Of a stretch of 64,000 nucleotides of DNA, positions 1 to 64,000 are shown in pieces. Location: NCBI GenBank assembly GCA_964543035.1, contig CAZIVL010000002.1, positions 58,340-122,339 on the forward strand, in the 5' to 3' direction. The stretch comes from an uncultured Gammaproteobacteria bacterium. Lineage in GTDB: Bacteria; Patescibacteriota; Microgenomatia; CAZETR01; Amesbacteraceae. Within the stretch, counting starts at the first letter, position 1. Every line of letters begins with the position of its first letter. The translations under genes were made by a program, and so were the position numbers. The notes under the pieces were generated by a model, which was not told the origin of the DNA, did not search any database, and saw only the letters and a list, made by a program, of their open reading frames with translations.

Positions 1-107
1 CCAACCATCAAGGCTGGGGTAAATGTGTAGAGACTATATACCTGGGAACCAGAACGGTTCATAAGATAGTCCGACCCTTTTGGTAACAAGAGGACTGTTG
101 TAACTTC

Positions 108-140
108 AAGGTTCGAGGTTCGAATCCTCGCGGGGGAGCT
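108..140 (+). other. tRNA 3'-end-like fragment: T-arm (CGAGG-TTCGAAT-CCTCG) plus a 7-nt acceptor 3' strand, with no matching 5' half in the window
   Basis: GGTTCGAATCC T-loop consensus at 117-127 inside a 5-bp stem (114-118/126-130), followed by CGGGGGA and G. No complementary TCCCCCG acceptor strand, D-arm or anticodon arm could be folded upstream. Could be an att-site remnant, the 3' exon of an intron-containing tRNA, or a tmRNA/tRNA-like 3' end. Confidence 0.3.
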
Positions 141-174
141 TAATACGATCTTAGAACTTTGGTAGAATTGGTTT

Positions 175-738
175 GTGAGTACAGAAGAGGAAAAGACTAA
201 TCTAAGGACAGAGATTGTTTTGGGAAGAGGCTTGTCACCTGAAACCATCGATATGATGAACAGCCAGAGGATTAAAGAGTATGGTGAAAATACAAAAGAT
301 TTTAGAAGAAATGAGCAGGAGTCAACCTTTTTCTTTCTCAAAGAGGGTGAGGAAGTCAAAGCTTTTGGAATGCTCAAGCCCGTGACGATCTATTACGAAG
401 ATAAGCCCTATCAAATCATGGGTATTGCTAATGTAATCGCGATTGAGAAAAGCAAAGGACTCGGGACTATCTTGATGCGACAAATAACGAATTATCTTGA
501 GGAGAATAATCAAGTTGGGGTAGGTAATACATATACGGGTAATTTCGAATTTTATAAAAAGTGTGGTTACACTTTCGTACCTGGTTTGCTTGAGCGTTTT
601 GTCTATATAAAAGATAGCGGAGAAGAGGAGAAGACGGAAACTGAAGGGTATGACTTGTTCGTCTATGACTCGAAGAACGCGCTCAAAGATGTCATAGAAG
701 GAGATGGTCCTGTGGTGATAAAGGTCCCATTCTGGTAA
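175..738 (+). CDS. GNAT family N-acetyltransferase (GTG start)
   Basis: 187-aa ORF; IANVIAIEKSKGLGTILM resembles the GNAT acetyl-CoA-binding motif A (Q/R-x-x-G-x-G/A). Confidence 0.45.
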   Translation: MSTEEEKTNLRTEIVLGRGLSPETIDMMNSQRIKEYGENTKDFRRNEQESTFFFLKEGEEVKAFGMLKPVTIYYEDKPYQIMGIANVIAIEKSKGLGTILMRQITNYLEENNQVGVGNTYTGNFEFYKKCGYTFVPGLLERFVYIKDSGEEEKTETEGYDLFVYDSKNALKDVIEGDGPVVIKVPFW

Positions 739-787
739 TTGAACTACTTTCTACTATGATTCGATCTTTTTTTGTTATACTTTTTAT

Positions 788-1120
788 ATGACAATTGATG
801 TATTGTTCTTTGGCGTATTTATTCTCTTCGCAATGTATTTTATTTTCTCTTTTTTTTCAAAAAGGGGGAAATTATTAAGTATCAAAATTATTTTTGGTTC
901 TGCTGAGGTAAAGGAAATAGCGACCTTACCTTCTACTCAATTTAGTACCAAACTGGGAATTACGACGACTCAAGACATCAAGATTTACGAGTGCTCTGAT
1001 GGAGACCAAAAATTTTACGTTTTGGAGACGACAAATAAAAATTTTGGAGCTATCGGCAGGCATTATACGAAGCTAACTCCTGAAACATTAAAAATGCTTA
1101 AAGACTTTACTGACAAATAA
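788..1120 (+). CDS. hypothetical protein with N-terminal hydrophobic segment
   Basis: 110-aa ORF with N-terminal TM/signal-like stretch (VLFFGVFILFAMYFIFSFF); no recognisable domain. Confidence 0.3.
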   Translation: MTIDVLFFGVFILFAMYFIFSFFSKRGKLLSIKIIFGSAEVKEIATLPSTQFSTKLGITTTQDIKIYECSDGDQKFYVLETTNKNFGAIGRHYTKLTPETLKMLKDFTDK

Positions 1121-1230
1121 GTCGCAGAGAATCCTGTATCTGTATGCTAGAATTAATATGGCCATCTCAAAATAAGATGACCATATATCTCGCTCAAAAA
1201 AACTACATTTTATTTTGAGCTCACTATAAA

Positions 1231-1731
1231 ATGAGTAGGCTAATCACATGTATCTGGTTTGCAAATAATGATGGGGAAATTGCTGCAAAGTACTATGTAG
1301 ATACTTTTAATTCTGCTCCGGGGGAACACACGGCCAAGTTGGGAGATATCACGAAAAACCCTAAGGCGTTTGAAGAAGTTTCTGGTAGACCTGAAGGATC
1401 CGTTCAGACTGCTGAATGTGAGCTGGATGGAATAAGCTTCATGTTTCTAAATGGTGGTCCGGTCGAACAATTTAAACTCAATGGGGCAACTTCACACATC
1501 ATAGAGTGTGAAACCCAGGAAGAAATTGATCATTTTTGGGGGAAGCTATCTGCTGTGCCTGAAGCTGAGCAATGCGGATGGTGCACGGATCAGTTTGGGA
1601 TCACATGGCAGGTAACACCTAGAATCCTGGACGAACTAATGCGTAATCCTGAAAAGGCAGAAGTAGTAGGGCCAGTATTTTTGCAAATGAAAAAACTGGA
1701 TCTGGAGGCAATACGAAAAGCAGGGGAATGA
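1231..1731 (+). CDS. VOC-superfamily protein, 3-demethylubiquinone-9 3-methyltransferase-domain (PhnB-like)
   Basis: 166 aa; [14 protein letters not shown] and FMFLNGGP motifs are typical of the PhnB/3-demethylubiquinone-9 3-methyltransferase glyoxalase-like fold. Confidence 0.6.
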
Positions 1732-2090
1732 GTACAAGTAACTCCAAACATAGGATCTATACAATGAGTGTCGCTTCCGTGTATCCACACTATGTAGCCA
1801 AGGCAGTGAAAAAAGGGAGAACTAAAGATGAGGTGGATGAAATCATTTGCTGGCTGACGGGATACAGTGAGAAAGAACTGGAGAAGCATCTGGAAAAAGA
1901 AACAGACTTTGAAACATTTTTTGGAGAAGCGCCGAAACTTAATCCGGCACGAAAACAGATCAAGGGTATCATCTGTGGCGTGCGAATAGAAGAGATACAG
2001 GATCCGCTCATGCGAGAGGTCAGGTATCTGGATAAGCTGATTGATGAGCTGGCAAAAGGAAAGACGATGGAGAAGATCCTAAGGGTTTAG
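1728..2090 (+). CDS. DUF2200-family protein
   Basis: 120 aa; [29 protein letters not shown] matches what I recall of DUF2200; start overlaps the upstream stop (ATGA), suggesting an operon. Confidence 0.45.
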
Positions 2091-2552
2091 TAAGACAATG
2101 GCTGCGTTCAGCATGGTGGCAAAGGTGACCCAGAGAAGATATGGTACAAGAAGATAGGCGGCGGGCCTAGATAGGGGGTAAAACTTTTTCATCGTCAATA
2201 CTATAAAAATCCACATGGACACAATGATTATCAATCCTAATGCTGGAGCTCTCAGACCAAAGAAAATAGGGGACCAAATAAAATTGAGAGCAAGCTGAAT
2301 GAGGAAAAACTTGCCGGCCTGTCTGACTTTATTTTTTTGGAAACCCTGCTTCCAAATCAAATAAATAGATATGCCCATCAGAAAATATAACAGCGTCCAG
2401 ACGGGGCCAAACAGCCAGTTGGGTGGGGAAAAGAAAGGCTTGTTAAGAGTAGTGTACCAAGTGGGGATGGATGAGATGGTGAATGGGGTACCGAGAATAC
2501 CTACTAGATCACAGCCGATTATAGAAATAAGAAGCTTGGGCAAGTCTTTCAT
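2079..2552 (-). CDS. tspO: TspO/MBR family tryptophan-rich sensory protein
   Basis: 157 aa, 5 predicted TM helices, Trp-rich; motifs [13 protein letters not shown] and [13 protein letters not shown] are characteristic of TspO. Confidence 0.8.
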
Positions 2553-2611
2553 CTAAACTAATTATGTACCTAAGTAATGTGGAGGGCAAATGGAAATGGG
2601 TATTAGTATAA

Positions 2612-3121
2612 TTGGGAAATATGATCAACTTTAAAACTAAGCTCATAAAAATCGGGGAGAAGGTGATTGTGAGGCTGCCAAGAGAGGCGAGCTCTAAGCT
2701 GCCGTCGCGAGGAATTGTGGCGGTTATGGGATCTGTAAACAAGCAAAAAATTACAACCGTACTGGAGCCGGATGGAGTGGGGAGCCACTGGTTTGAAGTA
2801 TCGGGAAAATCTGGAGATATGGTGACTGTCACACTCGAGACTACCGACGTCTGGCCAGAACCGAAAGTGTCTGGCGACATAAAAAAAGCGCTCGAAGAAT
2901 CGGACAGAGCTCATGAAGTGTGGAAAGATATAACCCCAATGGCTAGGTGGGACTGGGTGAGGTGGATAAACTCCACCAAAAATATGGAGACTAGGAAAAA
3001 ACGGATTGAGGTAGCCATGTCCAAGATGAGATCTGGGAAGAGAAGACCCTGCTGCTTTAATAGAACAGAGTGTACGGTGCCCGAAGTAGCAAATGGGGGA
3101 GTGTTAATGGGTACAGTCTGA
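2612..3121 (+). CDS. DUF1905 / YdeI-OmpD-associated family protein
   Basis: 169 aa; N-terminal IKIGEKVIVRLP DUF1905-like beta domain plus a C-terminal basic YdeI-like region (WVRWINSTK...RKKRIE). Confidence 0.5.
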   Translation: MGNMINFKTKLIKIGEKVIVRLPREASSKLPSRGIVAVMGSVNKQKITTVLEPDGVGSHWFEVSGKSGDMVTVTLETTDVWPEPKVSGDIKKALEESDRAHEVWKDITPMARWDWVRWINSTKNMETRKKRIEVAMSKMRSGKRRPCCFNRTECTVPEVANGGVLMGTV

Positions 3122-3126
3122 AATAA

Positions 3127-3687
3127 ATGAAAGAGGTGTTTGCAATTGTGGCGTCGGTGTTTGCCATCATGGGCAATATCTCTTATGTACGGGACGTATT
3201 TGCCAAAAAGGTCATACCCCATCCTTATACTTGGCTGGTGTGGTCGATGGTCTCGGGGATTACTTTTTTTGGACAAGTCGTACGGGGCGCTGGAGTGGGA
3301 GCGATACCGACTGGGATTGCAGAACTGTTTACTATCCTAATATTTTTATTTTCTTTGCGATATGGATTTTCGCAAATCAGAAAGATCGACACGTACTTTC
3401 TCATATTTGCTTTGGTGGGAATCGGAACTTGGATCTTGACCTCTGACCCCACCATATCTGTAATAATTGCGGTAGGGATAGACTTGATCGCGTTTGTACC
3501 TACACTTCGAAAAACTAGGCTAAATCCCAAGACAGAAACGCCCACGCTATATGGGATGAATGTGCTGCGGCATGGCCTGACACTGATGTCTCTTGAGAGC
3601 TATAACATAGTCACGACGCTGCACTCGCTGGCTATGGTAGTCGTGAACGGGATGATGACGGTCATGACTGTGGGTAAGAAAAAGTAG
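3127..3687 (+). CDS. integral membrane protein, function unknown
   Basis: 186 aa with about 5 hydrophobic helices. Confidence 0.4.
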   Translation: MKEVFAIVASVFAIMGNISYVRDVFAKKVIPHPYTWLVWSMVSGITFFGQVVRGAGVGAIPTGIAELFTILIFLFSLRYGFSQIRKIDTYFLIFALVGIGTWILTSDPTISVIIAVGIDLIAFVPTLRKTRLNPKTETPTLYGMNVLRHGLTLMSLESYNIVTTLHSLAMVVVNGMMTVMTVGKKK

Positions 3688-3693
3688 GAGGAG

Positions 3694-4077
3694 TTATAAA
3701 TGGTCGGAAGTATCTGAGTCGGCATCTTCTTTGGTTTTGTGAATTGTGCCGTCTACATGATGGGGAGGGGAGTAAAGAGTATAGAGCTTGAGAGGTTGTG
3801 TGTCTGAAATATTGATGACATTGTGCTCGGTGCCGGCGGGGACTACAAACGCATCACCATCTCGAACCTCGTGTTCCTGGCCGTCCATAATCAACTTGCC
3901 TACACCAGATTCGATCCTCAAAAATTGGTCAGTCACGGCATGAACTTCGGTGCCGATCTCTCCCCTGGGAACAATAGACATGACGACCAATTGGGTGTGC
4001 TGGCTGGTAAACAATACTTGTCTAAAAAACTCATTTTTTCTGGTCTTTTCCTCGATATTGCCTACGAAACCTGTCAT
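3694..4077 (-). CDS. cupin domain protein
   Basis: 127 aa; HxH...E...H-type cupin motifs (GTEVHAVTDQF ... GDAFVVPAGTEHNVIN). Confidence 0.7.
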   Translation of the reverse strand: MTGFVGNIEEKTRKNEFFRQVLFTSQHTQLVVMSIVPRGEIGTEVHAVTDQFLRIESGVGKLIMDGQEHEVRDGDAFVVPAGTEHNVINISDTQPLKLYTLYSPPHHVDGTIHKTKEDADSDTSDHL

Positions 4078-4112
4078 TACTAATAGTATATACCCTTTGG
4101 TAAAATACAGAG

Positions 4113-4535
4113 GTGGCGGAGCTGAAAACTAAATTGACTAGTCAAGACCCTAAAGAATTTTTGGCAACTATTGAACCCGTCGAGAAAAGAAAAGCCGGAC
4201 TAGTGCTCCTGGATCTATTTGAAAAAGTCACGGGAGAAAAAGGAAAGATGTGGGGGAGTAGTATCGTCGGATTTGGGATGTATCACTATAAATCAGAAAG
4301 AAGTACACAAGAAGGGGACTGGCCACTGGTGGGGTTTTCACCCCGAAAGCAAAATCTGACCTTGTATCTGATGGCAGGATTTGGAGAACATAGAGAATTG
4401 TTGTCTAAACTGGGGAAACACAAAACGAGTGCAGGATCTTGCTTGTATATAAACAAACTTGAGGATGTGGATATGCAGGTGCTTTCGGCACTCATCAAAA
4501 AATCATATCTGGAGGCAAAGAAGAAACTGACTTGA
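4113..4535 (+). CDS. DUF1801 (YdhG-like) domain protein, GTG start
   Basis: 140 aa; overall YdhG/DUF1801-like pattern (KAGLVLLDLFEKVTGE...WGSSIVGFGMYHY). Confidence 0.6.
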   Translation: MAELKTKLTSQDPKEFLATIEPVEKRKAGLVLLDLFEKVTGEKGKMWGSSIVGFGMYHYKSERSTQEGDWPLVGFSPRKQNLTLYLMAGFGEHRELLSKLGKHKTSAGSCLYINKLEDVDMQVLSALIKKSYLEAKKKLT

Positions 4536-4538
4536 ATT

Positions 4539-4958
4539 TTAGACCCAGAGGGCGAGGAGCGTGCCCATGGAGCAAAGAAGGACTAGATAGTAAGCATTGT
4601 TGAGAGCGTAAAGTTTCCAGGACTTGCCCTCCCAGAGAACTGAAGCCAGAGTCGTGGGAGCGACAAAGCCTAGCCAATTCCAGAATCCAGTCTGAAGACC
4701 GGCGGAGACACCACTGGTGCCAAGATAGGACATGGCGAAAACAATAGTGTGGGACAGAACAAAAGCCATGATAAGGGAGCCTAAAAGCTGGATGCCGTAT
4801 AACTTGCCCATCTCGCTACTACTCATATTGATATCTTTTTTTGATAATCCCATGAGCTTCATCCAGGGTTTGCCAAAGATTGGGCCATACCAGAGGGAAC
4901 CTATAACCATAGAAAGAACGGCGCAGGCGAGAACGGCAAGATAATTTATGGGAACCAT
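4539..4958 (-). CDS. DUF1761 family membrane protein
   Basis: 139 aa, 4 TM; SLWYGPIFGKPWMKLMGLSK resembles the DUF1761 signature. Confidence 0.6.
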   Translation of the reverse strand: MVPINYLAVLACAVLSMVIGSLWYGPIFGKPWMKLMGLSKKDINMSSSEMGKLYGIQLLGSLIMAFVLSHTIVFAMSYLGTSGVSAGLQTGFWNWLGFVAPTTLASVLWEGKSWKLYALNNAYYLVLLCSMGTLLALWV

Positions 4959-4988
4959 GGAAGTGATGATGACAAAAATGATTGATGC

Positions 4989-5180
4989 TTGTCAAGGCCG
5001 GTGTATAATAAATTTATGAAAAATGGGGGAGGAGGAGCAGTATATGGACTGGGGTTTTTGGGAGCTCTGGTGTACTACTTTCAGCAAGCAAACGGATTTT
5101 GGGAAGTGATTGTGGGGATATTTAAGGCCATGCTGTGGCCAGGGATATTGGTGTATCAGATACTGAATTTTTTGGCATGA
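4989..5180 (+). CDS. small membrane protein
   Basis: 63-aa ORF with two hydrophobic helices; weak. Confidence 0.25.
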   Translation: MSRPVYNKFMKNGGGGAVYGLGFLGALVYYFQQANGFWEVIVGIFKAMLWPGILVYQILNFLA

Positions 5181-5392
5181 GTGAGAAACGTTTCATTTAT
5201 GGACCTGCTTATACAGACGATGGTTGGACTGTTCGGCCACTTATGGATAGGCAAACAGGGGTGATACATGGATCGTCTGCTTTTAAACAGATTTCTCCTG
5301 AAATTCAGGCACAAATGCCAGTTGTTGTAGAGCGATTAACATTGAGAGAGGTAATCGGTAAAGCAATAGCTTGGTTACGGCGAGACTTTTAA
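5135..5392 (+). CDS. hypothetical protein
   Basis: 85-aa ORF; no motif; overlaps the 4989..5180 ORF. Confidence 0.2.
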   Translation: MARDIGVSDTEFFGMSEKRFIYGPAYTDDGWTVRPLMDRQTGVIHGSSAFKQISPEIQAQMPVVVERLTLREVIGKAIAWLRRDF

Positions 5393-5410
5393 AGTTGCTA
5401 CAATGGATAT

Positions 5411-6610
5411 ATGGATGAGATGACGCGGGTGGTGTTTTTTTCACTATTGGGAGTGGGGGTCGGGGCGCTGATTGCAGCTGTGGTCATGAAGATGCAGGCG
5501 GATGCGCTGCGGAGAAGAGTGAAGTATGAGGCACTTCTTGGAAGTCTGGGAGAAGGGATCGTGGTGACAGATGAAAAAGGAAATATAGAGCTAATTAACA
5601 AACAGGCGGAAGTGCTCGTGGGTTGGAGAAATGAGGAAGTGGTGGGAAAGAAATGGTATGAGATTGCCCCTCTGGAAAATGAAAAGGGTGAGCGAATCCC
5701 GCCGGAAAAAAGAGCTACCCAGGTGGTACTCACCACTGGTAAAGCGAGATCAAATGACAAATACAGTTATGTAAGACGGGATGGAACAAAATTTGCCGTA
5801 GGGACGACGGCGGCGCCGATTGTCGTGAACGGCAAGATAGTGGGAGTAATCGCGGTATTTCGTGACATTAGCCACGAAAAAGAAGTGGACCGAGCCAAAA
5901 GTGAATTTGTGTCACTGGCTTCACACCAGCTGAAGACTCCACTATCTGCTATCAAATGGTTTTCGGAAATGCTTTTGTCTGGAGACGTAGGAGCTCTAAA
6001 TGATGGACAGAAAGAATATGTAGACAACATTAACCAATCCAATGAAAGAATGATCACTCTGGTCAACTCACTTCTAAATATCTCGCGAATAGAATCGGGG
6101 AGAATAATAGTAGACCCGGAACCCACTGACATGTCTAAACTGCTGTCTGAGGTGACGGTAGGACTTAAGGCCAAGCTCGAGGAAAAACATATTGACCTGG
6201 TGGTGCAAGTACAAGATGGATTGCCCCTTATAGAAGTGGATCCAAAACTGATATCCCAGGTGTATGTAAACTTGCTCACAAATGCGATCAAATACTCACC
6301 AAAAGACAGTAAGGTGGTAGTGAGTGTGGTGAAAGATGGTGATGAAGTCCTGTCGCAAGTCTCGGACCGAGGATATGGAATACCCAAAGAGGAGCAACAC
6401 CGACTGTTTGATAAATTTTACCGGGGATCAAATGTCGTCAAATTGGAAACTGATGGAACGGGGTTGGGACTGTATCTGGTCAAAGCCATAATCACATCTT
6501 CGCAGGGGCGAATATGGTATGAATCTGAAGAGGGGAAGGGAACAAGCTTTTGGTTTGCATTACCCATCTCTGGTATGATCGCAAAAGAAGGGGAAGTGGG
6601 GCTGATATGA
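5411..6610 (+). CDS. PAS-domain sensor histidine kinase
   Basis: 399 aa; N-terminal TM, PAS-like region, H-box SLASHQLKTPLSAIKW, N/G1/G2 boxes (LLTNAIKYSP, DRGYGIP, GTGLGLYLVKAI). Confidence 0.9.
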   Translation: MDEMTRVVFFSLLGVGVGALIAAVVMKMQADALRRRVKYEALLGSLGEGIVVTDEKGNIELINKQAEVLVGWRNEEVVGKKWYEIAPLENEKGERIPPEKRATQVVLTTGKARSNDKYSYVRRDGTKFAVGTTAAPIVVNGKIVGVIAVFRDISHEKEVDRAKSEFVSLASHQLKTPLSAIKWFSEMLLSGDVGALNDGQKEYVDNINQSNERMITLVNSLLNISRIESGRIIVDPEPTDMSKLLSEVTVGLKAKLEEKHIDLVVQVQDGLPLIEVDPKLISQVYVNLLTNAIKYSPKDSKVVVSVVKDGDEVLSQVSDRGYGIPKEEQHRLFDKFYRGSNVVKLETDGTGLGLYLVKAIITSSQGRIWYESEEGKGTSFWFALPISGMIAKEGEVGLI

Positions 6611-6972
6611 AAAAAATCTTGATTGCAGAAGACGATAAATTTTTGGCCAATGCATATAGAGTCAAACTAGAAAAAGCCGGGTTTGAACTAAAAATTGCTG
6701 CCGATGGGGTGGAGGCTGTCGAAATACTCAAGACTTTTGTACCAGATGCCATCATGCTGGATCTGGTTATGCCCAACAAAGATGGGTTTGCCACACTTGA
6801 GGAGATAAAAAAAGATCCGAGACTCCAAAAAATCCCGGTACTGGTGGCATCTAATCTGGGACAAAAGGAGGATATTGAGAGAGCAAAGAAGCTGGGAGCG
6901 GGAGATTATGTGGTGAAGAGCGACCTGTCTATGAGTGATCTCGTATCCAAGGTGAACTCTTTGGTACAATGA
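6607..6972 (+). CDS. single-domain response regulator (CheY-like receiver)
   Basis: MKKILIAEDD...IMLDLVMPNKDGF...VLVASNLG...GAGDYVVKS; start overlaps the HK stop (ATGA). Confidence 0.9.
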   Translation: MKKILIAEDDKFLANAYRVKLEKAGFELKIAADGVEAVEILKTFVPDAIMLDLVMPNKDGFATLEEIKKDPRLQKIPVLVASNLGQKEDIERAKKLGAGDYVVKSDLSMSDLVSKVNSLVQ

Positions 6973-6976
6973 TTTT

Positions 6977-8662
6977 ATGCAACTGCCCTATCAAGATGCT
7001 GCCTTGTATCAGGCTCTTTCGGAACTCCAGGTAATAGAAAAAAACAAGCTGGATGAGGCTTATTTGGAAAGCCAGCAGAAAAAACTGAATCTGGCCAAAA
7101 TCCTTTTGGATAGAAACCTAATTGCGGATGAAAACCTGGGAAGAGTGGAGGCGGAACTGGCGGGGGTGCCGCTCGCTCGCCTGGGGGAAGTGGCGATACC
7201 GGACGATGTACTTCGAGTAGTGCCCGAGGTGATGGCGCGAAAGCAAAAAGTAATCGCTTTTGGACATGATGCCGCTGGCTGGAAACTGGCGATGGCAAAT
7301 CCCACTAACACTGAAGTCAGAGACTTTATCGCCAAAAAGACAGGAGAAAAAATAAATGTGTACTATGCCACTGAGCGAGACTTGGACATGGCCATGGGCT
7401 TCTATAAAAAAGATCTACAAAAATCTTTTGATGAACTGCTGGCGGCGCAGGTAAGTGAGGCCAGCCGGGGGGGACCGGCTAAATCTGAGGCGCCGATTAT
7501 AAAAATAGTCAGTCTCTTAATCGAATACGCGTTTGCCAACCGAGCATCGGATATCCATATAGATCCGGAGAAAAAGATAACTATTGTGCGATTTAGGGTA
7601 GATGGAGTGCTACATGATGTACTGGAACTGTCTCCTGAGATACAAGAACAAGTGGTGTCAAAGATAAAAGTGGCATCCAGACTACGAACTGATGAACATC
7701 TATCTGCTCAGGACGGGAAGATGCAGGCGATGGTCGAGAATGAAGAATTGGATATCCGTGTGTCAATAGTCCCGGTCGTGCATGGTGAGAAAATCGTGAT
7801 GCGCCTTCTGTCGTCTGGGATCAGGCAACTATCGATAGGAGACTTGGGAATGAGTGAAGTGGATCTGCAAAAAGTAAAAAGTGGATTTGATAAACCATAT
7901 GGAATGGTCCTGGTCACGGGGCCCACTGGATCAGGGAAGACGACGACTATCTATACAATTCTCAAAATTCTAAATGTGCGGGAGATCAATATCGCGAGTA
8001 TCGAAGATCCGGTGGAATATGACATCGAAGGTATTAACCAGATCCAAGTGAACCCTAAGACGAACCTGACATTTGCCAATGGACTCCGAGCAATCTTGCG
8101 TCAGGATCCAAATGCGATATTTGTGGGAGAAATCCGGGATGCGGAAACTGCCGATATCGCCGTCAACTCGGCCATGACGGGACACTTGGTCCTGTCGACC
8201 TTGCACACCAACGATGCAGCCACGACACTGCCGAGACTAATTGATATGGGAGTGGAACCCTTTTTGGTGGCATCGACTGTAAATATCATTGTGGGACAAA
8301 GACTTGTTCGAAAAATATGTGAGAAGTGCCGAGTATCACAGACTCTGACGCCTACTGAAGTGACAAGACACTTGCCGGAGGAGCTGGTCACGAAAGTATT
8401 TGGGACGGGAGAAATACGGGTGTATATGGGTAAGGGGTGCCCGGTGTGTCATGGAACAGGGTATACGGGGAGAGCGGGAATATTTGAAGTGTTGGAGATG
8501 ACCCCTGCTATCAAAGAGCTGATTATGAATAAAGCAGATGCCGACAAAATCCGTAAAGAAGCAGTGACTGCCGGTATGACTACAATGCTAGAAAATGGAC
8601 TCAAAAAAGCCGCTGCCGGTGTAACCACCATAGACGAAGTTATTCGAGTAACCAAAGAATAA
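6977..8662 (+). CDS. pilB: type IV pilus assembly ATPase PilB (GspE family)
   Basis: 561 aa; N-terminal GspII_E_N-like region, Walker A VTGPTGSGKTTT, His-box LVLSTLHTNDA, tetracysteine motif CEKC...CPVCHGTG. Confidence 0.9.
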   Translation: MQLPYQDAALYQALSELQVIEKNKLDEAYLESQQKKLNLAKILLDRNLIADENLGRVEAELAGVPLARLGEVAIPDDVLRVVPEVMARKQKVIAFGHDAAGWKLAMANPTNTEVRDFIAKKTGEKINVYYATERDLDMAMGFYKKDLQKSFDELLAAQVSEASRGGPAKSEAPIIKIVSLLIEYAFANRASDIHIDPEKKITIVRFRVDGVLHDVLELSPEIQEQVVSKIKVASRLRTDEHLSAQDGKMQAMVENEELDIRVSIVPVVHGEKIVMRLLSSGIRQLSIGDLGMSEVDLQKVKSGFDKPYGMVLVTGPTGSGKTTTIYTILKILNVREINIASIEDPVEYDIEGINQIQVNPKTNLTFANGLRAILRQDPNAIFVGEIRDAETADIAVNSAMTGHLVLSTLHTNDAATTLPRLIDMGVEPFLVASTVNIIVGQRLVRKICEKCRVSQTLTPTEVTRHLPEELVTKVFGTGEIRVYMGKGCPVCHGTGYTGRAGIFEVLEMTPAIKELIMNKADADKIRKEAVTAGMTTMLENGLKKAAAGVTTIDEVIRVTKE

Positions 8663-8667
8663 ATAAT

Positions 8668-9714
8668 ATGAGCGTATCGCCGGTAGAAAAACTTCTTCTG
8701 ACCAAACACTTGGCCATAATGCTCAAAGCCGGAATACCCCTGACTGAAGCCGTGAATGTGGTGATCGCACAGACGAAAAATAGCGCGTTCAAAAAACTCC
8801 TAGGGGGAATTGAGGCAAATCTGAGAAATGGGCAAACACTGGAAAAAAGTCTGTCTAAGTACCCCAAAGTATTTGATCCTCTATACCGAAGTATTGTGGC
8901 AATCGGGGAAGAGTCAGGGGTCTTGGAAAAAAACCTAAATTATTTGGCATCACAACTGGAAAGAACTTATGAATTTAGACGAAAAGTACAAGGGGCCCTC
9001 TTGTACCCGGTAATAGTCCTGATAACAATGGCGATTGTGGGGAGTGGCATAGCTTTGTTTGTGCTGCCACAACTTGTGGATCTGTTTGCCTCGCTGGAGG
9101 TGGAGCTGCCAATGTCTACCAAGGTGCTGCTGTTTGTGGCAACGGCTATGAAATCGCATGGAGTGATAATAATTGCCAGCTTGTTTGGGGCTGTGGGTCT
9201 ATTTGCATTACTTGTACAGACAAGACCCATCAAGCCTATTTGGCAGAGATTTCTTTTGAGACTGCCTATATTTGGTAACTTGAGACAACAAATGGAGATG
9301 GCTATGTTTTGTCGCAATTTGGGCATCATGCTTCGATCTGGACTGCCTATTGCCTCGGCTCTCAAATCTTGTGGTGAAGCCACGGAAAACCTGATCTATA
9401 AATCATATGTCTTGGGATTGGAAAGAGCAGTAGATGGGGGATCGACAATCGAAAACGAGCTTTCCAATGGAAAATATCCACTGGTGCCTACAATGGTGAC
9501 GAAGATGGTGGGGATTGGGGAAAAGTCAGGAAATCTGGATGAAGTACTTTTATATTTGGCGGACTTTTTTGAAGAAGAAGTGGATCATATGACAAAGAGT
9601 CTGTCTACGATACTTGAGCCGGTACTCTTGTTTGCTATTGCCATGGTGGTCGGATTTTTGGCATTGTCTATCATCTCACCTATCTATAAATTTACTGGTA
9701 GTGTAGGGAACTGA
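8668..9714 (+). CDS. pilC: type IV pilus platform protein PilC (GspF family)
   Basis: 348 aa, duplicated GspF-type domains with 3 TM segments. Confidence 0.85.
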   Translation: MSVSPVEKLLLTKHLAIMLKAGIPLTEAVNVVIAQTKNSAFKKLLGGIEANLRNGQTLEKSLSKYPKVFDPLYRSIVAIGEESGVLEKNLNYLASQLERTYEFRRKVQGALLYPVIVLITMAIVGSGIALFVLPQLVDLFASLEVELPMSTKVLLFVATAMKSHGVIIIASLFGAVGLFALLVQTRPIKPIWQRFLLRLPIFGNLRQQMEMAMFCRNLGIMLRSGLPIASALKSCGEATENLIYKSYVLGLERAVDGGSTIENELSNGKYPLVPTMVTKMVGIGEKSGNLDEVLLYLADFFEEEVDHMTKSLSTILEPVLLFAIAMVVGFLALSIISPIYKFTGSVGN

Positions 9715-9715
9715 T

Positions 9716-10132
9716 ATGCAAAAACCCGGGTTAACCATGATCGAGCTAACGCTGGTTTTGGGACTGGTAGTCATGCTATCGGCAATTTCGGTGGGATGGT
9801 ATTCGCGGTTTTTGACCCAAAATGCAGTGTCTGACACGACTGATTATCTGGTGGAAACACTGAGAAAGGCGCAAGTTTACACGACGTCGGGGAGGTATGA
9901 CAGCGGTTGGGGAGTGTCATATGTGGCACCTACTATTACGTTGTACGCAGTGGGTACAAGTGCGTATAACGAGACATATACTGTGAATTCCAATATCTCT
10001 ATCTCGGGACTAACTAGTATTGAATTTTCTAGTCCGGCTGGAATTCCGAGTGCGACGGCGTCTATTGTAGTTTCGGGTAACAATACTAGTAAGACGATTA
10101 CAGTTAATTCGGCTGGATCGATATCTAGATGA
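9716..10132 (+). CDS. prepilin-type N-terminal cleavage/methylation domain protein (minor pilin)
   Basis: N-terminus MQKPGLTMIELTLVLGLVVMLSAI is a class III signal peptide (G-L-T-M-I-E-L). Confidence 0.75.
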   Translation: MQKPGLTMIELTLVLGLVVMLSAISVGWYSRFLTQNAVSDTTDYLVETLRKAQVYTTSGRYDSGWGVSYVAPTITLYAVGTSAYNETYTVNSNISISGLTSIEFSSPAGIPSATASIVVSGNNTSKTITVNSAGSISR

Positions 10133-11940
10133 AAAGAAAATTGGGATTCTCTGTCGTGGAAGTCACATTGGCCGTCGCTTTGTTTGCCATATTTGGAGTG
10201 GGAGTAGTCGTGGCTGTGATATCAAATCTGAGCTTAAACCAGTCGGGACAAGAACAAACGATTGCTAGTCAATATGCTTCTGAAGGGGTGGAAGCAATAA
10301 GGTCTATTAAAAACCAAAATTTTTCGGCACTAACTAATGGTAATTGGGGAATCGTTCAAAGCGGGGGAGTGTGGACACTATCTGGGGCTAATAATACTTG
10401 GGATAAATATACGCGGGTGATAAATATCTCTTCTGTGCAAAGAGATGTGAGTGGGAATATCGTGGCATCGGGAGGAACAGTAGATCCGGATACAAAAAAA
10501 GTAACGGTGACTGTGTCTTGGAACGTGAATCCTGTAAGACCTGTGTCGTCTGTAACTTCGTCATATGTCACAAACTGGAAAGCAGGGGTGGATGACGGGG
10601 TGATCGTGTATGGAGATACAGGTAACGCTACTATTCAGAGATATCGACTGTTTAATGACTCGACTAATTCTTTTACTACAGAGGGACCTGCGGGGTCGGG
10701 ATTTTCGGACGCGAGTGTGGGAAGAAGATTTGTTACGGCTAGTTCTCCGACCAAAAAAGAAGCAGTGGCGGGGTATGAAAGTTCTAGTGGGGCAATGAGG
10801 ATAATGTGTTTTGACGGAAGTACTTGGAGTAATGAATTTACGGTCGCTTTGGGAGGAAACCCCCTTATAGATGGAAGATTTGATATTGGGTATGAAAAAA
10901 GTACTGGCGATGTGATCGTGGTGTATTCGAAAAATGTAGCGAATACAAATGAACTGGCATATCGGACAAAATCGGGAAGCGTCGGTTGCGGGGCGGCTAA
11001 TTGGAGTGGGGAAAATCTATATGACGCAGTACGGACTACTGGGACTGTGCATTGGATAAGAGTAGAAAGTAATCCGGTATCCTCGTCATCCGATGTGGCA
11101 GTCGCATGGGCGGACTCGAACTCAGATCTGTCGGTTGCTATCTGGACGGGTAATTCGTTTGGCATTGCAGAGCCTGCGACTGTTCTTGAAAATAACCTGG
11201 AGCGGGCATCTGGTTCACAGGATGTATTATCTTTTGATCTGGCTTATGAAAGCTTGACGGGCAATCTGATGGTTGTATGGGGACTATTGCAGGCAACAAC
11301 TTGCACAGCCGGTACGACGATTGCGACCACTAATTGTATTCGGTATGCCAGATACTCGGGCGCTTGGGAAGCCGTGGCTGTGATACCTACGGTTGCAGAT
11401 CCGGCTACAAATATAGATATAGCTGGGAATCCAGCTAGTAATGAGCTAGCTCTGATTGCAGTCGATAATTCTCAGGCTGATACATCACTGGCTTATTGGT
11501 CGGGGAGTACTTGGACTGGGACTGCGAATAGAGATACTTCGGCGCAAGCAGTTTCCGCTGGAGCAAAACGTGTGGCAATAGGGTGGCTCAAATCTGGATC
11601 TACGAGTAGAAGTATTGCTGTGTACGATGATGCCGGAGCGACAACAAATATAGGTTGGGTGGTGGGAAACGGAGCGGTATTTACGAGTCAAACAGACGTG
11701 GCACCAACACCGGCTTTTGGGGCACCGCAGACGTGGTATGAGATATATCCTGATCCCATAAACACTGACAAGCTGATGTTCGTTGTTTCAGACAACAACA
11801 ACGATCTGTTTGCCAAGAGGCTGGTAATGACGTCTGCCCCGGCTTTTACCTGGACTAATTCAGACGGGGGAGCGGCTTTGGAGACATTGATGGGACAAGC
11901 AGTCGGGGCTCCTTATGGTTTTTCGTATTGGAAGCAATGA
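10129..11940 (+). CDS. large (603 aa) prepilin-type protein, probable minor pilin/tip protein
   Basis: N-terminus MKRKLGFSVVEVTLAVALFAIFGVGVV is a prepilin-like signal with E at +5, followed by about 570 aa of extracellular sequence. Confidence 0.65.
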   Translation: MKRKLGFSVVEVTLAVALFAIFGVGVVVAVISNLSLNQSGQEQTIASQYASEGVEAIRSIKNQNFSALTNGNWGIVQSGGVWTLSGANNTWDKYTRVINISSVQRDVSGNIVASGGTVDPDTKKVTVTVSWNVNPVRPVSSVTSSYVTNWKAGVDDGVIVYGDTGNATIQRYRLFNDSTNSFTTEGPAGSGFSDASVGRRFVTASSPTKKEAVAGYESSSGAMRIMCFDGSTWSNEFTVALGGNPLIDGRFDIGYEKSTGDVIVVYSKNVANTNELAYRTKSGSVGCGAANWSGENLYDAVRTTGTVHWIRVESNPVSSSSDVAVAWADSNSDLSVAIWTGNSFGIAEPATVLENNLERASGSQDVLSFDLAYESLTGNLMVVWGLLQATTCTAGTTIATTNCIRYARYSGAWEAVAVIPTVADPATNIDIAGNPASNELALIAVDNSQADTSLAYWSGSTWTGTANRDTSAQAVSAGAKRVAIGWLKSGSTSRSIAVYDDAGATTNIGWVVGNGAVFTSQTDVAPTPAFGAPQTWYEIYPDPINTDKLMFVVSDNNNDLFAKRLVMTSAPAFTWTNSDGGAALETLMGQAVGAPYGFSYWKQ

Positions 11941-12446
11941 TAAAAAATAAAAACAAATTTGGTTTTACTTTGGTGGAGATTATTTTGTATATAGGGATTG
12001 TGTCTATGATACTGGTCTCTGTCTCGTCTCTGGGGTGGATAGTGGTCTCGTCTGGGGCTAAAAGTCGGGTGCAAGAAGAAGTGTCGGGGACAGCCAGATA
12101 TGTGGCGGAAAGGATTTCGTATGAAATACGAAGAGCGTCGGGGATTGGAAGCTGGTCTGCCAATAGTATTACTTTGAATAATTTTGCGCCGGATACGACG
12201 ACTGTGATTACCTGGGATTCTCCAACTGGCAAGGTGAGGATAAACAAAAACGGAACGGGATTTGTAGATTTGAATTCCAACGATACGGCGGTGACTACGC
12301 TCACTTTTACCAACAACACGTCGGTAGATAACAAGACAAAAAACATTGGATTTACTCTCACTGTATCGGCGAACACTGCTTCTGGAAGTCAAATATATAA
12401 GTCAGAGACGACAGTTAGATCGACGGTAGAATTGAGGAGTAACTGA
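11937..12446 (+). CDS. prepilin-type minor pilin
   Basis: MIKNKNKFGFTLVEIILYIGIVSMIL class III signal peptide; start overlaps the upstream stop. Confidence 0.7.
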   Translation: MIKNKNKFGFTLVEIILYIGIVSMILVSVSSLGWIVVSSGAKSRVQEEVSGTARYVAERISYEIRRASGIGSWSANSITLNNFAPDTTTVITWDSPTGKVRINKNGTGFVDLNSNDTAVTTLTFTNNTSVDNKTKNIGFTLTVSANTASGSQIYKSETTVRSTVELRSN

Positions 12447-13993
12447 TGAAAAAAAATATGCGAGGTGGCTTCATTGCCACATATTCAGTCCTGGTAGTAC
12501 TAGCAGTAGTCGCGTCTGTGGCTACGGTGACTACATATTTGGCAGTGGGAAATGCCAAGGGATCACTGTCTTTTGCCAAGGGAGTGGATGCTTTGGGATT
12601 TGCGGAAGGATGCGTGGAAGATGGACTGCTTAAGGCTCGAGCTGCTGCTACATTTGGTGATCCAGTGGGAACTATTGTAACCGTGACCAGACCAGAAGGG
12701 ACGTGTCAGCTGACTGTGGACTCTAAGGTGGGGGAGGTGTGGACGATGACGGTCACGAACTTTGTGCCGACGCCTACAATTGCGGCTACGCCTACTCCTT
12801 CGAATACGCCGACTCCTTCACCAACGCTTGCTCCAACGGCTACTCCAGCGCCTTGGCCTACTCCTACTCCTAATGGCCCAACGCCTACAGCAGGGCCGAC
12901 GTGTGTGATGCGAAATGTAAGTACGCCATTAACTGACTTGGGAGGGGGAGAGTATATGCGACTTACCACGATCAATCCCGAGACATATACAGCAACGGGG
13001 GTTATTGGGGGATTGTATCCTGGAGGAGTGAATATCCGGCCCGGAATACATAAAACAGATGGGCTGGCAGCGGCTGCCTCGATCCAACCACTTGATGCCA
13101 CCGGCGTGCCAGATGGGGAGGGACTGATCGGAATGACTTCGATCGGGATGTCAAACACGTCTACGGAATTTGGGGTGTTCAAGTCTTTGGCGGACGCCGA
13201 TTCGCAAAAAAATTCTAAAGTCAAAATCGCCAATGGGGCTTTGTCGGGGTCGGTCGTGGAAGTGTGGACGGATCCTTTGAATAATAACTTTAACTATGCT
13301 TGGAATACGCATTTACCCCAACAGATAACGCAAGCGGGGCTAACTAATGCTCAAGTGCAGGTCGCTTGGATAAAAGTGACGCAGTTTGCTTACCAACCTG
13401 ATTTTCCGGCTGCGATGGTGAATCTAAAAGGAATGTATGAAGAATTGGCTAGGCTTTTGAAAGCCAGATTTCCGAATCTGAGAATCACTTATTTTTCCAG
13501 TCGCACTCGGTCGTTTTCATATCTGGGAGGACTATCGGGTGAATCGACGGCTTTTGAAAATGCATTTGCCGTGCGGTGGATGATCGAGGATCAGATGAAT
13601 GGACTGGGAAATGTGAATTTTAATCCTAATAATGGTCCAGTTGTCGCTTCGTATATTACTTGGGGACCGTATTTGTGGATAGACGGCGAGAATGCGAGGG
13701 GTGATGGGCGAACGTGGCCTGCAAATAGTGTGGTCTCTGACTGTACTCATCCATCTACTTGGGGATCGACGATGGTGGCGGATATGTTGACCCAACACTT
13801 TAAGACTGATGAAACGGCCGCTCCTTGGTACTTGGCTGCTCCTGGAGGTACGCCCTCACCCACGCCAACTCCAACCGCGGCACCAACACCAACCCCCGCA
13901 CCTTATGTGAGCGTGCAAAATCAAAGAACGATACGAGTGATATTTAATCGGACTGGATCTGGGCTGACGCTAACTTCTTGGCAAGAGCTGTAG
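12446..13993 (+). CDS. pilus-locus protein with N-terminal hydrophobic anchor and two Pro/Thr-rich linkers
   Basis: 515 aa; N-term GFIATYSVLVVLAVV; linkers PTPTIAATPTPSNTPTPSPTLAPTATPAPWPTPTPNGPTPTAGPT and GGTPSPTPTPTAAPTPTPAP; no known catalytic motif recognised. Confidence 0.5.
   Translation: MKKNMRGGFIATYSVLVVLAVVASVATVTTYLAVGNAKGSLSFAKGVDALGFAEGCVEDGLLKARAAATFGDPVGTIVTVTRPEGTCQLTVDSKVGEVWTMTVTNFVPTPTIAATPTPSNTPTPSPTLAPTATPAPWPTPTPNGPTPTAGPTCVMRNVSTPLTDLGGGEYMRLTTINPETYTATGVIGGLYPGGVNIRPGIHKTDGLAAAASIQPLDATGVPDGEGLIGMTSIGMSNTSTEFGVFKSLADADSQKNSKVKIANGALSGSVVEVWTDPLNNNFNYAWNTHLPQQITQAGLTNAQVQVAWIKVTQFAYQPDFPAAMVNLKGMYEELARLLKARFPNLRITYFSSRTRSFSYLGGLSGESTAFENAFAVRWMIEDQMNGLGNVNFNPNNGPVVASYITWGPYLWIDGENARGDGRTWPANSVVSDCTHPSTWGSTMVADMLTQHFKTDETAAPWYLAAPGGTPSPTPTPTAAPTPTPAPYVSVQNQRTIRVIFNRTGSGLTLTSWQEL
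12775..12900 (+). repeat. coding low-complexity (Pro-Thr)n linker repeat
   Basis: ACGCCTACTCC-type degenerate tandem repeats encoding PTPTPSPT inside the 12446..13993 ORF. Confidence 0.6.
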
Positions 13994-14000
13994 AGGGCTG

Positions 14001-14029
14001 TTGACAAGCTCTCCAGAATAGTCTTTACT
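14001..14029 (+). promoter_or_regulatory. putative sigma70-like promoter of the major pilin gene
   Basis: TTGACA (14001-14006), 17-nt spacer, TTTACT (14024-14029), 10 nt before the ATG at 14040. Confidence 0.3.
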
Positions 14030-14039
14030 AGATGTAGAT

Positions 14040-14528
14040 ATGAAAACTGGTTTTAAGCGTGGTTTTACACTGATTGAACTTTTGATGGTGGTCGCGATTA
14101 TTTCTCTTTTGGCCGTATCGGTGTTTGTGGCTCTGAATCCCTCTAAGAGATTGCGTGATACTAAAGATGCGAGAAGAGCAACAGATGCGGATACGATTTT
14201 AACTGCCATTCATCAATATATTGTCGACAACAAAGGATCTTTGCCAACTGGTCTTACTACACCGATGGTTATCACAATGTTGGGAACAGGATCTGCTTGT
14301 AGTACCACTCCTGGTGCTTATTGCGGATCGGTACCGGCAGCTTGTGTGAACTTGACTACACCGTTGGCCACCTATTTGAAGAGTATGCCGATTGACCCCA
14401 ACGGAACCTCAGGAACACCAGCATTTGATGCAGCCAAGACTGGCTATGCAGTGACAGTAGACGCTAACGGTATTGTGACGGTCACTTCATGTTCTTCAGA
14501 AAATTCGGCCATTACTGTCTCCAGGTAG
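14040..14528 (+). CDS. pilA: type IV major pilin
   Basis: MKTGFKRGFTLIELLMVVAIISLLA canonical prepilin leader (G-F-T-L-I-E-L); 162 aa with a C-terminal Cys pair. Confidence 0.85.
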   Translation: MKTGFKRGFTLIELLMVVAIISLLAVSVFVALNPSKRLRDTKDARRATDADTILTAIHQYIVDNKGSLPTGLTTPMVITMLGTGSACSTTPGAYCGSVPAACVNLTTPLATYLKSMPIDPNGTSGTPAFDAAKTGYAVTVDANGIVTVTSCSSENSAITVSR

Positions 14529-14556
14529 GTCTCCGAATTTAGTGTAAAATTGATGT

Positions 14557-15156
14557 ATGAGATGGATTGTAAGGGTGGGGAACAGGGGAATTCAAATCGT
14601 ACAGGATCATCCTGATGCGACTTTCACCTGGGGATACCCGGAAAGTTTGGTGGTAAATGGTGATGTAATAGATGAAAAGAAGCTGTGCGAAGCATTTTTG
14701 CAATTTGTAAAAAACAACAGAAAAAGACCAGTGCAGACCGTGGTAACTCTGACTGAGGAAGTAGTGTTTTATAAAAAAGGTATATTAAAGACTGGGCTTC
14801 AGGAATTTTTGGATCTGGTACCCCTAGAAGAAGCGAAGATGATAAAAAAGATTGTCGAGTACAAAGATGGAAAGGTCGATGTGTGGGTATGCAATAAGAG
14901 CTTGGTAAATGCGATTGTGACTGCCCTGGATGGAAAACTGGAGGGGGTCGTCTCTGAGGCAATGCTAAAAGATGGGGACTATAAAAATGTGTGGAAAGAT
15001 AGAAACGGTTTGAGAAATGGAAGCTTTTTGACTAAAGGGAATGGGACGGCTGGGACATCTGAAAAAACTTGGACGTGGCTCGTGTGGGGAGTGGGAGTCA
15101 TGATCTGGCTGGGGATAATCGGGGCGCTCATATATTTTAAGGTGTTGACAAAATAA
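14557..15156 (+). CDS. hypothetical protein with C-terminal TM anchor, downstream of pilA
   Basis: 199 aa; C-terminal WTWLVWGVGVMIWLGIIGALIYF helix; no recognised domain. Confidence 0.35.
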   Translation: MRWIVRVGNRGIQIVQDHPDATFTWGYPESLVVNGDVIDEKKLCEAFLQFVKNNRKRPVQTVVTLTEEVVFYKKGILKTGLQEFLDLVPLEEAKMIKKIVEYKDGKVDVWVCNKSLVNAIVTALDGKLEGVVSEAMLKDGDYKNVWKDRNGLRNGSFLTKGNGTAGTSEKTWTWLVWGVGVMIWLGIIGALIYFKVLTK

Positions 15157-15194
15157 ATTTGTATTCGTAATATATCCCCATAGGGGGGATATAT
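15145..15194 (+). promoter_or_regulatory. promoter (TTGACA-N17-TAATAT) overlapped by a C/G-rich inverted repeat, candidate CsoR operator
   Basis: TTGACA at 15145-15150 and TAATAT at 15168-15173; palindrome TATATCCCCATAGGGGGGATATAT at 15171-15194 overlaps the -10 and the csoR start codon. This resembles known CsoR operators (C-tract/G-tract inverted repeats). Confidence 0.5.
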
Positions 15195-15465
15195 GACATA
15201 CAGACCAAAAGATACTAAAGAAAGAATAATTCACAGACTAAAGATCTCCCGGGGACATCTGGATCGGGTAATAAAAATGGTAAGTGAGGACGCGTATTGT
15301 ATTGATGTCATGCATCAGCTGCAAGCCATTGAGTCAGGACTATCTGAAACTGGAAACACACTTTTGGAAAATCATTTGAAGTCGTGTGTGGCAGATGCTA
15401 TCAAGGGTGGGAGGGCACAAGAATCGATAGAGGAAATTATGCAAGTGTTTAAGAAAAAGAAATGA
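15193..15465 (+). CDS. csoR: copper-sensing transcriptional repressor CsoR (CsoR/RcnR DUF156 family)
   Basis: 90 aa; [16 protein letters not shown]...[16 protein letters not shown] with a conserved Cys-His-Cys pattern (C36/H61/C65-like). Confidence 0.85.
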
Positions 15466-17558
15466 TCAAAAAGACTTATGAAATAAAAGGAATGCACTGT
15501 GCATCTTGCGTGAGTGTGATCGAAAAAAGTCTAAAAAAAGTGCCTGGAGTAACCGATGTGGTGGCAAATCTGGCCAGTAATAAGGCTACGGTGACAATGG
15601 AACATGAGTTGCCAGAGGCCGAATTGGCAACTGCTGTAAAAAAAGTAGGGTACACCCTGGGGATAAGTGAACACGAGCATGCGAACGGATCACATGTGGT
15701 AATCCCCATGACTTTGGTGGGAGTGAGTGTAGTAATAATGCTTTGGGAGTCCTTACTGCCTATGAGTGCTTTTGTAGAAGAATTGTTTCATCATATTTTG
15801 CCACTGATGGCCACATATATGATGTTTTCTGTGGGGAGGCCATACTTATTGGGAATATGGCGGTTTTTGAAATATAAAAAGGCGGATATGGATGCACTTG
15901 TAGGAATCGGGACGGGAGTGGCGTTTCTTTATAGCTTTTGGTCATCGGTGACTGGAGGCGAATATGTATATTATGATGTGGTAATTGTGGTCATAGGGTT
16001 GGTTACCTTGGGCAAACATCTGGAAGCGGTAGCGCGAGCCCACACGTCGGATGCGATCAAAAAACTTTTGGGATTGTCACCCAAGCAAGCCCGAGTGATA
16101 CGAGGTGAAAATGAGATAGATGTGCCAATCGAACAAGTGGTTCTGGGAGACATGATCCGGGTGCGACCAGGGGAAAAAGTACCCGTGGATGGAGTGGTAG
16201 TAGAAGGTGAATCGGCGGTGGATGAATCGATGGTGACAGGAGAAAGTATGCCAATTGAGAAAAGAGTGGGTATGGATGTAATTGGGGCGACAGTGAATAA
16301 AACGGGTAGTTTTGTCATGAAGGCGAAAAGAGTCGGATCTGAGACCATACTTTCACAAATTATTAGGCTGGTCGAAGAGGCGCAAGGATCGAAAGCGCCT
16401 ATTCAGAGGCTCGCAGACTCGGTGTCAGAATATTTTGTGCCGGTAGTTTTGATACTAGCCCTGGCGACATTTCTGATATGGGGATATGTGCTGGGAGACT
16501 TCAGACAGGGAACAATCGCTGCAGTGACGGTTCTGATCATTGCTTGTCCGTGTGCGATGGGACTGGCTACACCCACGGCTATTATGGTGGGTACGGGACT
16601 GGGAGCCTCGCGGGGAATATTGATAAAAAATGCAGCTGCTTTGGAAATGGCAAATAAGGTACAAACAGTAGTGTTTGATAAAACTGGAACTCTCACTCAG
16701 GGTCGGCCTGAGGTGGTGTATTTTTCTTCTAAAAAAGTACTTGCAATTGCAGCAAGCATCGAAAAAGCTTCGGAACACGTGCTGGCAGAAGCAATAGTCC
16801 GAAAAGCTCACGATGAAGGAGTGAAACTGGAGAAGGTAACAAAGTTTGCTGCAATTGTAGGACAGGGAGTGGAGGGAGTGGTGATGGGTAAGAAGTGGGT
16901 AGTGGGTCGTGTTTTGACAAAGGAGTATGAGGAACAGGTTAGAAAATTGGAGAGCGAGGGGAATACAGTCATTTATGTGTCACAGGGAGAAAATGTAGAA
17001 GGAATAATAGCGGTTGCTGACACAGTGAAAGAAACGGCTGTGGAGGGGATATTGGTACTACAAAAATTGGGACTTGAGGTAGTGATGATGACAGGGGATA
17101 ACAAGAGGACAGCTGATGCTATTGGGACGCAACTGGAAATAGACAGGGTACTTTCTGAAGTAAAACCCGCTGACAAAGAATCTGAGGTGCGAAAGATACA
17201 GAAAGAAGGAAAAATTGTGGCTATGGTGGGAGATGGAATAAATGATGCGCCGGCACTGGCTGTTTCGGATGTGGGGATGGCTATGGGGACGGGGACTGAT
17301 GTAGCAATAGAAGCCTCATCGGTGACCCTCGTTAACCGAGATCTGAAAACAGTAGCAGCCACCATAGAGCTATCCAGAAAGACAATGAGAACAATTGTCA
17401 TGAACCTGGTCTGGGCATTTGGATACAATATTGTCCTTATACCCGTGGCCATGACGGGAAATCTAAATCCGATGCTTGCTGGCCTGGCAATGGCTCTGTC
17501 CTCGGTCTCGGTCGTGACTAACTCATTACTTTTGAAACGTGCGAAAATACATATATGA
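15462..17558 (+). CDS. copA: copper-translocating P1B-type ATPase
   Basis: 698 aa; N-terminal HMA domain [11 protein letters not shown] motif [19 protein letters not shown] phosphorylation site, GDGINDAP hinge. Confidence 0.95.
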
Positions 17559-18484
17559 ATCTGTGGGTCATACTATTTACGGGACTGACTGTGGGAGGGC
17601 TGACGTGTCTGGCTGTCCAGGGAGGACTTTTGGCTTCGATTATTGCTACAAATGAAAACAAAAATACACTGAGGCCAACCTTGATATTTTTGATGGCAAA
17701 ATTAGCGGCGCATGCTGCTTTGGGATTTGGGCTGGGGGCGTTTGGGAGTGTGGTGGGAATATCGGATAACGTTACTTTGACAGTGCAAATACTAGTCGGG
17801 GTATACATGATCTTGGTGGCACTGAATCTACTGGATATCCACCCAATATTTAGGTATGTGCAGATCCAACCGCCAAAGTTTCTGGCAAAAAAGATTAGAA
17901 CAGCATCGACTCCGGCACTTCTGGGACTCATGACGGTATTTATGCCTTGTGGAACAACTTTGGCTATGGAAGCGCTGGCGGTGGGAAGTGGAAATCCGGT
18001 AACGGGGGCTCTTATTATGGCGGTATTTGTCCTGGGGACTACACCTGCTTTTTTGGGAATTGGATACGCTTCCTCTAAACTGGGGGATAAATATAGAAAG
18101 AACTTTTTTAGACTGGCGGCCATACTGGTCATGTACTTGGGACTGTCTTCTATAAATGGAGCGTTGATTGTAAAAGGGATAAATATACTTCCTCAAAGAG
18201 AAAGTGGAGAATCAGAGACGACACAAAATGTGACTATAAATGTGATGGCTTATGGATACGAGCCGCGATATGTGAAAGTAAAACAAGGTGAGGAGGTCAC
18301 TGTGACCCTGGTCGGAAAAGGGGGATACTCTTGTGCTTCGGCATTTAGAATACCGAGCTTGTCGATTGGGAAAAACCTGCTTCCTGATGAAAAATATACT
18401 TTTTCTTTTACACCAACTAAGAAAGGTAAAATACCTTTTACTTGTTCGATGGGAATGTACACTGGCGTAATCGAGGTCATATGA
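17555..18484 (+). CDS. polytopic membrane protein (DsbD_2/TauE-like, Cys-containing) fused to a C-terminal cupredoxin-like domain
   Basis: 309 aa; about 6 TM helices with LTCLAVQGG and [11 protein letters not shown]; the C-terminal 90 aa ([25 protein letters not shown]...[14 protein letters not shown]) looks like a cupredoxin beta-sandwich. Placement between copA and copZ suggests a copper-related function. Confidence 0.5.
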
Positions 18485-18687
18485 AAATCAAAAAGAAATT
18501 GAAAATTGAGGGGATGCATTGTGCGGCGTGTGCTATGAACATAGATTTTGATGTGGAGGATATAAAAGGGGTGCTGTCATGCAAAACAAGCTACGCCCGG
18601 GCGGAGACAGAAATAGAAATGGAGGAGGGGTTGGATATGAGTCTTGTCAAAAAGGCTGTGTCAAAACTGGGATATGTCGTAAAATAG
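18481..18687 (+). CDS. copZ: heavy-metal-associated copper chaperone CopZ
   Basis: 68 aa from the ATG at 18481 (ATGA overlap with the upstream gene); GMHCAACAMNI is the MxCxxC metal-binding motif. Confidence 0.8.
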   Translation: MKIKKKLKIEGMHCAACAMNIDFDVEDIKGVLSCKTSYARAETEIEMEEGLDMSLVKKAVSKLGYVVK

Positions 18688-20463
18688 GTGGTCGTGAAGA
18701 GTATTTGGAAAATCATCAAATTGTCGAAGCCCCAACATAAGTGGATTGGGGTGGCGTGTGTTCTGATCACCATTCAAGCAGTCCTTCAGCAGGCGACGCC
18801 CATCACTCTAAAATATGTAGTAGACGAGCTGGCAAAACAGATATCCTCTGGAAGTGGTGATTATCAGACTCTGTCTTATCTATTTGCTTTGATCTTGGTC
18901 ATAAACCTAGTAGGAGTACTCCTAAACACAATCAACCAAAGAATGGGAGATCATATTGCTTCTCGTCTAGGAAGATATCTGACGGAAAAATACTACAGGA
19001 AGATATTTACTCTACCGCAAAAATATTTTGACTCAGAAATATCCGGCAAGATAGTCGCTCAACTAAATAGAGGGATTGCCTCTATCCGCGAATTTGTGGG
19101 AGGGGCGACGAATTTTATAATGCCAGCCCTCCTGCAGGCAGTCTTTGGGGTAGGGGTGCTTATGTATTTTGATCCGGTGATCGGATTTTTGGCCCTGGCT
19201 GTATTTCCTGTTTATATCGCCATATCTTCGTATTCGACCAGACGATGGGGAATGTTGCAGGAGGAAAAGAATGTGCATGAGGATGCAACTCGGGGAAGAA
19301 TATCGGAAGCGGTCGGGAATATAAAACTCGTAAAAACTTACAACACGCAAAACAGCGAATGGAAATATGTGTCGGAAAAATACGATGTCATAAATCGCTT
19401 GTATGACCGGCAGTCGACGCAATATCATGTCCTAAACTTTGCCCGGGAGTTTGGACTGGAGGCAGTCCTTGTCATTATCCTATTTTTGATATTTAGAAAC
19501 ACATTTTTGGGATATCTGAGCTTGGGAGAAATGGTACTAATTATTCAGATACTCAATCAACTGAGGTGGCCACTGTTTGGAATGAGCTACATACTGGAAC
19601 AAGTACAAAGAGCGGAAGCGGACTCGAAGGCATTTTTTGAAGTGCTGGATGTGGAAGGACAGGAAGCATTTCAAACCAAAAAGATGGCCGCACTGTCAAA
19701 GACCCCTGAAATTGAGTTTGAGCACGTGAACTTTTCTTATGAGGACGGATCACCTGTTCTTTCGGATATCAATCTGAAATTGAGGTCTAAAGAAAAGATT
19801 GCCCTGGTGGGGAACTCGGGAGCCGGGAAGACGACACTGATTAACCTGATACTGAAACTATATGACCCCACGAGTGGTGAGATAAAACTAGGTGGCAAGG
19901 ACTACTCGAAGACGGATCACGCTTGGGTGAGAGAGCACATGGCCCTCGTGTTTCAGGAGAGCGAACTTTTTTCGGCGACCATCGCTGAAAATGTGGCGTA
20001 TGGACTGCAAGATGCGACTGAGCAACAGATCGTGGAGGCTTTGAAGCAGGCGAATGCATACGATTTTGTCATGAAATTTAAGGATGGTCTGAATGCACAA
20101 ATAGGGGAACGGGGAGTGAAACTGTCTGGTGGGCAGAGGCAAAGAATACAGATCGCACGAGCGATATTGCATGACAAACCGATACTGATACTGGATGAGG
20201 CTACGAGTAGTCTGGACTCAAATTCGGAGAGACAAGTGCAGGAAGCTCTCGAAAAACTGTTTAAGAATAGACTGGTCATAATCATTGCCCACAGATTTTC
20301 GACTATCCAAAATGTGGATAGAATAATAGTGTTGGATCAAGGAACTATCGTGGACTCGGGTACACCTAAGGATCTGGCTAAAAGAAAAGGCCTGTATACA
20401 GAACTGCTGCAATACCAAATCGAGGGCAACAAAAAACTTCTCTCTGCATATGAGATTTATTAG
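18688..20463 (+). CDS. ABC transporter, fused permease/ATP-binding exporter (MsbA/type I exporter-like), GTG start
   Basis: 591 aa; 6 TM N-domain; Walker A GNSGAGKTT, signature LSGGQRQRIQIARA, Walker B ILILDEATS, H-loop IIIAHR. Confidence 0.9.
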   Translation: MVVKSIWKIIKLSKPQHKWIGVACVLITIQAVLQQATPITLKYVVDELAKQISSGSGDYQTLSYLFALILVINLVGVLLNTINQRMGDHIASRLGRYLTEKYYRKIFTLPQKYFDSEISGKIVAQLNRGIASIREFVGGATNFIMPALLQAVFGVGVLMYFDPVIGFLALAVFPVYIAISSYSTRRWGMLQEEKNVHEDATRGRISEAVGNIKLVKTYNTQNSEWKYVSEKYDVINRLYDRQSTQYHVLNFAREFGLEAVLVIILFLIFRNTFLGYLSLGEMVLIIQILNQLRWPLFGMSYILEQVQRAEADSKAFFEVLDVEGQEAFQTKKMAALSKTPEIEFEHVNFSYEDGSPVLSDINLKLRSKEKIALVGNSGAGKTTLINLILKLYDPTSGEIKLGGKDYSKTDHAWVREHMALVFQESELFSATIAENVAYGLQDATEQQIVEALKQANAYDFVMKFKDGLNAQIGERGVKLSGGQRQRIQIARAILHDKPILILDEATSSLDSNSERQVQEALEKLFKNRLVIIIAHRFSTIQNVDRIIVLDQGTIVDSGTPKDLAKRKGLYTELLQYQIEGNKKLLSAYEIY

Positions 20464-20545
20464 TATTGGCAGGTGAACTACGGCTGCTTTTTAAAGCAAT
20501 TCATCTGCCTGTGATTTTGTATCAGTCCAAAGAGGGGAATGTATA

Positions 20546-20956
20546 ATGCTGTTGTTTATGGGAGAAATTGATTTTGAACAAAGATATTCTTTGGTGAAGT
20601 CAAAAGAGTTTGGGACCAAGTTAAATGCAGCTTGTCTGGAAATGGGACCTCAAAAAGTACTCCCAGACTATAGACACTTGTGGAGACCTAATAAACCTAC
20701 AGTGGGATACTGTTATGTGATCACCCGGTATCTCAAACACGTGTTTGGAGCTTATGCCGAAGGGAGGAGATTGTTGACTCCTGAAGGGGCCCATTATTTT
20801 ATCTGCTTACCAAATTTGAATGAGATATTGGATTTTGCTGTTGATAGGGAATTTCCGTATTCCGAGGGTCGGAAGAAAACTCTGAATAAGGGTCTTTGTA
20901 AAAGAGGAGTGCAACTCAGTGGATTGATGGGATATGAGTGGGTAGACAGCTTGTGA
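20546..20956 (+). CDS. hypothetical protein
   Basis: 136-aa ORF, several Cys/His, no recognised domain. Confidence 0.3.
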   Translation: MLLFMGEIDFEQRYSLVKSKEFGTKLNAACLEMGPQKVLPDYRHLWRPNKPTVGYCYVITRYLKHVFGAYAEGRRLLTPEGAHYFICLPNLNEILDFAVDREFPYSEGRKKTLNKGLCKRGVQLSGLMGYEWVDSL

Positions 20957-20968
20957 TAAGCTGGAAGT

Positions 20969-21283
20969 ATGGTAAAAAACCCGGTGGTGAGTGCGCTTCT
21001 GGCTTCGGGATATATAACACTGGTGGCAACCGTGATGCAGCTGGGGGCGAAGGTATCAAGGCCTGAGGACACATTTTTAGGACCGATTGCTTTTATCTCT
21101 GTATTTACACTGTCTGCGGCAGTCATGGTGTATCTATTTGGATTTGCCCCAGCCACACTGTATCTGGATGGTAAAAAGAAAGAAGCGGTAAAGCATTTTT
21201 TGCAGACACTAGCCAGCTTTGGGGTAATCACGATAGCTCTTCTGGTACTGGTCTTTTCGGGGGTACTTACAGGGAAGATGTAG
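20969..21283 (+). CDS. small membrane protein
   Basis: 104 aa, 3 hydrophobic helices. Confidence 0.3.
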   Translation: MVKNPVVSALLASGYITLVATVMQLGAKVSRPEDTFLGPIAFISVFTLSAAVMVYLFGFAPATLYLDGKKKEAVKHFLQTLASFGVITIALLVLVFSGVLTGKM

Positions 21284-21287
21284 GAGA

Positions 21288-22583
21288 TTATTTTCCTTGG
21301 TATAGGGCAAAGTCTTCAGTGTGAATTGAGCGAGATTTCATCCCTAGATCTGTCAACTGCTTTTTGAGTGAATCCATCATGGGGAGTGGGCCGCAAATAA
21401 AAACGTCCCGAGACAAAAGATCTGGAACCAGAGAGGCAATCTTTTTTGCATCTAGGCGACCTGATTCTTTGGATGAATACAGATGAAAATGAAATTGGGA
21501 ATTGGTCTTTGCTTGGGTTTCAAATTCGTTGATATACACAGCTTCGTTTGGGGTTGCCACTGCATAAATAAGATCAATCGTGTAAGGACTACCCTGATCC
21601 ATGTGTCTGCACATGCTCAAAAATGGAGTGATACCGATGCCGCCTGCTATCCAGATCTGATGAATGTTGGCTGTATTGAGATATGAAAATACCCCGTAAG
21701 GACCCTCAATAAGCACATGATCCCCAGGCTTTACTAATTTGAGTGTCTCGGTGTAATCGCCTAAAGATTTGGCGGCTATGCTGATGTCTGCCGTGTTGGG
21801 GTTACTAGTAAGAGAAAATGGATGAACCTCGGAACTGACACCTTTTGAGGATACTTCTAAAAATACGAATTGACCCGGTCGGTAGGTGAGACTTTTTGTT
21901 ATTGGGGAAAGACAGATTTCGGTGACTTCGCCTATTACAGTGGAGGAAGTGATTGTAAAGGGTAATCTGCGAACCATCTTTTTGAAGAACACTGTTCTAT
22001 ATATGAATGAAATTAAGGCAAGAGCAGAGAGAATAAGAAGATATCCTTTTAGGATGTAATTTTGGTTTAGATTTCCCGGCACAATTAACATATGGACAAT
22101 AGCTGCAGCAAAAGAAATACCTAATAACTGATGTGAAAGTTTCCATAGCTGATATTTTATTTTTGTAAAAAAAGTAATGGAAAGAAGAATGATCATGATA
22201 AACAACGCGATTCCTCCAATAAGATTTGCTGGAAGTGAGCGGGAGGGGATAAAAAATTGTGCGACGAATACGATAGAGGCAGGAAGATACTCTAGCGAAA
22301 GAAGTACGGGGTGGAAAAGAAGCAAGATAAGAGATATGGCACCTATGTAATGGTGATAAAAGTATATTCGGTTTAGGCCAACAAATATCTTTTCTAAAAA
22401 GTGATATCTGGCCGAGAGAATGAAATTGAGGGCAAATAAAGCCGTGCCTACGATAGCAGTAAGTTGTCCCAGCGAAACAATGGGGCTAGAGGACGATCTT
22501 GAAAAAAAATACCAGAGAAAAACTGGGCAAATTGTTATAATCGAGACGAATATTAATCCTTGTGACTCACGAAATGACCTCAT
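21288..22583 (-). CDS. ferric reductase-like flavocytochrome (FRD transmembrane domain + FAD-binding + NAD(P)-binding FNR-like domains)
   Basis: 431 aa; N-terminal 6-TM region with conserved His (HHYIGAISL...FHPVLL ... HQLLGISFAAAIVHMLIV), then RPGQFVFLE (FAD-binding RxYS-like) and GGIGITPFLSM (NAD-binding GGxGxxP). Confidence 0.75.
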   Translation of the reverse strand: MRSFRESQGLIFVSIITICPVFLWYFFSRSSSSPIVSLGQLTAIVGTALFALNFILSARYHFLEKIFVGLNRIYFYHHYIGAISLILLLFHPVLLSLEYLPASIVFVAQFFIPSRSLPANLIGGIALFIMIILLSITFFTKIKYQLWKLSHQLLGISFAAAIVHMLIVPGNLNQNYILKGYLLILSALALISFIYRTVFFKKMVRRLPFTITSSTVIGEVTEICLSPITKSLTYRPGQFVFLEVSSKGVSSEVHPFSLTSNPNTADISIAAKSLGDYTETLKLVKPGDHVLIEGPYGVFSYLNTANIHQIWIAGGIGITPFLSMCRHMDQGSPYTIDLIYAVATPNEAVYINEFETQAKTNSQFHFHLYSSKESGRLDAKKIASLVPDLLSRDVFICGPLPMMDSLKKQLTDLGMKSRSIHTEDFALYQGK

Positions 22584-23137
22584 ATAAGTATTATCTCATA
22601 GCAGTTCTCTTGGGTGTCGTAGTAGCGGTATTTTTATTGGGGTCTTTGAAGAAGGAGGCCACCAGAGCGGTAATTGTTACCAATCTGGGAAATATTGAGA
22701 TTGAACTGAATCCCAAGACGCCAAATGCGGTTGAGCATTTTGTCATGCGGGCGAGATCTGGATATTATGCGGGAACTAGATTTCATAGAGTAGTTCCAGG
22801 TCTCTTGATAGAAGGAGGAGATCCGTTGACTTCTGATTTGGAAAACAAGATCAAATGGGGGAAGGGTGGGAGTGGAAAGCTGTTTGATGATGAGATATTT
22901 GCAGAAGACAAGATGGTGAGGGGGGTCGTGGCGATGTCGAACCATGGCAAAAATACAAATGACACTCAATTTTTTATAGTAGCGGCGGAAGAAGTGCCGT
23001 GGTTGTCTGGACTACATACAATATTTGGGCGTGTAATATCGGGAATTGAATTGGTGGAAAATATTTCACGGATGGAGGCTGGGGTGACGGGAATACCGAA
23101 TGAGGAAATAAAAGTTATTAAGATAATCCTAAGATAA
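22562..23137 (+). CDS. cyclophilin-type peptidyl-prolyl cis-trans isomerase
   Basis: 191 aa with N-terminal TM; RFHRVVPGLLIEGGDP, GVVAMSNHGKNTNDTQFFIV, GLHTIFGRVISGIELVENI. Confidence 0.9.
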   Translation: MTHEMTSYKYYLIAVLLGVVVAVFLLGSLKKEATRAVIVTNLGNIEIELNPKTPNAVEHFVMRARSGYYAGTRFHRVVPGLLIEGGDPLTSDLENKIKWGKGGSGKLFDDEIFAEDKMVRGVVAMSNHGKNTNDTQFFIVAAEEVPWLSGLHTIFGRVISGIELVENISRMEAGVTGIPNEEIKVIKIILR

Positions 23138-23142
23138 CTTTT

Positions 23143-24447
23143 ATGAAACTAAACAAGATTCAAATTGCAGTGGGGGTATCGTTAGTTTTGTTTTTTGTAA
23201 CTGTCACAGGTCTAGTCGGAACAGGACTGTGGGTCATGAAATTTCAGGAGAAGAAATCTCTTCCAGAGAAGACAGAAGACGTGGTGGTAAACAGTGTCCT
23301 TTCGGTAGAGGATGTGGCGGTACATAAGACAGTTGGTGACTGTTGGATTATTATTTCCGGAAAAGTATATGCTGTGTCTGGTTATCTGGGAACACATCCT
23401 GGAGGGGCGCTAGTAATTGCTCCGTACTGTGGAAAAGATGCAACTGAGGCATTTGCAACTAAGGGACGAATGCCTGCAGAATCACATAGTGGGACGGCGA
23501 CTGGTTTGCTGGATGAATATTTTGTAGGAAATATTGGGGAGATAATCACACAGATGGTGCCAACTACTGGGCCTACTCTTGTACCTGGACAGATAACACC
23601 GACCTCTGTATCCAAGCAATCTGTGGGAAATACAAATACTCAAGTTTCTTTGACGAATTCTGAGGTGTCGTCTCACAATACACTTTCTAACTGTTGGCTC
23701 ATCATATCTGGCAATGTATACAATGTAACTAGTTATTTGTATCAACATCCAGGAGGTGCAAGTGCGATATCTCCATACTGTGGTAAAGATGGAACTACGG
23801 CTTTTGCCACCAAAAATAAAGGTTCGTCTCACTCGTCTGTCGCAAATAATTTATTGAACAATTATTTGATAGGCACCATAGGACAGTTGGTGGTACTTGC
23901 ACCGAGTCCTACGACAGCGGTAGTAATTTTTGTACCTACGAATACCCCGGTACCACAAAATTTGACCCTAACCTCATCTGAAGTCGCAACTCACAATACG
24001 TTGCAAAACTGCTGGATGATTATCTCCAATAATGTGTACAACATTACGAGCTACGTATATCAACATCCTGGTGGGTCATCGATCTTGGCACAGTATTGTG
24101 GACGCGAAGCAACTACCGCATTTCAAACACAGGGCGGGAGGGGGAGTCACTCTAACAATGCTTCAAATTTACTGAATAATTTTCTAATAGGAACTCTGAA
24201 TTCTTCAGTAGTCGTCAACCCAACTAACACACCAGGCCCGGGAGGTACAAATCCAACTGCGACTCCAGCATCTTTTGGAGGAAGCTTGCCGGCTGCGATT
24301 ACAAACATGTACCCCGGGGCAACCAAAAAAAGTGGGGGATACGAAGATAATGGAAGTTGGGAAGGGAAGATAAATACCTCCTCTGGACAATGCAGGGAGA
24401 TGAAAGTTAATAGTTCGGGAAGTATAACTGAGAACCAAAGCTGCTAA
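23143..24447 (+). CDS. membrane-anchored protein with three tandem cytochrome b5-like heme-binding domains
   Basis: 434 aa; N-terminal TM; three repeats of about 100 aa each with HPGG and downstream SHS (VHKTVGDCWIIISGKVYAVSGYLGTHPGGALVIAPYCGKDATEAF...SHS; SHNTLSNCWLIISGNVYNVTSYLYQHPGGASAISPYCGKDGTTAF...SHS; THNTLQNCWMIISNNVYNITSYVYQHPGGSSILAQYCGREATTAF...SHS). Confidence 0.75.
   Translation: MKLNKIQIAVGVSLVLFFVTVTGLVGTGLWVMKFQEKKSLPEKTEDVVVNSVLSVEDVAVHKTVGDCWIIISGKVYAVSGYLGTHPGGALVIAPYCGKDATEAFATKGRMPAESHSGTATGLLDEYFVGNIGEIITQMVPTTGPTLVPGQITPTSVSKQSVGNTNTQVSLTNSEVSSHNTLSNCWLIISGNVYNVTSYLYQHPGGASAISPYCGKDGTTAFATKNKGSSHSSVANNLLNNYLIGTIGQLVVLAPSPTTAVVIFVPTNTPVPQNLTLTSSEVATHNTLQNCWMIISNNVYNITSYVYQHPGGSSILAQYCGREATTAFQTQGGRGSHSNNASNLLNNFLIGTLNSSVVVNPTNTPGPGGTNPTATPASFGGSLPAAITNMYPGATKKSGGYEDNGSWEGKINTSSGQCREMKVNSSGSITENQSC
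23300..24150 (+). repeat. three tandem intragenic repeats of about 300 bp (cytochrome b5 domain triplication)
   Basis: Protein-level repeat seen directly in the translation; DNA copies have diverged. Confidence 0.6.
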
Positions 24448-24474
24448 GCAGTTTGATATTATAAGGAATAGATT

Positions 24475-25806
24475 ATGAGAATTAAATTCTTGGGGGCAGC
24501 GGGGACGGTGACGGGATCATCTTATGCTCTGACCTCTGATTCGGGAACATCGATACTTATTGATCTGGGAATGTTTCAGGGGACGTATGAAATCGATAAA
24601 CTAAATTATCAGAATTATGACTATGATCCCAGTAAGTTATCGGGAGTAGTGCTCACTCACGCGCATCTGGATCACTGTGGCAGATTGCCGATACTAATCC
24701 CCAAGGGATTTGTGGGAAACATCTGGATGACAGAACCCACGCGAGATCTGACTGAAATATCGCTTCTGGATTCGGCAAAGATCGCAAAATATGATAAGAA
24801 AAAAGCGCTATATGATGAGGAGCAGGTGTATAAAACCACAGATAAATTTAAAACGACTGGATATGGAAAACAATTTGAAGTGGAAGATTTTTTGGTCACA
24901 ATGCGGGATGCGGGACACATGTTGGGATCGACTTCACTGGAAATAATAGATACCAGAGCAAAATCTGATATCAAAAAAATTGTATTCTCAGGAGATCTGG
25001 GGAACACACCAGAAGAATTGGTACGAGAAACGGAGACAATAACAGATGCGGATGTAGTGGTCATGGAATCCACATATGGAGGAAGGATGCACCCTCTCGA
25101 AAACCCAGTAGATGTGATCGCGAATGAAATAAATATCGTCCAAAAGACAGGGGGAACTCTACTCATCCCGGCCTTTTCACTGGAAAGAACTCAGGAGCTA
25201 CTGCATATGATCAAACACTTGATACTTCTTAAAAAAATATCTTCCAACACGCCAATATTTATGGATGGGCCGATGGCCAAGAAGGCGACGGCAGTGTATC
25301 TGAAATATCCGGATCTGTTTAACCCACATATACAATCTGAGATGAGAGATGAGAACCCATTTTCTTTTGAAAGTCTGGAAGAAGAGATGCGAGATGTGTC
25401 GGGGACAAAAGTCATAATAGCAGGATCAGGAATGATGATGGGGGGAAAGATAATGGAGCATGCAAAAAGATACTTGCCTGACTCTGATAATAGAATACTT
25501 ATTGTGGGGTATCAGGGAGAAGGTACTGTGGGAAGACAAATACTGGAGGGAGAAAAAGTGGTGGAAATATATGGCGAAAAAGTCACAGTGCTGGCAAATG
25601 TAAATAGTACTCAGGCCATGAGCTCGCACGCTGACTCGGGACAACTCGTCTCGTGGCTGGGTGCTATAAAAGGAGTCAAAAAAGTATTTTTGACCCACGG
25701 GGAAGATGAATCGAGAGTGGCTCTCGCAAGCGAGGTCAAAGAGAAATTGGGGATAGGGGATATCTCTCTGCCTGTTTTGAATCAAGAAGTATCATTATCC
25801 AGTTGA
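24475..25806 (+). CDS. MBL-fold metallo-hydrolase of the beta-CASP family (RNA-metabolising, RNase J/CPSF-like)
   Basis: 443 aa; VLTHAHLDHCGRLP (HxHxDH), downstream GHMLGS, and beta-CASP motifs (ESTYGG, ...SSHAD). Confidence 0.8.
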   Translation: MRIKFLGAAGTVTGSSYALTSDSGTSILIDLGMFQGTYEIDKLNYQNYDYDPSKLSGVVLTHAHLDHCGRLPILIPKGFVGNIWMTEPTRDLTEISLLDSAKIAKYDKKKALYDEEQVYKTTDKFKTTGYGKQFEVEDFLVTMRDAGHMLGSTSLEIIDTRAKSDIKKIVFSGDLGNTPEELVRETETITDADVVVMESTYGGRMHPLENPVDVIANEINIVQKTGGTLLIPAFSLERTQELLHMIKHLILLKKISSNTPIFMDGPMAKKATAVYLKYPDLFNPHIQSEMRDENPFSFESLEEEMRDVSGTKVIIAGSGMMMGGKIMEHAKRYLPDSDNRILIVGYQGEGTVGRQILEGEKVVEIYGEKVTVLANVNSTQAMSSHADSGQLVSWLGAIKGVKKVFLTHGEDESRVALASEVKEKLGIGDISLPVLNQEVSLSS

Positions 25807-25960
25807 GTACTTTGTATGGCACCGATACTCGCCCACCCGCGCGGTTATCTGCATTCTCGCTAGCCACCGAACCATAATCTTAATCTTATTACTCACCACA
25901 CAGGCTAGCTGCGAAATTCTGCCCACAAAGTACATCAACTAGGATAATATTTATTAAGAC

Positions 25961-26938
25961 ATGATAAAGCGGGTAGATGTTTTGGTGACAATTCTAGTTT
26001 TTTTGGTGGCTGCAATCGACTGCTACAAATATCCGGATAAGGTATTTAAATTGATTGGGGTGGATTCGGGAGTGATATTACTGGGATTTGTGGTACTGGC
26101 TTTGGTGCTACGCCTTAAGAACTATCAGTTCTCAAACATACTGAAAAAGGTAAATGGATATCTGGTGATGCCTGCTTCAGTCGTATTGGCCGTGAGTGTG
26201 GCAATCGTGAATGATATGACCTCGGTGAATTATGTGTATTCCCAATACGGATTGAATATCCATAGACTGGGATATATGGCTCTCGGGAGTGTGGCCCTAC
26301 AACTAATAATGCTGGGAGACACATGGTGGAAGAAAAATTGGGAGAGAGCAATATTTTGGGGAGCAGTATTGGGATCGGGGATACTTTTCCTAATAAGCCT
26401 GTGGCCTTTTGATTACTTTTTGCGGCTGGTTTCGGAAGACCATCTGATTGAGTACCTGCAATTTTTTGCTGTATTTGCCTCTGGAATTTTGGCCTGGGTT
26501 ACATCTTGGAAAGTGTATCCAAAAAACAAATTTTGGGGAATTTGTTTTTTGCTCTTTGGAGCAGGACTCCTGTTTGTGGCTGGAGATGAGATATCGTGGG
26601 GGCAAAGACTCTTTGGCCTAACTACCCCGGAATCGCTGTCACAAATTAATGCCCAAAATGAAATAACTGCTCATAATATAAAAGCAATCAGTCCTTATAT
26701 CTGGTGGGGATATATGAGTGTGGGGATAGTCGGGAGTCTGGGATGGATGCTGTCGGCAAAATACTTTCATGTGCCTTGGTATGCGGCGCCTTATTTTGGG
26801 GCACTACTGGTGTACAACAGTCTGGCGCAGCCTGGAAGGATCCATGGAATAGGAGAATGGTCAGAAGTGGCAGAACTGGCTATGTATATGGGGATACTTA
26901 TTTACTGCGTGTACGCAAATCGGTTGAGTAGAGAGTAA
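25961..26938 (+). CDS. polytopic membrane protein, unknown function
   Basis: 325 aa, about 8 hydrophobic helices. Confidence 0.4.
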   Translation: MIKRVDVLVTILVFLVAAIDCYKYPDKVFKLIGVDSGVILLGFVVLALVLRLKNYQFSNILKKVNGYLVMPASVVLAVSVAIVNDMTSVNYVYSQYGLNIHRLGYMALGSVALQLIMLGDTWWKKNWERAIFWGAVLGSGILFLISLWPFDYFLRLVSEDHLIEYLQFFAVFASGILAWVTSWKVYPKNKFWGICFLLFGAGLLFVAGDEISWGQRLFGLTTPESLSQINAQNEITAHNIKAISPYIWWGYMSVGIVGSLGWMLSAKYFHVPWYAAPYFGALLVYNSLAQPGRIHGIGEWSEVAELAMYMGILIYCVYANRLSRE

Positions 26939-26981
26939 ATGATTTGTTGCTAAAGGCTAGGTGTGCAAATATAATGGTCGG

Positions 26982-27398
26982 ATGTCTGATGTGAGTGCAA
27001 AGAATAATGCGGTGGTGCATTTTGAAATGCCGTATGAGGATGCCAGTAGGGTAGCTGAGTTTTATAAAAAATCTTTTGGTTGGGATATGCAGGTGATGGG
27101 AGAGCAATGGGGAGGATATGTGATGGCAATGACAACTGACTCCACGCAAGATGGACCGAAAAATCCGGGAGCTATCAATGGAGGATTTTTCCCCAAGAGT
27201 CCTACTTATCCTGCTGTTACGACAGTAGTGGTGCAAGTGGTGAATCTGGAAGAGGCAATGAAGAAAGTGACCGAGGCAGGAGGAAAACTACTCCTCCCTA
27301 AACCTATGGAGATCCCACAAGTGGGGCTGTATATGGCGATAGAAGATAGTGAAGGCAATCGAGTGGGTGTGCTACAACCTGCTCCAACGAATGGGTAA
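26982..27398 (+). CDS. VOC family (glyoxalase-like) protein
   Basis: AVVHFEMPYEDASRVAEFYKKSFGWDM and EDSEGNRVGVLQP fit the glyoxalase/bleomycin-resistance fold; the start at the MSDV Met is chosen over the upstream ATG at 26961. Confidence 0.6.
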   Translation: MSDVSAKNNAVVHFEMPYEDASRVAEFYKKSFGWDMQVMGEQWGGYVMAMTTDSTQDGPKNPGAINGGFFPKSPTYPAVTTVVVQVVNLEEAMKKVTEAGGKLLLPKPMEIPQVGLYMAIEDSEGNRVGVLQPAPTNG

Positions 27399-27741
27399 AG
27401 CACCTGACATCGAAGAAATAAAAAGAATTGCTGAGAAGAACTGGCCTATTGCATTGCCCTTGGTGGGTGGGCTGGCTGCAATTTCCGCTGTAGTGTATCT
27501 AACCTGGTCACTCAAGAGGCGGGCTGATGCTCATAAACAACAAGAAATTGATAAGGCTATGCAAACAGTTACAGGAATAGGAAATCCGGGAGCTTTGCTT
27601 CTGGAAGTGGCAGAAGTGCTGCCTGAGGTAGATTCAACGGCCGCTGGGATAGCTGCGAGAATGGCGAAGAAAATGAAAGGACCAAATGGTGAAGCTATGC
27701 AAGTTGTAGCTCAGAATGCAAAAACTAGGGTGATAAAGTAG
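27391..27741 (+). CDS. hypothetical membrane-anchored protein
   Basis: ORF with one TM (IALPLVGGLAAISAVVYLTW); it overlaps the VOC gene end by a few bases, so the real start is uncertain. Confidence 0.3.
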   Translation: MGKAPDIEEIKRIAEKNWPIALPLVGGLAAISAVVYLTWSLKRRADAHKQQEIDKAMQTVTGIGNPGALLLEVAEVLPEVDSTAAGIAARMAKKMKGPNGEAMQVVAQNAKTRVIK

Positions 27742-28402
27742 GAGTGGGAGTTACTTCCGGTGTGGAGACTGCGAGAGAGTTGTGGGGACTGACTTCGAGA
27801 TCAGAAAAGTAGGCGCCGGTGAGGCCGATCGCGACAAATAATGCACAGGCTATAGGAACTGCGATGGCTACTCGGGGAGAAAACTTAGGTCTGGGGAGCT
27901 TTCGCAAATTGTTTACCAATGATCTTAATTCTTCGTAAACAATAATAGTCCCGGGAACCACGACTAAGAAAATAAAACCCATGGGAGTCTTGGCAATGCT
28001 CGTTATGCGACCTACGTAGGGAACAGTGAGGAGGACCTTGCCCACTATCTTGTCCGATGCTAGCTGATTGGTGTCGAGAGAATCGTTGGCATCACCTTTG
28101 GTAACAAAACTTGGGGATTTGAAAATACCATCGGGCCAAGTCTTGGCGAGAACTCGGTGAGTAGTAGTCGTCTTGGGGCCGGAAGAAAAAGTCAAAATAT
28201 CGTTTGTAAAATACTCAGCTCTTTTTCCTACCATAATCACACTGCCTGTGGGAATGGTGGGCTCCATGGAGCCGGAAGTGACGACATAAAAACGAAAAGC
28301 ATTGACTCCTAGAAACTGATTGACAACAAAGAAGCCAGCAATAGTGAGACTCGTGTATAAAATAAAATCGGAAGCAAATTTTAGAAACTTGTTAATGGTC
28401 AT
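27725..28402 (-). CDS. sipW: signal peptidase I, SipW/archaeal-eukaryotic (S26B) type
   Basis: 225 aa; N-terminal TM, catalytic VVTSGSMEPTIPTGSVIMV (SGSMEPT Ser motif), C-terminal TM anchor; sits in an operon with TasA-like genes. Confidence 0.8.
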   Translation of the reverse strand: MTINKFLKFASDFILYTSLTIAGFFVVNQFLGVNAFRFYVVTSGSMEPTIPTGSVIMVGKRAEYFTNDILTFSSGPKTTTTHRVLAKTWPDGIFKSPSFVTKGDANDSLDTNQLASDKIVGKVLLTVPYVGRITSIAKTPMGFIFLVVVPGTIIVYEELRSLVNNLRKLPRPKFSPRVAIAVPIACALFVAIGLTGAYFSDLEVSPHNSLAVSTPEVTPTPTLSP

Positions 28403-29081
28403 ATTTCTTGGGTTTTTTGGTAGGTGTGGGAGTAGCTGTAGGCTTGGTTACACACTTTTTTTGACTGGGGCTCCAGACCCTGCCAGATCCGGTGACGGGA
28501 GTAGGAGCATCGGGACTAACTGCAATGAACTCCTCGGTAAAAGTAAGGATATCGCCCTGGGCCCAGTTGGTAACGGACTGGGGCATATGGAAGCTCTGAG
28601 TGGCCGTCACGTGCTTGTTTTTTTTTACCTCTCCCAATGGAATCCAACAAGAGACGGCATCTGGAAAGGGGAGGAGATCACCTTCTGCGATGATCGTCTT
28701 CTCACCAAATGAGAGGTCGTAATATAAATAATTTTGAATATCGGATTTGGGAACACCATTTTCTTCTTTGGATTCTGGCTCTGTCGTTGCTCCTTGGGAG
28801 GCGACGAGATTGGTTAGGTGAACAAAGACTTTGGCATCACCGTCTTTTACATATATATCTTTGTCTACATACCGATTGTCCCCGGGTTTTACATCATCTA
28901 GGCTTACGACAGTGGGGGGATTGTCTACTCCGTTGACCTTGAGGTCGATACGGCGCTCTTCGTGATGATCTCGGTCACGATGATCGCGATCATCGCGGTC
29001 ACCTAAAATCTTGGGATGATTGTTGAATGAAGAAAATATGGCAATACATCCGGCTACGAATGACTTGAAAAAATTATGCAT
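28392..29081 (-). CDS. TasA/camelysin-like paralog B (degenerate N-terminal signal, charged DRDDRDHRDRDHHEERR insert)
   Basis: Core IDLKVNGVDNP...DAVSCWIPLG...VTNWAQGD...TGSGRVW is shared with the 30006..31205 product; C-terminal PT-rich tail. Confidence 0.55.
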   Translation of the reverse strand: MHNFFKSFVAGCIAIFSSFNNHPKILGDRDDRDHRDRDHHEERRIDLKVNGVDNPPTVVSLDDVKPGDNRYVDKDIYVKDGDAKVFVHLTNLVASQGATTEPESKEENGVPKSDIQNYLYYDLSFGEKTIIAEGDLLPFPDAVSCWIPLGEVKKNKHVTATQSFHMPQSVTNWAQGDILTFTEEFIAVSPDAPTPVTGSGRVWSPSQKKCVTKPTATPTPTKKPKKYDH

Positions 29082-29155
29082 CTATTTGGCAAGTCAGAAT
29101 CCCTAACCGGGACTCTGAGCTGCCCTCCCGCTGGAAACGGGAGAGAGCAAAGAGA

Positions 29156-29992
29156 TTACTGAACTACTGGGTTACACAAGAAATCCGGGTTGTTTCTGTG
29201 CTGCTCTACTCTAAAGCGGACATCGGCAGTCAGAGAATCGGTCTGAGACTCGTTGCCCATAGATGCGCCGTCACAAGTGATTGTGAAGTTGATGCCATCG
29301 ATGGTCATTGTGCCTGCACACCAGGCCAGGCCCAGATTTTGGGTTGAACCACCTGGGAATGGAGTGGGCAGAAGAGAAGCTGAGTCTACAAGAGTATAGG
29401 TCTTGCCATTGAGAACATCGCTGGCTGGACCTTGCTCATTGGTGAACAACAAAGGCTCACCTTGCTCCCAGATATTGTCTCCATCGTCAGCCCAAGCTGT
29501 GAAATGGATATTTTGAGCCAATTCTCCTCCTTGTGGATCGTCGGTCAAATCTAGAGCTTCGACTTCAGGATCAATACGATCATTTTCAGCATTATTTAGA
29601 TTGAAAATATCGATACAGGCCCAGACGGGATTGTCTTCTACGTGCATACTGATCGTGTTTTCACCATAATCACCAGGTTTAACATCGATTAGGTCCCAGA
29701 ACTTTTCACTAGTGAGATCGCCTGCTGGCCAGGAGCCAGTACACGCCAATCCTACTAATTCTGGACGAGGTAAAACTTCGACTGATCCATCAGGCTGCCA
29801 TTGGCCGCCTTCGCAGATCATACCGTCGTAATGAGCAGTTGAGTCGATGGTGAGATCTACTTTTCCTGCTGTCAGATTGTTTGCTGGAGAAGTCTCAGTG
29901 TCTGAAAAGAAAGCTGAAGAGGCTCCCCAGACAGTCCCAGTCACTGCTCCTACTACTAACAAACTTATTAGTATGTTTTTCATTGTTGTCAT
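29156..29992 (-). CDS. TasA/camelysin (peptidase M73-like) family protein with SipW-cognate signal peptide
   Basis: 278 aa; signal MKNILISLLVVGAVTGTVWGASSAFFSDTETSPANNLTAGKVDLTI matches the SipW-cognate class (A-F-F-S-D-T-E-T, then NN..AG..DL as in TasA/CalY). Confidence 0.7.
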   Translation of the reverse strand: MTTMKNILISLLVVGAVTGTVWGASSAFFSDTETSPANNLTAGKVDLTIDSTAHYDGMICEGGQWQPDGSVEVLPRPELVGLACTGSWPAGDLTSEKFWDLIDVKPGDYGENTISMHVEDNPVWACIDIFNLNNAENDRIDPEVEALDLTDDPQGGELAQNIHFTAWADDGDNIWEQGEPLLFTNEQGPASDVLNGKTYTLVDSASLLPTPFPGGSTQNLGLAWCAGTMTIDGINFTITCDGASMGNESQTDSLTADVRFRVEQHRNNPDFLCNPVVQ

Positions 29993-30005
29993 TCACCCCC
30001 CTTCA

Positions 30006-31205
30006 CTACTGTATAGCTGTCGTACAGGAGGCACGAACCGCGTCGAGGTCGTAGCCATCTGCATCGGACGTAAATAACGCAATGTTTGAAACGTCGGTTA
30101 AGCGGACGTATTGGGCCGATGGCACGGGACTCATGTCCACTGTGCCGTCGCGGTTTAGACTCGCGGCAACGGTGGTCCAGGAAGAACCGTCAGGACCGAC
30201 TTCTACTTTTACAAGCTCATCGGGATAAGGAGGATTGGTAGCTCCTGTCACTTCGTAGACGGAAAGATCGGGGCCGGGCTGGTCGATGAAGGGACTACTA
30301 AATTTGAGAACTATAGAACCATTGGTGAAACCAAGACTAAAGAAAGAATTGGCCGCGACGGGATTGTCTGTCGGAGTGCCTGCTGATTGGGGAGCACCCA
30401 AGGCAAAATTGCCATTGCTTCTGCTGGCTAGAACTGCGGCACCACCCTTTTGAGTGCCCTGGGCGATTTGTTCAAATGAAGATGCAAAGGCGGGGATACA
30501 GGCGATGGGAGTTGGGGTCGGGGTAACCGTGGGAGAGGGAGTGATAGTCGGAGTAGGAGTAGTATTTGGGACACAGTGCTTGAGCTCGGGGTCCCAAACC
30601 CTGCCGGAGCCAGTGTCGGGGATGGTGGGATCATTTAGCTGTTGGGCTAGGAACTCTTCGGCGAAATCCAACGTGTCGCCCTGGGCCCAGTTGGTAACAT
30701 TTTTGTCAAAGTGAAAACTCTGAACTAGATTGACATGGGTGTTGCCCGGAATAGTGCCAATGGGGATCCAACAGGAGACGGCGTCGGGTAAAGATACATC
30801 GTCGGCAAAATCGATAATGACACTGGCTGATGGTGAGGATATAGAAAGGTCGTAGGTAATGTAGTTTTGGATATCAAACTTGGGAGTACCATTTTCTTCC
30901 AAATCCTCCGGTTCAGTCTGGGTGCCTTGGGTAACTTCCAGGCTTTTGATGTGCAACCAGATCTTGGTGGGATTGAAGTCCACAAATAAATCTTTGTCAA
31001 AAAATTTGTCATCACCGGGCTTGAGATCGGCAAATGACACGACTGATTCGGGATTGTCTACGCCGTTTACTTTGAGGTCGATTTTGCCGGCTGTGAAGTT
31101 GTTTGCTGTGGCTGTCTCTGTGTCTGAAAAGAAAGCGCGGGAGAGACCTATAACTGAGGGGATGGTTACACCGAGAACAATGAGGCTGGCTAGAACTTTG
31201 TTCAT
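30006..31205 (-). CDS. TasA/camelysin-like paralog C with SipW-cognate signal and extra C-terminal domain
   Basis: Start chosen at MNKVLASLIVLGV...SRAFFSDTETATANNFTAGKIDLKVNG; core shared with paralog B; PT linker TPTPTITPSPTVTPTPTP followed by a C-terminal domain of about 170 aa. Confidence 0.7.
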   Translation of the reverse strand: MNKVLASLIVLGVTIPSVIGLSRAFFSDTETATANNFTAGKIDLKVNGVDNPESVVSFADLKPGDDKFFDKDLFVDFNPTKIWLHIKSLEVTQGTQTEPEDLEENGTPKFDIQNYITYDLSISSPSASVIIDFADDVSLPDAVSCWIPIGTIPGNTHVNLVQSFHFDKNVTNWAQGDTLDFAEEFLAQQLNDPTIPDTGSGRVWDPELKHCVPNTTPTPTITPSPTVTPTPTPIACIPAFASSFEQIAQGTQKGGAAVLASRSNGNFALGAPQSAGTPTDNPVAANSFFSLGFTNGSIVLKFSSPFIDQPGPDLSVYEVTGATNPPYPDELVKVEVGPDGSSWTTVAASLNRDGTVDMSPVPSAQYVRLTDVSNIALFTSDADGYDLDAVRASCTTAIQ

Positions 31206-31337
31206 AGTATCACCATAACCTAGAGTGTCTTGGGGGATCAATTGGGACAATCAGTATCAAAGATGCACTCAAATATCTTAAAATTTTGGTTTTTTTTGAG
31301 AAATAAAGATTTGCGTGCAACAGAAATTTTATATATC

Positions 31338-31628
31338 ATGAAACATGTGGAAAACTTTCCTGCTCAGTTTTTTTATCTATCTGCCGGAGTGGGTGTGTGG
31401 GTAGGTGTGGGACTCCTTGTAATAGTCGGAATACTTCTTATCAAAATGCTCTCTAAGTTCAACCATGTGGCAGATGAAGTGAAGCAGACTGTGGATGAGG
31501 TGGCTTCGATAAAATCCAAAGTGGGAGAAGTACTAGGCGGATTTGTATCTACATTATTGGATAACAAAACAAATACAAAAAAGCGGAGAGGGGGTGTAAA
31601 GCATGTCAGGAAACAAAAAAGGAAGTAA
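31338..31628 (+). CDS. DUF948-like general stress protein (TM helix plus coiled region)
   Basis: Start chosen at MKHV; single TM GVGVWVGVGLLVIVGILLI followed by VADEVKQTVDEVASIKSKVGEV, as in DUF948 proteins. Confidence 0.4.
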   Translation: MKHVENFPAQFFYLSAGVGVWVGVGLLVIVGILLIKMLSKFNHVADEVKQTVDEVASIKSKVGEVLGGFVSTLLDNKTNTKKRRGGVKHVRKQKRK

Positions 31629-31833
31629 TTTCTTAGTCGCGGCCCTAGGGGCTGTAGTCGGAGTGGCAGCGGGTGTCGCGGGAACTCTACTGTCTGACAA
31701 AAAAAATCGTCAAGTTCTCGAAAAGAAAGCTGGTGAACTCGTAAAGGAAGGAAAAGTGCTCGCCAAGAGAGCGAGTAAGGAAGTAGCTTCCGTATCAAGA
31801 AAAATCAAAAAATCAGTAAGGAGAAGTAAGTAA
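31603..31833 (+). CDS. YtxH-like domain protein
   Basis: 76 aa; GSNFLVAALGAVVGVAAGVAGTLL followed by a K-rich helix, as in Bacillus YtxH. Confidence 0.5.
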   Translation: MSGNKKGSNFLVAALGAVVGVAAGVAGTLLSDKKNRQVLEKKAGELVKEGKVLAKRASKEVASVSRKIKKSVRRSK

Positions 31834-31837
31834 TCTT

Positions 31838-32593
31838 ATGAATCTTCTCGTCGCTTTTGTCTTGGCTGTGGTCGAGGGATTGACAGAATTTCTGCCTGTC
31901 TCGTCCACGGGACACTTGATACTGGCAGTCAAGATATTGGGAATCTCGCCCTCGGAGTTTGTATCTACTTTTGAGATAGGGATACAACTGGGGGCGATAT
32001 TGGCTGTAGTATCTCTATATCTGAAAAGATTACTTGGGAATCCAAAGTTGTGGACGAGATTGGGAATCGCATTTTTGCCGACTGTAGTAGTCGGTTTTTT
32101 GTTGTACCCATTTGTAAAAACACAGCTGGCATCTGGGACTAACCTGACACCGGTGATGCTCTTTGTAGGAGGGGTGGCGCTGATTTTTTGGGAGAAGTGG
32201 CATAAACCTGGGAAGGGAAAGATAGAAGAGCTGAGCTGGTCCAAGTGTGTATTGGTGGGACTTGGACAGTCGGTGTCGCTCGTCCCTGGAGTATCAAGAG
32301 CAATGGTGACTATCATGGCGGGTGTGGGAGTGGGACTGTCTCGCACTGAGGCGGTAGAAATGTCATTTTTGCTGGCAGTACCTACTATGATGGCGGCGGT
32401 GGTACTGGATATGTCGCATACCGCGGGCGGTATTACTCAGAATGAGTGGGGAATACTGATATTTGGAATGGGGACCGCGTATGTGGTGGCGGCGTTGACC
32501 GTCAAATGGCTGACAAACTTTGTCAAACGATCTGATCTGTCCCGATTTGGATGGTATAGGATGGCAGTCGGTATGGTGTGGCTACTTGCCTAA
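31838..32593 (+). CDS. uppP: undecaprenyl-diphosphate phosphatase
   Basis: 251 aa; VEGLTEFLPVSSTGHLIL and the overall 8-TM BacA pattern. Confidence 0.9.
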   Translation: MNLLVAFVLAVVEGLTEFLPVSSTGHLILAVKILGISPSEFVSTFEIGIQLGAILAVVSLYLKRLLGNPKLWTRLGIAFLPTVVVGFLLYPFVKTQLASGTNLTPVMLFVGGVALIFWEKWHKPGKGKIEELSWSKCVLVGLGQSVSLVPGVSRAMVTIMAGVGVGLSRTEAVEMSFLLAVPTMMAAVVLDMSHTAGGITQNEWGILIFGMGTAYVVAALTVKWLTNFVKRSDLSRFGWYRMAVGMVWLLA

Positions 32594-32849
32594 GGCGTCA
32601 CGAAACATCTGGCCTATAAAGCGAAAGGTGGCGACAAAGGCCCGGGCCGTAAAATTGATGGCCGTACCGATAACTGTGGGAGCAGCTTTGGCTATTTTTA
32701 CTTGGACTTGTTTTTGGAATGAATCTGGCATGTGGCTATTTGGTATGATCATACCAGAGTATGAAGATGCCTTTGGTCAATAAAATTGTGGTGGGGGGGA
32801 TAATCCTTGTGATATTGGGACTCATGTTATCTGCTGGGGTGGCGACAAA

Positions 32850-33410
32850 ATGAAAACGACAATACTGATTGTGGTGCTTTTGGCTGTGGGGATAATCGGA
32901 TCTGTGAAAGAATACAAACAATGGAGAGTGGATGAGACAAGTAATTATGGGCAAGGCCCTCTCGGTAAAACGAATACGGGAGATACAAAGCTGAGTGCTG
33001 ACAAGCTGTACCAAAATGATGTCGCGGGATTTCGGATAAAGTATCCGTCCTCTTGGGAAGTAGTCGCAAATCCTAAATTTAGTGATGGTAAGTACAGTCT
33101 CTCTCAGATTGCACGTATGGATGAGAGGGCAGAAGTAGTTCTCTTTGGGGGGCGAATCAGAGTAAGTGTAGTGCGAAATAGCTTGAATTTTACAGACTTG
33201 GTGGATCAGGAGGCCAGAAAAATGGAAATGGTGCGGGAACGAGAATATCTAAATACTGAAAAAGTTAGTATCGTTATTTTGACTTGGAAGCAGAATGGAC
33301 GAGAAAGACAGACCGCATTTGCACACAAAGGGGGAGATAAAGTATTTGTCCTGGAACAAGATGGAGTAGGTGGCTGGGAAGAAGTGCTTAGGAGTATGGT
33401 GATACTTTAG
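32850..33410 (+). CDS. hypothetical secreted protein
   Basis: 186 aa with N-terminal signal/TM; no recognised domain. Confidence 0.35.
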   Translation: MKTTILIVVLLAVGIIGSVKEYKQWRVDETSNYGQGPLGKTNTGDTKLSADKLYQNDVAGFRIKYPSSWEVVANPKFSDGKYSLSQIARMDERAEVVLFGGRIRVSVVRNSLNFTDLVDQEARKMEMVREREYLNTEKVSIVILTWKQNGRERQTAFAHKGGDKVFVLEQDGVGGWEEVLRSMVIL

Positions 33411-33970
33411 CGATTCTTTTTGGTTTTTTTGTGAAGACTAGGCTTGATGTGGTAGGTGATGAAATAGAGAGCGATAATAATCAGGATGACGGCAAAAACT
33501 GCGAGCTGAAAGACGGGGAGAGAAAGAGGAGAAAGAGAAGTCTCGGGTGGAGTGGTAGTAAAAGAGGCTGTGGATACAGTCTTGGGGATGAGGGCTGTGT
33601 GGGCATTGGTTACTAATTCGGCTTGTACGGTGTGGGGGCCATATTTGAGATTTGTGAGAGTATAAGTGTCGCTGGTGACTTCTATGGCATTTTCGGAAGT
33701 GGGGCGGTCTTGGTCTACCCAGAGATGAATATGGCCTTGGCCATAAGTCGCTTTGGGGCGAGTATGGTAGTCAGTGAGTGTGATGTAGGAAGGGATAGAA
33801 AAAGTAAGCGTATTTCCCTCTTTTGGAGCAGCGACTGAGAAGGAGGTTTCGGCGCGAGCCTTGACTACTCCTGCTACAAAAAGAAAGAACGCGGCCATGA
33901 GGAGAATCTTTTTCAGGTGTTTGCGAGCAGTCACATGTATCATTGTGAAGTGTTGTAAAAAGGGTGTCAA
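33407..33970 (-). CDS. hypothetical exported protein with C-terminal TM anchor (His-rich GQGHIHLWVD motif)
   Basis: 187 aa; signal peptide, beta-rich region with HxH, C-terminal anchor LAVFAVILIIIALYFI plus a basic tail. Confidence 0.35.
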   Translation of the reverse strand: MTPFLQHFTMIHVTARKHLKKILLMAAFFLFVAGVVKARAETSFSVAAPKEGNTLTFSIPSYITLTDYHTRPKATYGQGHIHLWVDQDRPTSENAIEVTSDTYTLTNLKYGPHTVQAELVTNAHTALIPKTVSTASFTTTPPETSLSPLSLPVFQLAVFAVILIIIALYFITYHIKPSLHKKTKKNR

Positions 33971-34008
33971 GTTGGTATATTTTGGAAACTGTGAATAAAA
34001 ACTTACTA

Positions 34009-34428
34009 ATGGGAGTGGCGGTAGTCTTGGTAGTTGGAGGATTGGGAGTATGGTACTTGGGACGAAATCCTAAAACTGAAATTCTAAATTCTAAAGACGT
34101 TGTCGAAAGTACACCAGCTCCGACGCCTGGACCTACGGTAGAGTCACTGGGAGAAGTAAAGGAGTTTGTAGTAAATGGAAATGACTTTAAATTTGATGTA
34201 ACTGAGATAAGAGTAAAAGTTGGGGATAAGGTAAAAGTGACGTTTAAAAACACTGGAGGATTTCACGACTGGGTCTTGGATGAATTTAACGTAAAGACCG
34301 CCCAACTTAAAGATGGAGCGGAGGAAACAGTGGAGTTTGTGGCAGAAAAAGCAGGGACATTTGAATACTATTGTTCTGTAGGCAAGCACAGACAAATGGG
34401 AATGGTGGGAAAGCTGATTGTGGAGTAA
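34009..34428 (+). CDS. cupredoxin (type 1 blue copper protein), membrane-anchored
   Basis: N-terminal TM; type-1 Cu ligands H(DWV)...C..H....M in FHDWV...YYCSVGKHRQMGMVGKLIVE; PT linker before the domain. Confidence 0.8.
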   Translation: MGVAVVLVVGGLGVWYLGRNPKTEILNSKDVVESTPAPTPGPTVESLGEVKEFVVNGNDFKFDVTEIRVKVGDKVKVTFKNTGGFHDWVLDEFNVKTAQLKDGAEETVEFVAEKAGTFEYYCSVGKHRQMGMVGKLIVE

Positions 34429-34794
34429 TTATTTTAGCGTGTAGGTTGAGGTAGTAGTGCCACCAGAGCGAAGAGTGTAAGTGACTGAGAGATTGAAACC
34501 TGAAGGGGATTTTTGAAAGACGCAGTAGCGGGACGAGCAGGTACCTAGGATTTGCTTGCGGGTGGTTTTGGAAGTACGTCCATTTAACTTAAAGCCGCCT
34601 TCGAATCCTCGTTCCCGGCCCCCTGATGTATAGGTGAGCACATAACTGACTTTTGAAACTTGTGACAGGTTTTTGAAGGTGAGATAAACATAGTGACGAT
34701 CACGAGTTGGCAAGAGTGTGGCTGATGGAGCTGCTGCTGAGGCGATCGGAGCAAACAAAAGAAATATGAATAAGACCCATGACCAGATGCGCAT
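34429..34794 (-). CDS. hypothetical secreted protein
   Basis: 121 aa with signal peptide MRIWSWVLFIFLLFAPIASA; Thr/Ser-rich. Confidence 0.3.
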   Translation of the reverse strand: MRIWSWVLFIFLLFAPIASAAAPSATLLPTRDRHYVYLTFKNLSQVSKVSYVLTYTSGGRERGFEGGFKLNGRTSKTTRKQILGTCSSRYCVFQKSPSGFNLSVTYTLRSGGTTTSTYTLK

Positions 34795-34811
34795 GAATCA
34801 ATTGTGGAGGG

Positions 34812-35291
34812 TTGAGAAGCATACGTCAAGTTTGGTATATTTGGGTGGTGAATAAGTATGTAGTGATAGGGGTTGTGGTAATTGGAATAGTAGTAGGGGG
34901 AGTCGCGATCTGGTACGCCGGCTCAAACTCTAAACCTCAAGAGACAAATACAAAAACGGAAGAAGTAGTAACCATTGAGCCGACACAACCGCCAGTTGAT
35001 GAAACGACCACGGGTGAGGTGAAAGAAATAACTGTAGAGGGAAGTAGCTTTAAATTTGAGCCGGCAGTGATCAGAGTCAAAAAGGGAGACACAGTGAACC
35101 TGACATTTAAAAGTGTGGGGACCATACACGACTTTGTGATAGATGAGCTTGGTGTGAAGACAAATCAAATTGGGGATGAAGAGGAAGAGACGGTGGAATT
35201 TGTGGCAAATAAAGCTGGAACTTATGAGTATTATTGCTCTGTAGGCAAGCACAGGCAAATGGGGATGGTGGGGAAATTAATAGTTGAATAG
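34812..35291 (+). CDS. cupredoxin paralog (type 1 blue copper protein), membrane-anchored
   Basis: IHDFV...YYCSVGKHRQMGMVGKLIVE is the same Cu site as the 34009 gene; the true start may be a GTG near 34845. Confidence 0.8.
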   Translation: MRSIRQVWYIWVVNKYVVIGVVVIGIVVGGVAIWYAGSNSKPQETNTKTEEVVTIEPTQPPVDETTTGEVKEITVEGSSFKFEPAVIRVKKGDTVNLTFKSVGTIHDFVIDELGVKTNQIGDEEEETVEFVANKAGTYEYYCSVGKHRQMGMVGKLIVE

Positions 35292-35367
35292 GGTGGGTAG
35301 TGAGTAGTGTGTAGTGAGATAGGTAGTGGGGATGGGGAGTTTGTGGGGATGGGAGTAATATAAATAT

Positions 35368-35745
35368 ATGGCAGTTGTAAGTTTTTTGGATTTGAATGTA
35401 TACAAAAATTTGTATCAGGTGATGCTGAGAATACACAAAGAAGTTCTACCCAAATTGCCAAAGACTGAAAAGTTCGACTTAGTTGATCAAATGGGTAGGG
35501 CCTCAAAGTCTCCATGCGCCTTAATTGCAGAAGGATACGCAAGGAGAACATCTGGTAAGGAGTGGGCTAAGTATTTGAGAGATGCAGTGGGAGAGTGCAA
35601 TGAAATGATTGTGCATCTGAGCATGGTCCGTGACTTGTATGGAAGCAGTATTGGAGTTGAGATGTGTAACGAGTTAATTTCTTGCTACAACATTTCAGGC
35701 AAACAGCTATACAGATTGGGTGAAAGTTGGGGTAGGGTAGAGTAA
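35368..35745 (+). CDS. four-helix-bundle protein (TIGR02436 / 23S rRNA intervening-sequence protein family)
   Basis: 125 aa; family-typical pattern FDLVDQMGRASKSPCALIAEGYAR...EWAKYLRDAVGECNE. Confidence 0.7.
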   Translation: MAVVSFLDLNVYKNLYQVMLRIHKEVLPKLPKTEKFDLVDQMGRASKSPCALIAEGYARRTSGKEWAKYLRDAVGECNEMIVHLSMVRDLYGSSIGVEMCNELISCYNISGKQLYRLGESWGRVE

Positions 35746-35788
35746 TAGTGTATTTGACAATTGGTGACAAAAAATTCACAATAATCTG

Positions 35789-36118
35789 GTGAAGAAAAGT
35801 TTTTGGGTGTGGGTTCTCGCTTTGGGAGTTGTGATCGTGGCTATGGGATTTGGGTGGGTGTGGCCAGTCAAACTGACTGGGTTTTTGGCAGTGTTTGCTG
35901 CCTGGATGGGCTGGTGGGACAAGAGAAAAAATGATGTGCAGTGGTATGCGATGGGATTTGTCCTGGGGCCGTTTATTGACTTGGTGGGAGTCTATGGGGG
36001 ATCGTGGCAGTATGGAGCACCGTTTGTGCTAGGTATTCCTGTGTGGCTACCATTTGCATATGGATTGAGTGGGCTGCTGCTACGAAGACTAGCTGAGAGT
36101 TGGATATCGAAAAAATAA
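35789..36118 (+). CDS. small membrane protein
   Basis: 109 aa, 3-4 TM helices, Trp-rich. Confidence 0.3.
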   Translation: MKKSFWVWVLALGVVIVAMGFGWVWPVKLTGFLAVFAAWMGWWDKRKNDVQWYAMGFVLGPFIDLVGVYGGSWQYGAPFVLGIPVWLPFAYGLSGLLLRRLAESWISKK

Positions 36119-36249
36119 TTTTTTGTTGCTTTTCGCCTACGCTTTGTTTGCTGCGCGTTTCCCTCGCCTGCTGGCTCAGTCCAAATGCATCCGCAAAAAA
36201 GCTACGGCTGCAAAGCATGTGCAAGGTTTAATGATATTATTGAAATGTA

Positions 36250-36897
36250 ATGATCGTAATAAACTTTAAAACATATAAAGAGGCGACGGGGTACAGAGCC
36301 ATAGAGCTTTCTCGAATATGTAAAAAAATCCAAGATGAGACGGGTGTGCGAATTGTGGTGGTGCCGCAGCTGGCAGACCTCAGAAACTGTGTAGAAACTG
36401 GTGTGGACTGCTGGGTGCAGCACATTGACGCCGTAGAGCAAGGCAAGAATACGGGATATGTCACGCGTGAATCAGTGGAAGAAGCCGGAGCTCGGGGAAC
36501 GCTCTTGAATCATTCTGAGCATAAATTGCAAGAAGAAGAATTACAGAAAATTTTGAAGGAGACTGAACAACTAGCGTTTGAAACATGTGTGTGTGCGGCC
36601 GATGTGGCAGAGGCTCAAAAATGGAATGGGTTGAGACCGAACTATATTTTGTATGAACCACCGGAGTTAGTCGGAAGCACTGACAAGTCAGTAAGTACAG
36701 AAAAACCAGAAGTAATCGAGGCTGTGGTAAAAGCAGTCACACAACCTGTCCTGGTGGGAGCAGGAGTAAAAAATGCAGAAGATGTGAAAACGGCAGTGAA
36801 GCTGGGGGCGAGGGGAGTAGGACTGGCATCTGGCTTCGTGCTGAGTCAAAATCCTGAAGATGCATTGCGTGAACTGGCTTTGGGATTTAAGATATAG
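36250..36897 (+). CDS. tpiA: triosephosphate isomerase, short archaeal-type
   Basis: 215 aa; MIVINFKTYKEATG N-terminus and LLNHSEHKL (catalytic His region) resemble archaeal TIMs; the length fits the archaeal-type enzyme. Confidence 0.7.
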   Translation: MIVINFKTYKEATGYRAIELSRICKKIQDETGVRIVVVPQLADLRNCVETGVDCWVQHIDAVEQGKNTGYVTRESVEEAGARGTLLNHSEHKLQEEELQKILKETEQLAFETCVCAADVAEAQKWNGLRPNYILYEPPELVGSTDKSVSTEKPEVIEAVVKAVTQPVLVGAGVKNAEDVKTAVKLGARGVGLASGFVLSQNPEDALRELALGFKI

Positions 36898-36900
36898 CCG

Positions 36901-37599
36901 ATGGATAAGAGAGTCGTATTTGTAACGGGAGCGTCTAAAGGAATCGGAGCTGCAACTGTAAAAAAGTTTGAAAAAGAGGGTTGGGCTGTAGTCGGGTTTT
37001 ATAACAAAAATAAGGTCGAAGACAGCGATAATGTGAAATTTGTGCAAATGGACATAGAGGATCCTCAGAGTATCAAAACATCATTTGAAAAAGCCTTTGC
37101 AATATATGGAAAAGTAAATGCATTGGTGAATAATGTAGGAGCATTTGGGGCTTCCGGGCTCTCAAACTATACCTCGGAAAAAATGGACTTTGTGTATCAC
37201 GTCAATGAGAGGGGAACATATCTGTGCACGCAAAATATATTGAAATGGTTAAGTGAGGGATCAATCGTAAATGTGAGTTCAACTGCTGGGCAAGTAGGGT
37301 CTACAGACCCAGTGTATGCAGGGGCAAAAGCTGCGGTGGCGGCATTTACTAAGAGTATGGCGAAAGCCCTGGCTCCTAAAATAAGAGTCAATTGTGTGGC
37401 CCCAGGTGTGGTAGATACGGAAATGCTAAGAAGCTACTATAATGAAGATAAGATGGAGAAAAGGAAACAAGAAATTCTTCTAAAAGAAATTGCTAAACCT
37501 GAGCAAATAGCAGATGGGATATACTTCCTGGCAAGTGACAATGCGAGCCATATTACTGGGGCTTGCTTGGACATCAATGGAGGATATGTACTGAGATGA
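36901..37599 (+). CDS. SDR family oxidoreductase
   Basis: VVFVTGASKGIGAAT (TGxxxGxG), NNVG, and the YAGAKAAV catalytic YxxxK. Confidence 0.85.
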   Translation: MDKRVVFVTGASKGIGAATVKKFEKEGWAVVGFYNKNKVEDSDNVKFVQMDIEDPQSIKTSFEKAFAIYGKVNALVNNVGAFGASGLSNYTSEKMDFVYHVNERGTYLCTQNILKWLSEGSIVNVSSTAGQVGSTDPVYAGAKAAVAAFTKSMAKALAPKIRVNCVAPGVVDTEMLRSYYNEDKMEKRKQEILLKEIAKPEQIADGIYFLASDNASHITGACLDINGGYVLR

Positions 37600-38057
37600 T
37601 CTATATAGGAGCTGACCACAGGGGTTTTGAGCTGAAGGGCAAGATCAACAAATGGCTGTCGGGCCGAGAATACGAGTTTGAGGATATGGGGGCTTATGCC
37701 TATGAACATGGGGATGATTATGTGGATTTTGCTGTAGCTGTGGCTCAGGGAGTGGCCAAAAATCCAAACAAAAATAGAGGGATAGTAATCTGTGGGTCGG
37801 GAGTGGGTGTGGATATCACAGCCAACAAAGTGCGAGGAGTGAGATGTGGATTGGGATTTGAACTAGATCAAGTGTATGAAGCTCGCAAAGATGACGATAT
37901 AAACGTGCTGGCGGTGGCTTCTGACAATCTGACTGAAGAAGAAGTGTTTTCTTTTGTGGAAAAGTTTTTGGAAACTGAATTTGTGACGACGGATAGGTAT
38001 TTAAGAAGACTTGAGAAGATCAAGCGCTATGAAAATGAAGTGGCCTGTGGTTTCTAG
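37596..38057 (+). CDS. rpiB: ribose-5-phosphate isomerase B (RpiB/LacAB family)
   Basis: MIYIGADHRGFELKGKI and IVICGSGVGVDITANK; ATGA overlap with the SDR gene. Confidence 0.8.
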   Translation: MIYIGADHRGFELKGKINKWLSGREYEFEDMGAYAYEHGDDYVDFAVAVAQGVAKNPNKNRGIVICGSGVGVDITANKVRGVRCGLGFELDQVYEARKDDDINVLAVASDNLTEEEVFSFVEKFLETEFVTTDRYLRRLEKIKRYENEVACGF

Positions 38058-38904
38058 TCAGGATGTATCGGACAAAGCGGTCTTGGTGCGAGGGGATCTG
38101 GATGTGGATGACATGGATAATCCGAGATTTAACTCGGTGCGTGAAATAGTTAAATGGTTAAATGGTCAGACGGTCAAGAGAGTAAAAGTAATTGGGCATG
38201 GAGGAAATATTGGGATGGTGTCAGAGCTGAATGTGGATCTGAACTGGGATCTGCGAGCGGATGAACGGGAGAAAAAAAATGATGTGGAGTTTGCCCGGGA
38301 GCTGGCGCTGGGATTTGATGTCTATATCAATGAATCGTTTGCCGTGAGTCACCGCAAACACACTTCAATAGACGCATTGCCTAGGCTTATGAAATCTGAG
38401 GGGAAGCCCGTGGCCATAGGCCTGCGGTTTGCAAAAGAGCTGGAGATGCTAGGACGGGTAATGGAAAGCTCTGAGCCGAAACTACTGGTCGTCGGGGGAA
38501 CTAAAGTGGAAGATAAAAACAGATATGCTCTCGATCTTGAGAAAAAGGGATGGACAGTGCTTCGTGGCGGCAAGTTGGAAGGAGCAAAGTTGCGAGAAGA
38601 TGGGCTAGATATATCTTCTGAATCAGTCGCCCTTTACAAAGACAAAATCGCATCGGCCAAATACATTGTGGCCGCGGGGGTAATGGGAAAGTATGAAGAC
38701 AGTGCGTCGGAAACGGGCACGAAAGAGATACTGGAGGCGATTGCAGGTAATACGGAGGCTTATAAAATCGCGGGAGGGGGAGATATTGAATCTGCGATAT
38801 CTAAATACGGATTGAGTGAAAAATTTGATTGGATATCGGTGGGTGGGGGAGCGATGCTGGAATATATCACGACTGGGACCTTGGTGGGACTAGAGGCGAT
38901 ATAA
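38011..38904 (+). CDS. short, divergent phosphoglycerate kinase-like protein
   Basis: VLVRGDLDV (PGK N-term VLxRVDxNVP-like), [12 protein letters not shown] (AHRAHAS-like), GGGAMLEYI (GGGASLE-like), but only about 290 aa versus about 400 for canonical PGK; the real start is probably MKMKWP near 38029. Confidence 0.5.
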
Positions 38905-40182
38905 GAAAGAGCCGTTGCAGTATAGCCATTCGGTGGAGAGATTGCCTTTTGTACAGGTGTCTTGAGGAGTGCGTGCTCCTTTGCCAAGAGTGGTGGGACT
39001 TTCGGTTTCGTAATCAACATAATTTAGGGAAATTTTGTCTACCATTAGGTTTCGGTCACCGAGACCTATGATGTTCAGGTCGTTTGTATAAAGAATCTCA
39101 ATTTTGTCTGTTGGCAGAATTGATTTGGGATAAGTGAAAGAGAAGTGTTGGAAGGTGCGAGTGGTGGGGTCACCACGAACATCAGTCCATTTGACCTGAG
39201 GAACACCGTTGATGCGAAGAATCATGTGAGGATACACGCCACTACTGGGAGTGCCGGCGGCAAATATATCAATAAGGGTTGACTGAGGAAATGGGGTGGG
39301 AAGGGGTGCGTCTGTGGGGGAGGGAATAGGACTGGGTACTACTGTGGGTTCGGGTGTGGCAGTGGGCTCTGGAGTGGGCTCCGGAGTAGGTTCTGGAGTG
39401 GGCTCCGGAGTAGGCTCGGGAGAGGGGGTGGGCGTATTGGTTGGCAGAGAGGTGACTACTACGTATCTGGAGTATGTATTTAGGTGATTAAATCCAGTTG
39501 ATGCTGATATGGGATTGATGTAGACATAGTAGAAACCTGCTTGGGCTGAGTAACTTGAGATATAAGTCATGATGGTAGACACGGTTTGGCCTGGAGCTAC
39601 TGTGAGTGATGATGGATTTGCGTAACTAGACCATCCGGCTGGCAAATTTGCGGTGGTAAATGAACTGATGAAAGCAGGAGGGCAAAAAACTGAATCGTTA
39701 TTGGTCACTGTGTAGGTGTATCTCAGAGGTGTGCCGGCAAGACCTGATTGAGTACTAGGAGTGAAAGAAAAAGTAGGAGTTGTGCGAGTACATTCGCCAA
39801 TAGAAACGGGAATGGATTTGATTTGGGTGCCGGATGAATGTGTGGCTCTGACCCAGAGGTCACCGTAGCCTGCAGCTTGGGGTATTAAAGTGGCTAAATT
39901 GGCATTTGGAATAAGATTTCCAACTCCTGATGAGCTGAAGCCCCATTCGTAAATCACATCGGTCCAAATGGGTTGGTTATTGGTGTCATAGGCCAGTGCA
40001 GATAGTCTGATTGGTGATCCGGATGGAGTGGTTACTATTTGGCCCGGATTGATGGCGACAAATGCAATTTGGGAAAATTCATCGGCGCTGGACTGAAGTC
40101 TCAGAGGATTGTTGAGAAGATAATTTGCGGCAACAAGAGAAATGAGAAGAAAGACGAGAGCGGCAAGTTTTTTTGTGGACAC
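38890..40182 (-). CDS. large secreted protein with (PEPT)n repeat linker
   Basis: 430 aa; signal [19 protein letters not shown]; [28 protein letters not shown] linker; Cys-containing C-terminal domain. Confidence 0.45.
39340..39430 (-). repeat. in-frame tandem 12-nt repeats encoding (PEPT)n
   Basis: GGCTCCGGAGTAGG / GGCTCTGGAGTGGG units visible on the plus strand within the 38890..40182 ORF. Confidence 0.6.
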
Positions 40183-40191
40183 GAATATATG

Positions 40192-41349
40192 CTACTGGTT
40201 ATTTAATTTGGTTGCAAGAGTGGCTTGCTCTTGGGACAATTTGATGTCCTCCGATAAATACGCTGATTCAGTGTCGGTGAGCCACTCGGCAGAATTTATT
40301 TTTTTGATAATGGGGGTGAGATTTTTTATACGCAAATTTATGATCTCGTTGATGCGACGGGCGTCAGGAGTGCCAGTGAGGGTCGCCCAGCCGGGGGCAA
40401 TTTCTCTAAGAAGAGTCAGGGTCTGAGTCCAGCCGGAAATAAACTGGGATGAGTAATTGGGCGGTACATAGCCTGAAAAGGTCACTAAGATTTTCTGATT
40501 TGGACAAGAATTGATATTGCTGGGAACTTGAGAAACGTGAACAAACTGGTAATCTTTTTCGAGCACTAATTTTTTGAAGCTGGGGGAGGATATCTGGTAA
40601 TCAAAGAGCTCAGAGGCTGTGTAATACCCGTTGTGCTGAATGTAGCCTGTGAGGGGTTGCCAATTGTTTGTAGATGTATATGCTAGCTTGGGAAGATTGT
40701 TTTGAGTGCGGTATTCGTTTATTAAATTTGTGTATTCGGTGGAATCGATTTTGGGTTTGTGGCCGGAATCTGTATCATCTTTGGGATCGTGCCAACCAGT
40801 GTCGAGATTTTTCAGCTGCAGATAATAGGGAATAGTGGCGCTGATACTGGCCTCCTCAATAAATCCAATTTCCCTTGAGTCGAGACTGTTTTTGCGATTG
40901 TCACCTAGGACAAAAAACTGACCCTCTGGCACTGTAACCTCTTTGCAATCTGGAAGAAATGCGTGGCCATAGGTGGAGTAGGGACTCTTAATAAACCCCT
41001 CTTTTTGGGGAACCGAGTTGAGATATACCAAGCCATCTCTGAGCTCTATCTTGTCTCCTGGTACACCTATGATTCTTTTTATTAGTCCGGAGGTAGTAGC
41101 CGTGGAATCAAAAGTAATGATGTCTCCGCGAACAAGGGGAATTCTCTTTTGGGGATATGCGTAACCTAGAGTCTGTCCGGGAATGCCTTCGGGCAGAGTA
41201 GGATGCATGGAGCCGGATCCGGTCCAGCGCACGGGAATAAGATAGGGATCGGGAAGAAACTCCGGGGCTAAAGGACGTGACAGAGGAATAAGTAGCGAAA
41301 GAAGGATGATGGTGGGTAGGAAACAAAAGAAGAGGAGTACTTTTCGCAT
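40192..41349 (-). CDS. lepB: signal peptidase I (LepB, S26A) with about 200-aa C-terminal extension
   Basis: GSGSMHPTL (SM Ser motif), GDIITF, GDKIELRDG, VLGDNRKNSLDSR (Lys box); followed by an extra domain of unknown function. Confidence 0.8.
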   Translation of the reverse strand: MRKVLLFFCFLPTIILLSLLIPLSRPLAPEFLPDPYLIPVRWTGSGSMHPTLPEGIPGQTLGYAYPQKRIPLVRGDIITFDSTATTSGLIKRIIGVPGDKIELRDGLVYLNSVPQKEGFIKSPYSTYGHAFLPDCKEVTVPEGQFFVLGDNRKNSLDSREIGFIEEASISATIPYYLQLKNLDTGWHDPKDDTDSGHKPKIDSTEYTNLINEYRTQNNLPKLAYTSTNNWQPLTGYIQHNGYYTASELFDYQISSPSFKKLVLEKDYQFVHVSQVPSNINSCPNQKILVTFSGYVPPNYSSQFISGWTQTLTLLREIAPGWATLTGTPDARRINEIINLRIKNLTPIIKKINSAEWLTDTESAYLSEDIKLSQEQATLATKLNNQ

Positions 41350-41365
41350 GGTATATTTAGTATAT

Positions 41366-42427
41366 ATGGTGAAAGTTGCTGTGAACGGTTTTGGAAGAAT
41401 TGGGAGACTCGCTTTTAGGCTGTGGCTTCTTAAGCATCATAACCAGATGGACATTGTGGCGGTGAACACCAGCGGATCGATGAATGTGGCCGGCTGGGCG
41501 CATCTGGTTAATCAAGACACTGCTTATCGAAAACTGGAAATACCGGTGACTTATGAGGAAAAGATTGAGGGGGATTTGATCGGATATCTGACTGTACCAA
41601 GCATGAGTATCAAAGTGCCGGTACTGGCTCAAAGAGATCCGGAGAAACTGCCTTGGGGACAGTACGGTGTGGATGTGGTGATGGAATGTACGGGGAAATT
41701 TACAGATGAAGAAGGAGCTCTCAAGCACGCAAAAGCGGGAGCAAAAAAAGTGATAATCTCGGCGCCTTCTAAGGGTGGAAACGTGGGGACGTATGTCATG
41801 GGAGTTTCAGATGTGCAAAGTGGCAAAGGTGCAGAGGTGATATCAAATGCGAGCTGCACGACAAACTGTGTCACTCCAATTGCGGCCGTAATACACGCTA
41901 AATTTGGGATTGCCAAAGCGGCTATGACGACCGTCCATGCATATACTGATGACCAAGCTTTGCAAGACGGATCGCATCGGGATCTGAGACGAGCGCGGGC
42001 GGCGGGAATGAATATAGTGCCCACGAGTACGGGAGCGGCTATTGCCACCACTGAGGTGATACCAGAACTTAAAGGACTGTTTGATGGAATTTCTCTTCGA
42101 GTACCGGTGATTACGGGATCGATTACGGATTTTACTTTTGTTCTGGCTAAAAAAACGACGCGAGAGGAAATAAACCAGGCTCTAAGTGAGGCGGCTGATC
42201 TGCCACAATATCAGGGTATATTGGGAGTAAGTGGAAAAAATGGGGTGCCAGAACATCTGGTGTCGTCGGATATAGTGGGATCATCTTATTCAGCGATAGT
42301 CGATCCAGAGTTTACACAGGTGATAGATGGAGATCTGGTCAAGCTACTCGCATGGTATGACAATGAGTGGGGATATACGAATAGATTGGTTGAACAGACG
42401 ATAAAATTTGGTGAATTGGTTAATTAG
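41366..42427 (+). CDS. gap: glyceraldehyde-3-phosphate dehydrogenase (type I)
   Basis: MVKVAVNGFGRIGR, active site ASCTTNCVTP, WYDNEWGY. Confidence 0.9.
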   Translation: MVKVAVNGFGRIGRLAFRLWLLKHHNQMDIVAVNTSGSMNVAGWAHLVNQDTAYRKLEIPVTYEEKIEGDLIGYLTVPSMSIKVPVLAQRDPEKLPWGQYGVDVVMECTGKFTDEEGALKHAKAGAKKVIISAPSKGGNVGTYVMGVSDVQSGKGAEVISNASCTTNCVTPIAAVIHAKFGIAKAAMTTVHAYTDDQALQDGSHRDLRRARAAGMNIVPTSTGAAIATTEVIPELKGLFDGISLRVPVITGSITDFTFVLAKKTTREEINQALSEAADLPQYQGILGVSGKNGVPEHLVSSDIVGSSYSAIVDPEFTQVIDGDLVKLLAWYDNEWGYTNRLVEQTIKFGELVN

Positions 42428-42442
42428 TGATTAGTTAGATAA

Positions 42443-42802
42443 ATGGCTGGTACTTTTAAGGACTTGCTGATTTGGCAGAAAGGACTGGAATTACTGCTGA
42501 TTGTTTACAAGATCACCGCTTCGTATCCAAAAGATGAAAGATATGGATTGGTCGATCAGACGAGGAGATCTTCGAATTCCATAATCGCATTAGTTGCTGA
42601 GTCTCACGGTAGATACCATTATGCCGATAAATGTAGAGTACTTTATCAGGCGCGAGGTGAATGCGAAGAAACACAAAGTCATTTGTTAGTTGCTGAACGA
42701 TTGGGATATGTGGATAAAAAAGTAATATCTGATTTGGAACAAGAGTATGAGATACTTGGAAAAAGGATTAATTCATACATTAATTCGATTAAAACCGATT
42801 AA
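42443..42802 (+). CDS. four-helix-bundle protein (TIGR02436 family)
   Basis: 119 aa; YGLVDQTRRSSNSIIALVAESHGRYHYADKCRVLYQARGECEE, same family pattern as the 35368 gene. Confidence 0.7.
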   Translation: MAGTFKDLLIWQKGLELLLIVYKITASYPKDERYGLVDQTRRSSNSIIALVAESHGRYHYADKCRVLYQARGECEETQSHLLVAERLGYVDKKVISDLEQEYEILGKRINSYINSIKTD

Positions 42803-42830
42803 CTTATCACAAATTAACTAATTAACTGAG

Positions 42831-43415
42831 ATGATTATTGTACCGGCGATATTGACGAATGATACTTATGAGCTGGATAGCTTGCTGAGGCAAGTAAGAG
42901 ATAGTAAAAAGTTTGAGCGGGTGCAGATCGATTTTATTGATGGCGAGTTTGCAAATAACAAAACCATTAAACCCTCTGAGTGTGATCTGATCCCATACCT
43001 GCCCCTCAAGTTTGATGCGCATCTGATGGTATCGGAAAACAATATAGTAGAGTGGTCAAAACTGGCCGAGAAGATGGGATTTGATCGCATAATTTCTCAA
43101 ATGGAGAGTATTTCTAATCCTGAGGAATTTGAGAATCTAGCAATAGATGACAATACGCCAGTGGAGGCGGTCGAATCATATCTGGCAAAACTGAAATGTC
43201 TGGTCGTGATGACTGTCAATCCGGGATTTGGAAACCAGGAGTTTGAAACCAGGTTATATGACAAAATAAGACAAATAGGACAAATAAGGCAAATAGGTGG
43301 CTATAAATTTAAAATATGTGTGGATGGGGGAGTAGAAAAAGAACATTTAAAGATACTCCAAGAATTGGGCGTGGATGAAGTAGCTGTGGGGGCGAAGCGA
43401 GTGCTTGGATGGTAA
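42831..43415 (+). CDS. ribulose-phosphate 3-epimerase-like protein
   Basis: MIIVPAILTND, DAHLMV, MTVNPGFGNQEF, CVDGG; contains an unusual inserted RQIGQIRQIG repeat. Confidence 0.7.
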   Translation: MIIVPAILTNDTYELDSLLRQVRDSKKFERVQIDFIDGEFANNKTIKPSECDLIPYLPLKFDAHLMVSENNIVEWSKLAEKMGFDRIISQMESISNPEEFENLAIDDNTPVEAVESYLAKLKCLVVMTVNPGFGNQEFETRLYDKIRQIGQIRQIGGYKFKICVDGGVEKEHLKILQELGVDEVAVGAKRVLGW

Positions 43416-43424
43416 TATTGTTGT

Positions 43425-44048
43425 ATGGCAGATGACATGAGTAATAAGCTGATAAAGACGGTATCGTGCTTGGGATTTGCGGATGCGGCTCCAGACGACC
43501 CGCTATATAAAGAAGCCTATGATGTATCGGCAGCCCTGGCTTCCGCTGGATTTGTAACTGCAAACGGGGGTGGTCCGGGAGTGATGCGAGCTTGTACTGA
43601 GGGAGCCAAATCCAAAGGAGGACATGTGATCGGAGTGACTTTTTATCCTGAAGACGTGGCCAATTTTGAGGGTCGGGATAAAAATAATTTGTTTGATGAA
43701 GAGATCAAGACGGAAAATTATCTGGAAAGAACACTAAAGCTTTTGGAAGTGGGACAAGCGTATGTAATATTTAAGGGAGGGACTGGGACTATCTCTGAAT
43801 TTGGCATGGCATGGGGACTGGCTCGTCTGTACTACGGACACCACAAACCACTAGTTCTGTATGGCAAGTTTTGGGAAAATATTATGGCTTCATTTATGGC
43901 AAACATGAGAATGAGACCAGAAGAGTTTCAGGTATACCGGGTGGCTACCACGCCTGAGGAAGTAGTGAAATCACTCCAAGTGTTTGAGTACATGCTGTCT
44001 CATGATGGAAAGACATTTAATCCGGCAGAGAGTGCATTCCAATTATAA
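43425..44048 (+). CDS. LOG family protein (TIGR00730 Rossmann-fold, cytokinin-riboside-phosphate hydrolase-like)
   Basis: TANGGGPGVMRA and FKGGTGTISEFGMAW are LOG-family signatures. Confidence 0.7.
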   Translation: MADDMSNKLIKTVSCLGFADAAPDDPLYKEAYDVSAALASAGFVTANGGGPGVMRACTEGAKSKGGHVIGVTFYPEDVANFEGRDKNNLFDEEIKTENYLERTLKLLEVGQAYVIFKGGTGTISEFGMAWGLARLYYGHHKPLVLYGKFWENIMASFMANMRMRPEEFQVYRVATTPEEVVKSLQVFEYMLSHDGKTFNPAESAFQL

Positions 44049-44086
44049 ATACTAAAAACTAAATTCTAAGGACCAAATAAAAACTA

Positions 44087-44317
44087 ATGATTAAACATTT
44101 GTTGATATTATTATTGATTTTATTTGGTGGGTTTGTGGGGTGGATGAATGTGACACCGGGACATTTTCAAAAGAAGGGATGTTGTATTTGTACCGTAGAT
44201 TATTACGTCGATGTTCCAGCCAATTACTGCATTGCTTTGGATTGTGCACCTACTTGTGGATGGTCTTTGCGTGACAGGTTTTTGTTATTTGTAAATAAAT
44301 TTGATTACAATAAATAA
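44087..44317 (+). CDS. small Cys-rich hypothetical protein
   Basis: 76 aa, N-terminal TM, 6 Cys; weak. Confidence 0.2.
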   Translation: MIKHLLILLLILFGGFVGWMNVTPGHFQKKGCCICTVDYYVDVPANYCIALDCAPTCGWSLRDRFLLFVNKFDYNK

Positions 44318-44327
44318 TATGGCGATG

Positions 44328-45179
44328 ACTGACGATCAAATAAAAAAACTGGAACTCAAGGCGGATGAAATCCGTCAGGATATTATCAAAATGCTTGTGG
44401 CCGCTGGATCGGGACACTCGGCTGGGCCTCTGGGAATGGCGGATATATTTACTGCCCTATATTTTTCGGGAGTACTTAACTTGGATCCTAGTAATCCTTG
44501 GAAAGAAGACCGAGACCGGGTGATACTGTCCAACGGACATATTTGTCCTGTCTGGTACTCGACACTTGCTCATGCTGGGTATTTTCCCAAAGAGGAATTG
44601 ATGACGCTTCGTAAATTGAACTCTAGACTACAGGGACACCCGCATTTTCGGGAACTACCGGGAGTCGAAAACACTGGGGGACCCTTGGGGCAGGGGTTGT
44701 CTCAGGCAGTCGGACATGCGCTGTCCGCTCGAATAGATGATAAAAAATGGCGGACAATTGCCCTCATGTCTGATGGGGAGCTACAAGAAGGACAGAACTG
44801 GGAAGCCATCATGTTTGCCGGAAAAAACAGCTTGAGAAACCTGACGGCAATCGTGGATCGCAACAATATCCAAATAGACGGATATACAGAAGAGATCATG
44901 CCACTGGAGCCCCTTTCAGATAAATTTATAGCTTTTAATTGGTCGGTTATCGAAATCGATGGACACAACTTTACTGAAATCGTAGATGCGCTGAATAAAT
45001 CTAAAGCTATATATGAAAACCCCACGGTGATAATTGCGCATACAATACCTGGTAAGGGTGTGGACTTTATGGAAGGGGAATATGAGTGGCACGGGAAGCC
45101 ACCGAAAAAAGATGAAGCCGAAAAAGCGTTAGCCCAACTGCGCACGCTGCAGGGTAAAATCATGTCTGAACATGAGTAA
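44328..45179 (+). CDS. transketolase, N-terminal (thiamine diphosphate-binding) subunit
   Basis: GSGHSAGPLGMADIF and GHPHF...TGGPLGQGL; a split TKT N-half. Confidence 0.9.
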   Translation, partial: TDDQIKKLELKADEIRQDIIKMLVAAGSGHSAGPLGMADIFTALYFSGVLNLDPSNPWKEDRDRVILSNGHICPVWYSTLAHAGYFPKEELMTLRKLNSRLQGHPHFRELPGVENTGGPLGQGLSQAVGHALSARIDDKKWRTIALMSDGELQEGQNWEAIMFAGKNSLRNLTAIVDRNNIQIDGYTEEIMPLEPLSDKFIAFNWSVIEIDGHNFTEIVDALNKSKAIYENPTVIIAHTIPGKGVDFMEGEYEWHGKPPKKDEAEKALAQLRTLQGKIMSEHE

Positions 45180-46161
45180 CACTAATCCGAAACTAAATGA
45201 TCCAGATGTGGAGCAGGTGCCCACCAGAAATGGATATGGGGAGGCGCTCATGGAGCTGGGAGAAAAAGATCCCAGAGTAGTGGTCCTGACTGGGGATCTA
45301 GCTGAATCCACCCGAGTGCTCGAATTCTGGAAAAAATATCCAGCCCGATTTGTGGAATGTGGAGTGGCGGAGCAAAATATGACTGGGATAGCCGCTGGAC
45401 TGGCGGCCGCCGGAAAAATGCCATTTATATCCTCATACGCTGTGTTTTCCCCCGGTCGGGCTTGGGATCAAGTAAGAGTATCGATCGCTTACTCTAACCT
45501 CCCGGTCAAAATAGCGGGAGCTCACACGGGAGTATCGGTAGGACCAGATGGAGCGACACATCAGGCACTGGAAGATATCGCCATCATGCGAGTGCTGCCA
45601 AATATGACAGTGGTTGTGCCTTGTGACAGTATAGAAACCAAGAAGGCGACGCTTGCTAGTATGGATATCCCTGGGCCGTTTTATTTTCGTTTTGCCCGGG
45701 AGAAGACTCCGGTAATAACAACTCCCGAGACTCCTTTTCAGATCGGGAAAGCGGAAATTTTTGCTGAATATGGACACGACTGTGCAATTGTGGCTTGTGG
45801 ACCTCTAGTCTATCAATCACTAATAGCCGCCAAAGAACTGGACGATGAAGGAGTAAAAGTGACTGTCGTAAATAACCATACTGTTAAACCTATGGATGTG
45901 GGGACAATCATGAAAGTGGCCAGAGATACGGGAGCGATTGTGACCGTCGAGGAACATCAAACAATGGGAGGAATGGGATCGGCAGTATCGGAAGTGCTAT
46001 CTCAAAACTACCCGGTGCCGGTCGAAATGATCGGGATGCCAAACACTTTTGGGCAATCAGGAGAACCGAATGAACTGCTTTCAAAATATGGGATGTCCGT
46101 TTCTGCTATAAAAGAGAAAGTTAAAAAAGTTATCGAGAGGAAAAATGAAAACAAAAAGTAA
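45172..46161 (+). CDS. transketolase, C-terminal (pyrimidine-binding/C-terminal domain) subunit
   Basis: FVECGVAEQNMTGIAAGLA and GPDGATHQALEDIAIMR; overlaps the N-subunit gene by 8 nt. Confidence 0.9.
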   Translation: MSNTNPKLNDPDVEQVPTRNGYGEALMELGEKDPRVVVLTGDLAESTRVLEFWKKYPARFVECGVAEQNMTGIAAGLAAAGKMPFISSYAVFSPGRAWDQVRVSIAYSNLPVKIAGAHTGVSVGPDGATHQALEDIAIMRVLPNMTVVVPCDSIETKKATLASMDIPGPFYFRFAREKTPVITTPETPFQIGKAEIFAEYGHDCAIVACGPLVYQSLIAAKELDDEGVKVTVVNNHTVKPMDVGTIMKVARDTGAIVTVEEHQTMGGMGSAVSEVLSQNYPVPVEMIGMPNTFGQSGEPNELLSKYGMSVSAIKEKVKKVIERKNENKK

Positions 46162-46465
46162 ACTCTCGGCATCTGTGTGGGATTTCTTTTACGCTGTAGC
46201 TCTGGCTGAAGCCACTGTATATCTGTTTGGAATCATGTATATCCAACCCACTTGGGAGCTGATACTGAATCCGACGTTGAAGTATCTAGCGCTAAATGGA
46301 GTCTATTCCTGGTCATATCTATTTTTGTGGATATTTGGAGAAGAGGCGATACTCAAGTATTCGGCTTGGGAGATGGTGATAAGATTTTTTGTACTTTGCT
46401 ATGCCATGATCCTGGCCTGGTGGTTTGTTATAAAGGCGTACAAAGAAAGACCTAGGAGAAAATAA
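46145..46465 (+). CDS. small membrane protein
   Basis: 106 aa, 3 TM, Trp-rich. Confidence 0.3.
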   Translation: MKTKSKLSASVWDFFYAVALAEATVYLFGIMYIQPTWELILNPTLKYLALNGVYSWSYLFLWIFGEEAILKYSAWEMVIRFFVLCYAMILAWWFVIKAYKERPRRK

Positions 46466-46466
46466 T

Positions 46467-46889
46467 ATGTGGCTAATATACGCTCTTTTGACTGCATTGT
46501 TCTATGTAGGTTTGGACTTTTGTGTAAAAAGAGCAGCGGGTAAGATCGATGACTTTTGGGGGATGCTGATTATTAATGCTGTCGCAGTGATCCCTGCATT
46601 GGTAGGTTTTTTGATATTGAAAATGTCTAGGTCAGAACTGCTAGTTACTCGAGAGGGGATAACATGGTCGATACTGGCTGGAATATCAATTGGACTTGGA
46701 AGTGTAACTCTGATTAAGATGTTTTCATCGGGAGCGAATCTATCCATTGGATCCCCACTGGTTAGAATCGGAACAGTGGTAGGAGTAGTTATTGTGGGAA
46801 TGTTTTTCTTGCGAGAAACTCTGAGCGTAAAACAGATCTTTGGTTTGGCAGTATCAATCGGAGGATTGTTTTTATTGGTTGTGAAATGA
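46467..46889 (+). CDS. EamA-like / DMT-superfamily small transporter
   Basis: 140 aa, 4 TM, glycine-rich helices typical of half-size EamA/SMR-like proteins. Confidence 0.5.
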   Translation: MWLIYALLTALFYVGLDFCVKRAAGKIDDFWGMLIINAVAVIPALVGFLILKMSRSELLVTREGITWSILAGISIGLGSVTLIKMFSSGANLSIGSPLVRIGTVVGVVIVGMFFLRETLSVKQIFGLAVSIGGLFLLVVK

Positions 46890-46905
46890 AAGGCGGTGAA
46901 ATAAA

Positions 46906-47148
46906 TTGGCAAAAAAAGTAACTGAAGAAAAAAAGATGAACTCTAAAGCCTGTGAAACATGTAACTGTACATGTGGAGGAAGATGGGCCACCCTAGGCTG
47001 GGTGCTCCTTTTGGCTGGAGGACTATCTCACATGCTGCCTACACAAATGGCACCACTACTTGCTTGGAACCTATGGGGAGTCACTCTGCAGATGATAGTG
47101 GGGGTCGTGTCTGTGATCTTGGCTTTGTATTATTTGTTAGGAGAGTAA
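46906..47148 (+). CDS. small Cys-containing protein with C-terminal TM
   Basis: 80 aa; CETCNCTCGG followed by two hydrophobic helices. Confidence 0.25.
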   Translation: MAKKVTEEKKMNSKACETCNCTCGGRWATLGWVLLLAGGLSHMLPTQMAPLLAWNLWGVTLQMIVGVVSVILALYYLLGE

Positions 47149-47275
47149 ATTTTTGTGTTCGGCATGCACAAAGATCGTGCTCGACTCCCGGTTCCGCTAT
47201 GGTAACTGCGGACACGGTCTCGCTGCGCGCGACTTTGTTAGCATGCCTGCACACATTTTTTGATACACTGAATGT

Positions 47276-48202
47276 ATGAGTCTGCAGGATGTGGCAAAGA
47301 GATTGGTGATGGAAGGAAAGGGGATACTGGCTGCTGATGAGAGCTTGCCTACCATTGAGAAAAGATTTTCTGCTCATGGGATAGAGAACAGCTTTGAAAA
47401 TAGAAAAGCATATAGAGAAATGTTGTTTAGTACCGTTGGGCTGGAGGAATATATTTCTGGTGTGATCTTGTTTGAGGAGACTGTAGAACAAGGGTTGCAT
47501 GAAGTTCTTACGAATAAAGGAATAATGTGGGGAATAAAAGTGGACGAGGGGGTAAAAGATGGAGTCACACAAGGGTCGGAAACTTTACAAACGAAGCTAG
47601 ATATGTATAAAAAAATGGGTGCGACTTTTTGTAAATGGAGAGCGGTGTTTGAGGTCGGTCTTGAGATCAAAAGTGCCAATGTGGAAAACCTGGCACTATA
47701 TGCCAAAAAGTGCCAAGAATCGGGCTTGGTGCCGATAGTAGAGCCCGAAGTATTGTGGAAAGAAGGGATTGATGTGAATGAATATGCATTGAGCACCAGT
47801 AAGGTACTAGCCCGAGTATTTGAAAAACTTTTTGACTTAAAGGTTAGGTTGGAAGAAATGATTTTGAAACCAAATATGATTGTGGGAACAACTTCTCAAC
47901 AAACGGCCAAAAGAACAGTGGAAGTAATGCAAAAAGGAGTGTCGGTGGCAGTACCGGGAATCGCATTTTTGTCAGGAGGACAAACCGAAACTCAAGCGAC
48001 TGAAAATCTGAATGAAATTAACAAAATGGGAGCAGGTCCTTGGAAGATGACTTATTCTTTTGGGAGAGCTTTGCAAAATAGTGCGTTGACTGCTTGGGGA
48101 GGTAAAAGTGAAAATGTGAGTCAGGCACAAGAGAAGCTCTTACACAGAGCGAAGATGAATAGTCTGGCAAGTATGGGGAAGTATGTGAGTGAGAAAGACT
48201 AA
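47276..48202 (+). CDS. fructose-bisphosphate aldolase, class I
   Basis: 308 aa; GKGILAADES and the FbaB/class I aldolase pattern, with a Lys in VDEGVKDG / KPNMIV contexts. Confidence 0.8.
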   Translation: MSLQDVAKRLVMEGKGILAADESLPTIEKRFSAHGIENSFENRKAYREMLFSTVGLEEYISGVILFEETVEQGLHEVLTNKGIMWGIKVDEGVKDGVTQGSETLQTKLDMYKKMGATFCKWRAVFEVGLEIKSANVENLALYAKKCQESGLVPIVEPEVLWKEGIDVNEYALSTSKVLARVFEKLFDLKVRLEEMILKPNMIVGTTSQQTAKRTVEVMQKGVSVAVPGIAFLSGGQTETQATENLNEINKMGAGPWKMTYSFGRALQNSALTAWGGKSENVSQAQEKLLHRAKMNSLASMGKYVSEKD

Positions 48203-48241
48203 ACACTAAATTCTAAGAACCAAATAAAAACTAAAATCTAA

Positions 48242-48577
48242 ATGGCATTTGAACTTGAAGCCAGAACATTGGAATTTGGAAAGAGGGTGATTGGACTGTG
48301 TAATCGGTTGCCAAAGAATCAAATTAATTTTCGATTGGCAGATCAACTTGTGAGGTCTGGTACCTCAGTAGGCGCAAACTATCGTGAAGCTAATGAAACA
48401 GATACAAGCAAGGATTTCAAAAACAGAATCAGGATAGCCAAAAAATAGGCAAAAGAAGCTGTTTATTGGCTAAATCTAGTTTTGGATTCTAATCCTGAAC
48501 TATCCTCTGAAATTAACTATTTATTAGATGAAGCTGGGCAGCTCGTAAAAATCCTGGCTGCTATTTACTCTAAATAG
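48242..48577 (+). pseudogene. four-helix-bundle (TIGR02436) family gene interrupted by an in-frame TAG at 48446-48448
   Basis: MAFELEARTLEFGKRVIGLCNRLPKNQ...NRIRIAKK then TAG, then in-frame AKEAVYWLNLVLDSNPELSSEINYLLDEAGQLVKILAAIYSK. The homologous paralogs continue through this position (family consensus ...AKKEAKE..YWL). Confidence 0.55.
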
Positions 48578-48644
48578 TTTCCTTTTTAGTGTTTTTAGGG
48601 TTTAATGTTTATTTGGAGCTTAGTTATTAGTTCTTTAGTTTTTT

Positions 48645-49622
48645 ATGAAATACGATGTGTTGAGTCTGGGACCTGCGAGGATGGATGTGTTTGTAAAACT
48701 GCCGGAGGAAATATCGGAATGGTGCAGTATAGACAAAAAGAGGTGCATGATAGAACTCGGGTTTGGGGAAAAAATTGCGGTGAAATCGGTAAGCTATGCA
48801 GTGGGTGGGAATACCGGAAACAATGCCGTGGGGGTGACGAGACTAGGACTGAAAGCGGCCATGCTGGGGGGAATGGGAGATGGATGGGGAGACGCGGAAG
48901 CGCTCAAGATATTGCAAAAAGAGGGCGTAAACACGGAGCATGTACAAGTGATACCCGGAAAATCTGGATTTGGAGTCGTCATCAACTACCAAGAAGAAAG
49001 AACAATCCTCTCTTATTATGCTGACACTAATGTCCAAATACCCTCTAATCTGGATATCTCAGCTGAGTGGATGTACTTGACTACTGCGGGGGAAACGTAT
49101 GAGGATTTTTACCATCAAGCCATTGAACTAGCTAAGAGCAAACATATAAAAATCGCTTTTAACCCCGGAAGTAGACAGCTCAAAGCCGGAATTGAAAAGC
49201 TAAAGGCTGTGTACGATATGGCGGAGATACTGTTTGTAAACAAAGAAGAAGCAGCTATGCTGATCTCTGGTGACGTGGGAAATGTAAAGGCACTTCTCAA
49301 TGGACTGCATAATCTGGGGCCGAAGACCGTAATTATTACTGATGGACCGGCAGGTACCTATGCTTATGATGGAACGAAGTATTGGCATATGCCGATAGTG
49401 CCTGCTCCGGTCGTGGAGCGCACGGGAGCGGGAGATGCATTTGGATCTGGGTTTCTCTCGGCCATTATTAAGGGCAAAGAATTGCCCGAAGCTCTAAGGT
49501 GGGGAACAGTAAACAGTGCGTCAGTCCTTGGGTTTATTGGTCCACAAGCGGGACTTTTGAATGAGAGTGGAATACGAGAGTGGCTTATAAAATCTGCTGG
49601 TGTTGTGCCAACTGAGGTTTGA
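48645..49622 (+). CDS. PfkB-family carbohydrate kinase
   Basis: 325 aa; N-terminal GG motif (AVGGNTGNNA) and C-terminal TGAGDAFGSGFLSA PfkB signature. Confidence 0.8.
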   Translation: MKYDVLSLGPARMDVFVKLPEEISEWCSIDKKRCMIELGFGEKIAVKSVSYAVGGNTGNNAVGVTRLGLKAAMLGGMGDGWGDAEALKILQKEGVNTEHVQVIPGKSGFGVVINYQEERTILSYYADTNVQIPSNLDISAEWMYLTTAGETYEDFYHQAIELAKSKHIKIAFNPGSRQLKAGIEKLKAVYDMAEILFVNKEEAAMLISGDVGNVKALLNGLHNLGPKTVIITDGPAGTYAYDGTKYWHMPIVPAPVVERTGAGDAFGSGFLSAIIKGKELPEALRWGTVNSASVLGFIGPQAGLLNESGIREWLIKSAGVVPTEV

Positions 49623-49936
49623 AACTAGAGGCGGAGATTTTCAAGATAGAGCTTTGATGCAGCTGTGACTCGAGCACTAAGAACCATTACCAATGTTCTT
49701 GCGTAGTCTAATTCTGATTTTGGTATCTCTCCATTTTTATGTTTTCCCAGGCTTCATTGAAGTCTATTATTGCTGATACCAATTGTTCCCGTCTACTATC
49801 GTAAACTTGAGTAAGAGCCTCAAATCCACCTCTTGAGAGCATGAAAAGATGATAACTTTCTTTCGTATGGATTTCAAATTTGGTAGACTAAATGTATAAA
49901 CCTGGATCCTTCACTGCGGTTCAGGATGACAACGAT

Positions 49937-50842
49937 ATGAGTAAGATTTTGGTTACGAGAAAGATACCGTATTGGGAGGAGCTGGCGAAGCCATTGGGGG
50001 ATGCTGGACATGAAGTGGTATTGGGGAAGCTGGAACAACTGGATGAAAGCTATGAGGGGTTGTTGTGCCTTCTTACTGACAAGATCACGGCATCTGTCTT
50101 GGAAAAAGGGACGGGTCTAAAAATCATTGCCAACTATGCAGTGGGGTATGACAACATCGATGTGGCAGCATGCGCCGCAAAAAATATATTGGTCACAAAC
50201 ACACCTTGCGACGAAGTGAGTGAAAGTGTAGCTGAGTTTACATGGACTCTCATACTGGCTCTGGCCCGGAGACTCAATGAAGCCGGAGAATATATGCGAA
50301 ATGCGGCGTATCATGGCTGGGAGCCAGATATATTTGTGGGGACTGATCTGTCTGGAAAAACACTGGGAGTAATCGGTAAAGGGAGAATCGGATCACGAGT
50401 GGAAAGTCGGGCGGTGGGGTTTGGGATGAAAATCTTAAACTTTGAACGTGGGGGGAAACTGGAAGAATTTCTACCGCAATGCGATGTTGTGACTCTCCAT
50501 GTGCCTCTCACGCCTGAGACTAAACACCTGATAAATGGCAAGAACCTGCCGCAGTTTAAAAAAGGCGCATTGCTTGTGAATACTGCCCGGGGGCCGGTCG
50601 TGTTTGAGGAAGAAGTGGCCCAAGCGCTACGAGCGGGAATGATAGGAGGATACGGCGCAGACGTGTTTGAAAACGAGCCTAACCCATATGCGGAACTACT
50701 GCAAATGGAAAATGTGATACTGACTCCACATATTGCCTCGGCGACGGTATCTGCACGGAAGGCGATGGGGAGGCTTGCCGTACAAAACCTAGTTGAGGGT
50801 CTAAGTGGAAAGACACCGAGCAATCTGGTAAAAGTGAGATGA
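49937..50842 (+). CDS. D-isomer-specific 2-hydroxyacid dehydrogenase (glyoxylate/hydroxypyruvate reductase-like)
   Basis: GVIGKGRIGSRV NAD-binding motif, TLHVPLTPETKHLI, catalytic VNTARG...E...LTPHIAS. Confidence 0.85.
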   Translation: MSKILVTRKIPYWEELAKPLGDAGHEVVLGKLEQLDESYEGLLCLLTDKITASVLEKGTGLKIIANYAVGYDNIDVAACAAKNILVTNTPCDEVSESVAEFTWTLILALARRLNEAGEYMRNAAYHGWEPDIFVGTDLSGKTLGVIGKGRIGSRVESRAVGFGMKILNFERGGKLEEFLPQCDVVTLHVPLTPETKHLINGKNLPQFKKGALLVNTARGPVVFEEEVAQALRAGMIGGYGADVFENEPNPYAELLQMENVILTPHIASATVSARKAMGRLAVQNLVEGLSGKTPSNLVKVR

Positions 50843-51687
50843 AAAAATTGATGCTAGTACTGGTAATAGTAGTTGCTGTAGCGGGAGGAGCGGTATTTAC
50901 GCAGATAAAACCGACTGAACTGAAGCTAGGCATGCCGCCTGCGGTGGACATAGTCACTCCCACACCAGACGCGAGAGACCGGGAAACTGAAGACAAGCTT
51001 ACGAAACTGGTCGAGAATGCAGAAGGAACATATGGGGTGCATGTGCGAAGACAAAAATCTGGGCAAGAGTACGGGATAAATAGAGAAATGCAATTTGAGG
51101 CGGCTTCGATGTTTAAACTCGTACCACTGATTAATGCACTTCGAAAAGTAGAAGCAGGGGAATGGAAGCTGAATCAAAAGTTTGTAATCCTGGCGTCTGA
51201 CATTGCAACTGGATCTGGTCCACTCCAGTTTATGGACCCTGGGACTGAGGTAACTCTGGATAGGATGCTAACTGAACTGGGCGCAAAGTCTGACAATACT
51301 GCTTGGAGAATGCTGAATAGGCTAATTGGGATGGAGGAGATGCAAAAAACAATCGATGGTCTTAGTATGCGAGATAGTAACTATAAAGATCTGATGACTA
51401 CCCCGGTTGATATGGGACATCTGTGGACTTACATCTCAGTTGAGAAGATGGGCTGGAAATATCTGGTGGATAGTATCTATGAAGACAGGATCCCTCTGGG
51501 GTTACCTAAAGGAACTAATCTAATTCATAAAGTGGGAACCGATGTGGGGGTGTGGAGTGACTCGGGAGTGGTAGATAATAAATTTATCTTGGTCGTGATG
51601 ACAAAAGGTGCACCACGCAAGGAAGCTGAGAAGCTAGTGCCTGAGATTACAAAGCTTGTTTGGGATTTTGAAGTTTCGAGAAATTAA
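50839..51687 (+). CDS. class A beta-lactamase-like serine hydrolase
   Basis: Signal/TM N-terminus; AASMFK (SxxK), SDNTAW (SDN), KVGTD (KTG-like) in the right order and spacing. Confidence 0.6.
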   Translation: MKKLMLVLVIVVAVAGGAVFTQIKPTELKLGMPPAVDIVTPTPDARDRETEDKLTKLVENAEGTYGVHVRRQKSGQEYGINREMQFEAASMFKLVPLINALRKVEAGEWKLNQKFVILASDIATGSGPLQFMDPGTEVTLDRMLTELGAKSDNTAWRMLNRLIGMEEMQKTIDGLSMRDSNYKDLMTTPVDMGHLWTYISVEKMGWKYLVDSIYEDRIPLGLPKGTNLIHKVGTDVGVWSDSGVVDNKFILVVMTKGAPRKEAEKLVPEITKLVWDFEVSRN

Positions 51688-52396
51688 AGTTACTCCTAAC
51701 ATATTTTTTTATTTGTGAAAATCGTTTTGCTTGATCAAGCAGTCTAGATAAATTGTCATTTGATCTTCTTTGAACATTTAGTTTGAACGAAAAACCAAGT
51801 CCTCCAATTAATTGAAACTTTTCGGTTAAAAAATTATCATCGTATACATATTTGAGGTTTAAAACTTTTTCCATTTTTTCATAATCATCTAGTCCATTTA
51901 TGAGGTTATATGCTGATTTCAGAAAAATACCGTTGCACCCGTACAGGAAATGACATGATTTGAAAAAATCATTTAGTAAATAAATTACACGACTTTTATC
52001 AAGAAAATATGTAATATTTTTGTTTGTTGCCTGTAGAGGACCAGAAGCACACACATATTTTTTTGTAGACATAATTCTGATTGCATTTTCAATCCATTGA
52101 GGATTTAGAATTGTATCAGCATCAATAGTCGCAATTAGGTCGCAGGTTGCTTTTTTGAAACCTAATCTTCGCGTGGGTAACAATCCTTGTTGAGACTGTT
52201 GGGAGATAAGAAGGTCGCATTTTTTTTCTTTGAACTTTGAAATAAATGAAATTGCTATGTTTTGTGAATCGTCTGTCGAATTGTTGTCTACAAAGATAAT
52301 TTCATTTGGAGCTACGCTCTGATGCAGAAGACTGTCCAAGCAGATCGGTAAATACTTTTGATCGTTGAAACAAGGAATAACTACACTTACCTGCAT
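51647..52396 (-). CDS. family 2 glycosyltransferase
   Basis: VSVVIPCFNDQKYLPICLDSLLHQS and DADT/DxD region typical of GT2. Confidence 0.8.
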   Translation of the reverse strand: MQVSVVIPCFNDQKYLPICLDSLLHQSVAPNEIIFVDNNSTDDSQNIAISFISKFKEKKCDLLISQQSQQGLLPTRRLGFKKATCDLIATIDADTILNPQWIENAIRIMSTKKYVCASGPLQATNKNITYFLDKSRVIYLLNDFFKSCHFLYGCNGIFLKSAYNLINGLDDYEKMEKVLNLKYVYDDNFLTEKFQLIGGLGFSFKLNVQRRSNDNLSRLLDQAKRFSQIKKYVRSNFNFSKLQNPKQAL

Positions 52397-52559
52397 ACAA
52401 GATGACTATTGGGGGAGTAGATATTTGAAGTAGCGGAAGATGATGGCCACGGTTGCCAGAGCCGTGAGAAAAGAAATTAATAACATTGTATTTTTAAATT
52501 TGGACACCATATATTTGTATTCTACAGGACTGGATTCCCGGTCGTAGCCGGGAATGACG

Positions 52560-54812
52560 TTATCTGCGGCGGGGAGATGGTTTTTTGTTTGGAGTAGGAG
52601 TAGGTGCTTGGGGATTTTGGGTGGAGGCGCCAGTCAGAATCTGATCTTTGATCTTCTGGATGGTCTCGTCGGAACAAGTCTTCTCGGGCTCGGTGCCTGG
52701 TAAGAAGTACTCAAACTTGCCACCACAACTGTTGCAGGCTTTTTCGCCAGTAATAGGGCAGATGGCAACTCGGTTTAGTCCGGAAGGAGCTACAAAATCC
52801 TCAGATGGATACCGGGCAATGGCCTCTAACATGAGTTTTTTCCAGATGGGAGAGGCGCCAGTAACACCGGAGGCGACGTAGCTCATGGGAGTGTTGTCAT
52901 TGTTGCCCACCCAGACGAGGGTGACCAAATCGCTCGTGTAGCCGATGGTCCAATTGTCCCGCAGACTATTGGTAGTCCCTGTCTTGACTGCCACGCGGTG
53001 GGGAGCGAGATTGAGCTGAGAATTGGTGCCAAATGTGGGGGCGCGGGCGGCGTTGTCCGAAAGAATATCGGTGATCATGTAGGCAATGCCGGGACCTAGG
53101 ACCTCTTCTGATGGACAGGATGTGATCTCGGTGACGAGAGCCTCTGCGGCATTGGCCGCGGGGATGAATGGTGAGTAGTGAGTAGTGGGAGATTTTTTGT
53201 CACAGCGAAATTCTTCGAGTAATCTGCCGCGGGAGTCGCGAACGGAAAGAATGGATTGGGTAGGAACTCTTTGGCCCATGTTTGCAAATGTGCCATAAAC
53301 TTGGGCCATGTCCAGCATAGTGACTTCGCCACCACCCAATGTCAATGATAGTCCAAAACGGGAGGTATCGGTCCAAGTGGTAATGCCCATCTGGGTGCCA
53401 AGGGCAATCATGTTTTCAATACCATTTGCGGATAACAGCTTTACTGCCGGAATGTTGTACGAAGAAGCCAGAGCCGTCCTCAGAGATACTCGACCGTGGT
53501 AACGATTGTCATAATTTTGGGGAGAATAGTTTGGTTGACCTGGAGTCTTATAAGTAATAGGGGAATCTTCGATGATGGAAGAAGGGGTAAAGCCTTTTTG
53601 AAAAGCTAATGCATAGTTGACTGGCTTGATACTAGAGCCGGGCTGACGAATGGCTTTGGTGACATTTACCTGACCATCGGAGGCAATGTCAAAATAATTT
53701 TTTGACCCGACCATAGCTAAGATCTCACCCGTTTTGGGATTGGTCACCAGAGCCGCGCCATTGGTAATGTGCAAATAATTTACCTTGGCTACTTCGGTTG
53801 CGACGATCTCCTCGGCTTTTTTTTGCAGATCCAAGTCAAGCGAAGTGATGACATCGAGGCCGCCTTGTTCGACCAACTCGGGTCCATATTTTCGAGTCAG
53901 TATTTCTTTTATGTACATGACAAAGTGAGGAGCTGAGATGGTAGTGGCTGGGGGCTTGAAAGTCAGATCTAGACCGGAGGCTTCTTCGGCTTGTTCCCAG
54001 GTGATATATCCGTCTTCGACCATTCTTCGCAAAACTTCTTTTTGGCGAGATTTGGCTAGCTCTGGGTGAGAACCGTAGGGAGAGTACACGGTAGGTGAGG
54101 CGGGGAGACCGGCTAAAAGAGAAACTTGGGCCAGACTCAACTGAGCTGCGGGAATGCCAAAATATGTCTGAGCTGCTTCTTCGATGCCATAACTAGAACC
54201 CCCAAAACCTACGCGATTGAGATACATCTCCAAAATCTCGTCTTTTGTGTAGATGTATTCGACGGCAATTGATAAAGCCAGTTCACGAAGTTTTCTGATC
54301 AGTGTGCGCTCGGGGGAAAGAAGAGAAATCTTTACTAACTGTTGGGTAATGGTGGATCCACCCTGAAGAGTAGAATCTTTTTTTAGATTTGATACAAAAG
54401 CCCGAAATAACCCAGTGGGTGAGAAACCACGATGGTTGTAAAAATCTTTGTCTTCGATAGCAATCACTGCCTGTTTTACGTGGTCTGGAAGATCTGCCAG
54501 TTTGATGGGAGTGCGATTTTCTCCGGAATAAATCTTGTAAAGCTCAGTACCATTTCTGTCTCTGATATGAGTCGTCTGAGGAATCGGAGTGACTGATAGT
54601 GATTGGGGAGAAGGGAGACCCTTGAGTATAAAAAAATAAACACTAAATCCTAAAATACAAATAAAGAATAAGGGGATAAAATATAAAAATCTAACTCTGG
54701 GAAGTTTGATTAATTGAAGTACTGTGACGGCTGGATAAATGGATTTGAGAAAATTGTGAAGGGTCATATAAAGCGGATTATCTCTTTGGAATGCGATTTT
54801 CACAAGACGCAT
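52560..54812 (-). CDS. class A penicillin-binding protein (PBP1A family; glycosyltransferase + transpeptidase)
   Basis: GT51 motifs (AIEDKDFYNHRGF, GGSTITQQLVK), transpeptidase SxxK (GSSIKP), SxN and KTGT; ends with a C-terminal Cys-rich tail. Confidence 0.9.
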   Translation of the reverse strand: MRLVKIAFQRDNPLYMTLHNFLKSIYPAVTVLQLIKLPRVRFLYFIPLFFICILGFSVYFFILKGLPSPQSLSVTPIPQTTHIRDRNGTELYKIYSGENRTPIKLADLPDHVKQAVIAIEDKDFYNHRGFSPTGLFRAFVSNLKKDSTLQGGSTITQQLVKISLLSPERTLIRKLRELALSIAVEYIYTKDEILEMYLNRVGFGGSSYGIEEAAQTYFGIPAAQLSLAQVSLLAGLPASPTVYSPYGSHPELAKSRQKEVLRRMVEDGYITWEQAEEASGLDLTFKPPATTISAPHFVMYIKEILTRKYGPELVEQGGLDVITSLDLDLQKKAEEIVATEVAKVNYLHITNGAALVTNPKTGEILAMVGSKNYFDIASDGQVNVTKAIRQPGSSIKPVNYALAFQKGFTPSSIIEDSPITYKTPGQPNYSPQNYDNRYHGRVSLRTALASSYNIPAVKLLSANGIENMIALGTQMGITTWTDTSRFGLSLTLGGGEVTMLDMAQVYGTFANMGQRVPTQSILSVRDSRGRLLEEFRCDKKSPTTHYSPFIPAANAAEALVTEITSCPSEEVLGPGIAYMITDILSDNAARAPTFGTNSQLNLAPHRVAVKTGTTNSLRDNWTIGYTSDLVTLVWVGNNDNTPMSYVASGVTGASPIWKKLMLEAIARYPSEDFVAPSGLNRVAICPITGEKACNSCGGKFEYFLPGTEPEKTCSDETIQKIKDQILTGASTQNPQAPTPTPNKKPSPRRR

Positions 54813-55042
54813 TTGATATGCTAGAGAAGATGGCGGAGAAAGATCTAAGTGAGAGACAGAAAACTGTATTGGAAATAATTGTGAATCATACGAGTGGGGT
54901 GCCTACAAAAGATTTGTTGGAGACAGCCAGTAAAGACGGAGGAATGAGCGAAAGAGCTGCGAGGAGAATTGCTTGGCGGCTTGTGCGATTGGGTGAGGTA
55001 CGTTTTGAAAATGGAGTTTGGGAAGTTCAGAGCGAGGATTAG
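54791..55042 (+). CDS. small hypothetical protein (possible winged-helix)
   Basis: 83 aa; weak; lies between the two convergent/tandem PBP genes. Confidence 0.25.
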   Translation: MRFSQDAFDMLEKMAEKDLSERQKTVLEIIVNHTSGVPTKDLLETASKDGGMSERAARRIAWRLVRLGEVRFENGVWEVQSED

Positions 55043-57378
55043 AAATTTTGAGCTCGACCAGTCCGATCCAGAACAATAGTATTGGCATCGCCGTAACCTC
55101 CGGCACAATCGAGACACAGATCAATACCTAGGGGATCCGTGATGACCAAATGATCTTGGTATTCGATGTCTCCCGCAAAATCTGTCACTTGTCTGGGAGT
55201 GGCTGGTACATTGCGTGACTTGAGAATGGGAATGGATTTTCTGACCGACCCTTGGACTGCAGGAACTGTGCCAGCAAGAAAATATTCGTACCTGGGGGAG
55301 CAGGTAGCTGGATCTGCACCGTCTGGGGCCTTGTAACCTGAGAGGGAACAGACGAGAGTACCTACGACTTCGGCGGGCTGGGATGGCCAGTGCTGGGGCA
55401 TACCTGTGAGAGCTCTTCGCATCACTTTGTTCCAAATGGGGGAGGCGCCGGTGACACCGGAGGCCACATTTGACATGGGAGTGTTGTCATTATTTCCAAC
55501 CCAGACTGCAGTCAGGAGACTCGGGGTGTAGCCCACTGTCCAATTGTCTCTTTTGTTGTTTGTCGTCCCAGTCTTTACAGATACTTCTGGGTGGCCTGGG
55601 ATATTTAGAAATGAGGACACACCAAAAGTGGCGGCACGGGCGCCGGGATCGTAGAGAATGTGGGAAATAATGAAGGCCGTGCCGGGGGAGATGACACGAG
55701 TGTCGGAAACACCCTGTATAACGTATCTTGTATCTTGTATCTTGTATTCTGAATAAGGATTTGGCTGGTTGTCAGTATTTACTTCACGACTTTTTACTTG
55801 TTCGAGAATTTTTCCGTTGCGGTCCATGACGACTAAAATGGGATTGAGGTCTACTCTTTTGCCAGCGTTGGCCAGAACTCCATAGGCAGTTGAGAGATCG
55901 AGCATGGTGACCTCGCCCCCGCCCAAAGCAATACTAGGCCCATATTTGGTGGGATCGGTGTATGTCGAGAATCCGAAAGCTGAAGCCGAGGCCACAAAAT
56001 TGCCTAAGCCTTCCATGACGAGGGCTTTGACGGCTGGAATGTTGAAAGAATTGCCGAGAGCAAAACGAACTTGGGTGGGGCCGTGGAACTGGACATCGTA
56101 ATTTTGGGGACAATAAATCTCTTGACCTGCTTGAGCAAAACACGTAGCTTTGTCTGCAAGAAGGGTGCTGGCTGTAAATGTGCGATGCTCGATACCTAGA
56201 GCATAGGTAATGGGTTTGATACTGGAGCCTGGCTGACGCTTGGCCAAAGTTACATTTACATTGCCATCATCTTCAATATTGAAATAATCTTTGGATCCAA
56301 CCATAGCCAGAACTTCACCGGTTTTGGGATTGGTGACCAAGGCTGCACCGTTTCCGACTTTTTCGCGGGTGAGCTTGGCTACTTCGGAAGCGACAGTGTC
56401 TTGGGCAAAATTTTGGAGCTCAAGATCGAGGGTGGTGATGACGGTCAGACCATCTTGCTCGACTTTTTCGATGCCGTATTTTTCGATGAGCTTGTCTTTT
56501 ACCCAAAGAGAGAAATGAGGAGCTTTGAGAACTGGAGGGGATGAGAAGACTAATTCGGTGTTGATGGCTGAGTCATACTCTTCTTGAGAAATAAACTTGG
56601 CATCCAGCATCTGACTCAAAATATATTTTTGACGATCGAGACCCAGCTCGGGACGGGATCCAAAGGGAGAATAATACGAAGGGGCTTGGGGGAGGGCCGC
56701 CAGAAGAGCGGCTTCGGAGAGAGTAAGAGCTGTCGCTGGTTTGCCAAAATAAGCGTTGCTGGCTGCTTCCAATCCATATGCTGTGCCACCATATGGAATC
56801 TGGTTGAGATAGAGCTCCAGAATCTCATCTTTTTTGTAGAGGTTTTCGACAGCTAGACTCAAGACCAACTCACGAATCTTTCTTCTGATGGTTCTGTCAT
56901 CAACTAAGAGGGCTTTTTTTACTAACTGCTGAGTAATAGTGGAACCACCTTGGAGTTTTTGTCTAAAAAATGTACTAAAAAGGGCTCTACTTATGCCTTT
57001 TAAAGAGAAACCTGAGTGAGAATAAAAATCGCGATCTTCGGCGGCGAGGGTGGCTTGCCAGACGTACTTGGGGAGAGTGTCTAACTTGATGGGAGTCCTA
57101 CGACCTACGGAAAAAATCTCATAAATGATTTTGCCGTTTCTATCTAATAGTTTTGTGGAAGCGGGAGCGGGGTGGGTGGTGAGCTCGCGGGGATTTGGGA
57201 GATCCCAGAAGATATAGATGGACATAAGCACTAAAAAAATAAATCCTAAGGACCAAAAGAGGCGTTTTTTTCCTGACGGAAATTTCCACTTGGTCTGGAA
57301 GCGGGCGACTAGCTTGTCCTTATACTCCTTGGTTTTTGCTTGATCGTAGGTTCTTGCCTTTTTGGGCATATATTGCAA
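55039..57378 (-). CDS. class A penicillin-binding protein, second paralog
   Basis: AAEDRDFYSHSGF, GGSTITQQLVK, GSSIKP, KTGTTNN; same architecture as the 52560 gene. Confidence 0.9.
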   Translation of the reverse strand: MQYMPKKARTYDQAKTKEYKDKLVARFQTKWKFPSGKKRLFWSLGFIFLVLMSIYIFWDLPNPRELTTHPAPASTKLLDRNGKIIYEIFSVGRRTPIKLDTLPKYVWQATLAAEDRDFYSHSGFSLKGISRALFSTFFRQKLQGGSTITQQLVKKALLVDDRTIRRKIRELVLSLAVENLYKKDEILELYLNQIPYGGTAYGLEAASNAYFGKPATALTLSEAALLAALPQAPSYYSPFGSRPELGLDRQKYILSQMLDAKFISQEEYDSAINTELVFSSPPVLKAPHFSLWVKDKLIEKYGIEKVEQDGLTVITTLDLELQNFAQDTVASEVAKLTREKVGNGAALVTNPKTGEVLAMVGSKDYFNIEDDGNVNVTLAKRQPGSSIKPITYALGIEHRTFTASTLLADKATCFAQAGQEIYCPQNYDVQFHGPTQVRFALGNSFNIPAVKALVMEGLGNFVASASAFGFSTYTDPTKYGPSIALGGGEVTMLDLSTAYGVLANAGKRVDLNPILVVMDRNGKILEQVKSREVNTDNQPNPYSEYKIQDTRYVIQGVSDTRVISPGTAFIISHILYDPGARAATFGVSSFLNIPGHPEVSVKTGTTNNKRDNWTVGYTPSLLTAVWVGNNDNTPMSNVASGVTGASPIWNKVMRRALTGMPQHWPSQPAEVVGTLVCSLSGYKAPDGADPATCSPRYEYFLAGTVPAVQGSVRKSIPILKSRNVPATPRQVTDFAGDIEYQDHLVITDPLGIDLCLDCAGGYGDANTIVLDRTGRAQNF

Positions 57379-57606
57379 TTATACCGGTTCTTCTTATATG
57401 ATGTAGCTATGGCAGCCAAGAAGAAGGCTCAAGGTGGCAAAGAAGCAGAGGTGCAAAGTGAAGCTCTTGATGGCGAAGAGAAGCTAGATCCTCAAGAAGA
57501 AAAAGTATTGGACTGGATACTCAAAGGAATCGTGATATTTGTCCTGGCCTGGCTCGGACTATCGGTACTACTGGTCATCGGGGGACTATTTGGGGTGTGG
57601 AAGTAA
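57340..57606 (+). CDS. small protein with C-terminal TM helix
   Basis: 88 aa; acidic/lysine-rich N-part then IVIFVLAWLGLSVLLVIGGLFGV. Confidence 0.3.
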   Translation: MIVGSCLFGHILQLYRFFLYDVAMAAKKKAQGGKEAEVQSEALDGEEKLDPQEEKVLDWILKGIVIFVLAWLGLSVLLVIGGLFGVWK

Positions 57607-58284
57607 ATGGATGGAGAACCGCTGAGCGAGAGAATAGGAGAAGTAAAAGAAAGAGAGAGTAAAGAGGCCAGGAGACTGTATGTAGTGGTACATGCACAAA
57701 ATGTGGCGAGTGCAGATATCGCAAATGTAGATTTGGGACACAGGCTTGAAGAAAGGTTTCGAATGGATAAGGATGATGTGATGTGGTTTATGCCCATGAA
57801 TTTTGATAAGTCACTAAGCCAACAAAAAACTGAAGTGCGTAAGAACCTGTTTGCAAAAGCTGCAAATCCTAATGTTGGAGATTGGATAAGTTTATACAGA
57901 AGTTTTAAAGGAAAAAGTCCAGAACAGGTGATGCTGAGTCATGAGATGGTATTTAGCGAAACTATTCAATCTTCAGGGAAACAAAAGATTGATGATATGG
58001 TGGAAAGGACTGAACAGAAAGGATGGGAGATTACAAATAACACTGAGGTAATCGTAGGTGGAGAGATTACCGAGTGGTGTGTAAAAAATGCTGTATTGGC
58101 TATTTTTAAATCTCCTAAATTTAATAGGATATGGATTGATACTGCCGCGTCTAAACCTGAGAGAACTACTGACAGAGCGGTTGAAAGAATAGTGGGTGAA
58201 ATTGAATACACCGAAAGGTGGGGTCTTCATGCCAAATATAATCAGGAGAGAAAAATGGTGGAGGTTACTCGAAGAGTGAATTAG
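57607..58284 (+). CDS. hypothetical protein (weak isochorismatase/cysteine-hydrolase-like pattern)
   Basis: LYVVVHAQNV and EVIVGGEITEWCV resemble the two core strands of isochorismatase-family proteins, but the usual Asp is replaced; speculative. Confidence 0.3.
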   Translation: MDGEPLSERIGEVKERESKEARRLYVVVHAQNVASADIANVDLGHRLEERFRMDKDDVMWFMPMNFDKSLSQQKTEVRKNLFAKAANPNVGDWISLYRSFKGKSPEQVMLSHEMVFSETIQSSGKQKIDDMVERTEQKGWEITNNTEVIVGGEITEWCVKNAVLAIFKSPKFNRIWIDTAASKPERTTDRAVERIVGEIEYTERWGLHAKYNQERKMVEVTRRVN

Positions 58285-59507
58285 GATTGGGTGAGCCATT
58301 CTTGAGCGACGAGAGTTTGGAGAGCTGTTCTTTGGGGTGTGAAGACGTCAATTTGTTCGGGTTGGATGTCTAACTTTGGGAGAGTGGGTTGGACTTGGCC
58401 GGTTTGAATTACGGCATCGAGGTTGTCGGCAATCAACGCGTAGGTAATTGCCGTATGGCGCATATTGTTGCCCTCGATGTTTTTTAGAATAATTTCATTG
58501 ACGGCTTTGCCTAAATCTTGTGGATTGTAGCCTGCAATCCTGGCTTCAATAAGAGTTCTGCACATTCTGGAGACGTCTTTTCGTAAAGGATGATTGCGCC
58601 ACTCTCTGAAAACTTCGTCGTCGGATATTCCTCGGGCTCTGAGATCGCCTACCAAATTTCCAATTTTGTGAGCAATAAACAAATCGTCAGGGAGAGTTTT
58701 TATATCAGTGCCTAGTATCTCTGAAGCTGCCAATTCTACTACTGCCTCTTGCCAGGTAGATATGGCAGAGTGATCTCCTGCTTGATCGCCAACTGTTAAA
58801 TGATCTGCAGGCCGGGCTTGTTTTTCTCTTCTGTCTGCAGCATCCACTATCTGACTGTAGTCAGGGTTCAGATAGGTATGACCAGTCTCGTGTGTACCTA
58901 CTCGATATGCTAAATCGGCGTTTTTCCCCTGGCAAGATTCGGGATATAAACTGGAATAATCGTCGGTAAGAAGCTGGGTGGTGGTAATCAAACTGAGCTC
59001 TCCTGCTGAAATACTTGTGGTGAGGGTTCGATTGTCTAGCGAGACTGCAGCAACTGCTTTTTGGGTGGGATCTATGTTTACGGAAACAGTGGGAGGTCGG
59101 TCAAGAAGGGGATTGTAACCACCATACTTTAGATGGTCGGTGTATTGGCGAAGGTGGGGATAGGCTTCTAAATATTTGTTCCAGGCGGAGTGGGCGACCG
59201 CAGCAAATGTAGCTTCGTCTAGACCTGCAAGTTCGTGGGCAAGGCGATTTAGATCCTCGGTTGTAAGAGGTGAGTGGTCTCCTACTTTTGTGCGCAACTC
59301 TTCTACTGGTGATTTTGGGGTTTCTAGACTTTGGATATTTGTGGCTAGTAGTTTTCTGTTGTCAGGTTGGTTTTTGATTTCAGTTTTACTATTTTTTTTG
59401 GGTAGATCGGTAGGCTCGATTGAATCTGGAATGGGATTCATGGGATGATTGTAGCACCAGAGTATTGAGTCCTTGATTTGATAAAATTGACCTATGGGGA
59501 TGTACAA
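58281..59507 (-). CDS. hypothetical protein with HExxH zincin-like motif
   Basis: 408 aa; VGTHETGHTYLNPDYSQIVDAADRRE contains HETGH plus a downstream Glu; no signal peptide obvious. Confidence 0.35.
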   Translation of the reverse strand: MYIPIGQFYQIKDSILWCYNHPMNPIPDSIEPTDLPKKNSKTEIKNQPDNRKLLATNIQSLETPKSPVEELRTKVGDHSPLTTEDLNRLAHELAGLDEATFAAVAHSAWNKYLEAYPHLRQYTDHLKYGGYNPLLDRPPTVSVNIDPTQKAVAAVSLDNRTLTTSISAGELSLITTTQLLTDDYSSLYPESCQGKNADLAYRVGTHETGHTYLNPDYSQIVDAADRREKQARPADHLTVGDQAGDHSAISTWQEAVVELAASEILGTDIKTLPDDLFIAHKIGNLVGDLRARGISDDEVFREWRNHPLRKDVSRMCRTLIEARIAGYNPQDLGKAVNEIILKNIEGNNMRHTAITYALIADNLDAVIQTGQVQPTLPKLDIQPEQIDVFTPQRTALQTLVAQEWLTQS

Positions 59508-59715
59508 CGTGATATTGACTGATAAACCATGCTCTGTGTGTGGGGCTAAAGTTCAGTGGCAGACAAAAGATCTTGTGATTGATGATATCTACCCTGTTGC
59601 AAATTATTGTGACAGCTTTCAGTTGAATGAAAGGATGGATGCTGAAATTTATACAACTTGCGATAAATGTGGGACATCCTTGGAACTGAAAATTGTAAAG
59701 GGGAAGATAGTGTAG
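59494..59715 (+). CDS. small zinc-ribbon protein
   Basis: 73 aa; CSVCGAK ... CDKCGTS, two CxxC pairs about 45 aa apart. Confidence 0.4.
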   Translation: MGMYNVILTDKPCSVCGAKVQWQTKDLVIDDIYPVANYCDSFQLNERMDAEIYTTCDKCGTSLELKIVKGKIV

Positions 59716-59718
59716 AAT

Positions 59719-60228
59719 TTGGTGATGGAAAATTATCAGAGCTCTAATTGGTGGAACTACATGGATGACACGATGAGGGATCTGGCGACACAATCGCACA
59801 CGCTTTTGGAAACATTTAAGGACGATGGAAAGTCTGGACATCATGACTACTCATTTGTCGTGTTTCCGATGTCCAAAGCCTATGAGGGTTTCCTCAAAAA
59901 GCTATTTTTGGATATGGGGCTGATTGGAATGGCGCAGTACAAAGGGGAGCACTTAAGAATCGGAAAAATACTCAATCCAAACCTACCAAGAAGATATAGA
60001 TCGGGTTGGGTGTTTGAAAAACTATCTGCTGCTTGTGGCGGAGAAGACCTACCGCTGACTCTGTGGGAAACATGGAAGAGAGCCCGAAACCGAGTATTTC
60101 ATTTTTTTCCGGATCACGCTGAATTTCTCACCTATGAAGAAGCGAAAAACCTAATAAATAAAATAATGGAAGCTATGGATAAAGCCTTGGCTGGATGTGA
60201 AGTGAAGAGTATGCCCAACGCTGTATAA
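59719..60228 (+). CDS. hypothetical protein with HEPN-like R-x4-H motif
   Basis: 169 aa; ARNRVFHF (R-N-x-x-x-H) near the C-terminal third in a predicted helical protein; 3 nt downstream of the zinc-ribbon ORF. Confidence 0.3.
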   Translation: MVMENYQSSNWWNYMDDTMRDLATQSHTLLETFKDDGKSGHHDYSFVVFPMSKAYEGFLKKLFLDMGLIGMAQYKGEHLRIGKILNPNLPRRYRSGWVFEKLSAACGGEDLPLTLWETWKRARNRVFHFFPDHAEFLTYEEAKNLINKIMEAMDKALAGCEVKSMPNAV

Positions 60229-60303
60229 TTTGCAAGCAAATTTGGTTGTGCATATATCCAACTTCGTTGTATGTTGTTGGCTATAGTTGAGACCCTTGAC
60301 TGA

Positions 60304-60945
60304 TTGTGGCATACTGATTGGTGCCCTATGGGAGAGAAGTCAGAAATGATTCGGACTTGGGGGAGCCTGAGAGCTGCTGCTTTTGGTAGTGTAGCTGCTG
60401 TGTTTTTGGGAAGCTTGGTACTTTTGGTCTCGCTACTGGCAATATCGCCTTCGGTTGTGTCTCCGCATGAAGTCACGGCCCTAATCGGGGAAGTGCCCAA
60501 GGTCGAATACTACTTGCCATATCCGGGAATACTGCCAGACAGTCCGCTGTATAAGATCAAAGCGGCTCGGGATAAAGTATCGCTACTTGTGACTCTAAAC
60601 CCAGAAAAGAAGGCTGAGAAAGAACTGTTTTTGGCTGACAAAAGAATAAACGCAGCTCTGGCTCTTTATGATGGCGGAAAAGTAGATCTGGCAATATCGG
60701 TGGCTACTAAAGCTGAGAAATATCTGGCTTCGTCTGTAAAGGGGGCAGTGAAACTGGCGTCTGAAGGAAAAGATGTCAAATCTCTTTTGAACCGATTGTC
60801 TCTTGCTACTATGAAGCATGTGGAACTGCTGAACTCTTTTAAGACAAAATCGAACGGAACGCAGGGAGTAGTGTTGGAAACAGTTATGGTAGAGGTGGAT
60901 GCCCTACATGATCTGGTGGATCAAGCCTTGGTGGAGAGTGAGTGA
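60304..60945 (+). CDS. DUF5667-like secreted/anchored protein
   Basis: N-terminal TM; YYLPYPGILPDSPLYKIK motif as recalled for DUF5667; helical remainder. Confidence 0.4.
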   Translation: MWHTDWCPMGEKSEMIRTWGSLRAAAFGSVAAVFLGSLVLLVSLLAISPSVVSPHEVTALIGEVPKVEYYLPYPGILPDSPLYKIKAARDKVSLLVTLNPEKKAEKELFLADKRINAALALYDGGKVDLAISVATKAEKYLASSVKGAVKLASEGKDVKSLLNRLSLATMKHVELLNSFKTKSNGTQGVVLETVMVEVDALHDLVDQALVESE

Positions 60946-60960
60946 TCTGATTAGATATAG

Positions 60961-61013
60961 TTGACATTGGTTATCTAGTGTTTTAGTCTAGTGTTCGTCA
61001 CTAAATGTAGTAT
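60961..61013 (+). promoter_or_regulatory. putative nrdR promoter (TTGACA-N17-TAGTCT) and NrdR-box-like imperfect palindrome
   Basis: TTGACA 60961-60966; TAGTCT 60984-60989; CACTAAATGTAGTA at 60999-61012 approximates the ACTA-N4-TAGT core of NrdR boxes and overlaps the nrdR ATG. Confidence 0.3.
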
Positions 61014-61461
61014 GCGTTGCCCTTTTTGTGCGGTCCTTGACACATCAGTATTGGAGTCCAGGGTGGCCGAAGACGGTCAATCTTTGCGACGCAGAAGAGA
61101 GTGCCAAAAATGTGAGAAAAGGTTTACTACTTTTGAAAGAGTAGAAGGACCCACAATTTTTGTCATCAAGCGTGACGGAGGTCGAGAACCATTTGACCGG
61201 GAAAAGATCATCCGGGGGGTGAGTCGGTCATTTGATAAAAGACCAGTGTCCATTGATCTGATACATCATCTGGCTGATGAAGTAGAAAGAGAAGTGAGAC
61301 GCAAAGAAGTCTCTGAGATATCTTCTAAGGCTATTGGCCGGATGGTACTTAAGAGACTCAAAAATATAGACAAGGTGGCCTGGGTGAGGTTCGCCAGCGT
61401 GTATCTGGAGCTGACAGACTTGACCGCTTTCGAAAGACTCATTGAAAAGATAACTAGTTAA
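61012..61461 (+). CDS. nrdR: transcriptional repressor NrdR
   Basis: MRCPFC...ECQKCEKRFTTFE zinc ribbon followed by an ATP-cone; start chosen at the conserved MRCPFC. Confidence 0.9.
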   Translation: MRCPFCAVLDTSVLESRVAEDGQSLRRRRECQKCEKRFTTFERVEGPTIFVIKRDGGREPFDREKIIRGVSRSFDKRPVSIDLIHHLADEVEREVRRKEVSEISSKAIGRMVLKRLKNIDKVAWVRFASVYLELTDLTAFERLIEKITS

Positions 61462-61512
61462 AAACTAAAAACAAAAAAACTAAGTACCAAATAACAACTA
61501 AGTAATCAAATT

Positions 61513-64000
61513 ATGACCGATATACAATTACAATCTGCCCTTGTAAAAAAGACCAGGGGAAGGCCCAAAAAGACAAATGGACACGTCAAAACAGAGGTGG
61601 TAAAGAGTGAAGTGGTGTGGCCCACCAAGATCATGAAGAGAGATGGGCGGGAAGTGGAATTTGACATAAAGAGAATAGAGCGAGCGATTGAAAAATGTTT
61701 TTTGGAGATGAAAAAACAACCAGAAACTTCGTATGAGGAGTTGGGGCGCCGGGTCGTAAATATAGTGGCAGCAAAATATACAGAGCCCACTGTCGAACAA
61801 GTACAAGACATTGTAGAAATGGTACTCCAGGCCGCCGGTGAATTTGAGGCTGCTAAAAGATATATCCTCTACCGAGCTGAAAAAGCAAAACTTCGAGAAG
61901 TAAGACCTGTACCTGCTTCGGTCAAAGCGGCTTTTGAGGAAGCGGATAAATATTTTCCCACTCAACTACAAAAATTTCAGTTTTTTGATAAGTACTCACG
62001 ATTTAATTATGACCTAGGTAGACGCGAAACCTGGGTGGAGACGGTGGACCGCTCGATCGATTTTTTGCGAGATCTGACAAAACAAACTACGGGACTGCCG
62101 GAAGCAACATTTGACCGACTGCGAAAATCGATACTGAAAATGGAAGCGGCGCCATCGATGCGACTCCTGGCTATGGCGGGGTCTGCGGCTAAGAGATCCA
62201 ATATTGCTATCTATAACTGCTCGTATCAGCCGGTGGAAAGCATTGATTCTTTTGTGGAGGCACTCTTGATCTCTATGAACGGGTGCGGAGTAGGATTTTC
62301 GGTAGAAGGAAAATATGTGGAGAGCCTGCCGCGAGTCAAAAGACAAATCCAGTCACTACCGCTCAAATACACAGTAGAAGATTCGACTGAGGGGTGGGCT
62401 AATGCAGTGCGACTGGGACTGTCTACTTGGTTTGAGGGAGGAGATATCCAGTTTGATTATTCTCAAGTCAGACCAGCGGGGGCGATACTAAAAATCAAGG
62501 GAGGAAGAGCGTCAGGTCCTGACCCTTTACGCAAAATGCTGGATTTTGCCCGGGCGAGAATACTATCTAGACAAGGCAGCTTCCTGCGCCCAATTGACGC
62601 TCACGACATCATGTGTGAAGTGGGAAATGCGGCCGTGTCGGGAGGGATGAGGAGGACCGCTATGATCTCGCTATTTGACTGGGATGATGAAGAAATGCGT
62701 AACTGCAAAAGTGGTGACTTTGAGCGGGAAAACTCACAAAGGTGGAATGCCAACAATTCTGTCGTCTGGCCGGACCGGGGAATCACGCAAGAAGAACTGA
62801 TGACCCAGATGCTGGAGATGGCCAAAGGGGGAAGAGGAGAGCCGGGAATATTTAATAGGCGGGGAGCCATCGATATGAGGCCGGCCAGAAGACAGGCGGC
62901 TGAGTTTGGGACCAATCCTTGTGTTACTGCTGATACCTGGGTAATGACAAGTAATGGCCCGAGGCAAGTAAATGATTTGATAGGGAATGATTATGTGGCG
63001 GTCGTGAACGGTAAAAAGTTTTTGGCCAAAGGATTTTGGAAAACAGGTGAGAAATTGGTATTGAAAGTCACAACAAAAGAAGGCCTTAGTCTGAAATTAA
63101 CCGACAACCATAAGGTTCTGTCGGTCCCTTATATGAGCAGGAAAATTGAGAAGACTGAGTGGGTAGAGGCGGGGAAATTGAAGATTGGCGATAAGATAAA
63201 AATTCACAATCATGGAAATAACTCGTGGGCAGGTGAGGGTAATGTCGACGGTGGATGGTTGTTGGGTTCATTAGTGGGTGATGGGACTTTTGATAAAAGG
63301 ACTGCCCATCTTACTTATTGGGGAGAAAATAGGTTAGCTATGGCACAGAAGGCAACGGAGTTTATCCATAAAAACTTGAATGCTAGGTCTGACCTGAGTG
63401 GACACAATCAGATTAAACACAACAGAAGCACAATAGGATCTGTCGGATTGATGGAATATGCGGCTGATTTTGGAATCAAATGGGGATTGAAGACCGTGAC
63501 TGACTTGGTCGAAAAAGGATCGAGTGATTTTTATAAGGGTTTTTTGCAAGGGTTATTTGATGCTGATGGGACAGTTGGCGGAACTCAGGAGAAAGGTGTG
63601 AGTGTGAGGTTGGCTCAGTCGGACTACTCTTTATTGGAAGGTGTGCAAAGGATGTTGCTAAGACTGGGAATCGCATCTGTGATCTATAAGAATCGTCGTA
63701 TTTCAGGTATGAGAAAACTGCCTGATGGTCATGGTGGGTACAAACTGTTTGATTGTAGAGCAGACCATGAGTTGGTAATTGCTAACGATAACTTAAACAG
63801 ATTTGCAGGAGTGATTAATTTTTCTGATCCTGATAAGAAAGCTCGGTTGGATGTAGCGATGGGATCATACAAAAGGAAATTGAATAGAGAGAGATTTGTG
63901 GTTACGGTGGAAAAAGTGGAAGTGGTGGGAGTAGAAGATGTATACGACTGCGCTGTTGATGTGGTTCATGCATTTGATGCTAATGGACTATATGTACACA
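61513..64000 (+). CDS. ribonucleotide reductase catalytic subunit with N-terminal ATP-cone, probably class II/adenosylcobalamin-type by the NPC(GE)-type active site; contains an intein; 3' end beyond window
   Basis: Frame-1 ORF open from the ATG at 61513 to the window end (not in the ORF track because no stop is reached). ATP cone KIMKRDGREVEFDIKRIERAIEKCF; radical-site context GTNP then C at 62920. Confidence 0.75.
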   Translation, partial: MTDIQLQSALVKKTRGRPKKTNGHVKTEVVKSEVVWPTKIMKRDGREVEFDIKRIERAIEKCFLEMKKQPETSYEELGRRVVNIVAAKYTEPTVEQVQDIVEMVLQAAGEFEAAKRYILYRAEKAKLREVRPVPASVKAAFEEADKYFPTQLQKFQFFDKYSRFNYDLGRRETWVETVDRSIDFLRDLTKQTTGLPEATFDRLRKSILKMEAAPSMRLLAMAGSAAKRSNIAIYNCSYQPVESIDSFVEALLISMNGCGVGFSVEGKYVESLPRVKRQIQSLPLKYTVEDSTEGWANAVRLGLSTWFEGGDIQFDYSQVRPAGAILKIKGGRASGPDPLRKMLDFARARILSRQGSFLRPIDAHDIMCEVGNAAVSGGMRRTAMISLFDWDDEEMRNCKSGDFERENSQRWNANNSVVWPDRGITQEELMTQMLEMAKGGRGEPGIFNRRGAIDMRPARRQAAEFGTNPCVTADTWVMTSNGPRQVNDLIGNDYVAVVNGKKFLAKGFWKTGEKLVLKVTTKEGLSLKLTDNHKVLSVPYMSRKIEKTEWVEAGKLKIGDKIKIHNHGNNSWAGEGNVDGGWLLGSLVGDGTFDKRTAHLTYWGENRLAMAQKATEFIHKNLNARSDLSGHNQIKHNRSTIGSVGLMEYAADFGIKWGLKTVTDLVEKGSSDFYKGFLQGLFDADGTVGGTQEKGVSVRLAQSDYSLLEGVQRMLLRLGIASVIYKNRRISGMRKLPDGHGGYKLFDCRADHELVIANDNLNRFAGVINFSDPDKKARLDVAMGSYKRKLNRERFVVTVEKVEVVGVEDVYDCAVDVVHAFDANGLYVH
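62920..64000 (+). mobile_element. intein with LAGLIDADG homing-endonuclease domain inserted at the RNR active-site Cys
   Basis: Block A CVTADTWVMTSNGPRQVNDL directly after N-P; LAGLIDADG motifs GWLLGSLVGDGTF and GFLQGLFDADGTV; block F/G EDVYDCAVDVVHAFDANGLYVH, where the terminal Asn codon would fall just past position 64000. Confidence 0.8.

Follow-up and report, generated by a model that had tools for sequence, protein, structure and literature searches.

The position immediately before the thiyl-radical cysteine is the most frequent one for inteins of ribonucleotide reductases (Dassa et al., 2009, PMC2677866), and an earlier note's description of such inteins as classic selfish elements agrees with that work. 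The RIR1 inteins of class I and II reductases (InBase alleles per PMC2677866) share with the one described here the insertion point xTNP/CGE (the slash marks the junction), the presumed use of the catalytic cysteine as +1 nucleophile, and a common build, a Hint splicing domain with a nested LAGLIDADG endonuclease. For the regulation of such genes, the closest described system is nrdRJ of S. coelicolor, in which nrdR directly precedes the gene of a class II reductase and a pair of partly palindromic 16-bp boxes, separated by 15-16 bp, lies over the RNA polymerase site (Rozman Grinberg et al., 2022, PMC9110341; Shahid et al., 2026, PMC13584703). Both features have likely counterparts here, and boxes so placed imply autoregulation.

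The locus occupies the last 3 kb of a 64-kb stretch of Candidatus Amesbacteria DNA (Microgenomates, CPR), the whole of which is referred to below as the window, and reads as the start of an nrdR-nrdJ operon (Table 1). The joint reading proposed here, to which we give a probability of roughly 0.88, is that the operon encodes a class II reductase interrupted just before its radical cysteine by an intein that spreads by homing, and that it is repressed by NrdR through tandem boxes.

Table 1. Features of the nrdR-nrdJ locus, in window coordinates
Feature	Position	Strand	Basis
Putative -35 hexamer TTGACA, nrdR-nrdJ promoter	60961..60966	+	Read from sequence; conserved in relatives
Candidate NrdR box 1, ATTGGTTATCTAGTGT, with a degenerate left and a good right half	60966..60981	+	10/16 consensus
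Putative -10 hexamer TAGTCT, 17 nt after -35, within inter-box linker	60984..60989	+	Read from sequence
Candidate NrdR box 2, TCACTAAATGTAGTAT; overlaps first two bases of nrdR ATG	60998..61013	+	12/16 consensus
nrdR, 149 aa, Zn-ribbon and ATP-cone transcriptional repressor	61012..61461	+	Pfam, NCBIfam
N-extein, class II ribonucleotide reductase, aa 1-469, ends ...EFGTNP	61513..62919	+	Translation, Pfam, PDB 1L1L, TIGR02505
Intein, 361 aa, nested LAGLIDADG homing endonuclease	62920..64000 (last codon to 64002, 2 nt past window)	+	Sequence, HMMs, L001 junction, model
Intein Cys1 (Cys470, TGT, then CVTADTWV)	62920-62922	+	Translation
Intein block B, TDNH	63100-63111	+	Motif position
Intein LAGLIDADG-1, LLGSLVGDG	63259-63285	+	Motif position
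Intein LAGLIDADG-2, LQGLFDADG	63544-63570	+	Motif position
Intein block F, VYDCAVD	63940-63960	+	Motif position
Intein terminal His-Asn	63997-64002	+	Sequence and L001

The product of the first gene begins MRCPFC..., has the Zn-ribbon (PF22811, 3.8e-19) and ATP-cone (PF03477, 6e-22) of NrdR, scores 181 bits against TIGR00244 (cut-off 124.65), and is 79-86% identical to NrdR of Candidatus Amesbacteria. A GTG at 60991, given as its start by the ORF tool, was rejected because the Pfam Zn-ribbon model aligns in full from the ATG at 61012 (model positions 1-42 to residues 1-42). The second ORF runs from an ATG at 61513 for 829 codons and is open to the window end; Pfam domains in its N-extein are ATP-cone (residues 39-124, 61627-61884, E 1.8e-19), RNR_Alpha and RNR-II_ins_dom. 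The earlier note's outline, nrdR followed by a reductase with an N-terminal ATP-cone in an ORF still open at the window's edge, is borne out by the translation and by Pfam and NCBIfam matches to both genes.

The window stops inside the inserted element, and restoration of the frame is invisible from it alone, as would also be so for an assembly chimera, or for a non-splicing insertion domain in a pseudogene. The missing C-extein, which extension of the contig had been expected to reveal, was recovered on Logan contig SRR16481186_47071 (L001), from an independent public assembly that agrees with the window at every one of the 4122 bases where the two overlap (100%). The C-terminal intein junction, read from this second assembly and lying outside the window itself, is ...NGLYVHN/CGEIILRPWQFCNL... 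(LYVHN/CGEIILRP...), after which 320 in-frame codons align to the reductase C-terminus, for an intein-containing precursor of 1150 aa without stops. The outcome that would have refuted the earlier note's reading, a downstream sequence that fails to restore the reductase in frame, did not occur. With a full set of splicing residues and some 60 independent sequences with equal junctions (see below), the chimera or pseudogene reading is effectively refuted.

With the exteins joined, the best PDB match is the L. leichmannii ribonucleoside-triphosphate reductase, 1L1L (E 1.6e-39), and among NCBIfam models RTPR (TIGR02505) scores highest. The spliced GTNPCGEI aligns with the identical motif of 1L1L, which we take to hold its thiyl-radical Cys408; the likeness extends to the second active-site cysteine (FCNL) and the C-terminal CxxxxC pair. 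The match is nevertheless divergent, falling into three segments and scoring 264 bits against a trusted cut-off of 340; the alignment to 1L1L begins only near extein residue 160 and leaves out the ATP-cone that the Amesbacteria enzyme has in addition at its N-terminus. Alignment, proposed in the earlier note as the means of assigning the class, assigns the enzyme to class II (adenosylcobalamin-type), as a reductase of the L. leichmannii-like, presumably monomeric kind with an added ATP-cone; because the extein is below the RTPR cut-off and the insertion domain below that of Pfam (24.3 against 27), a monomeric state and a specificity for triphosphates are only tentative.

The insertion does fall in the catalytic NPC motif, as first noticed, but the intein does not continue after NPC: it separates Pro469 from the radical cysteine (NP/C). 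The cysteine at 62920 is intein residue 1, and the catalytic cysteine is the first C-extein residue (C831), just past the window; of the terminal Asn codon only the first base (A, 64000) is inside, ...LYVH ending on the last full codon. Intein models all score above cut-off (Pfam LAGLIDADG_3, 81.5 bits against 22.5, and Intein_splicing, 36.9 against 35.8; NCBIfam intein_Nterm TIGR01445, 36.5 against 24.5), and an AF2 model is confident (pLDDT 95.8, pTM 0.93). Together with the in-frame C-extein and the existence of intein-less orthologues, these matches uphold the original description of a canonical two-motif LAGLIDADG intein. In an alignment of 46 sequences, Thr61 is conserved in 44 and His64 and His360 in 45 each, the last followed by Asn in 43 and then Cys in 31; the Amesbacteria intein has the complete set of splicing and endonuclease residues.

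Following established intein chemistry, the 1150-aa precursor would be inactive because the intein interrupts the finger loop that carries the NPCGE motif. Cys1 (C470) of this class-1 intein would undergo an N-S acyl shift aided by block B Thr530 and His533, and the thioester would pass to C831, so that the future radical cysteine would double as the +1 splicing nucleophile. Cyclisation of Asn830 with His829 would release the intein, and an S-N shift would rebuild ...GTNP-CGEIIL... (predicted junction peptide ...EFGTNPCGEIILR...) in an active 789-aa enzyme. One possibility is that this splicing is conditional, a disulfide between Cys1 and the +1 cysteine, or other redox sensing, acting as a post-translational switch atop NrdR and the ATP-cone. 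The nucleophiles at both junctions are indeed cysteines, but nothing in the sequence is specific to a switch, Cys1 with Cys+1 being the commonest intein configuration. There are precedents in other proteins, where inteins having a cysteine at each junction are known to be trapped by redox state (review PMC5874633), and in the A. aeolicus R2 intein, which benefits the mature enzyme by measurably improving its cofactor loading (PMC8772380); conservation of the target DNA explains the site preference well enough, however, and intein-less orthologues function in sister lineages, which makes a switch very unlikely.

Once excised, the intein would act as an apparently intact two-motif LAGLIDADG endonuclease (D121, D216), cutting intein-less alleles at a highly conserved DNA site into which it would be copied by repair. 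Such homing would explain the occurrence of one intein family at one site in many phyla and its absence from two orthologues 70-73% identical to the present reductase. About 60 homologues from other phyla are inserted at TNP/CGE, with C-terminal junctions reading HN/CGEQ in 44 and HN/CGEI in 18, and with ATNP/C upstream in 33; they are 37-68% identical to the Amesbacteria intein and come from Chloroflexota, Proteobacteria, Nitrospirae, archaea and others. The intein-less orthologues are 70.7% (L005) and 73.0% (L012) identical over the whole extein. Other monomeric-type reductases whose C-exteins are about 70% identical do have inteins, of only 48-68% identity; a patchy presence of this kind is typical of gain and loss.

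A possible, though rather doubtful, alternative is that the intein splices but its endonuclease is inactive or has run out of targets, leaving a fixed, vertically inherited passenger that is not currently mobile. Long vertical residence would fit the distance of the nearest homologues (62-63% identity over most of the length, 68% over a 190-residue fragment), whose C-exteins are about 70% identical. It would also fit a search of the 64-kb window in which the intein turned up nowhere else, whether whole or in part, and a base composition that is no outlier for the genome: GC is 42.0% in the intein, lower than the 48.0% and 47.7% of its exteins, but 11% of same-size windows are equally low. Against it, the acidic residues are kept in both LAGLIDADG motifs (Asp216 in all 46 homologues, Asp or Glu at position 121 in 44), the endonuclease domain is modelled at high confidence with matches to I-DmoI-like folds, and orthologues at equal extein distance lack the intein, so that gain or loss must have occurred within the clade. 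An element mobile by homing is therefore the reading retained here.

Upstream, the earlier note had seen an NrdR-box-like palindrome over the nrdR start. This is supported in the fuller form of a tandem pair, judged by the core positions and linker of PMC13584703: two 16-bp boxes with a 16-bp linker bracket the -10 hexamer. Box 2 has all six core positions (C4, A6, A8, T9, T11, G13), with A/T at 7 of the 8 bases between C4 and G13, and box 1 has four (A8, T9, T11, G13), lacking C4 and A6. A search of the window with the strict consensus that had been proposed, ACACTATATATAGTGT, gave no hit even when 3 mismatches were allowed; the boxes are recognisable only through the six core positions, their spacing and their conservation across species. 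NrdR, with dATP and ATP, would bind both boxes as a tetramer; they begin at the last base of -35, bracket -10, and would cover the start point of transcription along with the nrdR ATG, allowing NrdR to repress nrdR and the reductase gene alike at high dNTP levels. For the NrdR proteins of S. coelicolor and of E. coli, C4 is reported to be critical to binding (PMC13584703), and box 1 lacks it along with A6; NrdR may therefore bind here only weakly, or chiefly through box 2.

These sequences might instead be only a conserved sigma-70-type promoter with an incidental resemblance to NrdR boxes. The incomplete core of box 1 would allow this, as would the failure of the strict consensus, the 34 occurrences of the six-position core alone in the window, and the Glu, in place of Asp, that CPR NrdRs carry at base-contacting position 15 (compared with PMC9110341); no binding data for any CPR NrdR were found in the literature searched. 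The promoter elements themselves are putative: TTGAC keeps a constant position relative to box 1 in Microgenomates relatives and a TAnnnT element is conserved at the -10 place. The proposed nrdR-nrdJ promoter is absent from the output of a generic promoter scan because the -10 hexamer matches at only 3 of 6 positions. A plain promoter, however, needs no palindromes, and relatives have near-perfect ones at both positions (e.g., CCACTAAATATAGTGG, CCCCTAGATATAGGGG, ATACTACATTTAGTGT) with a linker of 15-16 bp, the whole -35/box 1/-10/box 2 layout recurring in 22 of 22 of their promoters. A qualifying pair (31-32 bp spacing; 10 or more of 16 positions matching in one box and 12 or more in the other) occurs once in the window, exactly at nrdR, with 0.02 expected, and the layout parallels that of the nrdRJ promoter of S. 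coelicolor, which has been studied by experiment (PMC9110341), so a promoter alone is an unlikely explanation and NrdR boxes are preferred. Control would probably extend to nrdJ by co-transcription: the genes are 51 nt apart, no + strand terminator was found between them, and in the relatives examined the reductase gene lies from a few to about 170 nt after nrdR, with other neighboring genes shared as well. A PduO-type cobalamin adenosyltransferase gene follows downstream.

Lying at the commonest known site for such elements, the Amesbacteria intein is an ordinary further example of them. It differs from the RIR1 inteins in its host, a CPR monomeric-type enzyme with an ATP-cone. The NrdJ-1 and NrdJ-2 split inteins of ocean metagenomes (Dassa et al., 2009) likewise interrupt the catalytic motif of class II reductases, but they insert after the cysteine, one residue further C-terminal, and consist of two halves that flank a free-standing endonuclease gene, whereas the Amesbacteria intein precedes the cysteine and is contiguous. 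Its two-domain fold is that of TliVMA (7QSU), PI-SceI (1EF0, 1VDE) and PI-PfuI (1DQ3; from the P. furiosus reductase), with Foldseek E-values from 4.9e-18 (TliVMA) to 1.2e-14, probability 1.0 for each, and TM 0.61-0.67 on the query; these solved inteins are only 14-17% identical to it in sequence, a sequence-level PDB search finding nothing but a weak DnaB mini-intein match, and both PI-SceI and PI-PfuI are larger than its 361 aa (PI-PfuI has 454 aa). From S. coelicolor nrdRJ, the locus differs in the lack of C4 and A6 in box 1, in Glu15 rather than Asp15 in NrdR, in the apparently monomeric type of its intein-containing reductase, and in the overlap of box 2 with the nrdR start codon, with which the leader would be only about 15 nt.

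The reductase gene that follows nrdR is interrupted by a class 1 (Hint) intein with a two-motif LAGLIDADG endonuclease, for which both splicing and cleavage are predicted from sequence and structural model. The window ends within the gene, and its continuation comes from a public assembly found by look-up of the exact NrdR protein: Logan contig SRR16481186_47071 (L001; 16.7 kb) overlaps the window by 4,122 bases without a mismatch and reaches 7.5 kb beyond it. There the ORF (L001 1635-5087) reads ...LYVHN/CGEIILRPWQFCNLT... (slash, junction) to a stop, giving a 1150-aa precursor. Since L001 reads on in frame past LYVHN, the intein is 361 aa long (protein residues 470-830; window 62920 to 64002, 2 nt beyond the end); the terminal His-Asn and the +1 Cys are read on L001, the window itself stopping after the His and one base of the Asn codon. 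The N-extein (aa 1-469) ends in Pro and the C-extein (320 aa) opens with the Cys of NPCGE, presumably the thiyl-radical Cys, going by the residue numbering of 1L1L (the Lactobacillus leichmannii ribonucleoside-triphosphate reductase, RTPR). The earlier note had expected a C-extein in frame downstream, and LYVHN is indeed followed by CGE. It had also placed the intein at the catalytic N-P-C site: the site stands, the position of the catalytic Cys does not. Because the insertion lies between the Pro and the NPCGE Cys (NP/C), the Cys at 62920 is an intein residue and the catalytic Cys falls just outside the window.

Coordinates of the features of the nrdR-reductase locus within the window
Feature	Position	Strand	Remarks
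TTGACA hexamer	60961-60966	+	putative promoter element; last base is the first base of box 1
NrdR box 1 (putative), ATTGGTTATCTAGTGT	60966-60981	+	4/6 core positions; C4 and A6 missing
TAGTCT	60984-60989	+	putative promoter element; in the linker, 17 nt after TTGACA
NrdR box 2 (putative), TCACTAAATGTAGTAT	60998-61013	+	6/6 core positions; 7/8 A/T inside; covers first two ATG bases
nrdR	61012-61461	+	from ATG; 149 aa, MRCPFC...; Pfam, NCBIfam
Reductase ORF	61513 to window end	+	from ATG; 829 codons, open; translation
Intein Cys1 (protein Cys470), CVTADTWV...	62920-62922	+	directly after ...AAEFGTNP
Block B, TDNH (intein aa 61-64)	63100-63111	+	motif position
LAGLIDADG motif 1, LLGSLVGDG (D121)	63259-63285	+	motif position
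LAGLIDADG motif 2, LQGLFDADG (D216)	63544-63570	+	motif position
Block F, VYDCAVD	63940-63960	+	motif position
Last full codons, ...NGLYVH	to 63999	+	the next codon opens at base 64000

That the element is a LAGLIDADG intein, as first proposed, is borne out by HMM matches, fold and conserved residues. Both splicing models exceed their cut-offs (Intein_splicing, 36.9 against 35.8 bits; intein_Nterm, 36.5 against 24.5 bits; Pfam and NCBIfam), and the Pfam model LAGLIDADG_3 scores 81.5 bits. A sequence search of the PDB with the intein gave as its sole match a marginal DnaB mini-intein (E 0.008), so a fold comparison was needed. AlphaFold (AF2) reached a pLDDT of 34 from the single sequence, and a pLDDT of 95.8 with a pTM of 0.93 from an alignment with 46 sequences. 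Foldseek matched this model to TliVMA (7QSU, E 4.9e-18), PI-SceI and PI-PfuI, the last being the Pyrococcus furiosus reductase intein, all with probability 1.0; its inner domain matches I-DmoI-type LAGLIDADG enzymes. Among the 46 homologues, position 1 is Cys in 33 and Ser in 6, and the block B residues Thr61 (44/46) and His64 (45/46), the acidic residue (Asp/Glu) of motif 1 (44/46) and Asp216 (46/46) are all kept in the window's intein; the penultimate residue is His in 45, followed by Asn in 43 and then by Cys in 31. Removal of the element from the sequence restores the host protein: the predicted spliced product of 789 aa, with the predicted junction peptide EFGTNPCGEIILR, aligns end to end with two uninterrupted orthologues from related loci, L005 (70.7%) and L012 (73.0%), whose intein-less junction reads, for example, TTTGGAACAAATCCA/TGCGGAGAGATAATT, and it aligns with 1L1L across the junction. 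No second copy of the intein was found in the window.

What kind of reductase is restored? Pfam finds in the ORF an ATP-cone (aa 39-124, 1.8e-19), RNR_Alpha, Intein_splicing and LAGLIDADG_3; RNR-II_ins_dom, the dimer-mimicking loop-1 insertion domain that marks monomeric class II enzymes, scores 24.3 bits, under the Pfam cut-off of 27. The best PDB relative of the spliced sequence is 1L1L (E 1.6e-39), with GTNPCGEI, ...FCNL and NC(S/W) matching and the C-terminal ACIAGACEI pairing with DCEGGACPI (the catalytic cysteines, namely the radical Cys, the redox pair of the active site and the C-terminal pair, all have counterparts), and the best NCBIfam model is TIGR02505, RTPR (E 2.5e-78; 264 bits, below its 340-bit cut-off). 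The dimeric model NrdJ_Z gives 57 bits only, and the C-terminal zinc finger of dimeric-type relatives, which most dimeric class II enzymes are reported to have (PMC9669993), is missing. The alternatives of a class I NrdA and of a dimeric NrdJ were rejected on these grounds: the motif is CGEI rather than CGEQ, there is no C-terminal zinc finger, and the NrdJ_Z score is low. Since 1L1L and RTPR match best, NrdJ_Z scores low and the zinc finger is absent, the enzyme is called a divergent class II reductase, putatively of monomeric type and extended by an ATP-cone. Alignment to NrdJ and NrdA had been suggested for assigning the class; the PDB and family-model matches favor the monomeric class II type, with the RTPR match under its cut-off. 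On L001 the reductase is followed, a few genes on, by a gene for a PduO-type cobalamin adenosyltransferase (Cob_adeno_trans; 8157-8693), and relatives have similar N-termini (e.g., MGKIYTKKGD...) after the reductase, the likeness being judged by N-terminal sequence alone; a PduO-type adenosyltransferase as neighbor is consistent with the predicted B12 dependence.

The preceding gene is nrdR, as the earlier note had it: the product matches the NrdR zinc ribbon (3.8e-19) and the ATP-cone (6e-22) in Pfam, and TIGR00244 with 181 bits against a cut-off of 124.65 (NCBIfam). An ORF listing gave GTG 60991 as its start; this was dropped for ATG 61012, because residue 1 of the zinc-ribbon model falls on the Met there. 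The spacer between nrdR and the reductase gene is 51 nt, A-rich and free of a plus-strand terminator; the minus strand of the region has short ORFs only, and tRNA and Rfam scans of the locus found nothing. The protein is 79-86% identical to NrdR in assemblies of Amesbacteria and further Microgenomates, several of which carry the mistaken label “uncultured Gammaproteobacteria”; the organism is a Candidatus Amesbacteria. CxxC...CxxC, the RRRR motif (R26-R29) and R17 are all there, and residue 15 is Glu rather than Asp. The sequence VLESR with Glu15 occurs in the window's protein (61054-61056) and in those of the relatives whose N-termini were compared (among L002-L023, the related Microgenomates loci). 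In Streptomyces coelicolor NrdR, Asp15 and Arg17 read conserved G-C pairs of the box (PMC9110341).

An NrdR-box-like palindrome overlapping the nrdR start had been noted earlier, together with a consensus for wider searching. A tandem pair does overlap the start; the proposed consensus fared less well, its strict form ACACTATATATAGTGT giving 0 matches across the window at up to 3 mismatches. It was replaced by consensus scoring, a spacing test and cross-species comparison. The six-position core alone (CNANATNTNG), with 34 matches in the window, was too unspecific. An NrdR site consists of a pair of 16-bp boxes, 15-16 bp apart, each with the core C4, A6, A8, T9, T11, G13 (Shahid et al., 2026; PMC13584703). 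When every 16-mer of the window was scored against the NrdR consensus, three reached at least 12/16, and only at 60966 and 60998 (linker, 16 bp) do two sites, one with at least 10 matches and the other with at least 12, lie at a spacing of 31-32 bp, for a chance expectation of 0.02 per window. The other two sites of at least 12/16, 1494-1509 (ACACATCATAGAGTGT) and 57673-57688 (AGACTGTATGTAGTGG), have no partner at 31-32 bp; chance alone would give about 1.9 such singletons. TTGACA-17-TAGTCT was absent from the output of a generic promoter and terminator scan, which returned only a weaker TGGAGA/TATAGT pair at chance level.

Judged by alignment of the upstream regions, this putative tandem-box architecture is conserved across Microgenomates: the order TTGAC, box 1, TAnnnT, box 2 precedes nrdR in all 22 of 22 relatives, with a linker of 15-16 bp, and near-perfect palindromes occur among their boxes (CCACTAAATATAGTGG, CCCCTAGATATAGGGG, ATACTACATTTAGTGT). 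The weak left half of box 1 is shared by several Amesbacteria relatives; other relatives have 6/6 core positions. The best reading is that NrdR would autoregulate the nrdR-nrdJ operon through these boxes, since the tandem-box layout is that of the S. coelicolor nrdRJ operon: there, likewise, two boxes lie at the promoter, and the NrdR tetramer loaded with dATP/ATP binds both and blocks it (PMC9110341). The earlier hint of autoregulation gains from both comparisons. Two caveats apply: box 1 is weak, and CPR (Candidate Phyla Radiation) NrdRs have Glu15 where the studied proteins carry the base-contacting Asp15. Glu15 and the degeneracy of the left half of box 1 might go together, and the two variants could inform rules of operator recognition that are now under experimental study. 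Nearly all of the related nrdR promoters (L002-L023) share a further element, TTTGA...(T)AGTT, just ahead of TTGAC, 10-25 nt before the -35; the window has a weaker version of it (tctGAttagatatAGTT, 60945-60960). This element may act in an UP-like manner or offer another site for binding.

The intein alone, as query, gave 282 protein matches. Upstream junctions projected on them read ATNP/C in 33, STNP/C in 5 and GTNP/C in 3, and downstream junctions HN/CGEQ in 44 and HN/CGEI in 18: homologous inteins occupy the same site in class II reductases, and perhaps in class I enzymes too. By source name, the hosts include Chloroflexota, Alpha-, Beta- and Gammaproteobacteria, Nitrospiraceae, Desulfobacteraceae, Actinomycetales and archaea. 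The longest match has 631 aa, so intein-bearing relatives were compared by junction fragments only; an identical 1150-aa precursor was not among the matches, and long intein-containing precursors seem to be missing or truncated in that database. Many intein-bearing reductase fragments there are titled just “LAGLIDADG family homing endonuclease, partial.”

In the relatives examined, the reductase gene starts within a few to about 170 nt after nrdR, and neighboring genes are shared. In L005 and L012 the gene is of the same monomeric type (at the identities given for the spliced product) and free of any intein, and most other relatives have a dimeric-type NrdJ after nrdR. Database fragments with C-exteins about 70% identical to the window's have inteins only 48-68% identical. 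Taken together, intein-less orthologues and divergent inteins beside similar C-exteins make a patchy presence and absence, as a homing element would be expected to show. The intein's GC content is 6 points under that of both exteins, a weak sign of foreign origin, since 11% of genome windows are equally low.

Several features of the related loci stand beside this. The Amesbacteria slot nrdR-[reductase]-GHMP kinase/adenosyltransferase (about 6450-8950 in L002-L012) is filled in two ways: by a class II enzyme of monomeric type with ATP-cone in the window, L005 and L012, and by a dimeric-type NrdJ with the C-terminal zinc finger in L002, L004 and L006-L011. From gene order and sequence it looks as if reductase types have been swapped in place under the same putatively NrdR-controlled promoter. 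In L020 (6506-10195; Patescibacteria MAG CAZIPM010000004.1), the intein at TNP/C of a dimeric-type NrdJ is a different one, about 390 aa long and ending in ...NGVVSFD/CGEQ; a C-terminal Asp with no penultimate His is an atypical splicing terminus. Upstream of nrdR in the window lie a small protein with weak, sub-threshold likeness to a HEPN/RNase LS toxin (59719-60228) and a DUF5667 protein (60304-60945), and conserved N-termini suggest that both ORFs are syntenic in Amesbacteria and other Microgenomates relatives.

Homologues of the intein also occur as free-standing genes with their own start and stop codons, in two Syntrophorhabdales contigs (L082 and L083, both at 4001-5125) and among the protein matches P0051-P0057 and P0062-P0071. 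They are about 375 aa long and 37-41% identical to the window's intein, with an 8-aa leader before the Ser or Cys of position 1, and end in ...GFYVHN plus 2-5 residues. The L082 and L083 genes lie 4-6 nt from ORFs of 628 and 180 aa; as neither has a Pfam match, the context is not a reductase. These homologues may be domesticated, stand-alone Hint-plus-LAGLIDADG proteins, or may mark a fractured host gene.

A working model for the locus can be put together from these elements. Transcription would start about 15 nt before the nrdR ATG and be repressed by NrdR when dATP rises. The precursor would be inactive because 361 residues interrupt the finger loop, until class 1 splicing (thioester at Cys470, transfer to Cys831, cyclization of Asn830, S-N shift) rebuilt GTNP-CGEI; the mature enzyme would be further controlled by its own ATP-cone, and the endonuclease of the freed intein would target intein-less alleles. 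No second reductase gene was found in the 64-kb window or in the 7.5-kb L001 extension, so in this reduced-genome CPR organism the sole visible dNTP route may run through splicing of a precursor at the future radical Cys. Another possibility is that the intein is not a mere parasite but adds a third, post-translational layer of control to those of NrdR and the ATP-cone, splicing being conditional on a redox-sensitive disulfide between Cys1 and Cys+1, or on binding of cobalamin or nucleotides to the exteins; this is very improbable.

The main value of the finding is a clean annotation: the gene would otherwise be named a 1150-aa “LAGLIDADG endonuclease” or a partial reductase, as many of its database relatives are. 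The pair of intein-plus and intein-minus orthologues is a natural substrate for homing tests, and the intein a further Cys+1 example for the protein-engineering toolbox. Current understanding is unchanged by the locus, whose parts are all of well-described types: an NrdR tandem-box regulon and a LAGLIDADG intein, the latter at the site most used by reductase inteins. Modest additions are the variant box 1, the presence of an ATP-cone in a class II enzyme of monomeric type, and the host itself: the most common reductase intein allele has also reached the Candidate Phyla Radiation, and close relatives within Amesbacteria differ in having or lacking it. The window's intein is a new member of this best-populated allele, distinct in its site from the NrdJ split inteins of Dassa et al. 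(2009; PMC2677866), which are inserted one residue further C-terminal.
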